A stretch of 63,883 nucleotides of DNA, the filler included, from Olpidium bornovanus S191 (taxonomy: Eukaryota > Fungi > Olpidiomycota), in the NCBI GenBank assembly GCA_017911155.1. It is 32 parts of 32 records of this genome, joined end to end, with 100 filler letters (N's around TTAATTAATTAA, not from the genome) between each part and the next. Parts side by side here need not be neighbours in the genome. Positions count along the whole stretch, not along the records: positions 49,148 to 50,590 come from JAEFCI010011404.1; 31 more parts are not named here. One strand, 5' to 3'. The notes below the pieces were generated by a model, which saw only the letters and a list, made by a program, of their open reading frames with translations, did no database searches and was not told where the DNA came from. A program made the translations under genes and the position numbers. Positions 1 through 63,883 of the stretch are shown here, one piece after another (positions within the stretch are counted from its first letter, which is position 1; the number at the start of each line of letters is the position of its first letter).

Positions 1-614
1 AGCCGGCGCTGCGCGCGAGAGGACGAGAAAGGAAGGAAAAACAGAGAGCAGCCGACGCTGCTCGACCCGTAGCGGCGGCCGACGCCTCCGCTCGAACGGG
101 ACTGAAGGGGGGGAAATACGGGCTCGAACAAGCCCGACGGCTTTGTTTATTTCGAAGCGGCTACGGTAGGGTTTGTTTTTTTGGGTGGTTTGCGTTGCGT
201 CGACATCAAGGTTTTTTTGCGTTCGGCAGAAAAAAAAAAAGGGGTGGCGAAATCAAAACACTTCGAGCAAGTGGACGGCGTCGCTGCACGTGACCCCGGT
301 AAGCGAAGTAAAAGGGCGGGTGCAAGCGAGCGAAATAATGCAAGAGAGCAAAGATGCAAAAGAGACGAAACGATGCAAAGGAGACGAAACGGGAAGGGAA
401 TCGAGGGAAACGGGGTTCGAAGCTAAGGTAATCGAAGGCGGGGTCGATGTCCGCCGTGGCCATTTTGGGCGCCGACAGCGCCCGCCTCTGAGACTCACGC
501 CATCAACGTCGGGAACCACAGCCGAGGCCAAGACTCCCGGGGAAACCAACGAGAGGCGGCGGCAAGGCGGCACGGACACGCCAGATAAAGGGAAAGAGAT
601 AAGAAGAGTCTGCG

Positions 615-1760
615 GTGGATGCACCGTGCGAGCAGGCCTTCGTGGAAACACCGGAGTGCCACAGCTGCGGTCGTGTCGGTCACTTCGCTGCGGCCTGCCA
701 GGCATCTCCCTACTTACTCAAAATATACAAAGATCTGAAAGAACTTACAGCCTGTGCCGGGGGCAGCCAAGTGTCAAATTTCACTGGTGCAGCTGCGGCT
801 CCCGGTGCGGCGGCTGCGGTCAGCCCCTCTGCTGCGGTGGAGGTGGCATCCATGGATGTGCCCATGGATCCCTACGAGATCGAAGCGATGGCCACCCAGG
901 CCGACAACGTCCTAACAGGAAGTTCCGACGGTGAGACCGTCGAAGCATTGGTGGACAGTGGCACGACACATACGATTCTACGGAATCGGGAATTTTTTGC
1001 CACTGAAATTTGGTCTGCGTGTAAGACAAAAATACTAATGACGATATCTGGTGCGAATGCTTTCACTCATAGGATGGCTCCGCGGTTCTGCTGCTGCCTG
1101 AGGGCACCCAGGTCAAATGTGAGAAGGCCATGCTGGCACCCGCCGCGCCCAAAACCTTGTGTCCTTCAAGGACATCCGCCGGCGCGGGTACCATCTTGCC
1201 ACTGTGGTGGTCGACGGCAGGGATGCCCTTATAATCATAGACCCGCCTCGTCTAAATAAGTCAGTTGTCAAAGTTATTTTTGCTCGTGAAAATAGTTTAT
1301 ATACCATTCCGATTGGTGCCCATGGAGTGGACTTTTTTGCAATGACCTCCCCCACAGATGTGGCCCTGTGTCACGAGAGGCTCGGCTTCGAGCGACGTTT
1401 CCTCGGCCGCCCCCGGACCGATTTCCACACAACTTGGAGGAAAACCCCGCACCGCCCGCGCGCACCTTCTCCCCAAGTTAAAACCCGGTCGGCGGCCAGA
1501 CGGCAGGAACGAAAGCGTTTTACACCAAAACGGAGTGAATTTGATTTCCTTTTGAGTGGTGACGGCCGTGCACGCGTTCAATCTTGGAACAGGCACTACC
1601 GTTGTATTCTTCTCGCCAAGGCGCATCGAACGGCACCATCCGTTCGCAGATCAAATGTCAACTCGCAGAGAACGACACCTACCGAGTTTGGGAAATTGTT
1701 ACCCCCTCAGATTCTCGGGAAACGCTTCTCACCATCTCTCGTCATCCTCGCTGTCCAACA
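615..1760 (+). mobile_element. Degenerate Ty1/copia gag-pol remnant (Bianca-like)
   Basis: CCHC knuckle CHSCGRVGHFAAAC and protease ALVDSGTTHTILRNREFF. Across two frameshifts: DGSAVLLLPEGTQVKCEKAMLAPAAPKTL/SFKDIRRRGYHL. Pre-integrase-like CHERLG follows, then eroded integrase-like text. Confidence 0.85.
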
Positions 1761-1833
1761 CAAAACCCCAAGGCCAACACAGCCCCGGAGGCCACCGCCC
1801 CGGGGCCAACACAGCCCCGAGGGACCCACTGGG

Positions 1834-1933
1834 NNNNNNNNNNNNNNNNNNNNNNNNNNNNNNNNNNNNNNNNNNNNTTAATTAATTAANNNNNNNNNNN
1901 NNNNNNNNNNNNNNNNNNNNNNNNNNNNNNNNN
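1834..1933. other. Artificial contig linker N44-TTAATTAATTAA-N44 (first of 31)
   Basis: Identical 100-nt spacers with stops in all six frames start at 1834, 3708, 6512, 7810, 11924, 14012, 17530, 19237, 24337, 25944, 27608, 29290, 30933, 32652, 34512, 35764, 37008, 38516, 40366, 41931, 43972, 46485, 49048, 50591, 51740, 54523, 55704, 57142, 59033, 61287, 62761. Confidence 0.99.
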
Positions 1934-3564
1934 CTATCAGCTGCTTGTCGGGAAGCACACTCACGTCATATCGGATTGGATGAAGCGAATCGTGAAAATC
2001 GCCCCGCAAGTATGTTGGCTGGCTCTTTGCGTTAGGGCATTGGCGTGCTGCATGGCACAACGCTCAAGGCGCCGCGCATTTACCCCGGGACTGTCTAGCG
2101 CAGCGAGCAGCAAAACGACCTTGTGAAGCGAATAATCAGGCTCAGGGAGCGCACGACCGAGGCAAAGCTGAAGGCGGAGGAGTTGGGAGCCGGACAGTGG
2201 GAATCCCGGATTGAGGAAGTAGGGGATCGAGACGGTGAATTTGATGAGACGGCGATCTCGGCGGCAGAGACAAGCCGCTCGACGAAACGGAAGCGGTCAG
2301 CTGCTACCGGATGTGTTAGGCGCATCTTTGCTCTCCAAGGCGAGGAAGGCCTTGACGAGGATGTGACCTACAGGCCGTTAGCTGCGACGGTCGCCGCCGT
2401 GGGGGAGGAGAACGACGATACAAAATGGAATGAGGAGGAAGTATGCCTCCCGGCGTTTGAAGCAGAGGCTGCTTCCGCCAACAATTTGACGCCGGTCGAA
2501 GGCGAGACACGAGAAGGTGACGGAAGGGAATAGTTGTTTGCGTGACGTGGTATTGCTTTGCTTTTAGAGTGCAGATTCGCGTTACTGACTATCCGAGTTT
2601 GCGGTTGTGGGACCAGACCTGCTCAAACGTGCCCCCGTCGTGACCTACGGGCAGGACCTAGACCATTGGGATAAGAAAACCATGCAGTTTAATACGACAG
2701 GGCTTGGTAGGCTTCTATTATTACGCTTCCTTCTTCATCCAGAGGTCCCAACTCAGAATTGCCGCTGATCGACAATACCGCCGGCCGTCACAGAGTTCAG
2801 CCATCGTTTTTGGGGAACTTCCGTGGGTGACAATGATGTTTCGCGAGAAACGCTCGACCGTCTGAAAAAGCGCGCCGTATTTTATCGTCCACGACCGACG
2901 ACGAAGTTGAAGGTAATTTTTGACACCCTTGCCTGTCTAAAACCAGGTTTTGTTATAGTTTCCGCTCAATCGTGGATTTTTTTTTCCGTAGGAATGCCGC
3001 CACCCGCTGAACGATGGGAAGCTCTGCCCCAGACGACAGGAAACCACGTGTCCTTTCCACGGTCCGATAGTCTTGAGAGACGACTGCGGCAGAATCCAAC
3101 CTCCGGATGCGGAAGGAAGTTCAAATGATGTCGACCGGCAGGACGACAGAAGGACGGCAGGGCGGCAAGATGGGACGCGGGTAGCTTACCGCGGCTACTT
3201 GAAGCAGGACAAAGAAGACGGATCTGTGGGCAAGCTCGAGGGAGTTGGCGACCCACAGGTCGCATCCGTCAGAAGTGCCCCCTTGGAAAAAGTTGACAAG
3301 AGCGCGTCGGGTTCACCCCGAGAATCTTGCGGTTCTGGGTCATCTGCAGGGGCGACGCGGAAAGGCCCTGAGGAAGGCGTTGCCCCCGCACTTGACCTTG
3401 CGAAGATTCCCGCGGACAGCGGGAAGAGGCGGAAAAGGGGGGTGCCGGCGTCGTCGTCGTCGTCTGCACTCGTCAAGCTTTCGAAATCCAAGGAGCCAAA
3501 GTCGGCGATCGAGCGGATCGAGAGGAAGATATCGAGCCGGGAGTCGAGGAGGCAGTTGAACCAA
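1934..3564 (+). CDS. UVSSA: UV-stimulated scaffold protein A (UVSSA, DUF2043), 5'-partial
   Basis: Phase-consistent GT-AG exons 1934-2009, 2099-2516, 2617-2706, 2794-2912, 2992-3564. They give LLKRAPVVTYGQDLDHW..LEFSHRFWG..CRHPLNDGKLCPRRQETTCPFHGPIVLRDDCGR, matching remembered human [51 protein letters not shown]. A final small exon may end at 3689. Confidence 0.9.
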
Positions 3565-3907
3565 GTGGGTCGGGGACGCACTACCACATGCGTGACCCGG
3601 GAGCCCCGCTGCAATGTTTAGCCGCGTATAAAAAGAGCAGAAATTGAAGCTTTTGAGAGAGAACCACGCCGACGAAAAAAACGAACCTAACAAAATAAAC
3701 CAGATGCNNNNNNNNNNNNNNNNNNNNNNNNNNNNNNNNNNNNNNNNNNNNTTAATTAATTAANNNNNNNNNNNNNNNNNNNNNNNNNNNNNNNNNNNNN
3801 NNNNNNNGGGCTATCGCCCAAACCGCAGCCACACACCAAACGCGCGCGGTGTTCCCGGGGGGGGGGGGGGGGGGGGGGCGCAACCCTGCTTCCTCTGCCG
3901 CCCTTAC

Positions 3908-4609
3908 TTCTGGAGTCGCGTCCACGCCTGTCAGGCGAAGCCGGCCGGCGGCGAACGGGTGTTCGAAAAACAGACGCGAGCTCCGGCCGGTCCCGCAGCC
4001 GAGGTCCAGGATCTCTATCACCGACGCGCCTCCTCCTCCTCCGGCCGCCTTCCGCGCGCCGGCGTCCGCTTCCGGGCCGCTCCGGCACAGCCCCGCGCGC
4101 GGGCGAGCGCTCGGATCCCCGGCGTCGCCTTCCGCGACGGCGCCTCCGTCGGTCCGGTTTTCGCGCCGCTCCCGTCCCGCGGGTCCCGGGCCCGTTTGGA
4201 CCTGCGCCGCTACGCGTTCTCGGCGCGCGGTCGGGCGCGGCGGAGCGCGTGCTTCGCGCCCGCCGGGAGAGTCCCCCTCCGGCCGGCAGCGCGGCGCCGG
4301 ATCAGCTTCCGGACCGGCGTCGCCGTCCTCATCCGCGGCGCCTCGCTCCTTCCGCTCCCGGCGATGCGCGCGCGCGCGCCCCCTGCCGCGCGCGGATCCG
4401 CCCGCCGGCGGTTCTGGGGACGGCGCGGGCTCGTTGCGCTTCGCCGGGGCCCTTGACGGGGGGAGGCAGCCGCGCAGCTCGAGGTAGGAGAGCATCCAGC
4501 CAGCGACCTTGTCCGGGCCGGGATACGAGTCGGGATCAGCCTCGATCTCCTCGTCGTAGCGGGCGGCGTAGCGGGCGTAGAAGGTGCGGACATCTTCGGT
4601 CGACCACAT
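3908..4609 (-). CDS. Class I SAM methyltransferase, METTL27/WBSCR27-like, first exon
   Basis: MWSTEDVRTFYARYAARYDEEI..YPGPDKVA, then motif I ILDLGCGTG and LTGVDATPE; GTAAGG donor at 3907. Confidence 0.75.
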
Positions 4610-4821
4610 GTTTGCTAAAGAAGGCGGAAGGGGTGACGAACACGGGAAGGGGCAGGCGGCCTGACCGGGCGGGGCGGGGCGGCGGTAAAAAAAAAAATTT
4701 CCGCTCCCCGCCCTTCCCGCCCGGCCCCGGGACGGAGGAGCCGAGAGTAACCGGAAACGCACGGCCCGCGGCGAAGCCCTCGGGAGAGACAAAAAAAAAA
4801 AAGAGCACGTCGGCACACGCC
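4610..4821. promoter_or_regulatory. Putative bidirectional promoter
   Basis: Only 212 bp separate the divergent ATGs of the methyltransferase (4609) and POB3 (4822). Confidence 0.5.
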
Positions 4822-6323
4822 ATGTCCACCGTGAAGTTCGACCGCGTGCTGCTCAACCTCAAGCCGGAACCCGGCCAGCTGCGGTTCATACCCTCCGGGA
4901 TCGGGTGGAAGCCGAACGACGCGGACGACATAACAACCATACACGCGAACGACATCGCGCGCTGCACCTGGTCGCACGCCGCCCGGGGCTACGAGCTGAA
5001 GATACAGCTCAAGAAGAGCAGCGACGTCGTCAGGTTCGACGGGTTTGCTAGGGAGGTGAGGACCTCGCCCCCTCTCCCCGGAAAAGCACGACGGGGGCCA
5101 GGGCGAAAAGAGGAGCGCCCACCGCATCCGGGCGGGAGAACGAGGAGCACCGTCGGGGACGCCGGCCGGAGGAGGAGCATGTGCGCCGCGGGTGGACGCA
5201 CGTCCTTGCAGTGCTGCGTTCCTCTGCTCCGCTGTAGGCGGCTGGGCCGCGCGGTCGCCTCGTTTTTTGCGCTGCGCCGCCCACGCTTTCCGCGCTCTGC
5301 GGGAGCGGAAAGGAAGTCCGTCAAGACAAATCCCCGCGGCGAGTCGGCGCCCGCGGTCGCGTCCGCCGCCGAGAGGGGCAGCTCGTGCCCGAACAGTCTG
5401 GGCGGGAAAAAGCCGCGTTCGGCTCAAACGACTGCCGAGGGCGCGTGCTGTCGGCGGCGCCGCCTCCCGCCCTGCTAGAACCCGGCACTGACGCGGAGGC
5501 GCCTTACGCGAAGCTGCGCCTACGTATTTTGTGCCGCATTCCTCCGCCGGGAGTCTTGCTGGAATCCAAGACGACTTTCAACAGCCGCGGAGTGCGTGGC
5601 GGTCAGTCGTAGCTGACGCCCTTACCTATGCTACAACCCCTGCTGGTTTCTCACCTATGCCCTAGGACTACGACGCCTTGCGGGAAGTGTGCAAGAAAAA
5701 TTACCACCAAGAGCTGGTACGAAAGGAGTACAGCTTACGAGGATACAACTGGGGAAAAACCGAATTGACGGGTACGTTGGTGACAGGGAGAGCTTCTACA
5801 GTCTGCGCGTCTACTCTGCTGAAGTGTATGCCGTTATGCTTTCGAGCTGGCATGCCTCGCTCATTCTGTTTTCCTTGGCTGGCTAAACATCGGGGCTTCC
5901 GGCTTTTTCGATTGAAGGGTCGAGCCTTTCTCTGATTGTGGATAAGAAACCCGCGTTTGAAATCCCGCTGGAGGAGATCGCGAACACGAGCCTTGCGGCG
6001 AAAAATGAAGTCTCAATCGAGTTTCTGACCGCCGAAGAGGCTGCAGCCTACGTTGCACCCGGCAGCAGAAAACGGGCGGGGAAAAAGGTGCCTGATCAGC
6101 TGGTGGAGATGAGGTTTTACATTCCCGGGACCGTGACCGAGAGAACCAAGAAGGCGAAGCTGGAAGAGGCGCAGGACGTCAAAGAGGAGGAGGACGAGAG
6201 CGAGAGCGAGGTCCAGAACGCCGCCGCCGCGTTTCACGAGCTGTTGAAGGCCCGCGCGGAGGTCGGAAACGTTTCCGGCGGGGGGATCGTGCTGTTCCAA
6301 GAAATTTTGTGTTTGACTCCTCG
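4822..6323 (+). CDS. POB3: FACT complex subunit Pob3/SSRP1, 3'-partial
   Basis: Exons 4822-5055, 5666-5771, 5918-6323: GIGWK, RGYELKI, RGYNWG, KPAFEIP, KNEVSIEF, DQLVEMRFYIPG, ILCLTPR. Confidence 0.95.
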
Positions 6324-7287
6324 GTGGGTAGAAAACGGGGACGCCGAAGGTCGTGGGCAAAAAACGGGGAATTGGAAAAGGGGTTCGCCGCATGAAAAGA
6401 AGAGGGGAAAAAAGAAAGAAAAAGAAAAAAAAAAGGAAAAAAAGAAGCAAAAAAAGAAGCCAAAAAAAAGAAAAAAAAAAAGAAGCAAAAAAAGGAAAAA
6501 AAAAGAAAAGANNNNNNNNNNNNNNNNNNNNNNNNNNNNNNNNNNNNNNNNNNNNTTAATTAATTAANNNNNNNNNNNNNNNNNNNNNNNNNNNNNNNNN
6601 NNNNNNNNNNNCAATTTGCTTTGTTTTTGTTTTTACCTTTTTTTTTCTTCTTTTTCTTCTTCTTTCTTCTCCCCCGGCATTTACGTCCTTGAGGCAGAAG
6701 GTTAATTTTGTGAGCGGGAAGAACGGAGCATGGGGCAGATACCGCGCGCAGCCGGCGTGGCGGCCACAAAGGGCGGGGCGGGGGGATGGCGGGGGCGGCG
6801 GAAAGGTCGAGTCGGGGGCGGGGATGCGGGGGCGAGGGGTGGTGGTGGGGGGGGGGGGTGTGGCGCGCGCGTGCGGGGAGGGAGGAAGGCGGGAGAGGAC
6901 GCTGCCGGATGAACGCGCGCGCACCGCAGCCCCGCCACCCTCACCCGCGAAACTCTTCCATCTGGGTAAAACATCGGACGAAACGCGGACGACGGGTCGG
7001 CTAGCGAGAGGACGCCCCCCCCCTCAGCCACCCCCCCAAACCCCCACCTGGCGTCTCCATCGCACGGGGAAGAAAGGACGCGGAGAGAAATTGGCCTTTC
7101 TCCGGGAAGGAAAGTCCGCGGGACGCACGTAGATGTTTACCCGGCGAACAGTACCTTCCCTTCATCCTCTCCCTTCTCCCCGGCGCCCCCCCCTCCCCCC
7201 CCTCCTTCCCCCCTTTTCTCTGTAAGGAATAAGGGGGTAGAATAGAATAAAGGGGGAGGCGCAGCTACACCGTGCGCATCTGCCCCT

Positions 7288-7460
7288 TGTTCACCCCTGT
7301 AAGTTTACTATAACCCTGCAGTATAAAAAGGGACCTGATGTCGGTAGCTAGATTACGAAAATACTGGATTCCTGCCTCTCGGCTTCCCTTCCGCGTACTC
7401 CTGCTCCCTTTTGGATTCTCCTCCGAGTCCTACGGTACAAGCTGAACAGGTTATGAGCCC
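7288..7460 (+). mobile_element. Ty1/copia 5' LTR (7288-7448) plus PBS (7449-7460)
   Basis: TGTTCA...TGAACA terminal inverted repeat and an internal TATAAAA. Immediately followed by GGTTATGAGCCC, the complement of the tRNAiMet anticodon arm. Confidence 0.8.
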
Positions 7461-7809
7461 AAACCGTCAACTGCTCCCTGTCCGAAGAACCATGAAGGAA
7501 GACGGAAGTTATGCGCAGGAAGGAAGGCAGACGACGGCACCTTGGCCCCGCCAGCCTCCACCGCCTCAACCGCCCTTTGCCCCGGCAGCTAGCATGCCCG
7601 GCGCTTTCCTCGCAGTTGCTACTCCTGAAGAACAGCGCGGACGCACCGCGGAACGATACACCATGGGACCGAGTTACCACAATCGAAGCATGCCTCGAAG
7701 CCCGTCTCGCGACTCTGTTGCCTCGGCAACCTCCGTCAACTCTCGACTATCCACACGATCGAGAAAAGTAGTCGACTCCGTACTGCTCCATCGAGAAACC
7801 CGTAGGCGC
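7453..7809 (+). CDS. Possible gag N-terminus, Pro/Ser-rich, open to the contig end
   Basis: ORF MSPNRQLLPV.. starts at the ATG inside the PBS; no recognised domain. Confidence 0.35.
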
Positions 7810-10599
7810 NNNNNNNNNNNNNNNNNNNNNNNNNNNNNNNNNNNNNNNNNNNNTTAATTAATTAANNNNNNNNNNNNNNNNNNNNNNNNNNNNNNNNNNN
7901 NNNNNNNNNATGTCATGTTATGTTACCGCAACAGGGAACGGCAAGTCCACAGAGGGATGACGGAAATTCTTGCAAGAGCCGCGCAATCGGTTCCAACGCA
8001 AGGTGACCCTCTTGCGCGGGAGGGCGGATGTGGGAGAATTTCCATTATGGCAGATGGAACAGGTGACATGAGGCATGCGGAACGAATTAATGAAGGCCGT
8101 CAACGAAGAAGCGACCAAACTCGACGAATTAGTGAGGGGCAGGACGAAGTGCCACGAAGGGAGCTGCTGGCGGCTACGGGAGAGTGACGCGTCGGGTGCG
8201 TGGGGTAATCAACACGCGCCCGGGAGGCGTGGAAGACGCGTTGGAGAGCCGGGCGGGCCCCGCACCCCACCCCGAAAAGTAGACCCGTAGACGCATCGAC
8301 GCCCGAACGCACAAAGCGGAGCAGAACCGGCGGATCGCCCGGGGCACTCGAGCAGAGAGAGAGAGAGACAGGAAGAGAACGAGAAAAAAGAGAGGTTGGA
8401 ATCGCGTTTGTCCCCATCGTGTCATTTGTTTTCCGCCTCGGAGAAGCTCTGGGGCTTAACGGCTGACTCCGCCCTCTGATTAAAGTACAAATCTAGTACA
8501 ACAGCGTCGACTGAGAGCGATGTTGGGTTCGAAACGCCTCGGGGATCCTCTCGATGCCGAGGGGAGGGTGAGAAGAGGACGTTCGACGGGACCGGGGATG
8601 GGATGGCAGGTAGCAGAGCCACGCCCGCTGGGGGCCCGTGCTTTCGGGGGGGGGGGGGCGCGAAGAAAAAGAAAGCGAAACAGAGGGGAAGCAGGATGTG
8701 TTGAAATTTTCCCGTGACCCGATGCCACCAAGAAGTGACCGATGGCAAACGCAGCAACAGCACCGCAGAAGACAAAACCGCACAATGCGGATGCCGGACG
8801 GGAGCATGCGAATTGTGGGAATCGCATCTCGGCTGCGGAATCCTGGTTTCCGCCAGGGGGGTGGCGGAGCACACCCCTGAACCCCCCGGGCCCGTGCGCA
8901 AGGGGCACGGGGCACGGGGGAAAATCTCCGGTCCCCAAAAGGAGGGAAAAAAGGGGGCAAGGGGGAAAGGGGCAGGCTCCGAGCGCACCCGGAAAGGGAG
9001 GAAGGTTCGAGAAGGTTCCGACGGATCCCGGTGGACTCCGACAGGTGAGTTTTTCCTATATAGACATACAGAAATAAAGGGGGAGCTCACGGGTATAAAT
9101 AGAGCGAGGAATCCAAAATTCCTCACATTTCATCCCCTCCATACGATCTCCTCCACCCCATCCCTCTACACCGACATTCTGTTCTACCTAGCACCTTAAT
9201 AAAGGTCGCGGAAGTGCTTTAAGCGGACAAGCGTTTCGGACTGAAGGGGATCTTTAGATTGCACTTGTGCAATTGGAAGGGAACTGGATCTTAGATTGCA
9301 CATTAACCGGAAGCCCCGCGTGTATAGAAGTGTGGCTGTCTTCTTGTGCATATACCTACCCGCTGTCTGGGGTGACAATACGGAATCCTTGATTCCATCA
9401 CCCTAATACCTCAATTTCTAAGAGGATGCTCCCGCAGAGACGCAGAAGACGATCACGAGGTCGACACGCAGACGGGCGCTCTTGTTCCTGGCCAGATGGC
9501 ACAGTGGGCGTCCGAAACTTAACTTTTCCCCGACTTCAACGCGCGCTAACAGCCTGATGGCAATCTCGACTCCGACCCCCCGTTCTCGTTTTTATTTTGA
9601 CGTTGGGGGTTGGGGGTTTTATGCGCACGGAAGAAGAAGCAAGAAAAACAGGGGGGGTAAAATCAAAACAGAATGGGTCGAAGGGAAAATCAATGGGATT
9701 ACGCAAGTCGATCTCGACGGGGGGGGAAAGCAAAGGGCTATGGAACAAAGTGACGTCGGCCCGGCGGCCGACATCGACGCGCTCGCGCGGGCCGGTTCCG
9801 CCCCTTTTTACTTTCCCCCTGCGGGAAGGGTTTTGATTGATTAATGTGACGGGGTTTTACCAACAATTACGGGAATCGATCCGCCTTTGGGGTCGCGGCG
9901 CGGTTCCGAGCGCGACGACGGTCGTATCGATCCCCCTCGCGCGGCGGCAAACCAATCTATTTCTGACACCGACAGCCACTGCGCAAGAACTCGTGCGGTC
10001 CCTGCGAGGGGCTGTGTGCAAACCAGCTGCTCGCAGGCCGCGGGCGAAAGGACGCGGGACCATGGTAGCACGAGGACACTGGCGCGGCAGCGTTTTTCAA
10101 GCCGCTATATATGCGTGTGTGTGCGTATGCATATACGCCCACGATTACGTAGCCTGCGTAGAATCTGCGCACTGTTTTGGGAGGAGAGGGGCGGCTAAAG
10201 GCTACCGCGGAGGAGGACGACGACCGAAGGCGTAGCACGGACGGGGGGGTTAGGAGTCCCACTCGCGTTCCGAAATGCGGGAAAAAGACGCGCGAGGCAC
10301 GGGGGGGGAAGAGCGCGTTTCTGGGAGCGCGTGCGGGGTAGCGGGGGCTTTTGCCGCGCGGGGTAGCGGGGGGCGAAGAGGGGGGGGAGGGTGAAGGGGG
10401 AAAATGGGCGGGTTTGCAAGCGCGGCGTTTCCGTGTCAGAACCTTTTGCCGGTGCCCCGCCGGCCCGGTCCCAATCCGCCTCCCAAACTGGGCCCCGCGA
10501 ACGCCCGCGCCTCTTTCGCGGAACTGCCGCCGTTTCCCTCCGCCCCGAAAGGGTTCTGGGCCTGCCAAGATAACTCCGTGGAGCCCTCCAGCTCTGGCG

Positions 10600-11654
10600 A
10601 TGGTGAGCGGACCCGTTTTCCCTCTTCTACCGAAAAAGGCGAAGGAAAGAAGAAAAGGAAAAGGAAGTGGGGAAAAAAAAAGGACGGGGTTTTGGCGCCG
10701 CCCTAGATTTTGAAACGCTCGGGACCCGCTTGACCTTGTCCGGCCGCCCGTCCGCAGGCGGTTGCGCAGGAAGATCTCGCAGGTGAGTGGCAGGCTACGC
10801 TCGTCACGAACCACCGCACCGCGGTCCCCGCCGCCGGAAAGTGGCCGAGCTGGCGAGCGATGCGGACGCCCCGGCTGATCCGACCGAAGCAGATGTCAAG
10901 GAAATCTTTTCCCTGTTTGACAAACATGGTAAGTCGGGTGGCTTCCGCCGTCGGACGCACCGACGTACGATCGTTCCGCCGGGCGTTCGGAGGCTCTAAC
11001 CGCGTGGAACTCCCACGTCGAAGGTGACGGGACCATCGACTCCAAAATGCTGGGCGAAGCGATCAGGGCTGTCGGTCAGAACCCGACGGAGGCTGAAATC
11101 CGCGAGCTGGTGGCGCGCGTGGACCCCGGCGGGAACAGGCCCGTCGCTTTCGAGCCCTTCCTTGAGATCATAAATCGGCCCGGGAAAAGGCCGCCGACCT
11201 CCGTCGAGGACATCAACAGGGGTTTCGCCGTTTTTGACAAAGAGGCCAACGGATACATTTCGGCTGGCGAACTGCGATACGGTAAGCCAGTTGCTGTAAA
11301 GCTCTCGGGGTTTCCGCTGCTTGCCGTTTTTGCTCGCAGCCGGGCCAGTCACGAAACGAGAGGTTTACAATTACAACTGACGCCCCCCCCCCCCCCCCCC
11401 CCCCATCCCCCTCCCCCCCCCTCCTCGGCGCCCGCTCTGCTCAGTGCTGACAAACCTCGGCGAAAAGCTGTCTGACAGCCAAGTCGACGAGCTTCTGCAG
11501 ACGATCGAAGTCGAAAAATCGGGAGCAATACAGTACGAAGGTATGTCCTGCCGACCCGCGCCAATGCAGGCGCCAATTCCCCTTCGAAGATCAATCTCAG
11601 CATTCAAGTTTGTCGCCTCCAGAATTCGTGAGGAAAATTATGGCTTCTACTTGA
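10600..11654 (+). CDS. MLC1: Myosin light chain (EF-hand, Mlc1/Cdc4 type), complete
   Basis: Six exons: 10600-10602, 10758-10782, 10890-10928, 11024-11281, 11445-11540, 11623-11654. Protein MAVAQEDLAADVKEIFSLFDK..RAVGQNPTEAE..GELRYVLTNLGEKL..YEEFVRKIMAST*. Confidence 0.92.
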
Positions 11655-12227
11655 GACGCCGGCCGTTGCCCCAGATGTGTTTCAAACAGGTCGCACCGAA
11701 CCCCGGGCTGTACGGACTCCGAAAAAATGAAACACAGTTGTTTTGCACAGTGTCGAGCCCAATGCGGCGTAACGAATGTTGCGCGCTGGCGTCTTGTCCG
11801 CCCGATGACGTTACGCACCGCGGCAGTTCACTGGATCCATGCCAGCAGGTTCACGGCAAAGTAATACGGCTTTCGCCTTGGCAATTATACCATTTCGGCT
11901 GCGCAAGCCGCGCGTCAGTTGGGNNNNNNNNNNNNNNNNNNNNNNNNNNNNNNNNNNNNNNNNNNNNTTAATTAATTAANNNNNNNNNNNNNNNNNNNNN
12001 NNNNNNNNNNNNNNNNNNNNNNNCAAATTGGAGTACTCGGATACAACGAAACTTCGACGCCGCGTGAGTTTGTTGAAAGTTTTCACTTGAAAAATCAGGA
12101 GCTGCGTTGCGGCCGTTCTGGTGCCGGAAAGAAAAGCGGCCATGCGAGAGTTGTGGTGCGGTTTATTTTGAAAGGTTATCTTGTAAACTGCTGCTTAAAC
12201 TCAAGGTCGATCGCCGATTATAAACAG

Positions 12228-13947
12228 GAGGCGAAGACGGAGAACACGGCTGGTCAGAGCGTCCTACGGGGGTATTTCGGAAACGAAACCTACAAGAGCT
12301 TACAAGTTACTACGGAGACCACGGCAGCCCAGGCTGTATCGATGATCCTAGAGAAAATGATGATCAAAGACTCTGCCGAAGGGTACGGGATTTTCGAGGT
12401 CGCAAAGGACGGAAGTAAGTCTGACGCAGTTCCACCGGTTGGTCGCCAATTTGCGGCAAAACGAAAGCTCACTTTTTCTTGAAATGAATGGACGCCAGTC
12501 ATGCGACATCTCCTTCCGTCCGAATCCCCTTTTGAAGTCATGCGTCATTGGCAAGGCGGGGAGACATTTATGTTCAAGAAAGTGACGTCCGGCAGAGAGG
12601 CTGAGGTAAGCGCTTGTAAGCTCTTGTTTAACTACTCGTGAAAAGTGGACGTGCGCGTGTTTGAAGCCTGCCTTGCAGCAACGTCACGACCGCGCGCCGT
12701 TTATCGTTTTACGAACAGACCTCGAAGAAGAAATTACGCTTGCCAGTCAAAAGGGCCGCGAAGCTCGCCGGGTTCTTCGGTGTCGACACAGGCGCCGATC
12801 ACGCGCAAGCGGCAACGGTGCCGCCCGCCGAGTTCAGCGAGCTTCTCAGCGTGCTGAACGCCGGAAAGGACGATCAACTGGATAAAGAGATCACCGAGAG
12901 CCGGCAGCGAACGGTGCAGGTCAGGAACAAGGGCAAAGTCTCAAAGGAAGGATGGCTGTATTTGGAGGGCGTGTGCGAAGGGAAGCCCGCGCACCTCGAA
13001 AACTGCTGGTGTCAGATCAAGAACAACGTGCTGCTCGTGCAGACCAACGTCTCCAAGAACGAGTCCGTCGCGCCCGACCGAAACAACGGCATCAGCGTCC
13101 CGCTGGACCAGTGCGTCGTGGACGGTCCGGCGCCGTCTGCGTCGCACCCGGGCAAGTTCCGGTTTACCGTGACGGCGATGCGGGGCAAGATGGAGCAGAT
13201 ATTCGTCGCGACCACGCAGGCCGACGCCGAGGCGTGGGTGAGCGTTCTCCAGGCTGCGGTGAAGAGCGCGAAGAATAACATGAGCCTCGCCGACTTCGAG
13301 TTCCACAAGGTCCTCGGTCGGGGCCAGTACGGCAAAGTGCTGTTGTGCAGCCAACACTCGACAAGCAAGGTTTACGCAGTCAAGGTGCTTGACAAAGTGG
13401 CAATGGCTTCCGACTCCGGAGTTTGCGGGGTGCCTGATAACGTGATCCTGGAGGGTATCAAGCACCCGTTCATCGTCACTTTGCACTGCGCCTTCGAAAC
13501 TGAAGAACGATTGTATATGGTCATGGTGAGGTACCGCCCGCTTTGACAAGATTTTTACATTGAAAGGGTATGGCCCGGTAACCCAGCTCTACAAACTTGG
13601 CAGGAATACGTAAACGGAGGAGAGCTGTTCTTCCACGTTAGCAAATTCGGCCGGTTTCCCGAAGTTAGAGTACAGGTCTACTGTGCGGAGATATTTTTGG
13701 CCCTGCAGTACCTTCACAAAAACGACATTGTTTACCGGTATGGAAATCTTGACGTTGTTCCTGACTTTTAATGTCGCGCGCGCGCGCGCGCGTGAAGAGA
13801 TCGGCCGTCCATCGGTTTCGGATGGACTCCTGATAATTCCCCATCTTTTTTTCTTGCAACTTTTAATTTTTCCGGCCTACAACCCGCAAAGCGACGTGAA
13901 ATTGGAAAATCTCATGCTTTCCAAAGACGGGCATCTCAAGATTGCCG
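12228..13947 (+). CDS. AGC Ser/Thr kinase with RA-like and PH domains (Akt/SGK-like), partial
   Basis: Exons 12228-12414, 12499-12605, 12719-13525, 13604-13737, 13892-13947. RA-like [28 protein letters not shown]; [18 protein letters not shown]; kinase [43 protein letters not shown]. Confidence 0.85.
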
Positions 13948-14111
13948 GTGCGCCGGGCCCCCCAGCGTTGACACGGCTCGCTTCGTTACGAGCAGCGCCC
14001 CCCCTCCCCCCNNNNNNNNNNNNNNNNNNNNNNNNNNNNNNNNNNNNNNNNNNNNTTAATTAATTAANNNNNNNNNNNNNNNNNNNNNNNNNNNNNNNNN
14101 NNNNNNNNNNN

Positions 14112-14148
<37 letters not shown>

Positions 14149-14468
14149 TCCCACCAGCGCCCCACCACTTTCGTTGGGTCGCCTTCAAGGACGCCCCGGC
14201 GCTGTCGTCGGGGTTTTCCTTTCGCTCCGCTCCATTTCCCTTCCGGCCCAACCCTTCCTGATCACGTGGCCCCACGTGCCGCGACAAGCGTTCGTTCCTT
14301 CCCCCCCCCCCCACCCAGCTCCCCCGCCACCGCAAGAGCGAACGCACACCACCCTCCAACAACAAACGGGAGCGGGCGAAACAGAATATTTTTTTACCCA
14401 CAGCAGAAAAGCCGGGAGAAAAAGAAAGAAGCAAAACCCGTCAGATACCCCGGGGGCCAGGAAGAAGG

Positions 14469-14639
14469 ATGTCGTACGGACCCATCACCCGCACCAGCGA
14501 CCGCTGGTCGCGCGTCCTCTTTCGACGTGTTTTCAAGCGGAACGCGAACTTCGTTACCGCGTGCTTTGCTTCCGCGTTCGTCTTCGAAATCTTCTACGAT
14601 GACGCGTGCGGGAAGTTGTGGAGGCACTGGAACAAGGGG
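14469..14639 (+). CDS. QCR9: Cytochrome bc1 complex subunit 9, exon 1
   Basis: LFRRVFKRNANFVTACFASAFVFEIFYDDACGKLWRHWNKG followed by a GTGAGT donor; exon 2 not located. Confidence 0.8.
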
Positions 14640-16065
14640 GTGAGTTTTAAAGAGCTCCCGCTCCCCTCAAACTCCTCCCTGGAAAAGAGAGTTGCTGCCG
14701 GGCGCGCAGCCCCGGGTAACCTGGGTCTCCTGTCGAGGGGCCGCGGGGCGTTGTTTCTCCGCCGTCTGGGCATGTCCACGCAGAGCCCTACTCTCCCTCG
14801 TGCAGAGGGAACTTCCGCAGACGTCTTCGTCCAGCCCCATACGGCGGGCGTGCTGCAACCAGTCGCTTATCTGTTATATCCTTTTGACTGGCGACTATCA
14901 TTGACGCTATCGCCTTTTATTTTTGCTGTTGCTGCGAACGACACAGCGTTACCTCGAGGACGTCCACCACCGATTCGTCAAGCAGTAAAGCGTGCTAGGG
15001 AATGTCCGGGTGGCGAGCGTGTTCCTGCTTTTGATTGCAAACTTTCGGCAGCCGCCCCACCGCCGAGCAAATCTCCTGTACGACCAGATCGGGTCACATC
15101 CCGTGTACCCTGAAGTTTCCTGAGTTACCTCCGGCTCTTGCTGAATCGGCAGATAGCAGAGGATGAATATGGCCGCTTGTTGTTTGAGCTTCAACTTGTC
15201 TATTTGAGTTGTGAGGGCAGGTGTAGCCTGTAGGCTGCCGGCTTGGGCATTAGCTATCTCAGCGTCACAGCAGTAGGCCCACCGACGTCGTTCGTAAGAG
15301 GAATCGAGCGCGATAAAGCTTGCAGCGCGTAACAGAGGCTGTTACATGGTGACTAGCGTGACTTCACGTCTGACCGCGGAGATCGTGTTACCTGTTGGCG
15401 ACAATCATATTAAGAAAACATTAGCCATCGTTACAGTTCCCGCTACCTTTTCCCGCGAAAAGCGGGTTGTCAGGTGACATGTCCTGACTTGGCATGGACA
15501 TCTTTGCAGACCTTTAGTTGATTCGGCGCTACCATTTCCGGCATTCTGTCATGTAAACATCATTTCAGATGTACACCGGTGATTAAGATCATTATACCAT
15601 CAGCAATCAAAACTCCAAACTAGGGAGTTCCATCATATCTCCCCAAGCTTAGTTAGTCGGTTGCTAGTATGCAGACGAATTTGAATGACAGAAAGTACAG
15701 GAATACAACCTGCAATAATTTATCGACATTTCGATCTCGGCGAGCTACGTACTACCGTGAAAGATATCTCCGCCGCACGGGATCTTGAATGGCGCCAGTG
15801 TGCCTTCAACCTCCCGCTGCATAATAGATAGTCTCGCTCACCACGTGCGATCACTCTTGGCGTACAAAACGTCACTGCCGGTTTCGCTACACACCACACT
15901 CCGCCTTTAGAAATGCGTGGCACGTTTAGCCATACCCCAAATATACTTCGGCACTATTATTACATAGATCCTTGACAGTGACTACGACATAAAACACAAT
16001 GTGTCAACGCTAAACCCGCGAGAGTGGTGTCTCTCGCTCCTAATCTTCCAATTGGAATCCACAGG

Positions 16066-17069
16066 TCATTCAAATTCGTTGTCGCAAAAAAACATCCGTC
16101 TAATCCTGTGGTGGGCTAAGTGAGCTTCGCCGCACTGTCGTCCCCGCCGCCGTTCAGCCGGACGGGGTTTCCGGTGATTTCTGTCGTCGTAGCCAGACCG
16201 GCCCTGGCGCGTCAGCTGCGAGCTTCGATCTGGCCGTCCTGCCGAGCGCGAACGCGAGCGAGAGCGGGAAAGCGAGCGGGAGGGGGAGCGGGAGCGGGAG
16301 CGGTGGCGGGAAGGGGAGCGCGAGCGGTGGCGGGAGCGCGGCCGGCGGTGCCGACTGCGCCGTCTCGCGTCCTTGTCCGACGACGACCTGCTGTCGTCAC
16401 TGCTCGCGGGACTGTCGGAGCGCCTGGTCCTCCTCCTCCCGCGCCGCCTATCTGCGCTCGCCCGGCGCCGCTCCTTCTCCTCCCTCCCCCGCCGCTTCCG
16501 TTGCCGCCGTCTCCGGCGCCTCTCCTCCTCTGACGAGGAAGAGAACGAGTCGCTGCTGGAATCCGAACTCCGCTCGGGCTTCCTCGTGGGCTGCGGGGCT
16601 CGCTGCGGCACGGCCGGCGCAAGCGGCGCGGTCTCCGGGAGCTTGATGAAGTTTCGGCACTCGAAAGTCAGATGTCTGTTCTTTCGAAACAGGAGAAAAC
16701 GGCGTTACCGGGGGGAGGGGGGGGGGGGAAATATCCAAGAAGCTGCTTCCCGCGGACAGCTGGGCTTCAAGGGACCACGTAGGAACCGCGCAGAACTTAC
16801 CCCGCTTGAAGCGTCGACAAAACAAAACGCGAGGCGGCAAGCGGACGGGTCAGGAACGCGGTCCCGTTGAGCAACACCTCGGGTTTGTGGGAGAGACAGT
16901 AACGCCGGCAAGCGCGTCCAACGTTTCTGGTATTAATCAAATTCTTCCGGCCCGCCCTATCCTCACCTCCGTGGCACTTTTTGCAGAGGCCCGTCTTTGC
17001 GGCCTCGGCCTGTCGTCCGGCGACCAGGCGTTCGTACGCTGTGGTCTCCGGGTGGTGAAAGCCGCTCAT
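16066..17069 (-). CDS. SREK1IP1/CXIP4-like CCHC zinc-knuckle, SR-rich protein
   Basis: Exons 17069-16967, 16804-16801 (4 nt) and 16675 onward give GLCKKCHGAGHLTFECRNF, then SSDSSS and an RS-rich tail. The 5' and 3' ends are uncertain. Confidence 0.8.
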
Positions 17070-17639
17070 CTCGGTGATTGCGCACACCTTTTCGTTCGAG
17101 GGCGGCCGTTCCGCGGTTTTCTCCCTTTTTTAAAGAAGCGAGAGTTTTCGCAGTATTTCGTTTGTGGCCACGTGACCAAAACGTGCTGGAGCGAACGCTG
17201 GTTTTAATGTCTTTCCGCCTAGGGTACGCCCCAACGGAATACAAACAGAACTTACGGAATTTTGCTGCGAAGATCTGTGGTTCCCAGAAGCTTTTCCTTC
17301 CCAGGCCCTCTCCCGCAACTATGTTCTTCTTAAAAAACAATTCCGGGTCACCCCGGCATTTGCCGTCGTTTGCGTAGATAGAAAGTTGGTGGAAACGGAA
17401 ATTATCTCCCGCAAGTTTTGTACGGTTTTTATTTGCAATTTATCAGCAACGTTGAAGTGTCAGGTGTATTTTGCCTTGATTGAAATATAACTTTAATTTC
17501 GTGTATGTGGCTTGTCTTTGCCCGTCTCCNNNNNNNNNNNNNNNNNNNNNNNNNNNNNNNNNNNNNNNNNNNNTTAATTAATTAANNNNNNNNNNNNNNN
17601 NNNNNNNNNNNNNNNNNNNNNNNNNNNNNGAGCGGCTGC

Positions 17640-17827
17640 GCAGTGGCGCAGGGATGGTTGCTGCGCGGCGGCGCAGAGGTGCGCGGCGACGCAGAGGATG
17701 GCGCGGCTGCGGTCGCGCGCAGGGATGGTTGCTGCGCGACGACGCAGAGGTGCGCGGCGGCGCAGAGGATGGCGCGGGGGCGGGCGCACGCGGGGATGGT
17801 TGCTGCGCGGTGGCGCAGAGGGATGGC
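17640..17827. repeat. 71-bp tandem repeat, about 2.6 copies, in the copia leader
   Basis: GGGATGGTTGCTGCGCG recurs at 17651, 17722 and 17793. Confidence 0.85.
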
Positions 17828-17976
17828 GCGACGAGCGCGCAGCGGCGGGGGCGGCGGCGACGGGCGCGCAGGGGCGGGCGCGCAGCGGCGGGGGTGGCGC
17901 GGCGGCGGCGGCGCGCAGCAGCGGAAGGCGACGGGGTTGCGCTTTTCGGGAGCGTTTTTGGAAGGAGGAGGTTGTG

Positions 17977-18078
17977 CTCTTCGGGAGCGCAAGGAAGAAT
18001 GGTAGGATGGTTCACGCTCTTCGCTCTTCGGGAGCGCAGAGGAAGGATGGTAGGATGGTTTACGCTCTTCGGGAGCGT
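17977..18078. repeat. 41-47 bp imperfect tandem repeat next to the PBS
   Basis: CTCTTCGGGAGCG at 17977, 18024 and 18065, with ATGGTAGGATGGTT between copies. Confidence 0.8.
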
Positions 18079-18097
18079 TCACGGGCAGGGCGCCGTT

Positions 18098-18252
18098 GGG
18101 CTCATAACCTGTGGTTTGGTTATGTGTTTTGTTTAATTTGGGTTCGGGCGGTAACTACTGTGAGGGCAGTGAGGGCTTGAGTACCAACAAGGCATTGGGA
18201 GACCATGTTGAATGCATCTCCCAAACTGTCCACCATCCCCTGGAAAACCACA
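18098..18252 (-). mobile_element. Ty1/copia 5' LTR (18110-18252) plus PBS (18098-18109)
   Basis: Perfect 8-bp terminal inverted repeat TGTGGTTT...AAACCACA; the minus strand reads ..ACCACA GGTTATGAGCCC. Confidence 0.75.
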
Positions 18253-20458
18253 GAGCTAGTTTATCCAGGCGTCTGCGACATCCATGAATCGGGGCCGCCC
18301 AGCTCTGCAGCTCTGCAGGTAGGTTCCGCCGGACGTAGAGAGGCTGGAAGGTCCTCGCAGTCTTGCAGGCCCGCACCAGTCCTTCCGGGCATCCCTCCGA
18401 GTCGGCACTGAATGCGGCTCCAAGAACATCTCGGAACCCCCGCTTCGAGGGATTCTTCCGGTAGCCTGGGAGGAGGCAACGAAGAACGATCGCACCTAGC
18501 GACAGGTGGTGAAGGTCCAAACATGCCTCCCCCAGGCCCAGGTATTCCGGGTAAAAAGCAATTCCTTGTTGTTCTTGCTCCCCGAAAACAGGCACGGCAG
18601 GAGGGGGAGGGGGCAGGGTCCTCTTTGTCGGCCTCCTGGGAGCAATGTGGACTTCTTTCTGTTGGTTGTTGTGAAATTGGAAAAAAAGAAAGCCGGGTGT
18701 CAGATAAACTTGATCTCGGCGCTCGCACAAAAAAAAAAGGTTTGCGAGTTGCAAGGAAAGAAGATTAGCCAGTCCCAAAAAAAAATGATGAATCGCAGGT
18801 CACAAAAAAAAGGAAGATTAGCCTGTCGCAAAAAAGGTTAGCACGACACAAAACAAGTGACTGAATACAGGCATTCCAAATTCGGAAACCCGAAACTCGA
18901 AACTCAAACCCAGAACTCAATCCAGAACCTAAAACCTAAACGCAAACCCTAAAAACCTGAAAAGCTGCACGTGCACAGAAGAAAGAAGAACACGGGAAAG
19001 AGAGGAGAAAGGAGGCAAGGAAGAATTGTCAGCTCGTGTTGTGGGTGGTGTGTCCGGCGAAGGGTTTCTTGTGCTTATTCGAAGAGGGGGGACACCAGGG
19101 GTTACGTACTGGGGTCCCCCCTCGAATGGGGGGCCCGCACAATAAGGAGGAGCGGGCGGTACAGCGAGCTCGAGCGGTGGGTATCGAAATTGGGCGGAGA
19201 GCATTCGGGATCGAGCAAAAGGCTTCGAGGTCGAACNNNNNNNNNNNNNNNNNNNNNNNNNNNNNNNNNNNNNNNNNNNNTTAATTAATTAANNNNNNNN
19301 NNNNNNNNNNNNNNNNNNNNNNNNNNNNNNNNNNNNCGCGTGGGTTTGGCCGTTTTCGGTATTTTTCTTTTTCTTTTTCTTATTTTTTGTAACGCGCCGC
19401 GGCTTCCTTTCTTTCCCCCCCTTCTCCGGCGGGCGCGCGTGGGGGGGGGGGGGGGGAAAGGGGGGGGGGGGGGGGGGGGGGGGGAGGGGGTTTTTTTTTT
19501 TTTTTTCCCCCCCCCCCCCCCCCCGGGGGGGGGGGGGGGGGGGGGGGGGGGCGGGGGGAGAACTCGGCGGTGCGCGCGCCAAAAGTTTCGCCGGCGACGG
19601 GAACGGCAAGGACGGGGCGGGGTTGCAGCGCGCGTCTCTTTTCGCATCAGCAGATTGAGCAGCGCCATGTTGTATGTAATGCACGCTCTCCGTCTCAGGT
19701 GACAAGCGCAAGAGAATCCCGTCTTTTTTTCTCTCAGATTTTTCTTTCTCTGTGGCTCTCGTCCACTCTGTCTCCCTCTCGCCTCCGTCTTCCCCCCCCC
19801 CTTCCACCCGACCCTGACTCCTGACCCTGTTACGAGAACGGAAAGATGTTCTCTTCTTCTTCTCCTTGATGCTGGTGTTTTGCTCTCCGGCCAAGTGTAG
19901 AGTGAGTGGAACGGGAGGAAGAAACTGTTGTGTTTATTATCCGGGGGGGGGGGGGGGAGGGGGGGAAACCAGCCCGGAGGTTGATCGATAGGAGAGGCTC
20001 TGGTCACGTTGCCGTCGAACGAAGGGAGAGACGAGGCGGGGGGGGGACATCGAAGGAAGGAAGATGATGGATGATGGGGATCGAAGGGGACGCGCGCTTC
20101 ACGACACAGGGGCGGGGCGGCGCACGGCTTTTTTTTTTTTTTACGGCGGATGTGAGTTGGGCAGGGTGCGCGCGTGTGTTGTGTGTGTAAAGTGCAAAGT
20201 GTGTGTGTGCCCTCTTTGACGTTTTTCCGCCCCGCCGGTTTTTTCCCTTTCCGCACAGAGAAAGAATCGCCCCCCGCTTCCTCCCCCGCCCCACACAGCG
20301 AGTCACGTGCTCCGTGCCACCGCCGACGGAGAGGGCGGAGAGATCAGAGGCGGAGAGCAGAGAGAGCAGAGAGAGAGAGAGAGAGACAGGGCAAAGAGAA
20401 GACAGAAGAGGCACGCCCCGCTTTCTCACTGGCACACACCCCTCCGCGCGCGCGCGCG

Positions 20459-20667
20459 ATGGCGAACTTCCGCAGGAACACGGCGGCGCCGGCGCCGGCG
20501 CCCGTGCTCGCCCTGCTGCTGCTGCTGATGCCGCTGCTGCTCGCCCCCCCCGCGCCGCGCTTGCCCGCCCCCCCGCTCCGCCGCTGCTGTGCCGCCGCCG
20601 TGGACGTCCCGCCGCCACTTCTGCGGAATAAGACCGGCCAGAGCTACTGCAGCGTGAGAGAGAGAGA

Positions 20668-20711
<44 letters not shown>

Positions 20712-23521
20712 AAGAAAGGAAGCGCGTCGTCTTTCTTCTTTCCCAACCCCCTCCCCCCCGGGTTTACGCTGATTTCCCCCTGTCTTATAACCGCGGTACC
20801 GAAAAAAAAAAAAACGCCACCCCTCGTCCGCCCCCCGGTTCGCCTTCGGTTCGGCGGTGGACGGGAGCCAGCCTTCAGGAATCATCCGCGACTCGTGCTG
20901 CAGCTTCGAGACCGTCGAGGAGGTCAACAACAAGCTGACGCCGACGCTGCGGCAGCTGGTCAAGACGCCGTTTTTCAAGTACTACAAGGTTCGCCCTCGT
21001 CGGGGGGGGTTTTTTTTTGTTTGCGCGGTTTCTAGCGTTTTTATGTTTTTTATTTTTCTTCTAATTTTTCTTTTGTCTTTTTGGTTTCTGTTCGGTTGTT
21101 TTCGTTCATTTATATTTTTGTTTTTATTATTTTTGGTTTTTTTTCTTTTTTTTTGTTTTTTTCGTCCTGTCCCAACCCCATCATCACCCTCCCACCCCAC
21201 CGCATCGCGTGACGTCCGCAGGTGGACCTCTACAAAGGCTGTCCGTTCTGGCAAGAAGAAGGCTTCTGCACCATGCAGGACTGCGCGGTCATGACTACCG
21301 ATGAAGTGGGATGAAAAAGAGAATTCTTTTCATATAAAAAGAAACACCCGTTTTCGCGGAGCGTTCTTCATTCTGCCCCCTCTCCTTCCCGGCGGGCAGG
21401 CGAGTAACGCGCTCAAACGTCTCTCAATTCTCTTTTTTTATTTTTATTTTTTTATTTTTTTATTTTTTTATTTTTTTATTTTTTTATTTTTTTTTTTTGC
21501 ATCCGACGTCCTTGCCAGAGCGACGTGCCGGTGAATCTGCGTTCTGCCGCCCTGAGTGCCGCCAGGCTGCCTGAACAAGAGGTGAATGGTTTTTTTTTTA
21601 TTTTTTTATCCCATTTTTTATTTTTACCCCAAGAAGTTGCGCTCCGCCCGGCGATGATCGCACGGAAGCCGATCTTTTATTTTCGCTTATGTTTTGTTAA
21701 TTTTTGCTTGTCTTTGCCTATCTTTGTTTATCATTGCTTATCTTTGCCAATCTTTGCGTATCTTTGTTTATCTTTGTTTATCTTTGTTTACATTTATTTC
21801 TATTTGTTTATGCTTGTTTATCTTTGCTAATATTCATTTATCACGGCGTAGGACTTCCACCCCTTCCAACGATGCCAGAACACGGATGTCGAGTTCTGCG
21901 ACCTTGACGACGAGGATTCCTCGTGTATGTTTTCCTTCTGCATGGGAAAGCCTGGACGTTATGCGGTTGGACGTCTGTGCGTCAGATTCACCAAAAGACG
22001 AAAACGTTTAAAAACAAACAAACGCGCAAACAAACAAAAACAGCCGGCGTGTATGTAAACCTCGAAGAGAACCCAGAGCAGTTCACCGGCTATGCGGGGA
22101 AGAGCGCGAACCAGATCTGGACAAGCATCTACCAGGAAAATTGTTTCAACCTAGTCTCGCGGATCCCTCAGGTATCCTTGTTCTCGAAGAGCAGTGCGGC
22201 CGGCAGCATGCCTTTCTCGCCGCTGTCCCCTTCGCTGGGATCCAGGAACGAGTTGCCCAAACTGATGGATAGCGGGAACATGGCAGTCGCCAGGATCGAA
22301 GACGTTTGTTTGGAGAAGAGAGTGTTCTACAGGATGATATCAGGTAGGGACGACAGTTCTCGCCCTCATTTTCGTCAAGTGTCCCTGGACTTCCGTGCGT
22401 GGTTTGATGAGTAATGTGATCTGTGAAGGCGTTCTGACTAGACGACCGTACCTGAACTGACTGATAAAGGCTTACACGCCTCCATATCCATACACATTTG
22501 CCACGATTTTCTCAACCAGACGACCGGCGAATGGGTACGATCTCGGGCTGTCTCACCCGGCAACCGAACATCACCAGACTGACGCAAACTGTGCGTTTCC
22601 GTTTTGCTCTGGGTTTCGTAACCCGCGTTCCCAGGTAAAGAACCTTGACTGTTTCATCAACCGCGTCAGCGACCACCCGGAGCGCCTCGAAAATGTGTAC
22701 TTCGACTTCGTCCTGGTCCTGCGAGCCGTGCAGAAGATTTCCAACTACCTCCGTGATTACGCGTTTTGCAACGACCTGATACCGCCGCTTGTGAACGTGA
22801 TGGAAGACACGGGCGGACTGGAAAATCAAACTGCAGAGCCACTGCCCCTGGTGGACCAGAGAACCAAGCAGCTCGTTGACGAGGTGCTCCACACCGGAAT
22901 GAGCTGCCCTTCCACGTTCGACGAGAACGCCATGTTTGCAGACGAGTCTTCACAGGTAGGGTTGCGCGCATGTCCAGCTTTCGAAGCAGCCCGTGTCCGC
23001 ACGACTTGGTTTTTTGGCGCGCTCTATTTTTCCGCCACAGAAACTTTTTTTGGTTGCTCTCTCCTCTCTTGCTTCTGACCAACCGGCGTCACTTCCGCAC
23101 GGAAAATTTGCCACGTTTGCAGGACTTGAAGGATCGATTTAAGAACCTTTTCCGCAACATCACGCGCATCATGGATTGCGTCACGTGCGAGAAATGCCGA
23201 CTTTGGGGCAAGGTGCAGACGACGGGTCTGGGCACCGCACTGAAGATCCTGTTCTCCGACGGCGAAGACTCCGAAGCGGACGCGCCGCACGGCGGCAAGC
23301 GGGAGTCCGCGCGGCTGCCGGTTGGGAGTGATTCGGCCGGAGCGCTGCAAGACGGACGACTGCCTTCGCTCACTTTCCAGCGGACGGAGATCGTGGCGCT
23401 GTTTAACACGCTCAACAGGCTCTCCGAGTCCATTGAAGCCATCGAGACCTTCCGCGGGATGTACAGGGAACGAATGGAGGAGCAGCAAAGACCGAAGGCG
23501 CGGGAAAAAGACGAATTGTGA
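20459..23521 (+). CDS. ERO1: ER oxidoreductin Ero1, multi-exon, apparently complete
   Basis: Signal peptide, [90 protein letters not shown]; ends EKDEL*. Confidence 0.97.
21701..21840. repeat. Intronic 10-bp minisatellite, 14 units, consensus TCTTTGTTTA
   Basis: Exact 10-nt period (tctttgccta tctttgttta tcattgctta ...) inside an ERO1 intron. Confidence 0.9.
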
Positions 23522-24061
23522 CGAGAACAAAAAGGCGAGGAGGAGGGCGCGCTGGGCGGGTTGGGGGAGAGCGCATAGGCATCGGGCAACCGACAATGTA
23601 ACGTTAGAGCCGCGTGCAGTTTTTCAATGCCCCTGTCGTTGCCGGGGAAACTTTTTCACCGGAGCGTGAGCGCACATGGTGTCAGTTGTGGAAAAAAAAA
23701 ATTCCTTTTTCCTTTTTTTTTGGTTTGTCTGTTTCTCAACAAACACGGGTGATGCATCGTATAACAACGGGAAAGGTGACGACCTTTTACTCGGCCTGGG
23801 CCGTGCTCGGATGTAAACCCTCACTTTACACCCGTCACTCTGTCGCGATTCCTGTCACGTGGAGGGTGACGGGTACATCGCGACCTTCGTACAGCAAAAT
23901 CGAGTTTTGCAACCAAACGAAGGAATTCGGGTCCTCGCACAACTTACTATCCTGAGGAGCTTGAGTTGGGGACGGCCTTCTCGTCTGCCTCTTCCCTCCC
24001 CTCCTGCCCCTCCCTCTTCTTTCTCCCTCACCACAGCGCGGCGGGTCCCCTGTCGCCCCCC

Positions 24062-24103
<42 letters not shown>

Positions 24104-24436
24104 TTTTCCCCCCCCCCGGAAAAAAAAAAAAAAAAAAAAAAAGATATTCTTTTTCCCCGCCCACCCCGCCCACCCGATCCCGCCTCCTGCCCCAAGGAAA
24201 CAACAAAAAAACAAAAAAAAAAAAAAAATTCCGCGACTGATGGGCAACGGACACTGCCCCGCGGAGGCTCCGCAGTCCGCTCATTCGCAGAACCGTCTTC
24301 TGCCTTAATTTTTTGCAGCATGCGCCGCGTTGCCGANNNNNNNNNNNNNNNNNNNNNNNNNNNNNNNNNNNNNNNNNNNNTTAATTAATTAANNNNNNNN
24401 NNNNNNNNNNNNNNNNNNNNNNNNNNNNNNNNNNNN

Positions 24437-25498
24437 CATGAACCAACCCCGCACGGGGCCAATGCTGCGGGCGCCTCGGACAACGCCAACCTCAAACGAC
24501 CTTTTAACCAGCAGAACAACCCCGCTCTGCGGTTTAACGCTGTCAGCGCGGTTGATGCCGCGGGTGACGCGGAAAAAGCGCCAGAGATGCTCGGCGAGAA
24601 GGTCTCGTCGTACGGCGGTCCTAATCTTGACTCGAATTCCTCGTTGTCCTCGACCTTGTCATCTGCTTCGACCATTGCCAAACTCAGCGGCGTGGTCGCC
24701 AGCAAGGCGCGAGGAGAGACCCATCCCACGGAGCCCCATAAATCTCCGAAGCGCGTGCGCTACGACGCCCACGGTCGCGGGGCTTTCATTCCTGTTTCGG
24801 ACGACGAAGTTGAAGTGGCCTCATCCGCTGACGAGATCCACGGCGACGACTCTGGGGGTGACCTTGCGCGCGAACCCGAAAGGTTTGCGAACGGAATGCT
24901 GGCGACGGTCGCCAACATCGCTACCGCCTCTAAGGAGACGATTGTCAAGGCTTTGGACATATTGGTGCCCACTGGCCTGCCGAAAATTGAGTTGGATACC
25001 GACGTTTCAAACTCCTCCGAATATGGTACGATCCCTGAGAAAGCGTTTACTACGGAGCAAGCTGTTCCGGCGCATTCTGTGAATGAGCCTTCGGCCGATG
25101 ACACCGAGGCGGCATCCGGTTGTCAAGACCATAATGCGGGCGGAGTGGGCCACATAGTCGAAAACTCAATTAGATCCGCTGCAGGGAAGGTTGCCAGTGA
25201 AGTTCCATCTGTCGCCGCCTCCGACAACTCAACGCAGGACATTCGGGTGCGCGGCGAAGCCGCCGTCCACCCCCTGGCAGGCACGGAGCCCGAACCCGAA
25301 TCTTCCTCCTCTTTGCGCAAGCGCGCGAGCGCGGCCGCCCAAAGAGCGTCTACCGAGGCGGCGAAGGACTCCTCTAGCGCAAAGGACGGCGCAGCTCGTT
25401 TCGAATGGTGCGCCGGATACACTCTGGCGGCAGCCGGGAGCGTCTTACTGGTTTACGTTATCGTCCCGCTGGTCGTAAGGGCCGTCACCAAGGCCTGA
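24437..25498 (+). CDS. Uncharacterised Ala/Ser-rich protein with C-terminal TM anchor, 5'-partial
   Basis: Frame open from the contig start for more than 350 codons; ends WCAGYTLAAAGSVLLVYVIVPLVVRAVTKA*. Confidence 0.6.
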   Translation, partial: HEPTPHGANAAGASDNANLKRPFNQQNNPALRFNAVSAVDAAGDAEKAPEMLGEKVSSYGGPNLDSNSSLSSTLSSASTIAKLSGVVASKARGETHPTEPHKSPKRVRYDAHGRGAFIPVSDDEVEVASSADEIHGDDSGGDLAREPERFANGMLATVANIATASKETIVKALDILVPTGLPKIELDTDVSNSSEYGTIPEKAFTTEQAVPAHSVNEPSADDTEAASGCQDHNAGGVGHIVENSIRSAAGKVASEVPSVAASDNSTQDIRVRGEAAVHPLAGTEPEPESSSSLRKRASAAAQRASTEAAKDSSSAKDGAARFEWCAGYTLAAAGSVLLVYVIVPLVVRAVTKA

Positions 25499-26043
25499 AC
25501 TGGTGAAGAGGACTAGAAAAAGGGCCGAACGATTGCAAAATGCGTAAATCAGCTCATTTTAATTTTCACGTCGATTCGTTCTTACGTGCACGTCATCTTT
25601 GTTGTCAAAACTTGGTCGGGCGCGTTGGACTTTTCGTCGAGCAGCTGGGGCGACTTTCGTCCGTTCGATTTTTCGCGGCTCGCAGCATGGGGGCGAAGGG
25701 GACGGACGGCGAAAGCCGAGGCAGAGGTTGGGTGCGCGGGAAGGGAACGCCGCTGCTAGTTGTTCGGCGGCGGAGCGCGTGGCAATTGTACGCGGCAGAC
25801 AAGCAGGGATCCTGGCTTCCCGGCACTGTCCCATATGTACTGCGGACCCTCGCAGATAATTGTTTCGCTTCAGGTCATTCGACTCACGCTTGTTGCGTTG
25901 ATTTACTGAATGGCCCCCCGCCACGGAGGAGCTGGGCGCCATGNNNNNNNNNNNNNNNNNNNNNNNNNNNNNNNNNNNNNNNNNNNNTTAATTAATTAAN
26001 NNNNNNNNNNNNNNNNNNNNNNNNNNNNNNNNNNNNNNNNNNN

Positions 26044-26421
26044 GGACATCGAGCGGCTGCGACGGGAAAACCGGGAGGCGGACGAAGAGTTCAAAGAGGC
26101 CGTGGCGTCCGCAGGTACGCGCTTTTCCCTTCCCTCCCTCCCTCTCTCCCCCCCCCCCCCCCCCCTCCCCCCCCCCCCCCCACCTTTTCTCCCTCTGTAA
26201 CAACCCCGGCGCAGAATCGCGGATTCACGGGTCGGGCGGTACGCCGTTTGCTGCGTGAGAAACTTCGGCGGTATTTTCTTTTTTGGCGTCTCTCTCACCC
26301 CTCCCCCCCGCCCCCCCCCGGCTTTGGTTTTCTGTTACGACGCCCAGAGTCGTTACTGCTGGACATCAAGACGGCCGTGTCTTCGATCTCCGAGGGAGCA
26401 GGGCAACGCGCGGAGTTTTGA
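26044..26421 (+). CDS. MED21: Mediator subunit 21 (Srb7), C-terminal exons
   Basis: Exons 26044-26114 and 26348-26421: DIERLRRENREADEEFKEAVASAESLLLDIKTAVSSISEGAGQRAEF*. Confidence 0.6.
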   Translation, partial: GHRAAATGKPGGGRRVQRGRGVRRYALFPSLPPSLPPPPPPPPPPPTFSPSVTTPAQNRGFTGRAVRRLLREKLRRYFLFWRLSHPSPPPPPGFGFLLRRPESLLLDIKTAVSSISEGAGQRAEF

Positions 26422-26724
26422 GTAGCCGGCGGCGCCCAAACGGGGACGGGATCCGTCCCGGCCCCAAAATAACCGCTCGACGGGCCCGGTTTCCTTTCTT
26501 GCCCCGGCGCGCGGCGGAGCGTGACGCGGCACGGCCCGGCTCGTTCGTCAGCCCCGACACCCCTGCGATCGCATTGCGATCGCCCGTCGGCGCGACCTGC
26601 TGGTCCCAGATATACCGCCCCCCATGTGGCGGAACGAGCAGCGAGCGGGTTCATGAAAAGAGAGGCGGCGTGCCCGGAGTGGGCTTGGCCGGATGCGGGA
26701 AGTTCCGAGGAGGAGAGGAGGGAA

Positions 26725-26727
<3 letters not shown>

Positions 26728-26822
<95 letters not shown>
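26728..26822. repeat. About 95-nt poly-G tract with one C
   Basis: Direct reading. Similar tracts at 19441-19551, 24061-24102, 38411-38470, 46387-46484 and 55637-55703. Confidence 0.9.
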
Positions 26823-26823
<1 letters not shown>

Positions 26824-27502
26824 GGGGAAGGAGGGAGCCGGGGTACGGGCGTGAGCGGCGAGCGCGTAATGACAACATAAAACCCACGCTAGATTCGAAA
26901 AGAGAAAAATCCACGGTAATTCCCCCGCGTTTTTCCTCGTTGCAGGCGGCCGCCATTTCGGAAAAAACCCAGGCTTTCGGATTCAACAAAGAGATGGCGG
27001 CATTGAAAACAGGACTAGGCATAGACATATCAAGGAAAACGGGGGGAAAAAAAACATATGTGGGGGGGAGGGTACTTAAACACATACGAACGGGGGACGC
27101 GCGCGAGATGTGAGGGGATAATCTTTGTAAATTGCAGCAATCAGTGTGCAGGAAATGTGGGTAGTGTGTGTGTGGGGAGGGGGGGGGGGGGTGGGGACTA
27201 AGTCGGAAAGGGAAAACGCAGCGAGGAGGGGTTGGGTGCGGTCGGAAAGGGAAGAAGGGAGAGAAAGTGGGAGAAAACACAAAGGGGGCAAAACTAGAAA
27301 CAAGAAAAAAACACTAAAACCCAAAAAGAAGGGGAGGAGTGAATGAGTGGGAAGAGATACCACGCGAGAAAAAAAAAACGAAAAAAAAAAAAGGCGGGGA
27401 CGGGGTGAGGGTGGGTGGTGGTGGAGGAGGGGGGGGGTGAAGTGAGAGAGGGCGGAGGGGAGGGAAGAGAGAGAATGAGAGAGAGTGAGAGGGAGTGAGA
27501 GA

Positions 27503-27534
<32 letters not shown>

Positions 27535-27707
27535 AAGAGAGAGGCTCCCCGCTCGGGATGTCGTCCCGGGATCGCCCGCGTCGGCCGGCCGGCGGAGAAA
27601 ACCGCACNNNNNNNNNNNNNNNNNNNNNNNNNNNNNNNNNNNNNNNNNNNNTTAATTAATTAANNNNNNNNNNNNNNNNNNNNNNNNNNNNNNNNNNNNN
27701 NNNNNNN

Positions 27708-28874
27708 CATGGCGTTGATATCTGGCAAAGAGATGTCCCAGATGGCGAGCCCGGCGTGCAAAAAGCTGGTAAATAATTGTGTGTGCGGCCAATCACGCTC
27801 ATCGGTTCTGTCCCCCGACGGAAAGGCGATTCCGCCTGCTCCGTACCTGGTCGGTTCCGGGTGTGCAGCAGGTAGAGCACCCGGTACGCCGTGAACTCTA
27901 TCACTCCTCCCGATATTTGGTATTCGTACAGTGATTTCAGCTGCGTCTGACACTGGTTGTACTCTCCAAGGTCCGACTATTGCCGTACGGAGGAAGACAG
28001 CGAAAGGTAACAAACAAGCGTCAACACGTGTGGCTGGCTGGATTCACGTTCCTCGCGGGAGGAAAAAGAAAATACAAGCGACAGTGCAAAACCTTCTCCA
28101 ATGCGATCCTCGCGTGCGTCTCGTAGACTCTGACGGTAAACTCGTTCTTTATGCGCTGGACCTTTTACGTACGAACAGCGTAAGCGGAAGGAAAGCGGCT
28201 CATTCGGCAGCCGGCAGTGCCTTCAATGGGAATATGGGGAGAGCCACTTACTGTCAAGTCTTGCCGTAACGACTTAAACTGGTCGCACACGTAGGCGTAG
28301 TTACGTTCCGTTCGCCACTTCTCCTCCAGAAGTTCCAGAGACTGCTTCAGTATGTGCAATGGGCGGACGGTGGACGGGTCGGGAGCCTGGACAAGCGTTT
28401 TTTTTTCGCGGGTTATCCGGTTAGCCCTCGTTTCACGGTAGCGATTTACCGCAGAGCAGGCACGTATCAAAAGATGCGCCGGAAAGGGCGAAGCGGAACG
28501 GAAAAGATTGCCGAACACACCGATGTTAAACGTAAATACGGCTTTTCGAGGTTGCTGCACGTCCCGACAATCGTGTGCCGATCCCAGTCGATGACGTCCT
28601 ACAAACGCCCAGCGAGGCTGTGAACGGCCGATCGAAATCTCCGGCTGTGCGGCGCAAGTAAAGAGTATCGCTCGTGTCGACTCACGCTGATGACAGGCAA
28701 GACGGGCTCCAGCTTGGTGGGCGTGGAAGCCCGGGACTCCTCTGCCTGGAACCGCAGCAACCTCTTGTCCCGTTTTGCCTGTTCCTCGTCGGTTCCTTGC
28801 AGCGAATCGGGCATGTCGTCGGTTTCGCCCACCGCCGCTGACCGGGGCTTCAACGCTTCTCTGGGCGTGCGCAA
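27708..28874 (-). CDS. THP3: SAC3/GANP-domain protein Thp3/LENG8, partial
   Basis: Spliced [102 protein letters not shown]. Confidence 0.92.
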
Positions 28875-29389
28875 GGGACCGCGAAACGAGGAGTTCCCTC
28901 CGTCGGCATCAGATCCCTATGCCTGCGGGAACAGGCTTTTGCCCGACCACATTGCGCTGACCTCTTCCGCTTGTTGCTCGCCTTTTTCTTGGCGCAAGCG
29001 CTGCGGCGTTGGAATCAGAGCGTTAATGCTGCCTGCAAAAGTGCGAACTTCAAGCGTTCGGCCGCACGCGCGCGGTCCGGCACTGAAATGGTACGCACCT
29101 CGGGAGCTTCTTGGCGTCCCAATCGATGGTCCACAGCGTCTTGTTCGCGAAGGCGTCATTGATCATGGCATGCAGCTCCTTTTCTACCGCGTCCCGGTTT
29201 CCTTCGCAGGACGCGAACGCGCGCGAGACATAACCCCTACGGATGCACGACAGTGGGCGTGTGAAGGCAGAGGATGCGAACAGTCAGGCNNNNNNNNNNN
29301 NNNNNNNNNNNNNNNNNNNNNNNNNNNNNNNNNTTAATTAATTAANNNNNNNNNNNNNNNNNNNNNNNNNNNNNNNNNNNNNNNNNNNN

Positions 29390-30699
29390 CATGAGGTACT
29401 CCTTCCCGTCCTCCGCCTGGTGCACGGCGATGGAACATACCCGGTTCGGCGCGGTGATAGAGAGTGAGACCTTCGCGTCCGCCGCGCTGTAGATGTCCAC
29501 CGTCTTATTCGAGCACACGGCGTACCGCGTTCCTGAAGGAGAAAACCGCACGTACTCGCCCTCTGCCGCAGAAAAAGGGGCGGGCGGCAAAAACAATACA
29601 AAAGGTTTACACGGCAGATCATAACGAAACACGAAACAGATCCCCGCATACGCAGCTCCTGGACGCCTTACCTTGGTTCAAGTTCGTTGCCATAACCTTT
29701 CTTCCGTTCATGAGGTTCCACAACCGCAACGTCTTATCCGAGCCTACTGACAGTGCAATTTTTCCCGTTGGGTGTATTGCGAGGTCATTCACCCTGCCCA
29801 GATGGCCCTTCATGGTCTTCAGGCACTCCCAGTCACTCGTCCTCCATATGGATATCGTGCCGTCCTCCCCTGCAGAAAGCATATGAGTCTTCCCGTGGAA
29901 ATTCAGCGCGGTTATCGCTCCTGCGGTGTATATGGTGGAAGAATCGCTGCTTTTAGGTGCTGGGCACTTACGGCCTTTGCCGTCCGGTTACTCGCGAATA
30001 GGGACGTCTCCTACCTTTGTGTTGCATCAAAACTCCCAGTTCCTTTCGCCTGCGAAGGTCATACAACCTGCACCGCGTATAGAAGCATCAGCAGGCAAAC
30101 TCGGCTCCTCCAGACTTCCCAAAAGCACCCCCAAGTAAGTGCGCAACGCCCCCCGGTCTCCGTTACCTGATGACCTCGTCCGAGCTTCCCGACGCAAGGA
30201 ACTTTCCGCCCACGGCCACCGTCTTGATGCACCCGACGTGGGACGGGTAAATGAACACCGGCGCCAGCTTCAGCTTCTGCGCGCCGCCGCCGCCGCCGCC
30301 GCCGCAGCCCGTCTCCGGCGTCCATCGCGCGTCCAACCCGTAGAGCAGTCGCTCGTATGACCCTGCTATGACGCGGAACGCCTCGCTCGCCGGCTGGCCG
30401 CCGCTCACGCCGCAGTCGCCCTCGGACGCCGCCCGTGGCTTTGCCGCCGCCGCCCTGCTCCGCGCCGGCGGGTGCTCCCGGTCTGCGCTGCCGTTCTGCC
30501 CGGCGGACCGCGGAGATTCCGCCGCGGAATCCGCGCCGCGGCCCGCGGCGGGGCTGCCGCTGTCGCTCTCCGCGTCCCCAGGGCGCGGCACTTCGTGTTC
30601 CTCCTGCTCCCTTTCCAGGCGATCTTTTCCCCCCTGCTGCTTGCCCTTCTTCGTCCCGCCCGTCGTCTGAGCCGCTCCTCTCTTTCTCTTCGGAGCCAT
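29390..30699 (-). CDS. MAK11: WD40 60S biogenesis factor Mak11/PAK1IP1, 3'-partial
   Basis: FRVIAGSYERLLYG, SHVGCIKTVAVGGKFLASGSSDEVIR, GHLGRVNDLAIHPTGKIALSVGSDKTLRLWNLMNG. Confidence 0.92.
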
Positions 30700-31032
30700 G
30701 GCTGCCGGGGCTGTCGTGAAACCGAAAACTTCCTAGCGCTCGGGTGAGGGTGGTCAAATTGGGGAGGGACCGGGCATTCACCCTCTCCCCTGCCCAAAAC
30801 CAAAACACCGCCCGTAAAACCGCAAAAATACAAAAAAAAAAAAAAAAAAAAAAAAAACCCCCGGGAAAGTCCCCGAAAAACCCTCAGCCCCAGGAGGCCC
30901 CGGGGGGAACCCCCAAAGGGCCCCCCCCACCANNNNNNNNNNNNNNNNNNNNNNNNNNNNNNNNNNNNNNNNNNNNTTAATTAATTAANNNNNNNNNNNN
31001 NNNNNNNNNNNNNNNNNNNNNNNNNNNNNNNN

Positions 31033-32577
31033 CATGCGCAAGTTTTCCTCCTTGATGGCTTTCTCTTTGGCAGCCAACTTCTGCTGCATCAGGTTGCGCT
31101 GCCGCACCTCCTCACGGGCGTGACGGTCGGCCGCGTACAGCGCCTCGGTGAACTTGGCGAAGTTGTCATTAATTTGAACGTCTTGCAATCCGCGGCCGTC
31201 GGCGGCGAGTCGCTTGTCAAGCGGAATCGTATACCCTTTGGCGTTCTTCCAATTAGATATGCACGGCGGAATTACCCATTCCGCCTGCTCCTTCGCCGAC
31301 ACTTTTCGGGGTGGAGAATGTAGTACGGGGGCGGGAGGGGACGGAGGCCCTGCAAAAAAAAAAAAAAAAAAAGAAAAGAAAAAAGGACGAAGCGTGCGGC
31401 GGGGTTACGCTCGGTCCCGATGGGGCGTTAAGCCGAAGTGTGCACCGAACGGACGACGGCCCCGAGGAAAAAAAACACTCACCTCTCGGCACCCTTTTGT
31501 GTTTAAATTTCGGCGGGTCGAGGGGGTCGACTGGGGCGTCTACCATGCGGATGATGCGCTGGGCGGCGCCTGAGTTGAACCCTTCGCCTTGCTGTGCCGG
31601 CGTGTACCTGATGTACTGGGGGCCCCTATTGTTCGTCGCGGCAGAGGACAAGGTTTTGGGCTTCGCGGCGGCTATCTTCCCGCTCACGATCTTTTCCAGT
31701 GCGGCCCGCGTCCGCTCCGTCGTCTCCTGGACCTCCTCTTCCGACGGCCGCGTGAAGTCGATCTTGCCCACGTCGGCGCGCTCGTGCAGCGGAACCAGGT
31801 CCTTGAACTGAGATTTGACAATCGTCTTCTCGCCGACGCCGTGCTTCGCCAACGCGTCGTATAGAACGTTCCCCTGCGCGTCGGTTTGGAGCGCAAGGGT
31901 GTTGCCGGCGCCTTTCTACGGTTTTTTTTGGCGCACGTCGTCACGAGAAAATCCAGGTTAGTTCCGGGGAAGGCGGGAGTCGGTCCGGCTCAAAAGCTCT
32001 ACCCGCGGCAGGAAACACCGCCGAAACGCCGGCGACGCAGGTAGGTACATGCCCTCTTTCACCTACCGACTTCTTACGTCCCATGTCCAGCGGATACTGG
32101 GCCATGAGAACTTCCGGGAACGCCCCCCCATCGCCGAAGTCCTCCGGAGCCCGTGGAACAAAGCCCTTGCGGTGCCTATAAGGAGGCGGTCCGGCCGCCG
32201 CTACTTCGGTGCGCGGTCCGTTCGCATCAGCCGACTGGGTGCCGTTAGTCGAAGGGAGCGAGTACTGCGGCTTCGGAAGGATGCTGAAGGACCGCCGCGG
32301 TCAAAATAAGGCCCGGCAAAAGAGGAGGAACGGCAGGACGGAGTCCGACAGTGAGTAAGTCGAGGGCACTCGCGACGCCGCGGCCAGAGAGCGCCTCCTT
32401 TACCGGTCGGCAAAAAGCCCTCTCGCGCGCTTCCGCCTTTTTTCCATAACTCTCTCGCCCTTTTCACACACACACACACAGGCGCGCGCAGTCTCTCTCT
32501 CTCCCCCCTCCCCTCCAGCCCCCTCCCGCTCTTCCCGGCGAAGCCCTCTTCTCTCACCCCGCGAGCGCCGTGGCCAT
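31033..32577 (-). CDS. PRP45: Spliceosomal SNW1/SKIP/Prp45, 3'-partial
   Basis: MATALAG/ILPKP, EDFGDGGAFPEVLMAQYPLDMGRKK, YIRYTP, VDPLDPPKFKHKRVPRG, IPPCISNWKNAKGYTIPLDKRLAADGRGL. Confidence 0.97.
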
Positions 32578-32588
32578 TTTCCTTCTTT

Positions 32589-32624
<36 letters not shown>

Positions 32625-32878
32625 CTGTGGGGGGGGGGGGGGGGGGGGGGGNNNNNNNNNNNNNNNNNNNNNNNNNNNNNNNNNNNNNNNNNNNNTTAAT
32701 TAATTAANNNNNNNNNNNNNNNNNNNNNNNNNNNNNNNNNNNNNNNNNNNNCATGCGCCGGCCCCCCCCCCCTTCCACCACGCTTCTTTTTGCGCCCGTT
32801 TCAATGACAAACGGAGCGGGCTTACGTCGTTTCCGCCGGTGCACAAATGATCCGTTTTTCTTCTTTTCCTCGAACCAG

Positions 32879-33663
32879 ATTGCGGCATGACCGTGCACGT
32901 GGACTGCGTCCAATACCTCAAGGTACCCTTCCACGGGTGCAAAGCGTATTTTTCGCGCAACCGGCAACGGCGGGACGTCCGCCCGAAGGCGACGTCCGCG
33001 TCAGCCTCGGTTCCGGCGACGATACCGATGCTTCCCATCGGCGACGCCCCAGCGGCGTCCGTGTTCGGCGACTTCATCGCACTCCTGAACGGCGAACTGA
33101 CGTCTCAGGATGGCGGAGAGGAGGGAGGTGACGAGGCCGGCGAAGGGGCGGGTGACGGGGCGGCGGGGTCGAGTGCCCTCACTGGCACTCCAACGGGCGC
33201 CGGCGCCGGAAGCCGGAGCGCCGGCAGCGGCGCGTCGCGACTCCGCGGCAGAAGTCCCGTTGCCGACAGCGACATCCGCAAGCCCGCAGTTCCGGCGCCC
33301 TCCGCCACGGAGGCGACGGACTGCGCCGGGGGCGACTTCCAGACGACGGCAACTGCCATTCCGACGCCCGGCGCGGCGGCGTCTCCCGCCTTAACGGGGG
33401 CGGGAAAACTCCCGATTTCCGCTCCCGAGGGTAACGCCGCTGCGTGCGTCCACGCCGCGGCGGCGTCGGACCCGTCGCCGAAGGCGACCGCCGCCAGGGA
33501 CGGGTCGTCCGGATATCACGCCGTCAGCCTCGCCCACTCGGTGTCCACGCACAGCTTCTGGGGCGACGAAGACGAAGACCGGCAGGCGGCGCCGGCGGGC
33601 TCCGGCATCGACGGTCTTGTTTTGGTTTCCGCGACGGCGGCGGCGTCGTCGAGGGCAGAGTAA
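32879..33663 (+). CDS. Last exon of a protein with a C1-like (or PHD-like) zinc finger and low-complexity tail
   Basis: AG acceptor at 32877-32878, then CGMTVHVDCVQYLKVPFHGC and an Ala/Gly/Ser-rich tail to TAA. Confidence 0.5.
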
Positions 33664-34302
33664 GGAGAACTGTTTGTCCAGAGACTTTCTCGTCGCGCAG
33701 ACGCGCGGGTCGGCGACGGGCAGTGTCGTGTGTGGCGAAGTGGGGTGGGCGGGGGGAAGGGAGTTCGGACCTCGCGCCACGCCGCCTGTGATCGATGGGC
33801 TCGAAAGTTTTTCTGCGATCATATCTGGATTCGCCAGATACCGCGGACAACGAACCCCTGGACCGCCGGCGATCCCTTATGGCGCTTTTGACAACATCCC
33901 GGCGGCGTGCACACCGGCGGCTTGATATGAACAGAAAGCCGACGGAGGTCGTGCTTGGTTATTGCGTGGGGAACGGGAAAGAACAGGGGGAACAAAAATA
34001 AAACAAAAACAAAAAAAAAACGAAAAGTTTAGGTGCAAGCGCGAGGGGAGGGGGAGGGGGAGGGGGAGGGGGGGAGGCCTGGGTTTCGACAAAATACCCT
34101 CTGTTTGTAGGTTTCCGGGTTGAACCGAGGGCGGAACATCAGCGGTGTTGCGTCGTCGGGAAATTCGGGAGCTTTTTCGGTTGGAGGGGGAAGGGCGCGG
34201 AGGTCGCGCGTCCGGGTTTTGCGCCCGGGTGGGTTGGGTGGGTCGTCGTCTCTGTGTGCGCGCCGCGGGCGGGGGGAGAGGAGCGGGGAGAGGAGGAGCG
34301 GG

Positions 34303-34347
<45 letters not shown>

Positions 34348-34644
34348 AAAAAAGGGGGGGGGGGGGGGGGGCCGACAGCTGTACGCCGGGGTCGACGGAA
34401 ACCTCCTTCCGAGACAGAACCCGGGGTCGTTAGTCAAACAATAATCGTGGGGACGGGCGATGCACTCTCTAATTACACCGTGGAATTTGTTTGGGAAGGA
34501 GGTGCGGAGAGNNNNNNNNNNNNNNNNNNNNNNNNNNNNNNNNNNNNNNNNNNNNTTAATTAATTAANNNNNNNNNNNNNNNNNNNNNNNNNNNNNNNNN
34601 NNNNNNNNNNNCAGGGTTGCCTTTCGCCTCAACAGGGCGGCGGG

Positions 34645-34687
<43 letters not shown>

Positions 34688-34769
34688 ACCACCGGGAGCG
34701 CGTCGATTATTCCCGGAACGTAGCAACCGTTGCTCGCAGTAAAGGCGGCAAGCATACCGCCTCCTTTCC

Positions 34770-35763
34770 TTTGGTCTCCTGCGCGTATTTGGAGATATCC
34801 TTTTGCAGCTTTTGGCGAAGGAGAGCGAGAGTTCTTTGCAACTGCGAAAGGGACGGTCATTTCGGCGACGAGAGTTGAAGTATGCCGGACAGCCGGCCAC
34901 GGCGGCCTTGGAAGCATGCGGGCGAACGCCTCCGTATCCCCAACCGGCGGTACGCCGCTCAAAAGTCACCTCTTCCTTTTCCGCCTCCAAAAACGCGACT
35001 CTGGAATCGGCTTCGCTCTGGATGACTTTAACCGCGTGCGACGTCCGCGCCTCCGTTTGGGATATCTGATCGGTGAGTTCGCGATTGGAGTCGTTTGATT
35101 CTTGAAGCAACCTGCGCGCTTGTGTGAGCTGCGACCGGAAGCAAAGCTGGACGTCTCTACCCCCTTCCTCCCTGCCCCCCTCCCTAACAACGAATGATTA
35201 GATGGGCGTACTCACCGCTGGACGGTCTTCAGCTCCTTTCCATATTCTCCTAACTCCTGCTCATACTTGTTCCTCTCCTTGATCAACGCAGTCTTCATAT
35301 CGCTGCACTCGATGCTTTGATCCCCCCCCCCCGGAGCGTAGGGAGAACGCGTCAGCATCGCGACATTCGACGGGGATCCGTTAAAACGAAAACTCCGCTT
35401 ACTTGAATTGGTGGGTCAGCTCCTCGACCCGGCTGGTAAGCCTTGCGATCTCTTCCCGCAACTTTCCGCACTCCTCTTTTGTCTCTTCGGTCGTCGTGAG
35501 CGAGGACTGGAGCTCCGCTTCTGTGCGTCTCACCTTTTTCCATATATTTATAACGCGACCACTTAACGCCGTTCTCGAGCTACCATTTTCCGCACCGAAA
35601 ATCCTGCCCGCAGAACAGGCCCCCCACTGGCCGCTCACCCTCGTCAGGAGAGCCTCCTTTTCGCTCTGCAAGCTCCTCGACAGCGCGTGCTCTTCCGCAA
35701 CCAGACGAGCTTGGAGGTGGATCTGCTGGTCCTTCTGGGCTATGGCAGTTTCTTTCGCATGCC
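34770..35763 (-). CDS. CEP83: Coiled-coil protein, CEP83 (CCDC41)-like, partial
   Basis: Spliced LVAEEHALSRSLQSEKEALLTRVRRTEAELQSS..EIARLTSRVEELTHQF..LIKERNKYEQEL..VAFLEAEKEE. Collinear with remembered human [70 protein letters not shown]. Confidence 0.65.
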
Positions 35764-36043
35764 NNNNNNNNNNNNNNNNNNNNNNNNNNNNNNNNNNNNN
35801 NNNNNNNTTAATTAATTAANNNNNNNNNNNNNNNNNNNNNNNNNNNNNNNNNNNNNNNNNNNNAGCGGGTCCTCTCGGTTGTGTCGATTAGAAGGGGAGG
35901 GCGAGCTCCGACCGCGTCGAGCGGGTCCTCACGGCTGCGACTCGAGGGAGAGCGCGAGCTCCGACCGCCGCGGAGCGGGTTCGGTGGGAAGTGTGGCGTC
36001 GGCTGCGGACCGTGACAGGCACGTGACGTCACCGAGCGTCTGT

Positions 36044-36079
<36 letters not shown>

Positions 36080-36110
36080 GGAAAAAAAGAAAAAAAAAAA
36101 AGGGGGGGGG

Positions 36111-36147
<37 letters not shown>

Positions 36148-36173
36148 AATCCCGGGCTTTTTTTCCGGACAAG

Positions 36174-37007
36174 CTCGGACATCCCGACGGAGAGAAGATT
36201 CTTACCAGAGCGGCGGCAGCCAAGGGAATCATACAGATGATCCCGACTCTGGCGTCCTGCTCGCTCGACGAGATAACGGGCGCCCGCACCGGCGACCAGA
36301 TCCAGTTCTTTCAGCTGTATGTCAACGAGGATCGATCCATTACCGGTAAAACCGCGCCTTCGCTTGACAAGGGGGGAAGGGGGGGGGGGGGGGGGGGGGA
36401 GGGTCTGGTGATCTGACCGTCGGGGGACAACACGAGGCTGCTCACCACACCAAACGCTAAAAATAAAAAAAAACCTTTTCCGCGGAACTGGAACGCAGAA
36501 AAACTGGTGAAACGTGCGGCGGAGAGGGGATGCCGGGCGATATTTCTGACCGTGGACGCGCCGCAGATCGGCCGCAGGGAGAAGGACATGAGGCTCAAAT
36601 ACGTGGACGAGGCTCCGCACGAGCAGCGGGACGAGGGGATGGAGGTGGACCGGTCTCAGGGGGCCGGGAGGGCCATCTCGTCCTTCGTCTCACCCTCGCT
36701 GTGCTGGAAGGACATCCCCTGGTTGCGCTCCTTGTCGAATCTGCCGCTGGTCCTGAAGGGCGTCCAGACCGTCGAGGACGCTCTGCTTGCCGCCGAGCAC
36801 GGCTGCGAGGGCATCGTGCTCTCCAACCACGGGGGCCGCCAGGTCGACTACGCCCGGTGTACGTTTCCGAAGATGGCCATTCCCTCACAGAACGCCTTTT
36901 ATTTTTTTTTTTTCCGTTGATTGGCACTGATGGTCGTGCGTGACAATCGGGGAATCGTGCAAACAAAATCTGGGCCAGCATCAATCGAGATACTTCCTGA
37001 AGTCATG
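36174..37007 (+). CDS. CYB2: FMN-dependent alpha-hydroxy acid dehydrogenase (cytochrome b2 type), partial
   Basis: LGHPDGE, FFQLYVN, LTVDAPQIGRREKDMR, LVLKGVQTVEDA, IVLSNHGGRQVD, SIEILPEV. Confidence 0.92.
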
Positions 37008-37871
37008 NNNNNNNNNNNNNNNNNNNNNNNNNNNNNNNNNNNNNNNNNNNNTTAATTAATTAANNNNNNNNNNNNNNNNNNNNNNNNNNNNNNNNNNNNN
37101 NNNNNNNACGGCAGCCACTGCTATAACGGCACTCCCAGTATTACAGCAACTTTTGTGTTGGGGACATTTGTCCTCGCCTTGTATCCCTCCTCCTTGGCAG
37201 CATTTTGGCAATAACAGCAACATCCATGATTCATACTCTGCCGACTTCACGTTTTCCAATTCTCAATTCTCGTTTTTTTTTGGTTTTGTTTTTGTGGAAA
37301 GGGGTGGGGGGGGGGTGATCTTCGTTTCGGGGGACACATGCGAAAACAATTTGCAAAGGGGGAACACATAAAGAATAATTTAACATGGTTAATTCCCCTG
37401 GGCGACGCCCCGAAAGGGGGTGTTTGGGTCTAACGCGAGGCGTCCGGAAACAAGCTATTGGGCAGCGAGAGGGATTTTTTGCCCACAACCTGCCCGTTAT
37501 AATCAGACGACGGTCGGTGGCGAGTGGTGTCCCTTTCGCGCGTGTTCCCCCGACACGAAAGTCCCCATTTTTCTTTTGGGCACACTCTGCTTTGCTTATC
37601 TTCCCTTCCGTCTCCCGTCTCCGTCCCGTCCCTCGCAAACCGGGGGAGGGGATGAGGGGAAAGAGGGAGGAGGAGGAGGATGGGGGAGGCAGGGGAGAAA
37701 CGTCGGCGGGCGCATAAAAAGAGAGGAACGCGGGGCGGTCCTCCGGCGAGGCGTGCCGTCGACAGCCTGTCCTTTTCCTTTCTGCCGAAACCCCCTGGAA
37801 CGTCCTTAGACCTCCCTCCCAACCCCTAATTCCTCCTCTCCAGCCCGCGGCGATGTCCAATCTTCCCGCAG

Positions 37872-38270
37872 TGCTCGAGCTCGGCGGAGCCCTCCCGCGG
37901 CGGCGTGGAACTTGCCGCCGAGCCACGTGTGGCTCGCCGAAGCCTTCGGCCCGCGCTACTCGGGTCTGCCGCGGGACACTGACGCTTGGGCGGAGGGCAA
38001 CGACAGCGACCACGTGCCCTACTTATTCGAATCTGTCGACTGCGCGCCGCTCCCGGTGGCCATGACCGAGCAGGAGTTCGCTGTGGCAAGCGAGCTGCCA
38101 GTCCCTGTCTCCTGCAGCAGGGTGGTCGACTTGGTCAGGTACGATCGACCCGTCGTGGCCGTCGCCGAGGAGGCCATAATTTCCGCCATCGGCAAACCCA
38201 ACCCCGGAGCCGAATTTCGCAAAATCGCGGAGTGTCCGGCCTGCGGCCTTTCCATGCACTTCGACACGAT
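37872..38270 (+). CDS. Unassigned exon with a CPACG zinc-ribbon-like motif
   Basis: Globular-looking frame WNLPPSHVWLAEAFGPRY..IAECPACGLSMHFDT; family not recognised. Confidence 0.35.
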
Positions 38271-38409
38271 GTATGCCGGGGGGAAAGGCGAAAGAAAGGG
38301 TTGGACTTTGCCCGTGGTTCTTTTTTTGCCGTTCGCTTGGGTTTGTTTTGTTTCTGCGGGCATGCTTTCTTCTTCCCGTCCAAGGGGATGTTGACCCTTT
38401 TGTATCCGT

Positions 38410-38470
<61 letters not shown>

Positions 38471-38709
38471 ACCACCCCCCACCCCCCCCCCCCCCACCCC
38501 CCCCCGCCGCCCAACNNNNNNNNNNNNNNNNNNNNNNNNNNNNNNNNNNNNNNNNNNNNTTAATTAATTAANNNNNNNNNNNNNNNNNNNNNNNNNNNNN
38601 NNNNNNNNNNNNNNNACCTTGCCGAGCACTGAAAATGCCGGCGAAAAAAACGAAAACAGAAAAAAAAGCAAAGCCGGCGCGAAAAGTCTGCGCGCGCTGC
38701 GCGCCTTAC

Positions 38710-39298
38710 GTCGCCCGCGCGTAACCTTCGGCCATGTGGCCAGCTCCTTGCTCGTGCCGCGGCAGGACGAAGTTGAAGTGCGAGCTGTTGTAGATGGCGT
38801 CGAAGACGGGCAAGATGGCTCCTCCTGGATACCCGAAAACGTGACGAACGTCGTGGCGCAACATCATTTCGTGAAAAATTTGGCCGCCGGAAAGGCCGAC
38901 AAAGGATGCGTCCGTTCCCGGCTTGAACGAGGGTTTCCGGTAAGCGGGAAGAGGTCCAGACAGAGGGGGCATCGGTGGGCGTTTTGAAATTTCGGTTGGC
39001 GCGAGTATAGAGCTTTCGATAGCGGCAGACGATTTGAGAAACTTAGCGCAAAATCCTGCCCGCTTTTGATATACGGGGTGGGAGAACGAAGTTCCCACTG
39101 GTTCGCCAGGCCTTACTTTTCAGTCGCGACGGCGGTCTCCGCCGCGACAGCCGGAGCCAACGCCGGAGCCGAAGACGAGGAGCTTCGCCGCTGCGAGAGG
39201 TGTACAAACGCAGGAGCGGCCCGCGCCGGCTGCGCATACGTCGCTGTAATTCCGACGCCCGCTGCGGCGCGAGCCCGACACGCCCGGAGAATGAGCAT
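38710..39298 (-). CDS. ILV2: Acetolactate synthase large subunit, 5' part
   Basis: Mitochondrial-type presequence exon 39298-39117. Exon 2 has SFVGLSGGQIFHEMM..VFGYPGGAILPVFDAIY..PRHEQGAGHMAEGYARA. Confidence 0.97.
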
Positions 39299-40028
39299 TT
39301 TGTTCTCGCGCGTCGCCGCGGGTCGGTATAAAATTCACTGTCGCAGAGATCCAAGCCGGGCGTCAGCGGCGGGACCACGGGCGAGCCGCCCACGGGCGCG
39401 GGGCACCGCCGGCCGGCCAAATACGAAACATTTCGTTCCTTGCAGATCATACGCACGGGCAGGCAAGTTTCGGTGCCGGAGGGAACCCAGCCGCGGGTCT
39501 CAGATGCCCGCGACGCAATACCGAGCCGCGACAGGCCGGGACGGATGGGAACGACTCGTTTCCCTTCTTTGATCACTATTTTGCAGAGGAGTTCGGGGTC
39601 AGCAACCGCATAGCGAACGAGCAAGCGTCCAGCGCTGTCCCCGCACTCTGCACGAGCGCGGCGCATGTCGCTCCAGGAGAAGGGCATAAACGGAAGAGAA
39701 AAAGAAAAAAAATAAGAAAGAAAACAGAAAACCAAAAAAAAAACCGGGCACACGCCTTTTCGGTTCGGGTGTTTTATCTGACCGGGCCGGCACAAGCGCA
39801 AGCCGTCCGCTAGCGGCACAGAAGAGCCGTGACCGGGCGGGGGGGGGGGGGGGGGGGGGGGGGGGAGGGGGGGTTTCGAACGGGGAAAACTTGGTGTTTT
39901 AGTTTCCTTTTTTTTTCTTCGTCTTCTTTTTCCCCCTCCTATTACCGGCGGCTGGGCAGTACTTTCGCAATCTGGCCGGGCGCCTTTTTTTTCACTGTGA
40001 GCTCCAACAGGTTGACGGGCGAGATGGG

Positions 40029-40039
40029 AAGAGAGAGAG

Positions 40040-40099
<60 letters not shown>

Positions 40100-40196
40100 G
40101 GGGTGTGTGTGTGTGTGTGTGCGCGCGCGTTTTGCGCGTTGTGTGAGTGTGTTCGTGTGTGTGCGTGTGTGTGTGTGTGTGTGTGGGTGTGTGTGT
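40029..40196. repeat. Compound (GA)n / (GT)n microsatellite
   Basis: Long (GA)n run up to about 40092, followed by interrupted (GT)n. Other (GA)n runs lie near 20656-20710 and 27470-27542. Confidence 0.85.
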
Positions 40197-40238
40197 TGTG
40201 GGGCGGGGTTTTTTCCTTTTTTTCTTTTTTTCTTTTTT

Positions 40239-40273
<35 letters not shown>

Positions 40274-41647
40274 CCCCCCCGGGGGGGGGGGGGGGGTTTT
40301 TTGGGGGGGGGGGGGGGTGAAAAGCGCGGCGGCGGGCTTCCGTTACGGACGGGGAGAGGGAGCGGNNNNNNNNNNNNNNNNNNNNNNNNNNNNNNNNNNN
40401 NNNNNNNNNTTAATTAATTAANNNNNNNNNNNNNNNNNNNNNNNNNNNNNNNNNNNNNNNNNNNNAAAGGACGAAAGGCCGGAATCAAGGGAGAACGAAG
40501 GGAAGGCGAATGAGGGGAGTGTTGGGGCGTGGCCCCTTTCCCCCAATCCCGCTCCTCCCCCTCCCCTTCTTTGGCCTCATTCCCCGGGGGGGGGAAAAAA
40601 AGGAAGGGGGGGGGGGGGGATGGAAGAGAGGGTCAGGGGAGGGGCTGTGCCGTGCGGGCGGGGCAGAGAAGAAGAAGAAGAAGAAAAAGGGGGGTCGTCG
40701 GGCAAAAAGGGGCCAAACACAAAAATTTTAATTACACGACCCCTCCACCCAGGAACACGCAGGCAGCCCGGCACGCCAACCACTCCCCTCCTTCCCCAAG
40801 CCCCAAACAGCCCTTTCCCCCCCCCCCCCACCCATCCCCCCATCCCCTCGCTCACCGCTCCGACGGCTTTCTTGTCACCCTCTAAAATAAGGGAAAGGAA
40901 AAGGGGGGGGGGGTGGGAAGGGTTCGAGCTGCACGAAGTCTAGCATATCGCGGAACTAGGCTCTACGTATATCGTAATGTGGGTGCGAAAGGGTTCGTTT
41001 TAAAAGGTGGGTGGGGGGGGGAGAGACAGCGCGCGTGGTCAAAACAAAGCGGGGAGCAAGGGGAGGGGAGCGGGCCGGGAGACAAGGGTCGGGGAGGCGG
41101 GGAAGTGGGGGGGGGGGGGGGGAAGAAAGAAGGTTTACTTGGTCTAAAAAAACAAAAAAAGGGGTGGGGAGTCGGGGGGGATGGGGCGGGACCTCGGTGC
41201 AGGCCACGGGACCCGTGGGTGGCCTCGTCGTATCCAACCTCCGTCGGGAACGGAAAATATTAGAGCAGGGTGTGTGGGAGAGGGCAGAGATTAAGACTTC
41301 GAGGTGGAAAAGGGAGGGGGGGGGGGGGATAGGGCTTGGCCTGTTTATAAAAAAGAAGGAAAAGAGAATGCACAGCTTGTCCGGCGCAGAAACGTACCGC
41401 CTCGAAACAAAGGGGAACGAAGGACGCGCCCCGCGCGAGAAAACCACTATTCCGCTCCCGTAGTTTCCCCGCGCGACAAGGAGCCGACTTTCCTCCCTCG
41501 CAACCCGCGCAACCGTTCCGTGCCGTTGGCGGGAGGAGTGGGGCGCCCGCCGCAAGCCGCGGCCGGCCGGGCCTCCCGACTGCTGCTGCTGCTGACGACG
41601 GTGTTCTCCCGCGCCCCCCGGTCCGGGGGGCCTGCCCCCATCCTCCT

Positions 41648-41930
41648 TCAATCCTCCCGCATGGACGGATGCGGGATGCGGAAACAGCTTATGCGGAGGT
41701 GCGTGCAGAAGCGGTCGATAACCAACAGCGCCCAGTGCAGGTAGGCGAACAGGGCAAAGAGGAAATACGCGAGCAGGAACAAGTGCTCGGCGCGTGGGGT
41801 GAACATGCCCATGTTCGCCAGCGCGGCGCCGACATACAGCGGCAGCAGGAGGACCGTGAACATCGGGAAAGGCATCTTCGTCACGTGGGCGAGGATGATC
41901 TTCGTCTGCGATGGAGGTTCGGAAGTCACG
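41648..41930 (-). CDS. CPT1: Choline/ethanolamine phosphotransferase, C-terminus
   Basis: TKIILAHVTKMPFP..YLHWALLVIDRFCTHLRISCFRI; CPT1 and EPT1 cannot be told apart from this fragment. Confidence 0.8.
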
Positions 41931-42032
41931 NNNNNNNNNNNNNNNNNNNNNNNNNNNNNNNNNNNNNNNNNNNNTTAATTAATTAANNNNNNNNNNNNNN
42001 NNNNNNNNNNNNNNNNNNNNNNNNNNNNNNTC

Positions 42033-43499
42033 ATGCCCGCTTACGAACCGGGAGAGTACAAAACGGACGAGCAGGTCGCCGCCGCCGCCGGCCTCGCCGA
42101 AGAACCCCGGGAAAGCTTCCGCGCGTCGCCCGGTTCGCCCGCCCGGTCGATCGGGTCGCCGGGAATCCCGGCGCCGTACGGTCCCGACGTGATGATGATG
42201 ATGATGATGGGGGGTTCCGACGGGAGCGACGTCCCGTCTGCACGAACCCCGTCTCCGTCCCATGGCGAGGACGCGGGCCTCTGCTGGGGCTCGCCGACCA
42301 TGACGGCCTTCCTGCACTACCAGGGCTCGCCCATCTCGGAAGCCAATTCCTCGGCCGTGTTCTTCGACCTGCTGAACTCGCCGCTCGGCGACGCGGAGAT
42401 GTCCGACTGCTTTGTTTCGCCGGGCTGCGAGGACGTGGCGGGCGCCGCCGCCGCCGACCCGAACACCACCACGGACGCCTCGTCGAGGTCGCCGTCTCCC
42501 CAGCTCTCCGTCAGCCCGCATCGGTTCCCCCCGAATCCGGGCGCCTCGGCGGTCGCCGCCGCCGCCGCCGCCGAGGGAGTCGCGCCGGCCGCGCAAAACG
42601 TCGCCGGCGCTCCGGCGAAACCGGCGAAAAAGAAGGAGCACCCCGGGCCCAAAGCCCTGAACGCGGACGTCACCGGAAAGAAGTCGTTCGCGTGCGACGT
42701 CCCGGGGTGTCAGAAGGGCTTCAATCGAGCGGAACACTTAAAACGGCATTTCCATTCCATTCACCTGTGCGAAAGACGTGAGTTTCAGGGAAGGATGAGG
42801 GGGGGGGGGGAAGGGGCGGGGAAGTGGGATGTGCGTGCAAATTAATGAATATTTATTTCCAGCATTCAAATGCCCGATACCGACGTGCGGGAGGAACTTC
42901 TCGCGGTCAGACAACCTGCGCCAGCACATCCGAACGTAAGAGAAGGGCAAATCTTCGGGGTGTTTGCGTGCGTGTGCTTTCGTGCCGGAACGGAAAAAAA
43001 AAAACCGAGAGAAAAAAAGAAGCCGAGTTAAAATTACTAACCCCCCCCCTCCTCTTTCATCGCCGCCAGGCACAAGTCACCCGACAAGGCGGGAGATCCG
43101 GCGAAGAAGAAGGCGCCGGCGGCGGGAGCGGCGAAGCCGACGAAGCCGGGCGAAAAACAGGCGGCTCGGGCGGCAGCGGCGGCGGCGGCCCGGGAGCAAC
43201 GAGAAAACGCTCAGGTCCCTCCGGCGGAACAACAACAGCCCGCGCAACAACGGTCTAACCAGCAGCAGCAACAACAGCAGCTGCGGCTGCCGTATCACCT
43301 CGCGGAGGAGGAAGCGGGGCAGCAGTTCGTGCATCAGGCGGATCCGGCGCAGGGCCGCACGCCGCCGCCGCCGCCGCAACTTGGAGGAAACCTGGCGTCC
43401 GCCGCGGACTCCGCTCTCAACTATTTCGCGTTTCCGCAGTTTGATTACTCCGCCTTTCACAAGGACGGGATTGAACAAATTTACGTAGACCAGTGTTAG
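42033..43499 (+). CDS. Two-finger C2H2 transcription factor (Msn2/Msn4/Com2-like)
   Basis: Exons to 42779, 42861-42934 and 43070-43499 give FACDVPGCQKGFNRAEHLKRHFHSIH..RPFKCPIPTCGRNFSRSDNLRQHIRTH and a Q-rich tail. The start may be truncated. Confidence 0.88.
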
Positions 43500-43530
43500 A
43501 AAGAACGGGGAAAAGGCGAGAGGGGGAAGA

Positions 43531-43830
43531 AATTTTAATTATTTTTATTCGTTTTCCAACTTACCCCACTTCCCCCTCCCACCCTCGTGCCTGTTCCTCT
43601 CAAAATGATTTAGAATATTTTTTAAAACTTACTCTAATTATTTTTCTGCGCCAAATGGATTTCTGTCTCCGGTGCCAAGATTGGGTGGAAGGGGAAATTT
43701 TAATTATTTTTATTCGTTTCCCCCCCTACCCCACTTCCCCCTCCCCCTCCCCCCCCCGCGCGCCCGTTCCTCTCAAAACGATTTAGAATATTTTCTAAAA
43801 CTTACTCTAATTATTTTTTTGCGCCAAATG
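43531..43830. repeat. About 130-bp imperfect direct duplication, period about 165 bp
   Basis: AATTTTAATTATTTTTATTCGTTT...GATTTAGAATATTTT..AAAACTTACTCTAATTATTTTT..GCGCCAAATG at 43531-43657 and 43696-43830. Confidence 0.9.
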
Positions 43831-43884
43831 AATATCTGAAACGACGTTCGCGAAACACATACAGTTTTCATTTCTTTTTCTTTT

Positions 43885-43926
<42 letters not shown>

Positions 43927-44072
43927 CAAACCCCCCGTGGTCAAGAGAGGGCCGTGCTTGAAAAAGGGAAANNNNNNNNNNNNNNNNNNNNNNNNNNNNN
44001 NNNNNNNNNNNNNNNTTAATTAATTAANNNNNNNNNNNNNNNNNNNNNNNNNNNNNNNNNNNNNNNNNNNNA

Positions 44073-44790
44073 ATTAAGAGTCAAATTACAGGCCTCCTGG
44101 CGGCAGGACATACACGGCATTCGAATTTGGCGTGGGCGGCGCCAGTCCTGTTTGTGAAGAATCCAGGTTCTACAAAATTTTGAATGTGCATGGACTACCA
44201 GTAACTAAATCAACACACGGTGAAGGATTCTACACCAAAACCGAACTCTGTCAAAGGCTTCAGGGCACGAATTTCTTCACAACCCTTGAAGCATGTCAGA
44301 GTACTATCAGATCCACCTCGAGCCAATCATTGTGCCACTAACCGCCTTTAACAATCGATATGGCCATTCTAAGTGGCTGGCAATCCCATTCTGTCTCACC
44401 AACGCTCCGGGCTACATTCTCCCGCTGGGTGAACCAGGTTCTTGACAACCTCCTTGATTCGTGCATCATCGCTTGCCTGGATGACGTCCTTATATACTCG
44501 AAAACAGAGAAGGGGCATTTACAACACATCAGGGAAGTTCTGTCACGTTTAGACCAAGCATACGCAATCCTAAACCACGACAAGTCACATTTCTCACGCC
44601 CCCAGGTGGACTTCTTGGGCCACGTGATCTCCGGTGATGGCATAGGTCTCAGCCAGCCAACGTCGAGACAATTCTGGATTGGCCACAGATCCGAGACCTC
44701 CGTGACTTGAACTCCTTCTGTGAGCTGCTTAACTTCTTCAAATCCTGGATACCGGCGTATGCGGACATCCTAGCCCCATTAGTCGGTTTC
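44073..44790 (+). mobile_element. Decayed Ty3/gypsy reverse transcriptase
   Basis: WAAPVLFVK, K-F-*-MCMDYQ*LN, ATFSRWVNQVL, ACLDDVLIYSKTEKGHLQHIREVL, VDFLGHVIS; stops and frameshifts. Confidence 0.92.
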
Positions 44791-45740
44791 CGCTCCCCGT
44801 CCGTGACCTGGGGGTGGACACCCTGAAATGTTGCCGGCAAAGTGTGGCAAGGTCCGCGCCTTTTTGCCTTCCAACATCACCACCGTTGTCCGTGTCAGGG
44901 TCGGAGATGGCAAGCACGTCAATGGTGTCCGCCACGGCGCGAGTAGGGTCACCTATGCCGTCATCGTCAGACGAGGCTTCTGCGGCAGAAGGTTGGCTCG
45001 GCGGCACCGCGTTTCTCAGCGGGGTTGCTCTTCAGTTAAGCGATCTTTTCGACGGAGAAGGTCCTTTCCAACCTTTTCATCCTGTCTTCCGCCGAACCTC
45101 GCCCCCGACTCGCGCACAAAACTAATACAAAAACCGCAGAGGCCGCCTCTCAACTTCAAGTAGCTGCGACTGCAGATCTCGGTATTCCGGGTTGACGTCG
45201 GCGAGGTGACCACAGCGGACGCCGGCGACCCCAACCGAGGTTGGCGGCTCGTCGGTCACGGCACGGACGGACACACAGGAGGGAGGGCGGGAGGGAAGGA
45301 AAGAGAACGAAAAAGTGAAAACGGCAGGACGGCCTGGCGGCGCGGGCGAAGAGCACGCAGCCGGAGTGCGCGCCCCACCGAGAGCTTCGGTCGCAGTGTG
45401 TCTCGTGCTTGGCGAGCCTGCCGGCGGGCAGAGCCCTTCTGCCTACGCCACCGGCCACGAGTATGTCACGTGCACCAAGCTGAGGTCTACAGTCGTCAGC
45501 CCAAGTCAATTGGGCACTGGGGGAGGGAGGGGAGGGCGGAGCTTCTGGTCGCGTGCACAGCACAAACAGAAACGAAGAAAGAAAAACGCCGCCGCCCAGC
45601 GCAAATAAGCGGGGACCGCGCGGGTGGAAGGTGGAAAGCGGAAGGCGGAGGGCGGAGGGGCTGAAAGAGCGGGGAGGGAGAAAGGGGAAAGAAAGAAAGC
45701 GGAGGGGGGAGGGGAAAAAAAGAAAAAAGCCGCGCAAGAT

Positions 45741-46322
45741 ATGGACGTTCCGCTCTTTCCTGGCGGCGGCGCGGCGACGCGTGCTTCGTCGGGCGCAGCG
45801 ACGACAGCGGCGGCGGAGCGTCAGGCGAGCGAGAAGGCGCGGGCAGGTTCGTGCGCGTGGCGTTTCTTTTTATTTTTTTTTTCTTTTTTTTCTTTTTTTT
45901 CTTTTTTTTCTTTTCCGTTTTTCCGCGAGTTGGGATCCCTCAAACCAGGAGACAGATCCCCCGGGTTCCCTGCCGCGCGGGCTTCACAGGAAATTTTTTT
46001 TTCTTCTTTCCCGGATCCTTTTTTTTTTTTTCTTTGCTAACGGCGGTAAAGGCGCGTGTGGCGGGCGTGTGCGGGGTTGGCGGACTTGACCGTGTATTAT
46101 ATACTCCTCCCCCTGTATTCCCCATCCCCCCCCCCCACACACACACACACACATACACGCACACACACGCCCCGCCGCCCCCGCACGCGGCACTGCTTAC
46201 TTTTCGCAGGGGCCGCCGCCCTCGCGCGGACGCTCACCGGCATCGTGGACACCTCCTCGCTGGGCCTGTACCGCGTGACCGAGCACGCGCACAAGCGCGT
46301 TCCGGAAATCCTTCAGGAAAAG
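45741..46322 (+). CDS. BORCS8: BORC subunit 8 (BORCS8/MEF2BNB)-like, 3'-partial
   Basis: Exons 45741-45846 and 46210-46322. IVDTSSLGLYRVTEHAHKRVPEILQEK resembles remembered human LANEPSVALYRLQEHVRRSLPELAQHK. Confidence 0.65.
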
Positions 46323-46447
46323 GTGCGCGCAGCGCACCGGGAGTTGGCGTTTTCGCGGTTTGAGGGCGAAACGGGGGAGGAGGGCGGGGGGTGGGGGGGG
46401 GGGGGGGGCGCGGGGAGGGGGGGGGGGGGGGGGAGGGGGGGGGGGGG

Positions 46448-46484
<37 letters not shown>

Positions 46485-46586
46485 NNNNNNNNNNNNNNNN
46501 NNNNNNNNNNNNNNNNNNNNNNNNNNNNTTAATTAATTAANNNNNNNNNNNNNNNNNNNNNNNNNNNNNNNNNNNNNNNNNNNNCG

Positions 46587-46710
46587 GACACAGATGACAC
46601 CTATGTCGTTGAGCGAATTCTTTCACATCGCATACGGGACTCCGGCATAGAATACCTTGTTCACTGGAAAGGCTTCCCCGCCAGACTCCGCGCACAACTG
46701 GATTCCCCCC
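46587..46710 (+). other. Chromodomain, split by a 1-nt frameshift
   Basis: TYVVERILSHRIRDSGIEYLVHWKGFP, continuing in the shifted frame as PDSAHNWIPP; the shift falls in the C4 run at 46676-46679. Confidence 0.85.
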
Positions 46711-46785
46711 ATTCCCCCATCCCCCGACCCCAATTTCTCCCGTCCTCCGCCGACCCTTTTTCCCCACTCCCACTTCGCCGCCCGT

Positions 46786-48956
46786 ATGTACGCGTCGCCG
46801 GACTTTCGTCTTGTTGCCCGCAACACGGGCGCGGGTTCCTTCGGTTTTTTCGGTTCTTTCGCCCCCGCGCCGCCGCCGCCGCCGCCGCCGCCGCCTCCCG
46901 TCGCCTCCCCGGTGGCCGCGTTGCACTCCTGGTGGATATGCGCTCCTGCTCTCCCGGAGGGCGGCGCGCTGCCGTATTTTCCCGCCGGGCCGGCGACACT
47001 CGGCGGCGCCGGCGACCGGGCGGACGACCGCTGCTGGGGCTATTGGTGCGCCGCCTCGGCCCCGCCCGTGTTCGACGCTGCCCTCTTTGCGAGGGCCGCT
47101 CTCGCGGAGCCCTCGGAGCCGCAGCGGCCAAAGCGCCGCCGAACCGTGAAACCGAAACCGGCCGCGCCGCCGCCGCCGCCGCCGCCGGCACCGCAGATTG
47201 AGAGGGGACGACAGGGCGCCCGCGGCGCCTCGCCGGAACGCGCCGCCGCCGCCTGCTCCGCGGACTGCTGCCGCTCCTCCTCGGAGCAGAGCCCGCGGTG
47301 GACGAACAGCGGCCGGCGGACGGCCAGACCGCGGGCGCCGACGGAGACCGAAACGGCTCCTGGTCACGCCGCCGCCGCCGGCCCGCACTGCGCGAGCGCC
47401 ACGGGGCCCCGAGGTGGCGCGGCAGCGGTCGGCGGCACGCGCCTTCCGGCCGTCGCTGGCGGGACTGAAGACGACCGTCCGCTTGTTACGCGGAGCCTGC
47501 GCGGGCCGCAGGGCACGCCCGACGCGGGAGCCTTCGCGGCGGAGGACCTCAGGGAGAACAGCGGCGCCGGATCCGCCGGTGGGACTACGCCTGGTCAGGC
47601 AGACTCCGCGAGCGAAGCCCCGCGGGCAGCAGCGGCCGGCGCGACAGACGGTGTGGATTTGGCGCCGGGCGCCGGAACCCGTGCAGCCCAAGCAGCTGGC
47701 GCACCGGCCGAAGCAGCTTTGCCGCTTGGAGTGGAACAACCTGTTCCGAAGGCGAACGGAAAACGGAAAAGGCGGCGGACCATTACCACCAGCAATATAC
47801 CCGACGCTCCCACCGCCGTCGAGGTGGCCGCAAGCTCCCTTTCGGACGCCGCTGCGGCGGCCCGCCCTTCCCCGGCCCTCTCCGAGCGCGAAGTCTTTCC
47901 GGACGACGGCGGCCCGCAGGGTGACACCGACGGTTGCCCTACGGCCGAGGAAGGTTCGCCTAAGTCACCGCCCAAGGCGAAAAAATACCGGAAGTCGAGG
48001 CGCTGGACGCTTGAGGAGACGATGGCTCTTGTTCAAGCGTGCAAGAAGGTCAGCTTGCTTTAACTGTTGCCGTTAGCATTGGTGGAGCTCGGAGCGCGTG
48101 TCTGACCTAGAAAGGTTCCGCACCAGTAGCGCTAAGAGCTTTGGGCTGACCAGATAATCTCCGTTCCCCTATCCTGCAGCACGGCGTCGGCGCCTGGAGA
48201 TTGATGCTCCAAGACCCCGTGTTCAAAGGCCGGCTGCGCGGGCGGACCGCCACCAACCTCAAAGATCGATTCCGCTTCTGCTTTCCGGAAGAGCTCAGGC
48301 GCCTTTACCCTAACGAAGTTGCGCCAGCGCCAAATCACACCGATGACGCCGAGGACTCGACGCCGCAGCACCGGGGTTGCCGCACAACGTTCGCCCCCGC
48401 CACGCTCGGCGTGGACGACCTTGTCTTTTCGCGGAAAAAACGCCGCCGCAACCGGCCGTTCACGCCCCAGGAGGACGAGGCCATCCTCCGCGGCGTGCGT
48501 TTCCACGGTCCGGGAGAATGGACCGCCATTTGTCAGGACGAGGAACTCGGCCTTGGCCACCGCCTCGCGACCGACCTGCGCGACAGGTTCAGGACGGCCT
48601 ACCCGACCGAGTACGAGGCAATGGGGTACGCGCTGAAGGCGCCCAGGAGGCGCGCGGCGACGGAAGGCCTGGAGATAGGCGGCGGAAGACGGGAGGGTCC
48701 TCTTCCTCCAAATGAAGGCGGCGGAGCTGACGGGGGCAGTCCTAGCGCCGACGGCGACCAAGGGGGCGGGTACCCCGTCGACGCGCCCGTGACCTTCCAC
48801 GCGGCGTTTGGCGATCTCGACCAAGAAGAGACGTACGGCGGCGGATCGGACCGCGGCGCGTTCGCGGGCACTTTCCTTGACGACGATCAACTCTACGGCG
48901 CTCTGGAATACGGCCACTTCGGTCACAGCATGACCGCATTCCCCTCCACGGGCTAG
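46786..48956 (+). CDS. TAY1: Teb1/Tay1-like telomeric-repeat-binding protein with two Myb (telobox) domains
   Basis: Intron 48049-48179. RRWTLEETMALVQACKK/HGVGAWRLML..RTATNLKDRFR and RPFTPQEDEAILRGVRFHG..LGLGHRLATDLRDRFRTAYP. The start may lie upstream (see chromodomain). Confidence 0.9.
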
Positions 48957-49147
48957 GAGCGCTTCGACCGTGGCGATCTTTCTTTCTTCTTTCCTTTAGT
49001 GATTACAGAATTTTCCGCGCGCTTTGGTGGTCGGGCGGACCTCGAAANNNNNNNNNNNNNNNNNNNNNNNNNNNNNNNNNNNNNNNNNNNNTTAATTAAT
49101 TAANNNNNNNNNNNNNNNNNNNNNNNNNNNNNNNNNNNNNNNNNNNN

Positions 49148-49180
<33 letters not shown>

Positions 49181-49182
49181 CA

Positions 49183-50590
49183 ATGTTCACGGACGAAAGC
49201 AGCGCTATACGTCTCAAGGCCGTGACCAGCCTCGGGACGATCGTGCGGCGGTCTGGGCTGCTGGTCGAGGTGGAGCAGGTGCAGCAGATGCTTGCTGCCG
49301 TCGAAGACGCCCATCAGAACATCCGCGCAGAGGCGTACCAGGTGTTCGGGTACGTCGTTTGCGTCTCGCCGTTTTTGCGAAAATTTGCTTCCCTCCCCTT
49401 TTTTTTAAGATTCTGTGCTGCCCCGGCCTTTACTTTTCTTCTAACAATCACCTGCGTCCAATGACCATCAAATTAGCGTGGTGACAGCGTCCAACGTTGA
49501 TTGCCTGCGGTTCTTGATCGAGCGCCTTTTCCACTTCATGATCGTCCGCCCCGAGGACCGGCTGCTGGTATACGAGGCTTTGGGAAAGATAGGAAGAAGC
49601 CATTTTGCGATGATAGGTGTGCAGAGTTTGACCGGCCCTGACGCGCCATCCGAGAAGGCGGGTGGGAAAAAAAATAATCAAGTGCTAAAAGAGCACACGT
49701 TTTTGGCGGGAAAGGCACCGAGCCTATGATTGACGAGCTGTTCATGTGGGACCGGAACTTCCTGCCGCGGGAGCACAGCACCGAGGACCAGTTTCGTACG
49801 TTTTTTGCGGGGCGTGCCGGAACGTTGCCGTGTTCGCGTTCACTGGGTTTTTCCCCGGCTCGGCTAACAGATCTTTTTTATTGTTGTGTTCCGAATTTGC
49901 AGACGTGGCGAAGCTGATTATGCTGTTTAACGCCGCATGCGTACAACCGGCCGTTTTGAACATGCTGCCGCCGTACGCGCTCGATCAGTATGGTTACGTC
50001 AGGGCGATGTTCGGTAACATTGTTCCCGAGGTGGAAGCGGTAAGTTTGTTTCTGGCGGAGGATCGGCGCGCCGAAAGGGCAACCTTAACCTCGTTTTCCC
50101 CTCTCCATCCCCCCCTTCCAAAAAAAAACGTTTCCGGACCCTAGGGACTTACGAAGCCGGACTCCTTTGGACTGAGCAGAACAGCGACTGATCAGAAGGT
50201 GGCGGTGGCGGACGTCCTCGCTCGTGGTACGCCACGCCGGGAGGGATGCACCCCGCATCTGCTCGGAGAGCGCCTGTTTTCTACGTCGGAAACTTTTCGC
50301 GTTCAATTTTCTGCGTTCTTGTGCCTAAGTCGGGAGGTGCCCGGGGGCGCCGGGATTTCCCCCGTTCCGTTTTAGTTCCTCCAAAACGCGAGGAGGGAGG
50401 ACTCGAATCCGTGGAGGAGATGATGGCAAAGGTGCACCAGCGAGTGTCGGGGCTCCACCAGCTGCTCGCGCAGGGCGAGTACGGCGAAACCGATTTCTGG
50501 ATACAACGGTGTAGAAGGTATAGGAAAATGCGCGCCGTTTATGCTTGTATGGTTTACGGTTTGTAGGATTTCGGTTTGGAGGAGACCATG
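49183..50590 (+). CDS. INTS4: Integrator complex subunit 4 (HEAT repeats), partial
   Basis: Exons 49183-49349, 49477-49616, about 49715-49795, about 49901-50039 and more. MFTDESSAIRL..EDAHQNIR..RPEDRLLVYEALGKIGRSH..HVAKLIMLFNAA..QYGYVRAMFGNIVP is collinear with remembered human MFNDEIEEVRL..EDSSRDIR..YPTDRDSIWKCLKFLGSRH..YIAVLVLIFNAA..HYAYLRDSLSHLVP. Confidence 0.85.
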
Positions 50591-52298
50591 NNNNNNNNNN
50601 NNNNNNNNNNNNNNNNNNNNNNNNNNNNNNNNNNTTAATTAATTAANNNNNNNNNNNNNNNNNNNNNNNNNNNNNNNNNNNNNNNNNNNNACTTCGTCAC
50701 CTGCCCTATCTCTCGCCGCAGCTGTCAGTGACGCGGCGGCTCCTCACGCTTCTTTGATTTTTTTTTTTTTTTCCTTTTTTTTTGGTTTCTTCGGCCGGGG
50801 CCAGACGGGGGGCGGCCGGGGGGGGGGGGAATTTTTTTTTTTTTTTTTTTGGATTCCTTTTCTCGCCCATTCCGGGCCCGTGGGAGAACGTCCGGCGCTC
50901 CCCAACCCTTCCCCACTTCAAACCTCCTCCGTCCCCCTCCCGGGCCCCACTTTCAAGTCACCGTCACGTCCTGCTCTCACAAGTTTTATTCTTCTTTTTT
51001 CTTCTCTGCTTTCCTCCCACTAGCTTTCGGCTCGTTAGGCCGCTTTGATTGTTAATGAATCTTTACTATGCCGTGCTGTCCGTTTTGCGAACTTTTCTTT
51101 TCGGGAGCGAAACCCCAAATGCCGCCGTCCCTTTCTCCCCTCTCCCGGCCGCCTGTCGGGATGCTTCGACTGTTCGTCGGCGGCTCTGAAGCCGTCTGTC
51201 GCCAGCCGAACTTTGCGCAGTTCGCGCGCGGAAAAGGGGGGGGGGGGGGGGGGGGGGTTTAGGCCTACATATCGCATCCGGAACGTGGTGGTCCGGGATG
51301 CGCGGGGATGTGGGTTGGATTTTCTTTTTTTGGATGTGCGGTGAAACTTTTTTCTTTTCCCGCGGAAGCGTTTCAACGTGAAACACCGGAGAAATCTTTC
51401 TCAAAATCTTTTTGAAAAAAATGTGCAGCCTGCATTACGTCCTTTAAACGCCGAAGGGCGACGTCGATGTAAACACGCTACAATGCACCGCAATGTCGTA
51501 TTCATTGGAGAAAAAAAAATTTCTCATTCTTTCTCATTGATTGTTTAGGCGAGTCGAAAACAGGCTGTTTCTGGTCCGGCAAAATATTTATTGAGAATTT
51601 CCAAATCCGGACCAAAATGGGCCTCCTGTGGAGTGTTTGACTCTCGTTTTTGTGTATCCTGTGAGGTGCACGAGACTTTGGATTTGGGCACCAGGAGTAC
51701 CCCTCAGGAGGCCACAGGCAGGGGTGCCCCGTGGGAGGGNNNNNNNNNNNNNNNNNNNNNNNNNNNNNNNNNNNNNNNNNNNNTTAATTAATTAANNNNN
51801 NNNNNNNNNNNNNNNNNNNNNNNNNNNNNNNNNNNNNNNTGATAACAGTCACCCGCGGATTCGCGGACCCAAACATTCATTATTTTTTTTTTGACTATGT
51901 CCGGGACCCAGAAGCCCCGTTCTTGGGAAAACTGTTACGGGTCGTCCCGAGGTCTTAGTTGAAGCGGTAAATCGAACCTGAGCTGTTTTCCCGTGTGTCG
52001 TGGGTTAATTGGGGGAGGGTCTTATGCGTACGCCCAGCGAAGAAGCGGGCTTGAGCTGCGCGACCACTCGCCAGTGCCGGCCGTTGAACGCAACGTCGCA
52101 ATATCAATATATAGGGACCGGTGTGAGACCCGCCGGACAGAAAGCAAGAGATGAGGAAAGGAAAAAAAAAAAAAAACACAAAAACAGAAAAAAAAAAAGA
52201 CACAAAAACAAAAAAAAAAGTTACACATCGCCCTTTCTTTTCCATCTGCTGTAAGTCCAATTTGTCTCGTTCCTCGTCCACATCCGGAGTTCGGAGTA

Positions 52299-52318
52299 AA
52301 CCCTAACCCTAACCCTAA
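52299..52318 (+). repeat. Interstitial telomere-type (TAACCC)n, about 3 units
   Basis: AACCCTAACCCTAACCCTAA. Confidence 0.7.
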
Positions 52319-52338
52319 ATTCCGGAGTGGCGATGCGC

Positions 52339-52408
52339 CAGCGGTTCAGGCCTAGGGATTTTGACAGACAGTCCAGCGGTTCAGGCCTAGGGATTTTGAC
52401 ATACAGTC
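52339..52408. repeat. 35-bp tandem duplication, one mismatch
   Basis: CAGCGGTTCAGGCCTAGGGATTTTGACA(G/T)ACAGTC twice. Confidence 0.9.
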
Positions 52409-52883
52409 CAAAACCAGAATCCATTTTGGAGAGAAAGTCCCGGACCAAAACTAGAATCCAGTTTTAAGAGAAGTCGGCGTGCGGCCCTTGATAAACGCGG
52501 GCGATTCGGCCATTTTTTTCTATTTTTTTTTGGTTTTTTTTTACCCTTATAAGGCGGGCGAGAGGAAGGTGGGGGGGGGGGGGTGTGCGCGCACGTCTCG
52601 TTTTTCTGTTCACGCGTTCGCGTTCGGCACGAGGAAAAAAAAAACCGCGGTGCGTCGGGGAGAAGCGCGTTGTTGGCGCGCGCGGGCCTGCGGCGCGGCG
52701 ACGGAAGGGGGCCGAGAAGGGCGGATCCGAGGGGCGGCGGCGGGGGGCGGGGGGAGGAAACGGGGCTCCCGCCCGCGAGGCAGCGTTTCTGAAAATCATC
52801 ATCCCCAAGGGGGAAATAAAACTGGGCCGCGTGCATTCCACCCTTTACGTTCTTGATTTTTTTTTTTTTTTTTGATTCCCCCT

Positions 52884-54010
52884 TCACTCCACCGGATTTG
52901 GTTTCTCGGCAAACGCCAATTTCTTAGACTTCCTTCCCCCCATTTCCCCGCCCCCTTTCCCCCCCCCCCTCCCCCTTTCTCTTTCCCGCGCGCCGTCGAG
53001 GGGCTTCGGTGGCGATTGTCCGTCGTACGGTTGTGACCCTTCGTACGGTTGCGACTCATCGACCGTTACGTCGTACTGTTCAATGAGATGGTCATTTGCC
53101 GGGTTCCAGAGGCAATATCCCTTGCTGATAGGGGAATGGCCAACCATGATAAGCTTCTCCCCTGTGGGCGCCAGCTTGCCGATTTCCGTGTTGCAGTCCT
53201 GTTTGAGAATGTGCGCGTATTCCATGCTGCCGATGATTCGGAGGTGATCCAGGCGTATCGGCATGTCGGGTTCGCGTCGTTTGAATGCGCAGAGCGGGAT
53301 CTTGCCGTTGAGGCTTCTATGAGGTGAGCGGTTGTAGAGGTAGATCATGCTGCCCCACACTCCGTCCCAAAGCTTTGCCGGGAGTTTGCTTGCTATCATG
53401 ACCGCGCGGGCACGATCTTCCAGGGTACGATTGATCCTTTTGGCCACTCCGTTCTGTTGAGGTGTATCGCGGATGGTTGTCACGATGCGAATCCCACGGT
53501 CTCGGAGCGTCTTGACATATTCGTCTCCCATGAATTCCCCACCTCGAACCGAGCGGCGGGTTCTTATTGTCCATCCTTGCTTCTCGACGAATGGGAGAAA
53601 ATCCAGGAGAGCGCTTGTTGTTCCTGAGACTGCCTTTGTTGGAAGGAAGTAGCCTCTAGCCAGGCGTTTAGGCCCTACGTAGGTGAGTGCGTACCTGTTC
53701 CCGTTTGCCTGTTGGCGTTTGCTTCTTTGACGGGGAGTCTGCGGTTTGGGCTCATAACCTGTGGTAAAATATGCCCTCCGGAGGAGACCCCGGGAAATCC
53801 AAGGGAGCCGCGCAAGGATTCGGAAGAGGAGAATAACTGTTCTGTTTCTTCGCGGTGTTTCAATTCTACGGATTCTGCGCCTATTTATGTTGGGATTCCG
53901 TGCGGATTCTACAAAAGGGGGAAAGGGGGAAGTAATTCGTGTATAGTGCGTGACACTTAAAGCCAGCTACCTTCTGAGGCCATCGTAGCCACGTATCTGC
54001 ATCGACCACA
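52884..54010 (-). mobile_element. Internally deleted Ty1/copia element: LTR 54010-53760, PBS 53759-53748, integrase core
   Basis: TGTGGT...ACCACA termini and GGTTATGAGCCC. Integrase GNRYALTYV..RSVRGGEF..TPQQNGVAKRINRTL..YLYNRSPH..GYCLWNP..DVTVDES. Confidence 0.88.
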
Positions 54011-54200
54011 GCTGCTCTAAAGCTAAAAAAACTCTATAAAGTTGATGTTTAGACATCAACAAACATCCTAATAGAAGCGGATTCCTGGTATCTTTTTTTT
54101 TGGCCGAGTTATCAGCGGTCAAAAAACGTCCATTTTTTTAAATTTGTATGACGGAGCGGAAATTTGGCCGCTGTGCCGAACTGTGCAAAACGTCGGTCTA

Positions 54201-54400
54201 CTATGTCAACAATGCATTGATATTTAGAAGCACTGATGCAGGAATTCTCCGGTGATCGGTATTTTTTAACTGCATATTCAGCAGCCTTTCCTGTGAGATT
54301 TTTCCTGTAGACATCCATGTATCGGTGACATTTTCTTGCATGATGCCAGATTTCCTGTAGTTTGACTGACGCAAGCACAAGAGCACCGTTTGCTGCAAAC
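54201..54400 (-). mobile_element. IS630/Tc1-like transposase C-terminal remnant
   Basis: HARKCHRYMDVYRKNLTGKAAEYAVKKYRS/(H)RRIP resembles the remembered fungal motif RYMDAYRKGLTGKQAEYAVKKYKSHRRIP; frameshifted. Confidence 0.55.
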
Positions 54401-54622
54401 CATCCCACGAATAATCGCAGTTTTTTCGAGTAAATCATTTAGCTGCACCCCAGAAATTCTCGATAAAATTCAGCGTCGCAGTGGAACTTGGGGTAAAAAA
54501 AATAATCTCGTGGCCTGCCCCANNNNNNNNNNNNNNNNNNNNNNNNNNNNNNNNNNNNNNNNNNNNTTAATTAATTAANNNNNNNNNNNNNNNNNNNNNN
54601 NNNNNNNNNNNNNNNNNNNNNN

Positions 54623-55615
54623 CATGAACCCCGCTGGTCAGGTTTCGCGACTACAGATATTCATCCGGTCGTGCTACCCGCGTCTCGTCTCCTTACTTTC
54701 TTCGTCCTCCGACTCGCCGTCTTCGCCATCCCGCTGGGTGCTGAACGACGACCTGCTGCTTCGACGCGAAGTTTCGCCGCCCCAACCCTCAAGCCCTGTC
54801 TCCTCCGGCGACGACAGCCGCGCCGGTATTGCAGCCAGCGCGTCGGCAAGGTTGAACTCCGGAATCACTTTGGGGCGGGAAGGAACAACAAAAAGGGAAA
54901 AAAAACCCCCCCCCCGCCGATTTAGGGTTTACCAGGGGTAGCGTCTCGAACAAGAGACGCCGTCAGGTCGTCGATCTTGGCCGCGTTGCGCACGAGCACC
55001 GGGGGAGGTCTGCACAAGACTTTTTTTTTTCCAAAAAAAAGTCGCTTACCATCCATGTCGACGATTTCATCGGTGTCCGCGTTGTATCGCACGTACGGCG
55101 TCTTCGGTTCGTCGATCTTCATCGTCGCGGCCTTCTGCGCTTCGGTGAGCAGCAGGTTGTCTTCGTCCCATTTGAGGCGTTTGCTGTGGGAGCTGTGGGC
55201 GGGAAAAAGCCCGAGCAAAAGGCGGACCCGTCGAGGCATTAGACGCGAGCCACCCTTGCGGCACTGGGGGAGGGGTGAAAAGGGCGCGTTTCAGTCGCCG
55301 CCAGGGATGCCGACGGAGGCCGGGTGGACCGGCCGTCCGGGGGTTACCCCCTCCTTCCCGCGGAAAGAGCACACACCCGGCGTCCTTGTGGAGGTCGGCG
55401 GCTCGCGATTCCGGAGAGCATGGGCCCCCGGCCGCGGCGGGGAGCGGCGGCGGGTCCTTGCGCAAAATCCCGCGCGGCTGGGTGGCCAGCCCGGCGGCGG
55501 GGTCGGCGCTGAAGCGGATGGACGCGCTGCTGCCGCCGCGGGGTGTCCCGTGGGCGAGGCCTTCCGCGGCGGGCGGCAGCTGCCGGCTGCAGTCCTCAGC
55601 CTTCTGCGTGGGCAT
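54623..55615 (-). CDS. GLC8: Protein phosphatase 1 inhibitor-2 (IPP-2/Glc8)
   Basis: PRGILRK, then LKWDEDNL..MKIDEPKTPY and an acidic tail. Confidence 0.9.
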
Positions 55616-55635
55616 TGTGCGCCGGCAGACGTTAA

Positions 55636-55674
<39 letters not shown>

Positions 55675-55902
55675 CGGGGGGGGTGCGGGGGGGGGGGGGG
55701 GGGNNNNNNNNNNNNNNNNNNNNNNNNNNNNNNNNNNNNNNNNNNNNTTAATTAATTAANNNNNNNNNNNNNNNNNNNNNNNNNNNNNNNNNNNNNNNNN
55801 NNNCACGGCCTACTCAGGAACAGCCGTGGTCAACGACGTCAGACGTTCGCGAAGTCGGCACGGATACCCATCTCCCAAACTGAAGATTATTAAACGGCAT
55901 AC

Positions 55903-56821
55903 CTTCACTTTGTCCCAATCCATGTTCACAACGGCCAATCGTCTGGTCTCCTCGCCCGTTGGCACGTCCTCTTCTTCCACTTCCTCCTCGTACTCGTCGT
56001 ACTCTACGTCAGTATCCTCTTCTGAAGACGAGACAACACCCACTCCGCGCGCAGGATCGCAAAGAGTGCGTTCCCCATCATCGTCGTCTACGTCTACGTC
56101 GTCTTCGAGGTCGCTGCTAGACCTTTCGCTGACGGACGCTTCGAACAACCCGTCCGCGTCCTCGTCGCTCTCCGACTCCGAGGCTCCTGTTGAACCTTCG
56201 TGACGGTCAGTGGCGGCATGCACGCTTTCCTCGACGTTATTTCCGTGTTCATCTGCGTCGTCGACGTTGTAGAACCGCTTCAATTCGGCGACGGCCAAAG
56301 ACTGGTCCAATCTCCGTCCATACTTATCGACCTTCGCTGTCGGGTAGCACGACAGCAAAAGCCCAGGTTAGCTTTCAAATACACAACAACCTAGCGTGCC
56401 GGGCGTCGCGGCGGACTCACGTGCGGCGGCAAAGTCTTCGCTTTTCAGCATGTGCGCGAAGCGTTCGTCGACTTTGACCTTGGTCTCGTTCTTTCGGGGG
56501 CGCATGAAGCGAGGGTCATTGTGGACGCGAACGAACCGGCTGCGGCAAGTTCACGGGGTTCTTAACACTGGTCAAAACAAGGCCGGCCACACAACGGGGC
56601 TCTGCATGCGGAAAGCGAGGGCGTGGCAACACGAGGCCCGAGTCCCCTCACCTGTCCGTGGTCACCGGCGCCGTTCCGGTTTGCGCGTGGGGCCGATCGC
56701 GACGGTCGCCGTCCGGCACGACCCTCTTCTGCCCGCCGCCGGCGCCTGCGCCCGACGCTCTCTTCCCGTGGCCGTCTGCAACCGGCGGCGCATTTTTCTT
56801 CGAGCGCGCCCTGTTCGCCAT
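55903..56821 (-). CDS. ESF1: Pre-rRNA processing factor Esf1, 5' part
   Basis: VTTDSRFVRVHNDPRF..KVKVDERF, KVDKYGR, ELKRFY, DPARG, ETRRLAVVNMDWDKVK. Confidence 0.95.
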
Positions 56822-57463
56822 CGCGGTCTCTCGCAAGCGTGAACAAAAGAATTAAGGGGCTCGCCGCCCTCCGTTTTCCGTCCGGGCCGAGTTGCTCCCG
56901 AGTCCCGCGAAAAACCGCAAACTTTGAACGGAAAAAAAAGGGGGGGGAGGGACTTCCAGGTCACGTGTTATCACGGAATTGACAAGCTTCCTCGCCGCGC
57001 GGGCCCCACCAGGCAAGAAAGAATAACCTGGTCTCCGCCCCCCACAGATCTCCCATCCGGAAACAATGAGCACGTCACTACAGATTGCCAGCGATTTCGA
57101 GCATCCGCCGTCGCAGACATATCCGAGCTTACCCCTCCATGNNNNNNNNNNNNNNNNNNNNNNNNNNNNNNNNNNNNNNNNNNNNTTAATTAATTAANNN
57201 NNNNNNNNNNNNNNNNNNNNNNNNNNNNNNNNNNNNNNNNNCCGAATGTCAGGAAACGGCGGGACCCGGAACGAGTTACGCAGGGTAAAACATAAAAAAA
57301 AGGGGAGGGAAACGACTAAAAACGTTTTGGACGCAAGCAGCTGACGTGAAAAAATCCCATGCTGTTTGAGGCTCAAATAAAATAAGTACAGGAAAAACCA
57401 TCTATGTAGGAACGTCCGCAGCGTGTCTCTCGCGGGACGAATGAACAGGGTGTGTCTATGGAT

Positions 57464-59032
57464 CTATAGGTTGGACTGGAGAGGCAAAGGAAGCGGTTGC
57501 CGCCGAGACACCGGCGCGGGCAAAAGCTCCTCTGACTCCTGGCTCGCCTGCAACTCCTGCGGCAACTGGGAAAGCATTCCGAGCGGAAGGTCGCCGTTGG
57601 GGTCGTAAACCAGCGATGCGAGGAACCGCAGCCGCTGAGACGCAAGAGGAGCCGCCACTCGCGAATCATCCATAATAATCGTAGCGCCAGAGCTGGCGTC
57701 CGCGGAAATTAGGTTGGAAGACTGGAGGTTGGCCAGGGCCGCCGAAAAGGCCTGCGGGAAGCAAGTTTTGTCACCGCGAGAAAATGGGCCAGGTCACACG
57801 CCTACACACAACGCGCGACCAAGCAACATCGGCAATTCGCTCGCGCGCAAAGAAAATTCCTTACCCGCTCGCCGTCGTCAGCTGCCAAAAACTCTCCATC
57901 GAACCTCCGGCGCAACGCACCAAACCGCCGCCTCAGATCTGCCAGCGCGACCGGCTTAGGAAATCCGGACGACACAAGCGCAAGGCACACCAACGCTTCC
58001 TGAAACAGGCAGTGCAGCATCAGGTTCCTCGAGTGGGCCAGCTTTAGCAATGCCGGCGCAGATGCCGTCCCTGGAACTCGGAGAACCGCCGAGTCTACCT
58101 GAGTGACGTCGGGCATGTGCAGCTCCACCGATTCCGGGTAGTTAAGCATGCGGACTGCGTAGAACAAGACAGCATCCAGGTCTTCGTCATCTGCAACATT
58201 GTGCGGGCGGAATCGTGATTGGCAACTGAGAATTCTAAGGCAGTCTGACCGTACCGGCTTTTGGACGCCGAACTCTCATCCACCAACCTTCCCAATCAAC
58301 CGCATACCCCCTCCGTTGGCATTCTTCCTTCAGCCAAACTAATTCACTCCTCGCTTGAGCAACCGAGATGCCTCCAAAAGGTCGCGAGCCGAGGATGACG
58401 GCAGCCAGAAGCGAGACCGGGCTGAGGACGGCAACTCGCAGTTGACGCTCCTGGACGTGGCGGGCAAGAGCACGGACGAGGAGCTTCCGGTCGGAGAGCG
58501 GGTCGTCCCCCGCCCTTTGCCGAAGCAGCTCGACGTAGGCGCGGACGCTGATGGGCCTGGAGATCGAGAGGGGCACCCGGCCATAACTCGGATCGTCCGA
58601 GGGCGCAACCGGGTGGATGGGTAACTTCCCCTTGGGGGAGGCCTTCGAAGACTCACTCGACGAAGATGCGGGGCGCCGGGAAGGCCGCCCGAACAATGCC
58701 CGCCGTGCCCTGGCCAGGTTCGCCAGACTTTCTGTGGGCTTTGGTAAGCCCAGTATCTCAAGTGAAATCTGCGCCTCCTCCAGCACTCGTTCGTACGAAA
58801 GGCCGATGGGCACCAGCAGGAGATCGCGATCTTTATCGTCACTTGCAAGCACCGATGAGCTTTTGCCGCTTAAGCAATCGAGAACAGGGTCTAACAGCGT
58901 TGTGAATATGCCATGCTTCGCTGGTAAGGCCTTTCCAGTCCGCGATCGTGTCCCTTCCAGAAAAAGTTCCAGGGTAGATCCGGGTTGGGCAAACAGCGCC
59001 TCAATGTAAGCTTTCAGTATGGTGGTGTACAA
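57464..59032 (-). CDS. PlsB-family acyltransferase, GNPAT/GPAM-like, 5'-partial
   Basis: Motif III FLEGTRSRTGK, motif IV LLVPIGLSYERVLE, KPTESL, HSRNLMLHCLF..DGEFL; the last modelled exon ends SNL*. Confidence 0.85.
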
Positions 59033-59133
59033 NNNNNNNNNNNNNNNNNNNNNNNNNNNNNNNNNNNNNNNNNNNNTTAATTAATTAANNNNNNNNNNNN
59101 NNNNNNNNNNNNNNNNNNNNNNNNNNNNNNNNC

Positions 59134-59800
59134 ATGAAGCCCTGGCTCTTGGAAGTGAACTTCAGCCCGTCGCTGAATGAGGACTGCGAGATCGACTTGC
59201 AGGTGAAAAGAGTAAGACTTTCTGTTAAATGCACCAGATTCTGCACGCACTCGGCGCCGTCACCCTTGGGCTCATCCTCGATAGCCGTTGATGGAAGACC
59301 TGGTAACCCTCCTAGCCCTCGACGAGCAGGACGCGCGCCAGGCGACCGTCGACTCGGAGGTACACCGCGGAACGTTGCGACGGTTTTGTTTTTTTTTTTT
59401 TTTTTTCTTTGCTCCTTTTTACGATGTGCAAAAAAGGAGACCCTGATCCCGCGGTTCTTGAAACATCAAAAAAAAAAAAAAAAAGCCGACGGGGCAAGGA
59501 CCCCGGAAATTCAAGGTCGGCAGCCGGGGCCCGGGCGCCCCGACCGAAAACGCGGTCGGTCACGGCCAGACGGAAAGGAAAGCACCTCCTCCGCGGCGAG
59601 CGCCTTTGCCTGGGAAACCCGCCTGCGCCGGAACGTCCTCCAACCGCGCGTCGCAGTTCTACCACCCGGGCGTCTGCGGGTCGGTCTCGGCCTCGCCGGC
59701 GCGGAAGGAGGAAGGGTTCGGATCGCCGGGCGCCGGCGGGTTCCGGCAGATCTTCCCATTCAGCGACGTGACGAGGGCCTTGTCGATGCAACTGAACGAG
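59134..59800 (+). CDS. Tubulin-tyrosine ligase-like protein (TTLL2-like), partial
   Basis: KPWLLEVNFSPSLNEDCEIDLQVKR/PLMEDLVTLL (intron 59212-59284) and downstream GGFRQIFPF. Confidence 0.8.
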
Positions 59801-61386
59801 GTGCGTCTTTTCTTTTTTGGGAGCTGCGCGGACGGGCTTTGGGCCACAGCCGCGCGGGCGGTCGCGGTGCGGCGGCAATTCACCTCGTCGGAGCGCGCGG
59901 GAACATTCGCAGAAGTCGAGCGTGGCGCCGATCCTCAGCCAGCTGAAAATTCACTACCGCGCGGATTTTGCGAAGTGAAGAATCCCCGTCAGGTCTCTGC
60001 GGGGGTAAAAATTATCTTTTTAGGGGGAAAAAAAAAGAAAACGAAAAGAAATCCAAGTCCCTGTCAAGACTGCAAATATCTCGCGTCCGACTTAATTTTG
60101 TTATCACACACAAAAGGAAAAAAAAAAAAAAAAAACTGAGAGACAAGGAGGTGGGTGGTCGATGAGGTGCCGGAACGCTTGCACGACAGCGGGAAACCAT
60201 GTACGCACACTCCGGCGTAGAACTGGCAGTCATTACAGAAAGCAATTCACATCCGCGAACGCGTGGTCCCCCCCCCCCCTCTCCGACGGGAATCATCGAA
60301 CTTGCCTGCTTACCAGCCAAAGCTAACGATTCTCGTCGGTGAAACATGGGCGCCAGCCCAGCAGCGAGGCTGTCGCCCACAGGAGTCAAGCCGCAAAAAA
60401 ATGAAAGTCTGGTTTACCAGCGACGCCATGAAGAAACCCCTCTCGTCGATGGATTTCCGTATTCCGCACCTTTCCTGTTCGAAATCCCAAAATTTCAAAT
60501 GGATTCACCGAAAGCCAGCGACACGCTATCCGGGTCTTTATTATTCCGAAGAAACCATGAACCTGGACCGCTTCCTGCTTTCCGTTTGCGTTCGGGTGGG
60601 GGACAAGTCTCCCAATGTTCGCAGAAACTCGCTGTATGCGTACGAGATCGCCTGAGCAGATGATGGTTTCCGACCTGTGAAAACTCCCGTCACGCACTTT
60701 CGTGATTGGCTTCGTAATTGATGGAATATCCAAATAATTAATAATTAATCTTTGTGCAGTGGCCGATACACCGCGCCCTACGTTCAATAATTTCGATTAT
60801 TAGAGTTAGTAATATAAAAAGAATCTGTTAATCTCGCCCACCCCAAGGTTGAGGAAATGATCTAAAGTGAACGCCACTGGGAAGGCAGGCGTAACGAACC
60901 GAGTGGCATATTCCATTTCTACAGCGCTAGCGTACCAGCTTCTCAATCAGGTTTTTCTCCGCCGGGATGCGGGTCGCGCGTTCCATCGTTCTATTCTTCT
61001 CGACGATTCCCTGGGCGGTTTTTGTGCCAAGCAAAATGTCAAGCAAAATACTGGCACCCCCTTTCATCGAGCAGAATTGCTAGAGCTGATTTGAGAGGCG
61101 ACGCAACGGCCGAGCATAATATATCTCCGCATGGGACGACGCAGCGGGTCAGGCTCGGCTTCGTTATACAACAAGTCGGGAAGCACTCTCCCTCCGATGC
61201 AAATGTGCGTGGTTCCATTGTCCTTAATGGATCCCGAATTCATCTGCGCGATACGAGCTGCACCGTCCTCATAAGCGAACGGCGGGNNNNNNNNNNNNNN
61301 NNNNNNNNNNNNNNNNNNNNNNNNNNNNNNTTAATTAATTAANNNNNNNNNNNNNNNNNNNNNNNNNNNNNNNNNNNNNNNNNNNN

Positions 61387-62061
61387 AGGGCGATCGGCGG
61401 CGGCCGAGGGCGATCGTCCGTGATCAGGGTCGCCCGCCGCTGTGGGACGGTTGTATCCCAAGCCCTTTTCCCCGTCGGCGGATGTTCGGTCACCCGACAC
61501 GATCATGGTGTACTTTTCCATGAACGACCTGCTGGCGTTGGATCCGCTCGATGATGCTCCTCCAGGCTTGGGTGGCCCGGTTTCCCTTGCCGGAGGGACT
61601 GCAGGCGCCTGCCGTTGGTTGGGATTGTCAGGGCTTAACGGCGAGTATTCTCCGCGCGGATTGGGCCCGCGGTTATCGTCGCCGTCGCCGTCGTCGCCGC
61701 CGTCTTCGCGAACAGCCAATTGTGAGCACGCAAGTAGGCATGATAGAGCATTTCAGTACACGCAGTTTGGCGAACGTCGCCATGGGCTCCTGGCAAAGAG
61801 GCGAGCCGCCTCCGGCGCCTGCCCCTTCCCGGTGCAGATTCTGGCCGGCTCTCGAGAGGCCGCCCGCGCATGTTGCAGGGGCCACCGTGAGAACAAGCCC
61901 CGTCGGTTTGACGCACCTGCGCGGCCCACATTCCGACCGATAATGATTGGAAGCGCCGGCGCTTTTTCGCACTCGTGAGTACTGAGTTCGCTGTATCGGA
62001 CGTCGATACCGCAGTTGCCGCACCGGACGGTGGGCAGCACCGTGCTCATTCGCTCGGCCAT
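61387..62061 (-). CDS. Possible fungal paxillin/LIM-type protein N-terminus
   Basis: MSTVLPTVRCGNCGIDVRYSELSTHEC resembles the LPTIKCxxC..HxC N-terminal motif of fungal LIM proteins. The LIM domains themselves are not in the contig. Confidence 0.5.
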
Positions 62062-63883
62062 CGCGGGTAGGCTGGGGAAAGACGACCGGGCCGATGCGTC
62101 AACGGGCTCCAATGGTACGCCCCGCGGCCGCTGCGAGGAGGTCCGGGTTGTTGAGGCGCCTTCTTCTGGGGTCGCGGTCACGCAGCGGCCGGTTCCCACG
62201 GTTCCCGTGTCCAGGACCCTGTTGCGCCGTGGCGTTCGCCCGAGTGCCCGGAAGTTTCGCAACCGCCCGTCAAAGGGTGACCGGAATCATCCACCCCGCG
62301 GGGCCCCGAAGACGAAATCACACCTAGGAAAATGGGAAAAACGTCGGCCGTGACCTGCGCACGAGGGGAATCACTCTCGACAAGCGAAATCTTTGGCATT
62401 TAGCCTTATGATATTACCGCGCGGGGAGCCGCATCTACGCACGCTCCCGCCCTTCCCGGCCAGAGTTCGGTAACTAGCGCATGTCCAGAGCGCAAAGCTG
62501 ACAGCACAAAAGAGGAAATGCGGCAATGGCCGTGACAGGGTGCACGTGCGCACGAGGCCACGGCCCACCGGATCGGCCTAGACCCTGAGCCTCGATCCAA
62601 AACCTGGCTAGACTCGCCAGGCGTAAATCGTACTTGTTACATGTAGCGAAATCTCCCGACCTCAGCAATGCAAGTAAAAGACTACAAAACAAGGAAAGGG
62701 CGTTTAAGGTAATAAGTTTCCTAATCCGCGGCTGCCGATGATCATTGAATACTGCTCGCANNNNNNNNNNNNNNNNNNNNNNNNNNNNNNNNNNNNNNNN
62801 NNNNTTAATTAATTAANNNNNNNNNNNNNNNNNNNNNNNNNNNNNNNNNNNNNNNNNNNNAGGAGATAAGTAGTAGGTCGCCGAGGCGAAGAGGCGCGTG
62901 CGCTCGGGTGCGACCGAAGGGGGGCGGGGGTGGGGGGAAGAAAAAGTAATAAGTGACAAAGATTTAGGAGCATTATATGTGAATAACTGGTTTGAAAGCT
63001 ACAGGAAAAACAGCGAAGGTCGAGGACAGACGTTGACCCCGCAGATGATCGTAACGCGGGCCGTTGAAAGAGGAGCTGGCCGAAGATCGGCAAGAATTCC
63101 TAAGTTGCCCCCCCCCCCCCCCACCTACCGGCGGTCATGACGGGCAGGCGTGCGTACTTCCGAGGTAGACAAGACTCGGTCGCTTGCGGATCGTCCGACG
63201 AAGCGAGAAACCGGTGAGGCATCCACACCAACCCTGACACGGCCCTGCACTTGTCTCTCCCGATGCCGATGAATAAGGTACGTCCGTGAGCGTCCGACGG
63301 CCCCTTCCTTCCCCCCCCTCCCCCCCCCCCCCCCCCCCCCCCCCCTCCCCCTCCTCGTCGGGACAAACAGCGCGCGCCGGGCGTGCGAGAAGCCGACTAG
63401 ACCAACAAAAAAGCGAAGGCGAAGGCGCAAAACTGAGAGACCGTCAGCAAAGATCATTGGACGAGAGTCATCAGTGTGAAGCCGCGAGAGGTGGCCTGGA
63501 CGGGGAGACGGGCAAACTTACGGTAAGGGGGAAGAGAGGGGAAGAAGTGAGCGACCGGCAGGCCCGCACACTGGAGCAGCGGGCGGCCGAGACCTGGTGC
63601 AAGGAGAAGGATCCGGGGGCCAGGGGGGCAAGGCCGGAAAGAGAGTGTATGTGTGTTTGTGTGTTTGTGTGTGTGTTTTTCGTTCGCGCGCGCCGGAAGG
63701 GGAGAGGGACCGCGGGAAAGGGGGGTGTGGAGGGGGGGGGGGGGGCCGGGGGGGAGGGGGGGGGGGGGGGAGAAAGGGGGGCCGTGCGGGCGTGCGCGTG
63801 TCTGGCAAGGACAGTACAGCGCGGCCGATTGATTGATTGATTGGCTAATTGATTGATCGATTGATTTGGCGCCCCGTTGTGTG

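Follow-up and report, generated by a model that had tools for sequence, protein, structure and literature searches.

One complete contig of Olpidium bornovanus (1988 bp; positions 12024–14011 of the window, that is, of the whole 63,883-nucleotide stretch of DNA that was analysed) carries the annotated partial gene KAG5460908.1. O. bornovanus is a flagellated, root-infecting fungus, and its assembly is metagenome-style and derives from non-axenic zoospores (PMC7865070). The contig holds a single plus-strand gene, of which five GT–AG-bounded exons are supported by homology (A–E, Table 1), with position 12228 as the acceptor of the first and 13947 as the donor of the last. The introns run from GT to AG throughout, are 78–154 nt long and have compatible phases, with codons split across them for Ile (ATC, exon A to B) and Arg (CGC, into exon E). 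All four internal junctions are identical in the public model KAG5460908.1; the window sequence was searched exon by exon, and this public protein was the only joined sequence used. A GT follows exon E at 13948, and the contig stops at 14011 within a C-rich run. The contig does not reach the activation loop and C-tail of the gene.

At the other end, the public model takes 12099–12227 as its first 43 residues. Third-position GC is 0.48 at 12064–12227, as compared to 0.57–0.80 in the supported exons, and this segment gave no Pfam match and no likeness to relatives; judging from these features, the N-terminus of the public model is probably intron read-through. Further upstream, a very short segment may represent the end of a preceding exon (Table 1), and frame 12024 is likewise open from the contig edge; a family HMM for the part preceding the RA domain found no significant match in any frame of the upstream region of the contig. 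On the opposite strand, two ORFs (202 and 118 aa) had no Pfam match.

Table 1. Features of the RA-PH-kinase locus of O. bornovanus (positions of the window).
Feature	Position	Strand	Basis or remarks
Possible upstream exon end (KLEYSDTTKLRRR)	12025–12063	+	Donor-like GTGAGT at 12064, phase 0 fit to exon A; uncertain, very short
Probable intron	12064–12227	+	GT..AG borders, low third-position GC
Exon A, N-terminal half of RA domain	12228–12414	+	Pfam RA_2 7.2e-8, RA 2.4e-5; family alignment
beta1 VLRGYF (exon A)	12261–12278	+	
beta2 TYKSLQV (exon A)	12288–12308	+	
alpha1 ILEKMMI (exon A)	12345–12365	+	
Exon B, C-terminal half of RA domain	12499–12605	+	Pfam RA; family-conserved F/W
Exon C, linker, PH and kinase N-lobe	12719–13525	+	Translation, Pfam
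Linker motif, family-specific, 12 residues	12749–12784	+	K(L/I)AxFFG core at 12761–12781
PH domain	12938–13261	+	Pfam PH 29.6 bits; beta1-beta2 region 12947–13009
Kinase N-lobe	13295–13525	+	Pfam Pkinase; Akt2/Akt1 best solved matches; family alignment
G-loop GRGQYGKV	13316–13339	+	
VAIK-type Lys, in YAVKVL	13373–13390	+	
Asp (GAT) at alphaC-Glu position	13436–13438	+	
Exon D, kinase hinge to catalytic loop start	13604–13737	+	Pfam Pkinase positions 78–121; near-invariant family columns
Exon E, catalytic loop	13892–13947	+	Translation, split codon CGC (Arg); interrupted before DFG by intron, then contig end

Searched against Pfam, exon A scored 32.9 bits for RA_2 (cut-off 27) and 25.3 bits for RA (cut-off 21), covering profile positions 4–56, and exon B matched RA profile positions 62–90, that is, the half complementary to exon A. 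Exon C, which is 100 % identical to residues 142–410 of KAG5460908.1, contained PH above the cut-off of 25.1 bits (exon residues 74–181) and the beginning of Pkinase (43.6 bits, cut-off 31.7; exon residues 193–269), which continues in exon D. For the public protein as a whole, the scores were 40.9 (RA), 43.8 (RA_2), 28.4 (PH) and 121.9 bits (Pkinase). The first-pass annotation had proposed an RA-like domain, a PH domain, and an Akt-like AGC kinase on one spliced frame, and both the exon-wise Pfam results, with N-terminal exons scoring as RA above the cut-offs, and the public model bear this out; the observation of an RA-PH-AGC kinase is thus confirmed.

An exhaustive search recovered about 27 relatives with the order RA, K(L/I)AxFFG linker, PH, and AGC kinase. 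The named ones are all zoosporic Holomycota (Rozella, an aphelid, chytrids, Neocallimastigomycota, Blastocladiomycota, and Olpidium), in keeping with the expectation that early-diverging fungi would harbor relatives, and the design is present in every flagellated fungal lineage sampled. Word-index protein searches with the full-length protein and with the RA-linker-PH region gave, among the matches listed, known members and generic bacterial kinases. We count as members those proteins that carry RA, K(L/I)AxFFG, PH, and an Akt-like kinase in this order and whose kinase falls inside the family clade; the Olpidium protein shows all of these features and is 29–41 % identical to its relatives over the region from RA to kinase. 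Full-length relatives have 150–1000 additional N-terminal residues, and the Olpidium piece is the middle part of a gene for a conserved, so far unnamed kinase family of zoosporic fungi. The architecture, which had not been recognized at first pass, is hence not unique to the window, as members from about 20 named species are already deposited in public protein databases under the automatic labels 'AGC/AKT', 'AKT/RAC kinase' or 'RAC-alpha kinase'; its unfamiliarity stands in so far as no paper describing an RA-PH-Akt kinase in zoosporic fungi was found among open-access PMC papers and bioRxiv, and the family appears to be unstudied. The gene is also carried by Powellomyces and Geranomyces, which belong to the same order as the transformable chytrid Spizellomyces punctatus (PMC7213984).

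The linker motif is a hallmark of these proteins, in which K, A, F, and G show little or no variation across 20 relatives, and long members have a second K(L/I)AxFFG copy upstream of RA. AlphaFold2 models it as a short helix with low confidence. A reading of KLAxFFG as an FFAT-like or hydrophobic-motif-like element was rejected on the sequence pattern alone (basic flanks, G-V after FF). In the AlphaFold2 model of the Olpidium protein, RA (pLDDT 83–93) and PH (75–94) are confident folds, and Foldseek retrieved full-length Akt first, matched by PH and kinase, and RA-PH tandems next. The linker between RA and PH, which measures about 80 aa in Olpidium and reaches about 130 aa in relatives, has a pLDDT below 50 and is predicted to be mostly disordered; likewise, the model of a complete member (residues 100–828) has confident domains and low-confidence linkers. 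With pTM values of 0.36 (Olpidium) and 0.47 (complete member), the models are not reliable as to inter-domain geometry, and with the long low-pLDDT linker they speak neither for nor against a packed RA-PH unit; in the second model, the same goes for PH-kinase autoinhibition and for docking of the KLAxFFG helices. An Atlas feature search placed Grb10 and RAPH1 nearest, which serves as a lead only because the scores were 0.85 or less.

We read this protein as a fungal-side counterpart of Akt whose input would have moved from PIP3 to a Ras-family GTPase (rough probability 0.55), a GTPase step that we infer from sequence comparisons. The role of a direct Ras/Rap effector, recruited by the GTPase in place of PIP3, that the first-pass annotation had put forward is plausible. 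When compared with solved structures, the family RA profile matched a series of Ras/Rap-binding RA domains, namely Grb14 (6.7e-5), then Grb7, afadin, RASSF5, Grb10, RGL, and RIAM; a search with the single sequence was weak (RASSF5 at E 0.12). Grb14 contacts Ras via K111, R120, K140, and V109 (PMC3742580). In the alignment, Olpidium has R, K, K, and V in their places; its RA domain is basic at all three Grb14-Ras salt-bridge positions (in beta1, beta2, and alpha1), and the beta1 Arg/Lys and alpha1 Lys/Arg are kept across nearly the whole family. Exon B contributes a family-invariant F and a near-invariant W.

A rather unlikely alternative is that the RA-like domain, a ubiquitin-fold module only, binds no Ras-family GTPase and acts as an intramolecular regulator or engages another partner, like a FERM F1 lobe, in which case the kinase would answer to different inputs, for example PDK1/TORC2 phosphorylation or the long N-terminal parts of the full-length proteins. 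Many RA-annotated domains are in fact not GTPase binders. Moreover, no solved structure matches the RA profile better than the F1 lobe of a Dictyostelium MyTH4-FERM myosin, a lobe that does not bind Ras; the F1 lobe of Myosin-X scores as well, and exon A has a weak match to Pfam FERM_f0. In beta2, most of the chytrid members have T, S, L or I in place of the basic residue. However, the scores of both RA and RA_2 above their curated cut-offs, the seven Ras/Rap-binding domains among the profile matches, and the nearly family-wide basic residues in beta1 and alpha1, with all three present in Olpidium, argue against this alternative.

The PH domain bears on the other half of the preferred reading, the departure from PIP3. 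Among all solved chains, the family PH profile finds the Akt1 PH domain on top (2e-11), and in the alignment to Akt1 the columns of K14, R23, and R25 are L, E, and C in Olpidium, and none of 18 relatives has a basic residue in the R25 column. By alignment, the family PH has lost the arginines used by Akt for PIP3. The earlier description of this PH domain as lacking the basic PIP3-binding residues of Akt therefore holds and, at the R25 position, extends beyond Olpidium to the entire family; the acidic beta1-beta2 string could also be located and has a net charge of −3. Class I and II PI3K are reported to be absent from fungi (PMC4617754). Chytrid members have Lys clusters in their beta1-beta2 loop, and in some of them a basic residue occupies the K14 and R23 columns, so that binding of acidic lipids would be possible. 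This feeds an alternative that we consider improbable, in which the PH domain still drives membrane targeting via PI(4,5)P2, PI3P or phosphatidylserine at a non-canonical site, with lipid as the primary input and RA serving for coincidence detection as in RIAM. RIAM-type RA-PH tandems are reported to be dual detectors of Rap1 and PI(4,5)P2 (PMC3471229), and the KLAxFFG motifs flanking RA are basic-hydrophobic. The beta1-beta2 region of Olpidium, which is net negative and has no basic residue in the K14, R23 or R25 column, and the absence of basic residues from the R25 column throughout the family nevertheless speak against a lipid-first input.

The kinase itself is close to Akt. The best solved matches of the Olpidium N-lobe are Akt2/Akt1 (58–59 bits), and the kinase domain of a complete member scores 278–287 bits to Akt1/2 versus about 255 to PKC-theta, SGK1, and RSK2. 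In kinase-domain trees with labelled AGC kinases taken from a kinase-domain protein search, the family is monophyletic (100/96), as is animal Akt (100/100), and a split separates both together from 39 other AGC kinases (99/96); the Olpidium fragment lies inside the family clade (98), with Rozella basal. As these trees are unrooted and lack labelled PKA, PDK1, PKC, S6K, and Ypk1, the term 'sister of Akt' depends on the position of the root. By sequence and tree position, the PH-kinase unit is of the Akt type and the family is a neighbor of animal Akt. About half of the relatives have S/T at the activation-loop site and the others E or a hydrophobic residue (the Olpidium contig stops before DFG), and a hydrophobic motif phi-x-x-F-S-phi is found in several relatives, other models stopping before it. 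With a Ser/Thr activation-loop site and a hydrophobic-motif-like C-tail in many relatives, activation by the phosphorylations typical of AGC kinases is probably maintained.

One peculiarity of Olpidium is an Asp, directly preceded by a Pro, at the position of the alphaC Glu that does not vary in the other members; this Asp could point to weaker catalysis or else to an assembly error. Together with the position of Olpidium as closest zoosporic relative of non-flagellated fungi (PMC7865070), it might hint at a decaying or catalytically impaired copy, a pseudokinase in the making that is heading to the loss seen in terrestrial fungi. We regard this as very improbable, as all exons are open, splice sites are intact, third-position GC is high, and the G-loop, VAIK-type Lys, and RD-K-EN catalytic loop are preserved, while the Glu to Asp exchange is conservative. 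That the architecture itself is an artefact, either of neighboring genes fused by prediction or of a mis-assembled metagenomic contig, for which the short contig from non-axenic material and the probable read-through in the public model might be cited, is effectively refuted, since a single unbroken exon of 269 codons encodes linker, PH, and kinase N-lobe, the RA exons join exon C in phase, KLAGFFG, located downstream of RA in all relatives, is found near the start of exon C, and this domain order is found again in over 20 independent genomes.

Taken as a Ras-gated counterpart of Akt, the protein would work as follows. PIP3 would no longer be read by this Akt-lineage kinase, in a lineage reported to be without class I PI3K. 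Instead, RA would bind GTP-loaded Ras or Rap and thereby bring the kinase to the membrane or free it from autoinhibition, while PH, possibly together with the KLAxFFG helices, may add weak, unspecific membrane affinity or autoinhibition, and the standard AGC activating phosphorylations would probably be retained. More tentatively, the ancestor of Fungi, rozellids, and aphelids may have inherited the opisthokont Akt, lost class I PI3K, and rewired the kinase by gain of RA and decay of the PH pocket, with the paired K(L/I)AxFFG as a new membrane- or partner-binding element; the kinase would then have been kept only with swimming or crawling zoospores and lost along with the flagellum in terrestrial fungi. 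Its retention only in zoospore lineages would hint at a function in the motility or chemotaxis of zoospores or in encystment signaling.

Most accounts of fungal signaling are based on yeasts, in which Sch9 and Ypk1 substitute for the missing Akt and class I PI3K is lacking. The family indicates that flagellated fungal lineages, up to Olpidium, retain an Akt-lineage kinase with a different front end. If RA binds Ras or Rap, this would be a natural PI3K-independent, Ras-gated Akt, and it would become testable how the autoinhibition of an Akt PH-kinase unit is controlled without PIP3 as well as which signaling modules vanished with the zoospore as fungi moved onto land.

Among known systems, Akt/PKB is the closest in its PH profile, kinase domain, top Foldseek matches, and the 99/96 split; its PH domain is homologous and stands directly N-terminal to the kinase, and the catalytic loop is nearly identical. 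However, Akt consists of PH, kinase, and C-tail, whereas the family has RA and the K(L/I)AxFFG linker before PH, misses PIP3-binding residues (R25 in the family; K14, R23, and R25 in Olpidium), has a variable residue among relatives at the activation-loop Thr (PDK1 site) of Akt, and possesses a hydrophobic motif that departs in part from the canonical F-x-x-F-S/T-Y. The succession of RA and PH is shared with Grb7/10/14 and the MRL proteins (RIAM, lamellipodin), whose tandems Foldseek aligns with RA and PH of the model, and the RA profile matches of Grb14, Grb7, Grb10, and RIAM include an ER..E..V..W segment after the RA core. Grb14 binds Ras (PMC3742580) and RIAM is reported to bind Rap1 (PMC3471229), each via RA. 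In contrast to these proteins, the family has a mostly disordered predicted linker of about 80–130 aa, a PH domain closer to that of Akt than to those of Grb/MRL, and a kinase after PH, without BPS and SH2, coiled-coil or proline-rich partners (Pfam, 14 members).

In the Raf-type scheme, Ras-GTP recruits or de-represses a kinase. In Raf (RBD-C1-kinase) and in the fungal Ste11/Byr2 (RBD/RA plus kinase; PMC3564526), a Ras-binding domain of the ubiquitin fold precedes the Ser/Thr kinase, a concept that the family shares. Unlike the family, which is AGC and of the Akt lineage, they are MAPKKKs of the TKL and STE groups without PH. Within the Akt pathway, a Ras-binding-type domain directly before PH is also found in Sin1/Avo1 (CRIM-RBD-PH). 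PHLPP (RA-PH-LRR-PP2C; PMC12002173) is another Akt-pathway protein with this arrangement. In both cases, compared here by description only, the RA/RBD-PH pair resides on a regulator of Akt, whereas the zoosporic family has it on the kinase itself.

The gene at 12024-14011 of the window, a piece comprising the entire 1988-bp contig of the public Olpidium bornovanus protein KAG5460908.1 (P0001; listed as 'MAG: kinase-like domain-containing protein, partial [Olpidium bornovanus]') with N on either side, encodes an Akt-lineage kinase with a pleckstrin-homology-type (PH) domain, to which a Ras-association (RA) domain is added. Its PIP3 pocket is degenerate, and the combination is conserved in all zoosporic fungal lineages sampled. 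It belongs to a lineage-wide, uncharacterised Akt subfamily whose input is probably Ras.

A single plus-strand gene with short GT..AG introns is read from the sequence of the piece. The codons split at A/B (ATC, Ile) and D/E (CGC, Arg) fit in phase, junctions B/C and C/D are phase 0, and all four internal junctions are identical in P0001, the only joined sequence used, the window sequence being searched one exon at a time. A further GT comes directly after exon E, beyond which the contig runs out in a stretch rich in C; the GC-rich, C-run-rich 3′ tail may have caused the assembly break. Long antisense ORFs in the piece had no family match. Apart from a (CG)9 run and a trivial 10-mer at the B/C donor, the piece has no repeats.

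Features of the piece carrying the kinase gene (positions along the window)
Feature	Position	Strand	Description
Exon A	12228-12414	+	GT..AG borders; Pfam RA/RA_2
Exon B	12499-12605	+	GT..AG borders; Pfam RA, remaining half
Exon C	12719-13525	+	GT..AG borders; Pfam PH and Pkinase
Linker motif	12749-12784		reads [12 protein letters not shown]
alphaC codon	13436-13438		GAT, Asp
Exon D	13604-13737	+	GT..AG borders; Pfam Pkinase continued
Microsatellite	13775-13792		(CG)9, within D/E intron
Exon E	13892-13947	+	AGC catalytic loop, reads [18 protein letters not shown]
3′ contig tail	13948-14011		GC 0.77, many C-runs

The 5′ end is ambiguous. With a donor-like GTGAGT at 12064 and, further on, an AG acceptor at 12226-12227, the stretch 12025-12063 may be the last part of an upstream exon; unlike this reading, the public model starts at 12099, and frame 12024 stays open all the way from the contig's first base into the RA domain. 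The five supported exons have a third-position GC of 0.57-0.80, as compared to 0.48 in 12066-12227 (0.51 in 12099-12227). Given this low value, and since 12064-12227 has neither a Pfam match nor similarity to relatives, it is probably an intron, and residues 1-43 of KAG5460908.1 (ELRCGRSG…ADYKQ) are probably intron read-through. The first residues of 12024-12062, QIGVLGY, faintly resemble the degenerate upstream motif of some relatives (for example KVAKLLGV in P0011), a likeness too weak and over too short a stretch to call.

The first-pass annotation had placed an RA-like segment, a PH domain and an Akt/SGK-like kinase on one spliced frame, which is borne out by Pfam exon by exon, the phases and the junctions of P0001. 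Exon A scores as RA_2 (32.9 bits, cut-off 27) and RA (25.3 bits, cut-off 21), both over profile positions 4-56, and exon B supplies RA positions 62-90, the half absent from exon A, which independently supports the A/B splice. Exon C carries PH (29.6 bits, cut-off 25.1) and Pkinase positions 1-77, continued by exon D at 78-121. Likewise, the PH β1-β2 stretch, which had been described as acidic and devoid of the basic residues of Akt, has a net charge of -3 and lacks these residues in an alignment to the Akt1 PH domain. AlphaFold2, run on the Olpidium fragment with an alignment of 19 relatives, gives a model in which RA (pLDDT 83-93) and PH (75-94) are both well folded; apart from two short helices, the linker between them falls below 50. 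The closest solved structures to the kinase N-lobe are Akt2, Akt1, SGK1 and PKC. Foldseek with this model ranked full-length autoinhibited Akt1/Akt2 top, over PH and kinase, followed by lamellipodin, RIAM, Grb14 and Grb10, whose RA-PH tandems match over RA and PH.

Exon C was searched with HMMER against 1.84 billion representatives. Beneath the self-hit lies a tier of 800-1700-aa proteins (E 1e-32 to 1e-20), and the order RA, PH, Pkinase recurred in all eight proteins scanned, the window model included, except that P0003 has no Pfam PH match and that of P0009 is weak. Among the best 150 matches, a local RA HMM together with a motif scan picked out about 27 family members, and all named ones are zoosporic Holomycota: the chytrids Borealophlyctis, Quaeritorhiza, Geranomyces, Blyttiomyces, Dinochytrium, Irineochytrium, Powellomyces, Phlyctochytrium, Fimicolochytrium and Nowakowskiella, the Blastocladiomycota Allomyces, Sorochytrium and Catenaria, the neocallimastigomycete Piromyces, Caulochytrium, the aphelid Amoeboaphelidium, and Rozella allomycis. 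No member was seen in non-flagellated fungi, an absence that is provisional, as it derives from the retrievable names and from how a single exhaustive search ranked its matches. The architecture had been reported as unrecognised; it proves to be a conserved family whose members are already public under automatic names ('AGC/AKT protein kinase', 'RAC-alpha/gamma serine/threonine-protein kinase', 'Sgk1', 'hypothetical'). What stands is that in open-access PMC and bioRxiv no paper was found on an Akt-like kinase with an RA domain in zoosporic fungi, nor one discussing Akt/PKB in zoosporic fungal lineages.

Several members vary around this plan. P0046 and P0052 have RA, a KLAGFFG motif and kinase, but their alignment rows contain no PH segment that could be recognised, owing to either a gene-model error or true PH loss. 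Long members extend 500-1000 residues N-terminal to RA, a region with nothing in Pfam at E<0.01; P0002, P0006, P0018 and P0153 have extra weak RA-HMM matches (E 0.01-0.06) about 300-500 aa upstream of RA, and by eye P0009 and P0019 seemingly have two further ubiquitin-like segments there.

The RA-PH linker holds an almost invariant motif, [12 protein letters not shown], with a K(L/I)AxFFG core and followed by a conserved E..EL...LN helix. Long members have K(L/I)AxFFG twice, the second copy some 40 residues upstream of RA (copies at residues 790 and 954 of P0002, and 114 and 272 of P0008), so that RA is bracketed by the pair; in Olpidium this upstream copy would fall past the end of the contig. 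K(L/I)AxFFG(V) is covered by no Pfam model. The motif is predicted with low confidence as a short helix and, speculatively, might be a basic-hydrophobic element binding membrane or a partner.

The architecture and phylogeny of the family are solid. The kinase domain of a complete member scores 278-287 bits to Akt1/2 as compared to about 255 to PKC-theta, SGK1 and RSK2. Maximum-likelihood kinase-domain trees covered the family and the 115 nearest AGC kinases, among them PKBs with a PH domain from animals, dictyostelids and protists, PX-kinases, and the C2-kinase that the chytrids themselves have. The family forms one clade in the 135-row tree; in the 72-row tree (LG+C20+F+G4) it is supported by 100/96 and animal Akt by 100/100, and the unrooted split of both from 39 other AGC kinases by 99/96. 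The partial kinase of Olpidium groups within the family clade (98), and Rozella is basal there, matching the species-tree expectation. The trees being unrooted and without labelled PKA, PDK1, PKC, S6K or Ypk1, the family is the sister of animal Akt only on condition that the root lies among the other AGC kinases, which is likely. The family PH profile finds the Akt1 PH domain best of all solved chains (2e-11), with Grb and RIAM adaptor PH domains outside the top 60, and two of the best non-family matches in the exhaustive search are Akt-type proteins of animals, one a RAC kinase from a tick and the other an unnamed kinase from a fish, each matching over PH and kinase together. Judged by sequence, the PH-kinase unit as a whole is thus of Akt lineage. 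Powellomyces P0233 (C2 and kinase) and Rhizophlyctis P0264 are separate, apparently Sch9-like AGC kinases placed far from the family; both kinase lineages therefore coexist in these chytrids.

Against solved structures, the family RA profile matches Grb14 (RA-PH entry 4K81, E 6.7e-5), Grb7, afadin, RASSF5, Grb10, RGL, RIAM, Epac2 and RalGDS; it also matches F1 lobes of MyTH4-FERM myosins, one being the single best match. That the RA segment is a ubiquitin-fold module that binds no GTPase is unlikely, albeit to be taken seriously. In the Grb14-Ras crystal, Lys111 (β1) contacts Glu37, Arg120 (β2) Asp38 and Lys140 (α1) Asp33, and Val109 joins a hydrophobic cluster (PMC3742580). In the profile alignment these correspond in Olpidium to R of VLRGYF, K of TYKSLQV, K of ILEKMMI, and V, respectively. 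The β1 R/K and α1 K/R are nearly always retained across the family; at the β2 position, by contrast, a basic residue is confined to Olpidium, the aphelid and a few members of environmental origin. This pattern would fit GTPase binding and is silent on which GTPase. It is rather improbable that the PH domain binds other acidic lipids, RA only adding coincidence detection as in RIAM; some relatives have a basic residue at the columns of Akt1 K14 or R23, none at R25.

The alphaC position is Asp, just after a Pro, in Olpidium alone, as compared to Glu in 19 of 19 aligned relatives, which could be a real change weakening the Lys-Glu salt bridge or a metagenome-style assembly error, the assembly being derived from non-axenic zoospores (PMC7865070). 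Decay of the Olpidium copy, which this residue would favour, is nevertheless very improbable, as all else is intact and the Asp may itself be such an error. A gene-fusion artefact is effectively excluded, because a single exon carries linker, PH and N-lobe, and the domain order is repeated in more than 20 genomes.

The Olpidium contig stops before the activation loop and C-tail, which are known from relatives. The PDK1-site position, three residues before G of GT(L/P)EY, is S/T in about half of them and Glu (P0004, P0010, P0016, P0052) or hydrophobic (P0008, P0017, P0030) in the rest; as acidic runs often lie just ahead of it, there are hints that some members may bypass activation-loop phosphorylation. 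FD.xFFDxxFT is retained in the C-tail, in many cases with a turn-motif-like (L/I)(T/S)P site after it; several relatives also have a hydrophobic-motif-like phi-x-x-F-S-phi end.

The Fungi as a whole are reported to lack the catalytic subunits of class I and II PI3K (Philippon et al., PMC4617754), and a fungal Akt would therefore have no PIP3 to read. On the favoured reading, somewhat more likely than not, a GTP-bound Ras-family GTPase would bind RA, and this contact would replace PIP3 by recruiting the kinase to the membrane or lifting PH-mediated autoinhibition; the usual AGC phosphorylations would complete activation where their sites are retained. The autoinhibition step is an analogy with Akt, since inter-domain contacts in the AlphaFold2 models are not trustworthy (pTM 0.36 and 0.47). 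Compared with Akt1 itself, the PH columns of K14, R23 and R25, its established PIP3-binding residues, are occupied in Olpidium by L, E and C.

What the first reader, a model, noticed from the sequence alone, without database searches (positions are those of the whole stretch)
46585..48956. Possible chromodomain-Teb1/Tay1 fusion: a methyl-lysine reader joined to a telomere-repeat binder
Seen: a chromodomain with all three aromatic cage residues (Y, W, F) lies directly upstream of the Teb1-like gene. Its second half (PDSAHNWIPP) is already in the Teb1 frame with no stop. Removing one C from the CCCC at 46676-46679 gives one continuous chromo-linker-Myb-Myb protein, and homopolymer errors are plausible in this assembly. 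Known: Teb1/Tay1/TRF proteins have no chromodomain, and chromoviral integrases end in similar domains. Inference: either a new heterochromatin-telomere adaptor (possibly a domesticated chromovirus domain) or a dead retroelement tail next to the promoter.
Basis: partly seen in the sequence, partly recalled or inferred. Interest (0 to 1): 0.75.

Follow-up and report, generated by a model that had tools for sequence, protein, structure and literature searches.

The report
Tay1 telomere-protein gene beside chromodomain relic
This short contig carries an ordinary, expressed fungal Tay1/Teb1-type telomere-repeat-binding gene, and the chromodomain just upstream is a truncated, frame-shifted fragment that most likely is not part of that protein, so the proposed new chromatin-telomere fusion is probably not real.

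Summary
A Pfam Chromo match (E 1.9e-9) with all three aromatic cage residues sits at the contig's 5' edge. It lies one base out of frame with a downstream two-Myb gene. That gene is a clear Tay1/Teb1 family member: 47% identity to Yarrowia Tay1 across both Myb motifs, E 4e-45. It has one 131-nt intron, confirmed by spliced RNA contigs.

The fusion reading is poorly supported:
- The chromodomain covers only profile positions 1-34 of 53. The C-terminal helix is absent in every frame.
- The "second half" adds only 1.8 bits to the match.
- No intron can repair the frame.
- GC3 of the chromodomain half is 52%, against 76-77% in the gene (p 0.004).
- RNA contigs begin at 46715, just past the fragment. 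The first AUG after that point is 46786, the only in-frame ATG before the Myb region.
- RNA contigs show no indel in 29 homopolymer runs, so there is no sign of homopolymer errors where this could be checked.
- None of the 150 nearest family representatives carries a chromodomain.

The C4 run itself and the upstream DNA could not be examined. Best reading: a decayed chromodomain remnant, perhaps a chromovirus integrase tail, next to the Tay1 promoter. Interest is low.

The parts
46587..46679 (+). First part of a chromodomain (beta strands 1-2, aromatic cage Y/W/F), in frame 3 of the piece, running off the contig's 5' edge
   Evidence: Pfam Chromo 37.7 bits, E 1.9e-9, profile 1-27/53. Aligns to HP1/Swi6 chromodomains. 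GC3 is 16/31, or 52%.
46676..46679 (+). CCCC run where the chromodomain reading frame breaks (one base too many for continuity)
   Evidence: Read directly from the sequence. Not covered by any RNA contig or read laid.
46681..46713 (+). Short continuation of the chromodomain (PDSAHNWIPP) in the frame of the downstream ORF. Homology ends here and the C-terminal helix is missing.
   Evidence: Joined with X at the break, the Chromo match extends only to profile 34/53 and gains 1.8 bits. Translations of all three frames show no helix-like continuation. The piece alone has no Pfam hit.
46700..46785 (+). Pyrimidine-rich tract (79% C+T) holding the start of the RNA evidence (46715); likely core promoter and 5' UTR of the Tay1-like gene
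   Evidence: Pyrimidine fraction. X1 RNA contig starts at 46715. No ATG between 46604 and 46785. TCCCCCCA repeat at 46704-46725.
46786..48048 (+). Exon 1 of the Tay1-like gene: ATG, about 400 aa of GC-rich, non-conserved, low-complexity sequence, then the first half of Myb motif 1
   Evidence: 46786 is the only in-frame ATG before the Myb region. Only the last ~35 residues match relatives. Covered by RNA contigs.
48049..48179 (+). Intron, 131 nt, GT..AG
   Evidence: Skipped in RNA contigs of runs X1 and X4, which come from two studies. The Tay1 alignment runs unbroken across the junction.
48180..48956 (+). Exon 2: rest of Myb motif 1, linker, Myb motif 2, C-terminal tail, stop TAG
   Evidence: Pfam Myb_DNA-binding E 2.4e-8. 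Best solved matches are plant telomere-repeat-binding proteins. 47% identity to TAY1_YARLI.
48957..49029 (+). 3' UTR as far as the RNA contigs reach
   Evidence: X1 contig ends at 49029 and X4 contig at 49018.

Best explanation
The piece holds one ordinary gene of the fungal Tay1/Teb1 family. These proteins carry two consecutive TRF-like Myb motifs that bind TTAGGG-type repeats. The gene is expressed, has one intron, and its protein most likely starts at ATG 46786 (679 aa). Directly upstream, at the very edge of the contig, lies about two thirds of a chromodomain. It is broken by a one-base frame shift and lacks its C-terminal helix. I read this fragment as a decayed leftover of some chromodomain-bearing sequence. 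The likeliest donor is the C-terminal tail of a Ty3/gypsy 'chromovirus' integrase. It sits next to the Tay1 promoter and 5' UTR and is not translated as part of Tay1. Shown here: the domain identities, the intron, the frame break, the truncation, the codon-usage contrast, the reach of the RNA contigs, and the lack of the architecture in relatives. Inferred: the transcription start near 46715, the non-coding status of the fragment, and its retroelement origin.
For: 1. Tay1 membership. The spliced protein aligns to Yarrowia Tay1 (P0016, named) at 47% identity over 178 aa, E 4e-45, across both Myb motifs and the exon junction. The exhaustive search gave 673 relatives.
2. Truncation. The Chromo profile is matched only at positions 1-34 of 53 even when read through with X. 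No helix-like continuation exists in any frame.
3. Frame. The break is at 46676-46679. There is no GT between 46660 and 46741, so no intron can mend it. The one conceivable GT..AG pair (46742/46958) is out of phase and lies inside an unspliced RNA contig.
4. Codon usage. GC3 is 52% in the fragment against 76-77% in both exons, Fisher p 0.004.
5. RNA. In the best run the gene body has depth 20.7 and 46715-46855 has depth 6.2, while nothing is laid on 46585-46714. The first AUG after 46715 is 46786, which opens the long ORF.
6. Assembly quality. There are 0 indels in 29 homopolymer runs of 4 or more checked against two RNA assemblies.
7. Relatives. None of the 150 best cluster representatives has Pfam Chromo. 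phmmer with the fragment against them scores at most 3.9 bits. Six-frame translations of the flanks of five relatives' genes show no chromodomain.
8. Literature. [quoted passage not shown] Eight telomere-protein papers on Tay1/Teb1 found by the search never mention a chromodomain.
Against: - The fragment's continuation lies in the same frame as the Tay1 ORF with no stop between. I estimate about 1 chance in 5 of this under the relic reading.
- The C4 run was not covered by any read or contig, so an assembly error there is not excluded.
- A hole in Logan contigs does not prove absence of transcript, and coverage was already falling toward the 5' end.
- No integrase, polypurine tract or LTR is visible. 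The DNA after the fragment is pyrimidine-rich and the gene starts 75 nt later, so the retroelement origin is unproven.
- The acidic patch followed by YVVE..L.HR resembles HP1/Swi6 at least as much as it resembles integrase tails.
- There is no RIP-like signature, though the stretch is too short for that test.
Confidence: 0.72

Rival explanations
1. True fusion: the gene encodes an N-terminal chromodomain, a long disordered linker and two Tay1-type Myb motifs. The extra C would be an assembly error or a strain-specific lesion, and the start codon would lie upstream of the contig.
For: Same strand, same frame after a one-base correction, and no stop for 36 codons up to ATG 46786. All three cage residues are present. 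The acidic patch before YVVE resembles the N-terminus of HP1/Swi6. The C4 run is unverified.
Against: - The C-terminal helix of the domain is missing in all frames.
- GC3 is 52% against 76-77% in the gene.
- RNA contigs stop at 46715.
- There are 0 indels in 29 checked homopolymers.
- None of 150 family representatives has a chromodomain, and no chromodomain lies upstream in five relatives' loci.
Confidence: 0.06
2. Assembly artefact at the contig end: the first ~128 bases come from a repeated element and were attached through k-mer overlap in the C-rich tract. On this reading, the adjacency of the chromodomain and Tay1 is not genomic at all.
For: The contig ends inside the fragment. Chromodomain homology ends at about 46712 and RNA support begins at 46715. 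A length of about 128 nt matches common assembler k-mer overlaps (inference). An 8-nt C-rich repeat lies at 46704-46725.
Against: There is no direct evidence of repetition. An exact 29-nt pattern from the fragment had 0 hits in metagenome contigs, and a word search found no similar protein. Assemblers normally end contigs at repeats without making chimeras.
Confidence: 0.1
3. The fragment belongs to a longer 5' UTR or an alternative upstream-initiated transcript of the Tay1 gene. It would be transcribed but not translated into Tay1, with the upstream ATGs at 46594 and 46603 acting as a short uORF ending at TAG 46648.
For: RNA depth falls from 20.7 to 6.2 toward the 5' end, so a weakly covered extension could be missed. 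uORF-like ATGs are present.
Against: No RNA record covers 46585-46714. The word share of X1 (0.82) is about what I estimate from the covered segments alone.
Confidence: 0.1

Closest known systems
Tay1 (Yarrowia lipolytica, TAY1_YARLI) / Teb1 (S. pombe) / UmTay1 family of fungal double-Myb TTAGGG-binding proteins
   Same: Two consecutive TRF-like Myb motifs with the family's invariant W/E/G/W/F/R/KD/R pattern. 47% identity to Tay1 over 178 aa. Fungus-specific family as described in PMC7952879.
   Different: About 400 aa of GC-rich, non-conserved, low-complexity N-terminus before the Myb pair; in Yarrowia Tay1 the pair starts near residue 150. Such long N-termini also occur in other family members of 600-800 aa. 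DNA-binding specificity was not tested.
Chromovirus (Ty3/gypsy) integrase C-terminal chromodomain
   Same: A chromodomain with the three aromatic residues, lying at the 3' side of whatever is upstream and in the same orientation. Codon usage differs from the neighbouring host gene. Its position at a contig break fits a repeat (inference).
   Different: No integrase core, polypurine tract or LTR can be seen. The domain is truncated after beta strand 3 and frame-shifted. Copy number is unknown.
HP1/Swi6 chromodomain
   Same: Best solved-structure matches are CBX1, HP1a and Swi6. An acidic patch precedes YVVE, and the cage residues are conserved.
   Different: No C-terminal helix, no hinge and no chromo shadow domain. 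The space downstream is occupied by the Tay1 gene.

Membership tests
Tay1/Teb1 family | Two consecutive TRF-like Myb motifs | tested here: met
   The spliced protein aligns to Tay1 residues 154-309 across both motifs. Pfam Myb E 2.4e-8 for motif 2. The second motif also matches the first motif of Tay1.
Tay1/Teb1 family | Significant sequence similarity to a characterised member | tested here: met
   TAY1_YARLI (P0016) is among the top ten of 673 hits, E 3e-29 with exon 2 alone, and E 4e-45 with the spliced protein.
Tay1/Teb1 family | Fungal origin (Ascomycota/Basidiomycota) | tested here: inconclusive
   The organism name is coded. One short GT..AG intron and relatives' loci with HET and DUF3425 genes point to fungi, but the taxon was not determined.
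Tay1/Teb1 family | Binds TTAGGG-type duplex repeats | not testable with these tools
   Only indirect: the best solved matches are plant telomere-repeat-binding Myb domains.
Chromodomain (Pfam PF00385) | Profile score above the curated cut-off | tested here: met
   37.7 bits (39.5 when joined with X) against a 25.1-bit cut-off.
Chromodomain (Pfam PF00385) | Aromatic cage (three residues) | tested here: met
   Y in YVVE and W and F in WKGF align to the cage positions of HP1-beta and HP1a.
Chromodomain (Pfam PF00385) | Complete fold: three strands plus C-terminal helix, in one open frame | tested here: not met
   Profile positions 35-53 are unmatched. No helix-like sequence in any frame. One-base frame break at 46676-46679.
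Chromovirus integrase tail | Integrase core / pol upstream of the chromodomain | not testable with these tools
   The contig begins at 46585. Attempts to fetch upstream DNA failed.
Chromovirus integrase tail | Polypurine tract and 3' LTR downstream | tested here: not met
   46700-46785 is 79% pyrimidine on this strand, and the Tay1 ATG follows at 46786.
HP1/Swi6 | Chromo shadow domain downstream of the chromodomain | tested here: not met
   No such Pfam hit in any piece. The downstream sequence is the Tay1 gene.
Chromo + double-Myb fusion (proposed new architecture) | Architecture present in relatives | tested here: not met
   0 of 150 nearest representatives have Chromo. phmmer scores at most 3.9 bits. 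Nothing in the flanks of five loci.
Chromo + double-Myb fusion (proposed new architecture) | One transcript spanning both domains | tested here: inconclusive
   RNA contigs reach only to 46715. A hole in contigs proves nothing, and the raw RNA runs gave no reads.

The most novel reading that the evidence does not exclude
Organism A has a lineage-specific Tay1 protein with an N-terminal methyl-lysine-reading chromodomain, possibly captured from a chromovirus, that would link H3K9me-type heterochromatin to TTAGGG repeats. The extra C would then be an assembly error, and the domain would work without a canonical C-terminal helix.
Probability: 0.05. Interest if true: 0.65.

Novelty: not a real feature. 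Interest (0 to 1): 0.15.

Why it matters
A real chromodomain-Tay1 fusion would be a new direct link between heterochromatin marks and telomere-repeat binding, and an example of a retroelement domain put to host use. The evidence instead points to an ordinary Tay1-family gene with a dead chromodomain fragment beside its promoter. The value of this result is to keep a tempting but unsupported fusion out of the list of novelties. It also gives a checked gene model (start, intron, stop, expression) for a Tay1 homologue in a GC-rich fungus.

Tried and rejected
- **Fetching upstream DNA or close orthologues.** The genome-contig scan was blank; that collection is bacterial and archaeal. An exact look-up of the two ORF products found nothing on record. 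A 29-nt chromodomain pattern had 0 hits in metagenome contigs. A protein-based scan of metagenome contigs found no relative.
- **Word searches.** The exon 1 ORF gave no hit, probably because low-complexity words swamped the search. The chromodomain stretch (region 1-40 of the frame-3 ORF) shared words with one candidate only, and it did not score. An HP1-versus-chromovirus assignment by nearest relatives was therefore not possible.
- **Chromodomain tree.** Not attempted. 34 residues and no referenced chromoviral sequences would give no resolution.
- **ESM Atlas look-alikes of the fragment.** Only generic short chromodomain clusters came back.
- **Raw RNA runs X21 and X18.** They carry the same species label but gave 0 reads on the piece, so they are no test.
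- **Intron-based repair of the frame.** Rejected. No GT lies between 46660 and 46741, and the only GT..AG pair is out of phase and inside an unspliced RNA contig.
- **RIP indices.** No RIP-like signal, but the stretch is too short to count.
- **Rfam.** No RNA family on either strand. NCBIfam gave nothing relevant.
- **Minus-strand ORFs.** Rejected as by-products of 70-79% GC, because the plus-strand gene is confirmed by splicing and homology.

Full report
**What is in the piece**

The usable sequence is 46585-49047 (2463 bases). It is GC-rich, 59% at the 5' end and up to 79% in the middle.

- Frame 3 of the piece (46587-46679) translates to a 31-residue peptide ending in ...EYLVHWKGFP.
- The frame of 46585 is open from 46651 to 48048.
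- After a GT..AG interval the reading continues from 48180 to a TAG at 48954-48956.

**The downstream gene is a Tay1/Teb1 family member, and the gene model is sound**

- Exon 2 carries a Pfam Myb_DNA-binding match (E 2.4e-8). Its best solved relatives are plant telomere-repeat-binding Myb domains.
- The exhaustive profile-free search found 673 relatives. The best are 44-52% identical over the Myb pair.
- One of the top ten, P0016, is Yarrowia lipolytica Tay1 (TAY1_YARLI, 'telomere-associated protein 1').
- I spliced exon 1 (from ATG 46786) to exon 2 in a script. This gives 679 residues that align to Tay1 at 47% identity over 178 residues, E 4e-45. The alignment runs without a break across the exon junction (...ACKK|HGVGAW...).
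- RNA-derived contigs from two runs of different studies (X1, X4) skip exactly 131 bases with GT..AG ends. The intron (48049-48179) and expression are therefore confirmed.
- Those contigs reach 49029, giving a short 3' UTR.
- Only the last ~35 residues of exon 1 resemble relatives. The preceding ~400 residues are lineage-specific, low-complexity sequence. Many family members are 600-800 residues long, with the Myb pair starting well inside the protein.
- The family is described as fungus-specific, with two consecutive TRF-like Myb motifs that bind TTAGGG repeats (PMC7952879).

**The chromodomain is real but incomplete**

- The 31-residue peptide scores 37.7 bits against Pfam Chromo (cut-off 25.1, E 1.9e-9), but only over profile positions 1-27 of 53.
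- It aligns to HP1-beta, HP1a and Swi6 up to WKGF, with the three cage residues conserved.
Removing one base of CCCC 46676-46679 joins WKGF to P-PDSAHNWIPP in the frame of the Tay1 ORF.
- I read the break through with X, using a 54-letter string typed. The Chromo score rose only to 39.5 bits and the match reached profile position 34 of 53.
- The last 19 positions, which form the C-terminal helix that packs on the sheet, are unmatched. No frame after 46713 encodes anything helix-like; all three frames are proline-rich.
- The continuation alone has no Pfam hit.
- What is present is therefore two thirds of a chromodomain, frame-shifted.

**Can the frame be rescued?**

- Splicing cannot do it. There is no GT between 46660 and 46741.
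- The single conceivable pair (GT 46742, AG 46958) is out of phase with the Tay1 frame. It also lies inside RNA contig 46715-46855, which is unspliced.
- An assembly error at C4 remains possible, because no contig or read covered 46585-46714.
- However, across the 2.1 kb that two independent RNA assemblies did cover there are 29 homopolymer runs of four or more. None shows an insertion or deletion; there are only five substitutions.
- The premise that this assembly is prone to homopolymer errors therefore has no support where it could be tested.

**Does the fragment belong to the gene?**

Several independent lines say probably not.

1. *Codon usage.* GC3 is 16/31 (52%) in the fragment against 320/421 and 198/258 (76-77%) in the two exons. 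Fisher p is 0.004.
2. *RNA.* In the best run the gene body has depth 20.7, and 46715-46855 has depth 6.2. Nothing lies on 46585-46714. X1's word share of 0.82 is about what I estimate from the covered segments alone.
   - The contig starts at 46715, two bases after chromodomain homology ends.
   - It lies within a 79% pyrimidine tract (46700-46785). From general knowledge, such tracts are common around transcription starts of filamentous-fungal genes.
   - The first ATG after 46715 is 46786. It is also the only in-frame ATG upstream of the Myb region. This gives a coherent model: a 71-nt leader, then the ORF.
3. *Relatives.*
   - None of the 150 best cluster representatives has a Pfam Chromo hit at E 0.01 or below.
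   - phmmer with the fragment against all 157 fetched homologues scores at most 3.9 bits.
   - Six-frame translations of the loci of five relatives (L001-L008) hold no chromodomain. Their upstream neighbours differ: M1 peptidase, MBOAT, SURF4.
   - Eight telomere-protein papers on Tay1/Teb1 found by the text search contain the word chromodomain zero times.

**What the fragment is**

- The space downstream is taken by the Tay1 gene. The fragment can therefore only be the N-terminus of that gene or the C-terminal end of something upstream.
- A contig that ends inside the fragment is what a repeat would cause. This is an inference.
- I could not show integrase upstream, because the contig ends there.
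- There is no polypurine tract or LTR downstream.
- The acidic patch plus YVVE..L.HR resembles HP1/Swi6 as much as it resembles integrase tails.
- The donor therefore remains open. A chimeric contig end is a minor rival.

**Weighing**

- For the fusion: same strand, same frame after a one-base correction, and no intervening stop. By my estimate this has about a one-in-five chance under the relic reading, given the C/T-rich composition.
- Against the fusion: it needs an unverified assembly error, a domain that works without its helix, foreign codon usage, a transcript not seen in the best RNA run, and an architecture absent from all sampled relatives.
- I put a functional fusion at about 5%, and the relic-beside-promoter reading at about 0.7. 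The remainder goes to a contig-end artefact or a longer untranslated leader.

**Limits**

- The two raw RNA runs gave no reads and are no test.
- The organism's name is coded.
- Nothing here resembled human sequence.

Noticed in passing
window 46860-46909 and 47161-47187: Two (CCG/GCC)n trinucleotide arrays of about 12 and 9 copies encode poly-proline runs in the N-terminal region. The RNA contigs break at both, and the lay tool flagged them as skipped repeats. They are candidates for length polymorphism between strains.
   Followed up: partly
window 47367, 47372, 47720, 48377, 48394: The same five substitutions relative to the window appear in RNA contigs of two different studies (X1, X4). 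Two are synonymous and three change residues (A>G, L>S, A>D). The window's strain therefore differs from the commonly sequenced one. None falls in a Myb motif core.
   Followed up: partly
window 46594-46650: Two ATGs (46594, 46603) in the frame of the Tay1 ORF open an 18-codon reading frame ending at TAG 46648, overlapping the chromodomain fragment in another frame. This would act as a uORF only if transcripts start upstream of the contig.
   Followed up: no
window 46704-46725: An 8-nt C-rich unit (TCCCCCCA, 2.8 copies) lies exactly where chromodomain homology ends and RNA coverage begins. It could mark a deletion or recombination junction, or be part of a CT-rich core promoter.
   Followed up: no
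runs X18, X21: Two large raw RNA-seq runs labelled with the same species as the best holders gave zero reads on a gene that has depth 20 in another run's contigs. Possible causes are that only 6% of each run was read, a different strain or organism, or very different expression.
   Followed up: no
L001, L006, L007 (relatives' loci): The genes flanking Tay1 homologues differ in every relative examined (M1 peptidase/proteasome alpha; MBOAT/HET; SURF4). There is no conserved synteny around this gene at 45-50% identity.
   Followed up: partly
window 46786-47990: About 400 residues of 70-79% GC, Ala/Pro/Gly/Arg-rich sequence precede the Myb pair and match nothing in 157 homologues. They include Cys/Trp-containing patches (SWWICAPALP, CWGYWCAAS) that look less disordered than the rest and might be a lineage-specific module.
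   Followed up: no

Follow-up and report, generated by a model that had tools for sequence, protein, structure and literature searches.

Integrator is usually described as a machine of metazoans, with a reduced form in plants, that yeasts do without, and models of how termination by Pol II evolved rest on this contrast between metazoans and yeasts. Olpidium (Olpidiomycota), which infects roots, is of all zoosporic fungi the nearest to the terrestrial ones, and a short contig from its assembly was originally predicted, from the DNA itself, to carry four spliced exons in a row that are collinear with the HEAT region in the centre of the Integrator subunit INTS4. This raises the question of whether the contig holds part of a genuine INTS4 gene, whether that gene belongs to the fungus, and what it would mean for Integrator in fungi. 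The window that we analysed is a stretch of 63,883 nt in which 32 parts of 32 records of the Olpidium bornovanus S191 assembly (GCA_017911155.1) are joined end to end, with 100 filler letters between each part and the next; all positions given here count along this window.

The piece of interest, at positions 49148–50590 (1443 nt, 54% GC), is one entire short contig of the O. bornovanus assembly. Its + strand carries six exons with consistent phases, all internal to a single, partly covered INTS4-like gene, together with five complete introns that begin with GTACGT, GTAAGT, GTGTGC or GTACGC donors and end in AG acceptors (Table 1). The exons are 54–63% GC and the introns 45–60%, and GC at third codon positions (GC3) is 74%. 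The ATG at 49183 encodes a Met internal to the protein, aligned to M419 of human INTS4, and a HEAT repeat lies inside exon 1 (weak Pfam HEAT match, E = 0.0012). The run of A at the 5′ edge of the contig is probably the tail of an upstream intron (AG at 49179–49180) and the site of the assembly break; runs rich in A or T are also present within introns 1 and 4. An Rfam scan of the piece returned no match, and hence no intronic snoRNA.

Table 1. Features of the INTS4-like contig, in window positions. X1 and X5 are the public runs whose contigs span the exons.
Feature	Positions	Strand	Evidence
A run, 31 nt	49149–49179		5′ end of contig; sequence read directly
Exon 1, 5′ side cut by contig end	49183–49349	+	INTS4 best matches; joint 49349/49477
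Intron 1, 127 nt, GTACGT..TAG	49350–49476	+	Skipped in X1 and X5 contigs
Exon 2	49477–49616	+	Sole PDB match fly INTS4 544–582; transcript joints
Intron 2, 98 nt, GTGTGC..AAG	49617–49714	+	Skipped in X1 and X5 contigs
Exon 3	49715–49795	+	Within continuous INTS4 alignment; transcript joints
Intron 3, 107 nt, GTACGT..CAG	49796–49902	+	Skipped in X1 and X5 contigs
Exon 4	49903–50039	+	Sole PDB match fly INTS4 614–654; INTS4 alignment; transcript joints
Intron 4, 105 nt, GTAAGT..TAG	50040–50144	+	Skipped in X1 and X5 contigs
Exon 5	50145–50226	+	Transcript joints; without PDB match
Intron 5, 149 nt, GTACGC..TAG	50227–50375	+	Spliced out in RNA-derived contigs
Exon 6	50376–~50517	+	Transcript contigs; without PDB match
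Intron 6 start, cut by 3′ contig end	50518–50590	+	Both contigs diverge after 50521

Support for this gene structure comes from assembled public sequencing runs. Logan contigs of 20 runs, which come from nine studies or more, contain the stretch, and the best-matching runs have about 0.41 of its sampled words, which is the share expected from exons only. One contig each in run X1 (study P1, 1292 nt, depth 5.8) and run X5 (study P2, 2726 nt, depth 69.5) spans the six exons with zero mismatches, and both have all five introns removed exactly at the predicted GT..AG borders. These two runs are presumed to be RNA, and the removal of the five GT..AG introns shows a spliced transcript. The gene is expressed and spliced. 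The original prediction was therefore right that the exons are spliced, with five introns removed in two studies, but its count of four exons was too low, as the piece contains six.

The same two contigs reveal that the gene continues beyond the piece. After 50521 they share the same further letters, which are unrelated to the piece and constitute a seventh exon outside the contig, into which the mRNA goes on. The match of these contigs extends to 50521 and the canonical GT lies at 50518, which leaves a 4-nt ambiguity at the 3′ border of exon 6: either these four letters also open exon 7, or the true junction lies elsewhere. The reading frame is open across all six exons and the 30 loose letters beyond them. 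The X5 contig reaches past the piece by 1460 nt on the upstream and 513 nt on the downstream side, which puts the mRNA at no less than 2.7 kb, the size expected for an INTS4-sized protein. A pseudogene is unlikely because the frame stays open over six exons, splicing is precise and the GC3 bias is strong. One soil and one root metagenome, as well as runs with three other organism labels, also contained small shares of the stretch. Two raw RNA-seq runs with the same coded species label, X21 and X24, had no reads on the piece in a 6% sample; the label common to the spliced-transcript runs and the large 2026 RNA-seq runs is probably that of the host plant or sample and not that of Olpidium.

A protein from this gene is already on deposit. 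A HMMER search with exon 1 retrieved KAG5456647.1 (P0001 in our searches) at 100% identity, under the title ‘MAG: hypothetical protein BJ554DRAFT_3557, partial [Olpidium bornovanus]’, so that the gene is without INTS4 annotation. KAG5456647.1 covers exons 1–5 and then runs through intron 5 to a stop, such that its last 49 residues (203–251) derive from intron 5 and exon 6 is missing from the model. Because the transcript contigs splice out intron 5 and enter exon 6 at 50376, the 3′ end of KAG5456647.1 is mis-modelled, and the valid portion, residues 1–202, served as our spliced query. The exact product of a 106-aa ORF at 50246–50563 was not on record in our look-up.

To place the gene within a family, the exons were searched singly against all PDB sequences. 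INTS4 provided the top matches of exon 1 (fly, 7sn8_D, E = 0.004; human, residues 419–468, E = 0.2), and fly INTS4 was the only match of exon 2 (E = 0.75) and of exon 4 (E = 0.37), while exon 3 alone, at 26 aa too short for such a search, gave no INTS4 match in PDB. Exons 1–4 fall on fly INTS4 residues 486–532, 544–582, 586–613 (exon 3, from the continuous alignment of the deposited model) and 614–654, in the same order as in the contig. Exons 1, 2 and 4 are three independent queries, and the same protein was therefore reached by each of them and collinearly. These searches confirmed, on the + strand, the predicted collinearity of four exons with the central HEAT region of INTS4.

The spliced query gave a much clearer result. 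Residues 1–202 of KAG5456647.1 matched fly INTS4 (7sn8_D, residues 486–655) at E = 1e-17 and human INTS4 (7cun_D, residues 419–588) at E = 5.8e-12, and only INTS4 chains were significant in PDB, the next family being CAND1 (residues 839–941, E = 0.36). The INTS4 alignment is one stretch of 174 columns, almost gap-free, with a single 2-residue gap region, and its identity, counted by hand from the alignments, is about 28% to fly and about 23% to human INTS4. It includes an ‘MF.DE..(V/I)RL’ HEAT helix and continues past the HEAT repeat into the non-repeat helices of exons 2–4, and exon 4 carries a conserved ‘FNAA ... Y.Y.R ... VP’ stretch common to fly and human INTS4. Symplekin, PP2A-A, condensin and PDS5 did not appear at E ≤ 1 with the same query against PDB. 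Identification of the gene as an INTS4 homologue is, by these sequence comparisons, well supported.

Exons 5 and 6 behave differently from exons 1–4. For the roughly 75 residues that they encode (50145–50517), no similarity was detectable with INTS4 of fly or human, nor with any other PDB sequence; this stretch probably links the N- and C-terminal domains as a flexible, rapidly evolving centre. Pfam searches with the single exons and with KAG5456647.1 returned sub-threshold, generic HEAT signals and no INTS4-specific family, in a region for which Pfam has no INTS4 model; the INTS4_C family (PF25458) and the 8-helix bundle (PF24493), domains expected to lie mostly downstream, matched neither any exon nor the deposited protein. 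Beyond KAG5456647.1 itself, the HMMER search with exon 1, which at 55 aa is too short to reach distant INTS4 proteins, returned only multi-repeat HEAT proteins. A word search with KAG5456647.1 among proteins of 138–439 aa, a range that excludes full-length INTS4, matched only the protein itself, and two metagenome scans, with protein patterns and with an exact 24-mer, found no relatives.

Predicted structure led to the same family. In a comparison with predicted models on both sides, the ESM Atlas model of the KAG5456647.1 protein (pTM 0.66) had INTS4 clusters as all five of its best structural matches, at TM 0.78–0.82 by query, and other HEAT proteins reached TM 0.58 at most. The INTS4 clusters matched come from animals and plants, the plant ones at TM 0.78. 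The Atlas feature search was less specific, with exon 1 leading to generic HEAT families and residues 1–202 reaching an INTS4 cluster only in fifth place. A single-sequence AlphaFold2 model of residues 1–202 had a pLDDT of 45.7 and was left out of the fold search.

Where the fragment would sit in the protein can be judged from the human cleavage module. In the N-terminal domain of human INTS4, twelve HEAT repeats stack into a solenoid, of which H1–H5 touch the MBL domain of INTS9, H5–H6 tether the CTD1 dimer and contact INTS11, and H7–H12 turn their convex face towards the INTS11 nuclease; the loop between H6 and H7 spans residues 264–280 (PMC7980224). Going by repeat length, we infer that human residues 419–588 correspond approximately to H10–H12 and the part where the central region begins. 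The fragment is thus about a quarter of an INTS4-sized protein and comes from its least diagnostic third, with H1–H6 and the C-terminal domain off the contig.

Among the known systems, animal INTS4 (human 7CUN and 7BFP; Drosophila 7SN8 chain D) is collinear with the Olpidium fragment over 174 residues, but identity is just 23–28% or so, the residues of exons 5 and 6 are unalignable, and the H1–H6 repeats and beta-rich C-terminal domain of the animal protein both fall outside the Olpidium contig. Plants offer the other comparison. Their DSP1–4 are homologues of INTS7, INTS3, INTS4 and INTS9, respectively, and form a smaller complex with the INTS11-like nuclease CPSF73-I (PMC10533338). The original prediction had named DSP1 as the plant homologue of INTS4, which is incorrect, since DSP1 is the homologue of INTS7 and that of INTS4 stands third in the series (PMC10533338). 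Like the Olpidium protein, the plant INTS4 homologue is non-animal, and it works within a reduced or divergent Integrator-like complex; one Atlas cluster bears the name ‘Protein SIEL’, and its likeness to the Olpidium protein is one of predicted fold. Processing of snRNA 3′ ends has been demonstrated for the plant complex; the Olpidium protein is known here from sequence and transcripts.

We next considered what is on record about Integrator in fungi. S. pombe is stated to lack both Integrator and NELF (PMC12624956), and our literature searches returned no paper that treats what Integrator does in fungi or how it is distributed among them. Four Integrator families are nevertheless tabulated in Supplementary Data 2a of Merenyi et al. 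(2023; PMC10406608), which lists families of protists and non-Dikarya fungi that were lost in the Dikarya ancestor. INTS3 (mcl_5120) is present in 0.75 of the species of Chytridiomycota, 0.667 of Zoopagomycota and 0.786 of Mucoromycota; in the same order of groups, the shares are 0.875, 0.583 and 0.357 for INTS6-like (mcl_5310), 0.875, 0.167 and 0.929 for INTS7 (mcl_5314), and 0.875, 0.333 and 0.929 for INTS2 (mcl_5490) (PMC10406608). All four are at 0 in every Dikarya group, in Blastocladiomycota and in Olpidiomycota, and the main text of that study makes no mention of Integrator (PMC10406608). The presence of Integrator genes in early-diverging fungi has therefore been recorded before, although without discussion, and with four such families in non-Dikarya fungi, Integrator genes are to be expected in a non-Dikarya fungus. 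The claim that an Integrator-type system is essentially unstudied in fungi accordingly stands for function, on which we found no work, and fails for presence. Those rows and the Olpidium gene concern the same complex and the same retention in early-diverging fungi, but INTS4 is not named in them and Olpidiomycota score 0; the Olpidium contig adds both, so that what is new here is the cleavage-module scaffold INTS4 and the first positive sign of Integrator in Olpidium. The zeros for Olpidium are plausibly due to a fragmentary assembly, whose BUSCO completeness was put at 0.33 in a later study.

The fungal origin of the contig deserves scrutiny, as the Olpidium assembly is a metagenome bin: the zoospores were not axenic and had been rinsed from the roots of cucumber plants growing in sand (Chang et al., 2021; PMC7865070). 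The database label, Olpidium bornovanus, agrees with the fungal-type genome of the original prediction. The label is not proof, since other root organisms were collected together with the zoospores (PMC7865070), and the contig could hold a real INTS4 from another eukaryote, such as a protist or a different early-diverging fungus, mis-binned as Olpidium: its 1443 nt are short for composition-based binning, and the assembly otherwise scores 0 for INTS2, INTS3, INTS6-like and INTS7 (PMC10406608). We think this unlikely. The authors of the assembly kept contigs with a non-fungal best match only if there was also a fungal match at 1e-30 (PMC7865070), and the identical spliced sequence occurs in Logan contigs from at least five studies under one label and, in small shares, in a root and a soil metagenome, as would fit a common root endoparasite; zeros for the remaining subunits carry little weight in an assembly with 33% BUSCO completeness. 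The same absences might suggest that the gene is an INTS4 of Olpidium that has been orphaned or repurposed without a canonical Integrator, pairing with nucleases of the CPSF73/CPSF100 type or serving some other role. Plants do use the smaller DSP1–4 complex with its INTS11-like nuclease (PMC10533338), the table of Merenyi et al. has no other Integrator family for Olpidium (PMC10406608), and exons 5 and 6 have diverged beyond recognition. An incomplete assembly accounts for the absences equally well, however, and conservation over 174 columns among the fungus, fly and human suggests a structural constraint kept in all three. We consider an orphaned INTS4 distinctly improbable.

The least credible alternative, to which we give very little weight, is that the gene encodes a different HEAT protein (symplekin, PP2A-A, condensin or PDS5, or CAND1) and resembles INTS4 only through generic repeats. 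It draws on the weak and generic Pfam signals of exon 1 (HEAT, HEAT_2, PDS5 and Cnd1), on the multi-repeat HEAT proteins retrieved with exon 1 and on the mixed HEAT families among the Atlas feature matches. With 202 residues, by contrast, INTS4 was matched at 1e-17 and 6e-12 against 0.36 for CAND1, and the match is collinear and reaches beyond the HEAT repeat into exons 2–4; symplekin, PP2A-A and condensin, best matches to which would have counted against the original prediction, are absent at E ≤ 1 although they are in PDB; and the five INTS4 clusters top the structure search with a clear gap to the rest. Symplekin (Pta1) is the functional analogue of INTS4, a two-domain HEAT scaffold of the CPSF73–CPSF100 beta-CASP pair, and the two scaffolds bind opposite sides of their nuclease dimers (PMC7980224); in sequence, symplekin has no match to the Olpidium fragment at E ≤ 1 in PDB.

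With these alternatives weighed, we consider it highly probable that the contig is from Olpidium and contains six internal exons of an expressed, intact INTS4 orthologue, equivalent to human residues 419–588 plus about 75 lineage-specific residues. Orthology over the whole protein, partnership with INTS9 and INTS11, and function we infer by analogy. If the human and fly cleavage modules are a guide, the full protein would most likely be a HEAT-repeat scaffold that fixes the INTS9–INTS11 nuclease pair in a set arrangement, with both nuclease domains locked, as they are in animals, into a module on Pol II that is competent for cleavage. Such a module would cut nascent Pol II transcripts, serving the 3′ ends of snRNAs as well as promoter-proximal termination. 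The wider inference of the original prediction, that an Integrator-type termination system operates in this lineage, is plausible. Whether Olpidium and non-Dikarya fungi generally keep a working INTS4–INTS9–INTS11 module for snRNA maturation and promoter-proximal Pol II termination is, in our judgement, evenly balanced.

Were this so, the loss of Integrator and full reliance on termination of the Nrd1–Nab3–Sen1 type would be an event at the level of Dikarya and not of fungi, and transformable chytrids or Mucorales could become fungal models for Integrator. A spliced and expressed INTS4 in Olpidium supports a loss of Integrator in the ancestor of Dikarya. The subunits tabulated for chytrids, Zoopagomycota and Mucoromycota belong to the backbone and the phosphatase module, and INTS4 joins them as the scaffold of the cleavage module. 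The gain is incremental, because the general point was already implicit in the published comparative data. For the database record, the GenBank ‘hypothetical protein’ receives an identity and its wrong 3′ end is corrected.

Two further families in the table of Merenyi et al. bear mention. An unnamed Armadillo/HEAT family, mcl_5675, was considered as a possible INTS4 family and set aside as unproven: it is at 1 in Olpidiomycota, Chytridiomycota and Blastocladiomycota, 0 in Zoopagomycota and 0.43 in Mucoromycota, it tracks flagellated species and is absent from Capsaspora as well as Zoopagomycota, and one of its members is tagged as Condensin subunit 1 C-terminal (PMC10406608). An OB-fold family, mcl_5400, has a pattern like that of the INTS rows (0.75 in Chytridiomycota, 0.93 in Mucoromycota and 0 in Dikarya; PMC10406608), and could be a candidate for the SOSS-B/NABP partner of INTS3.
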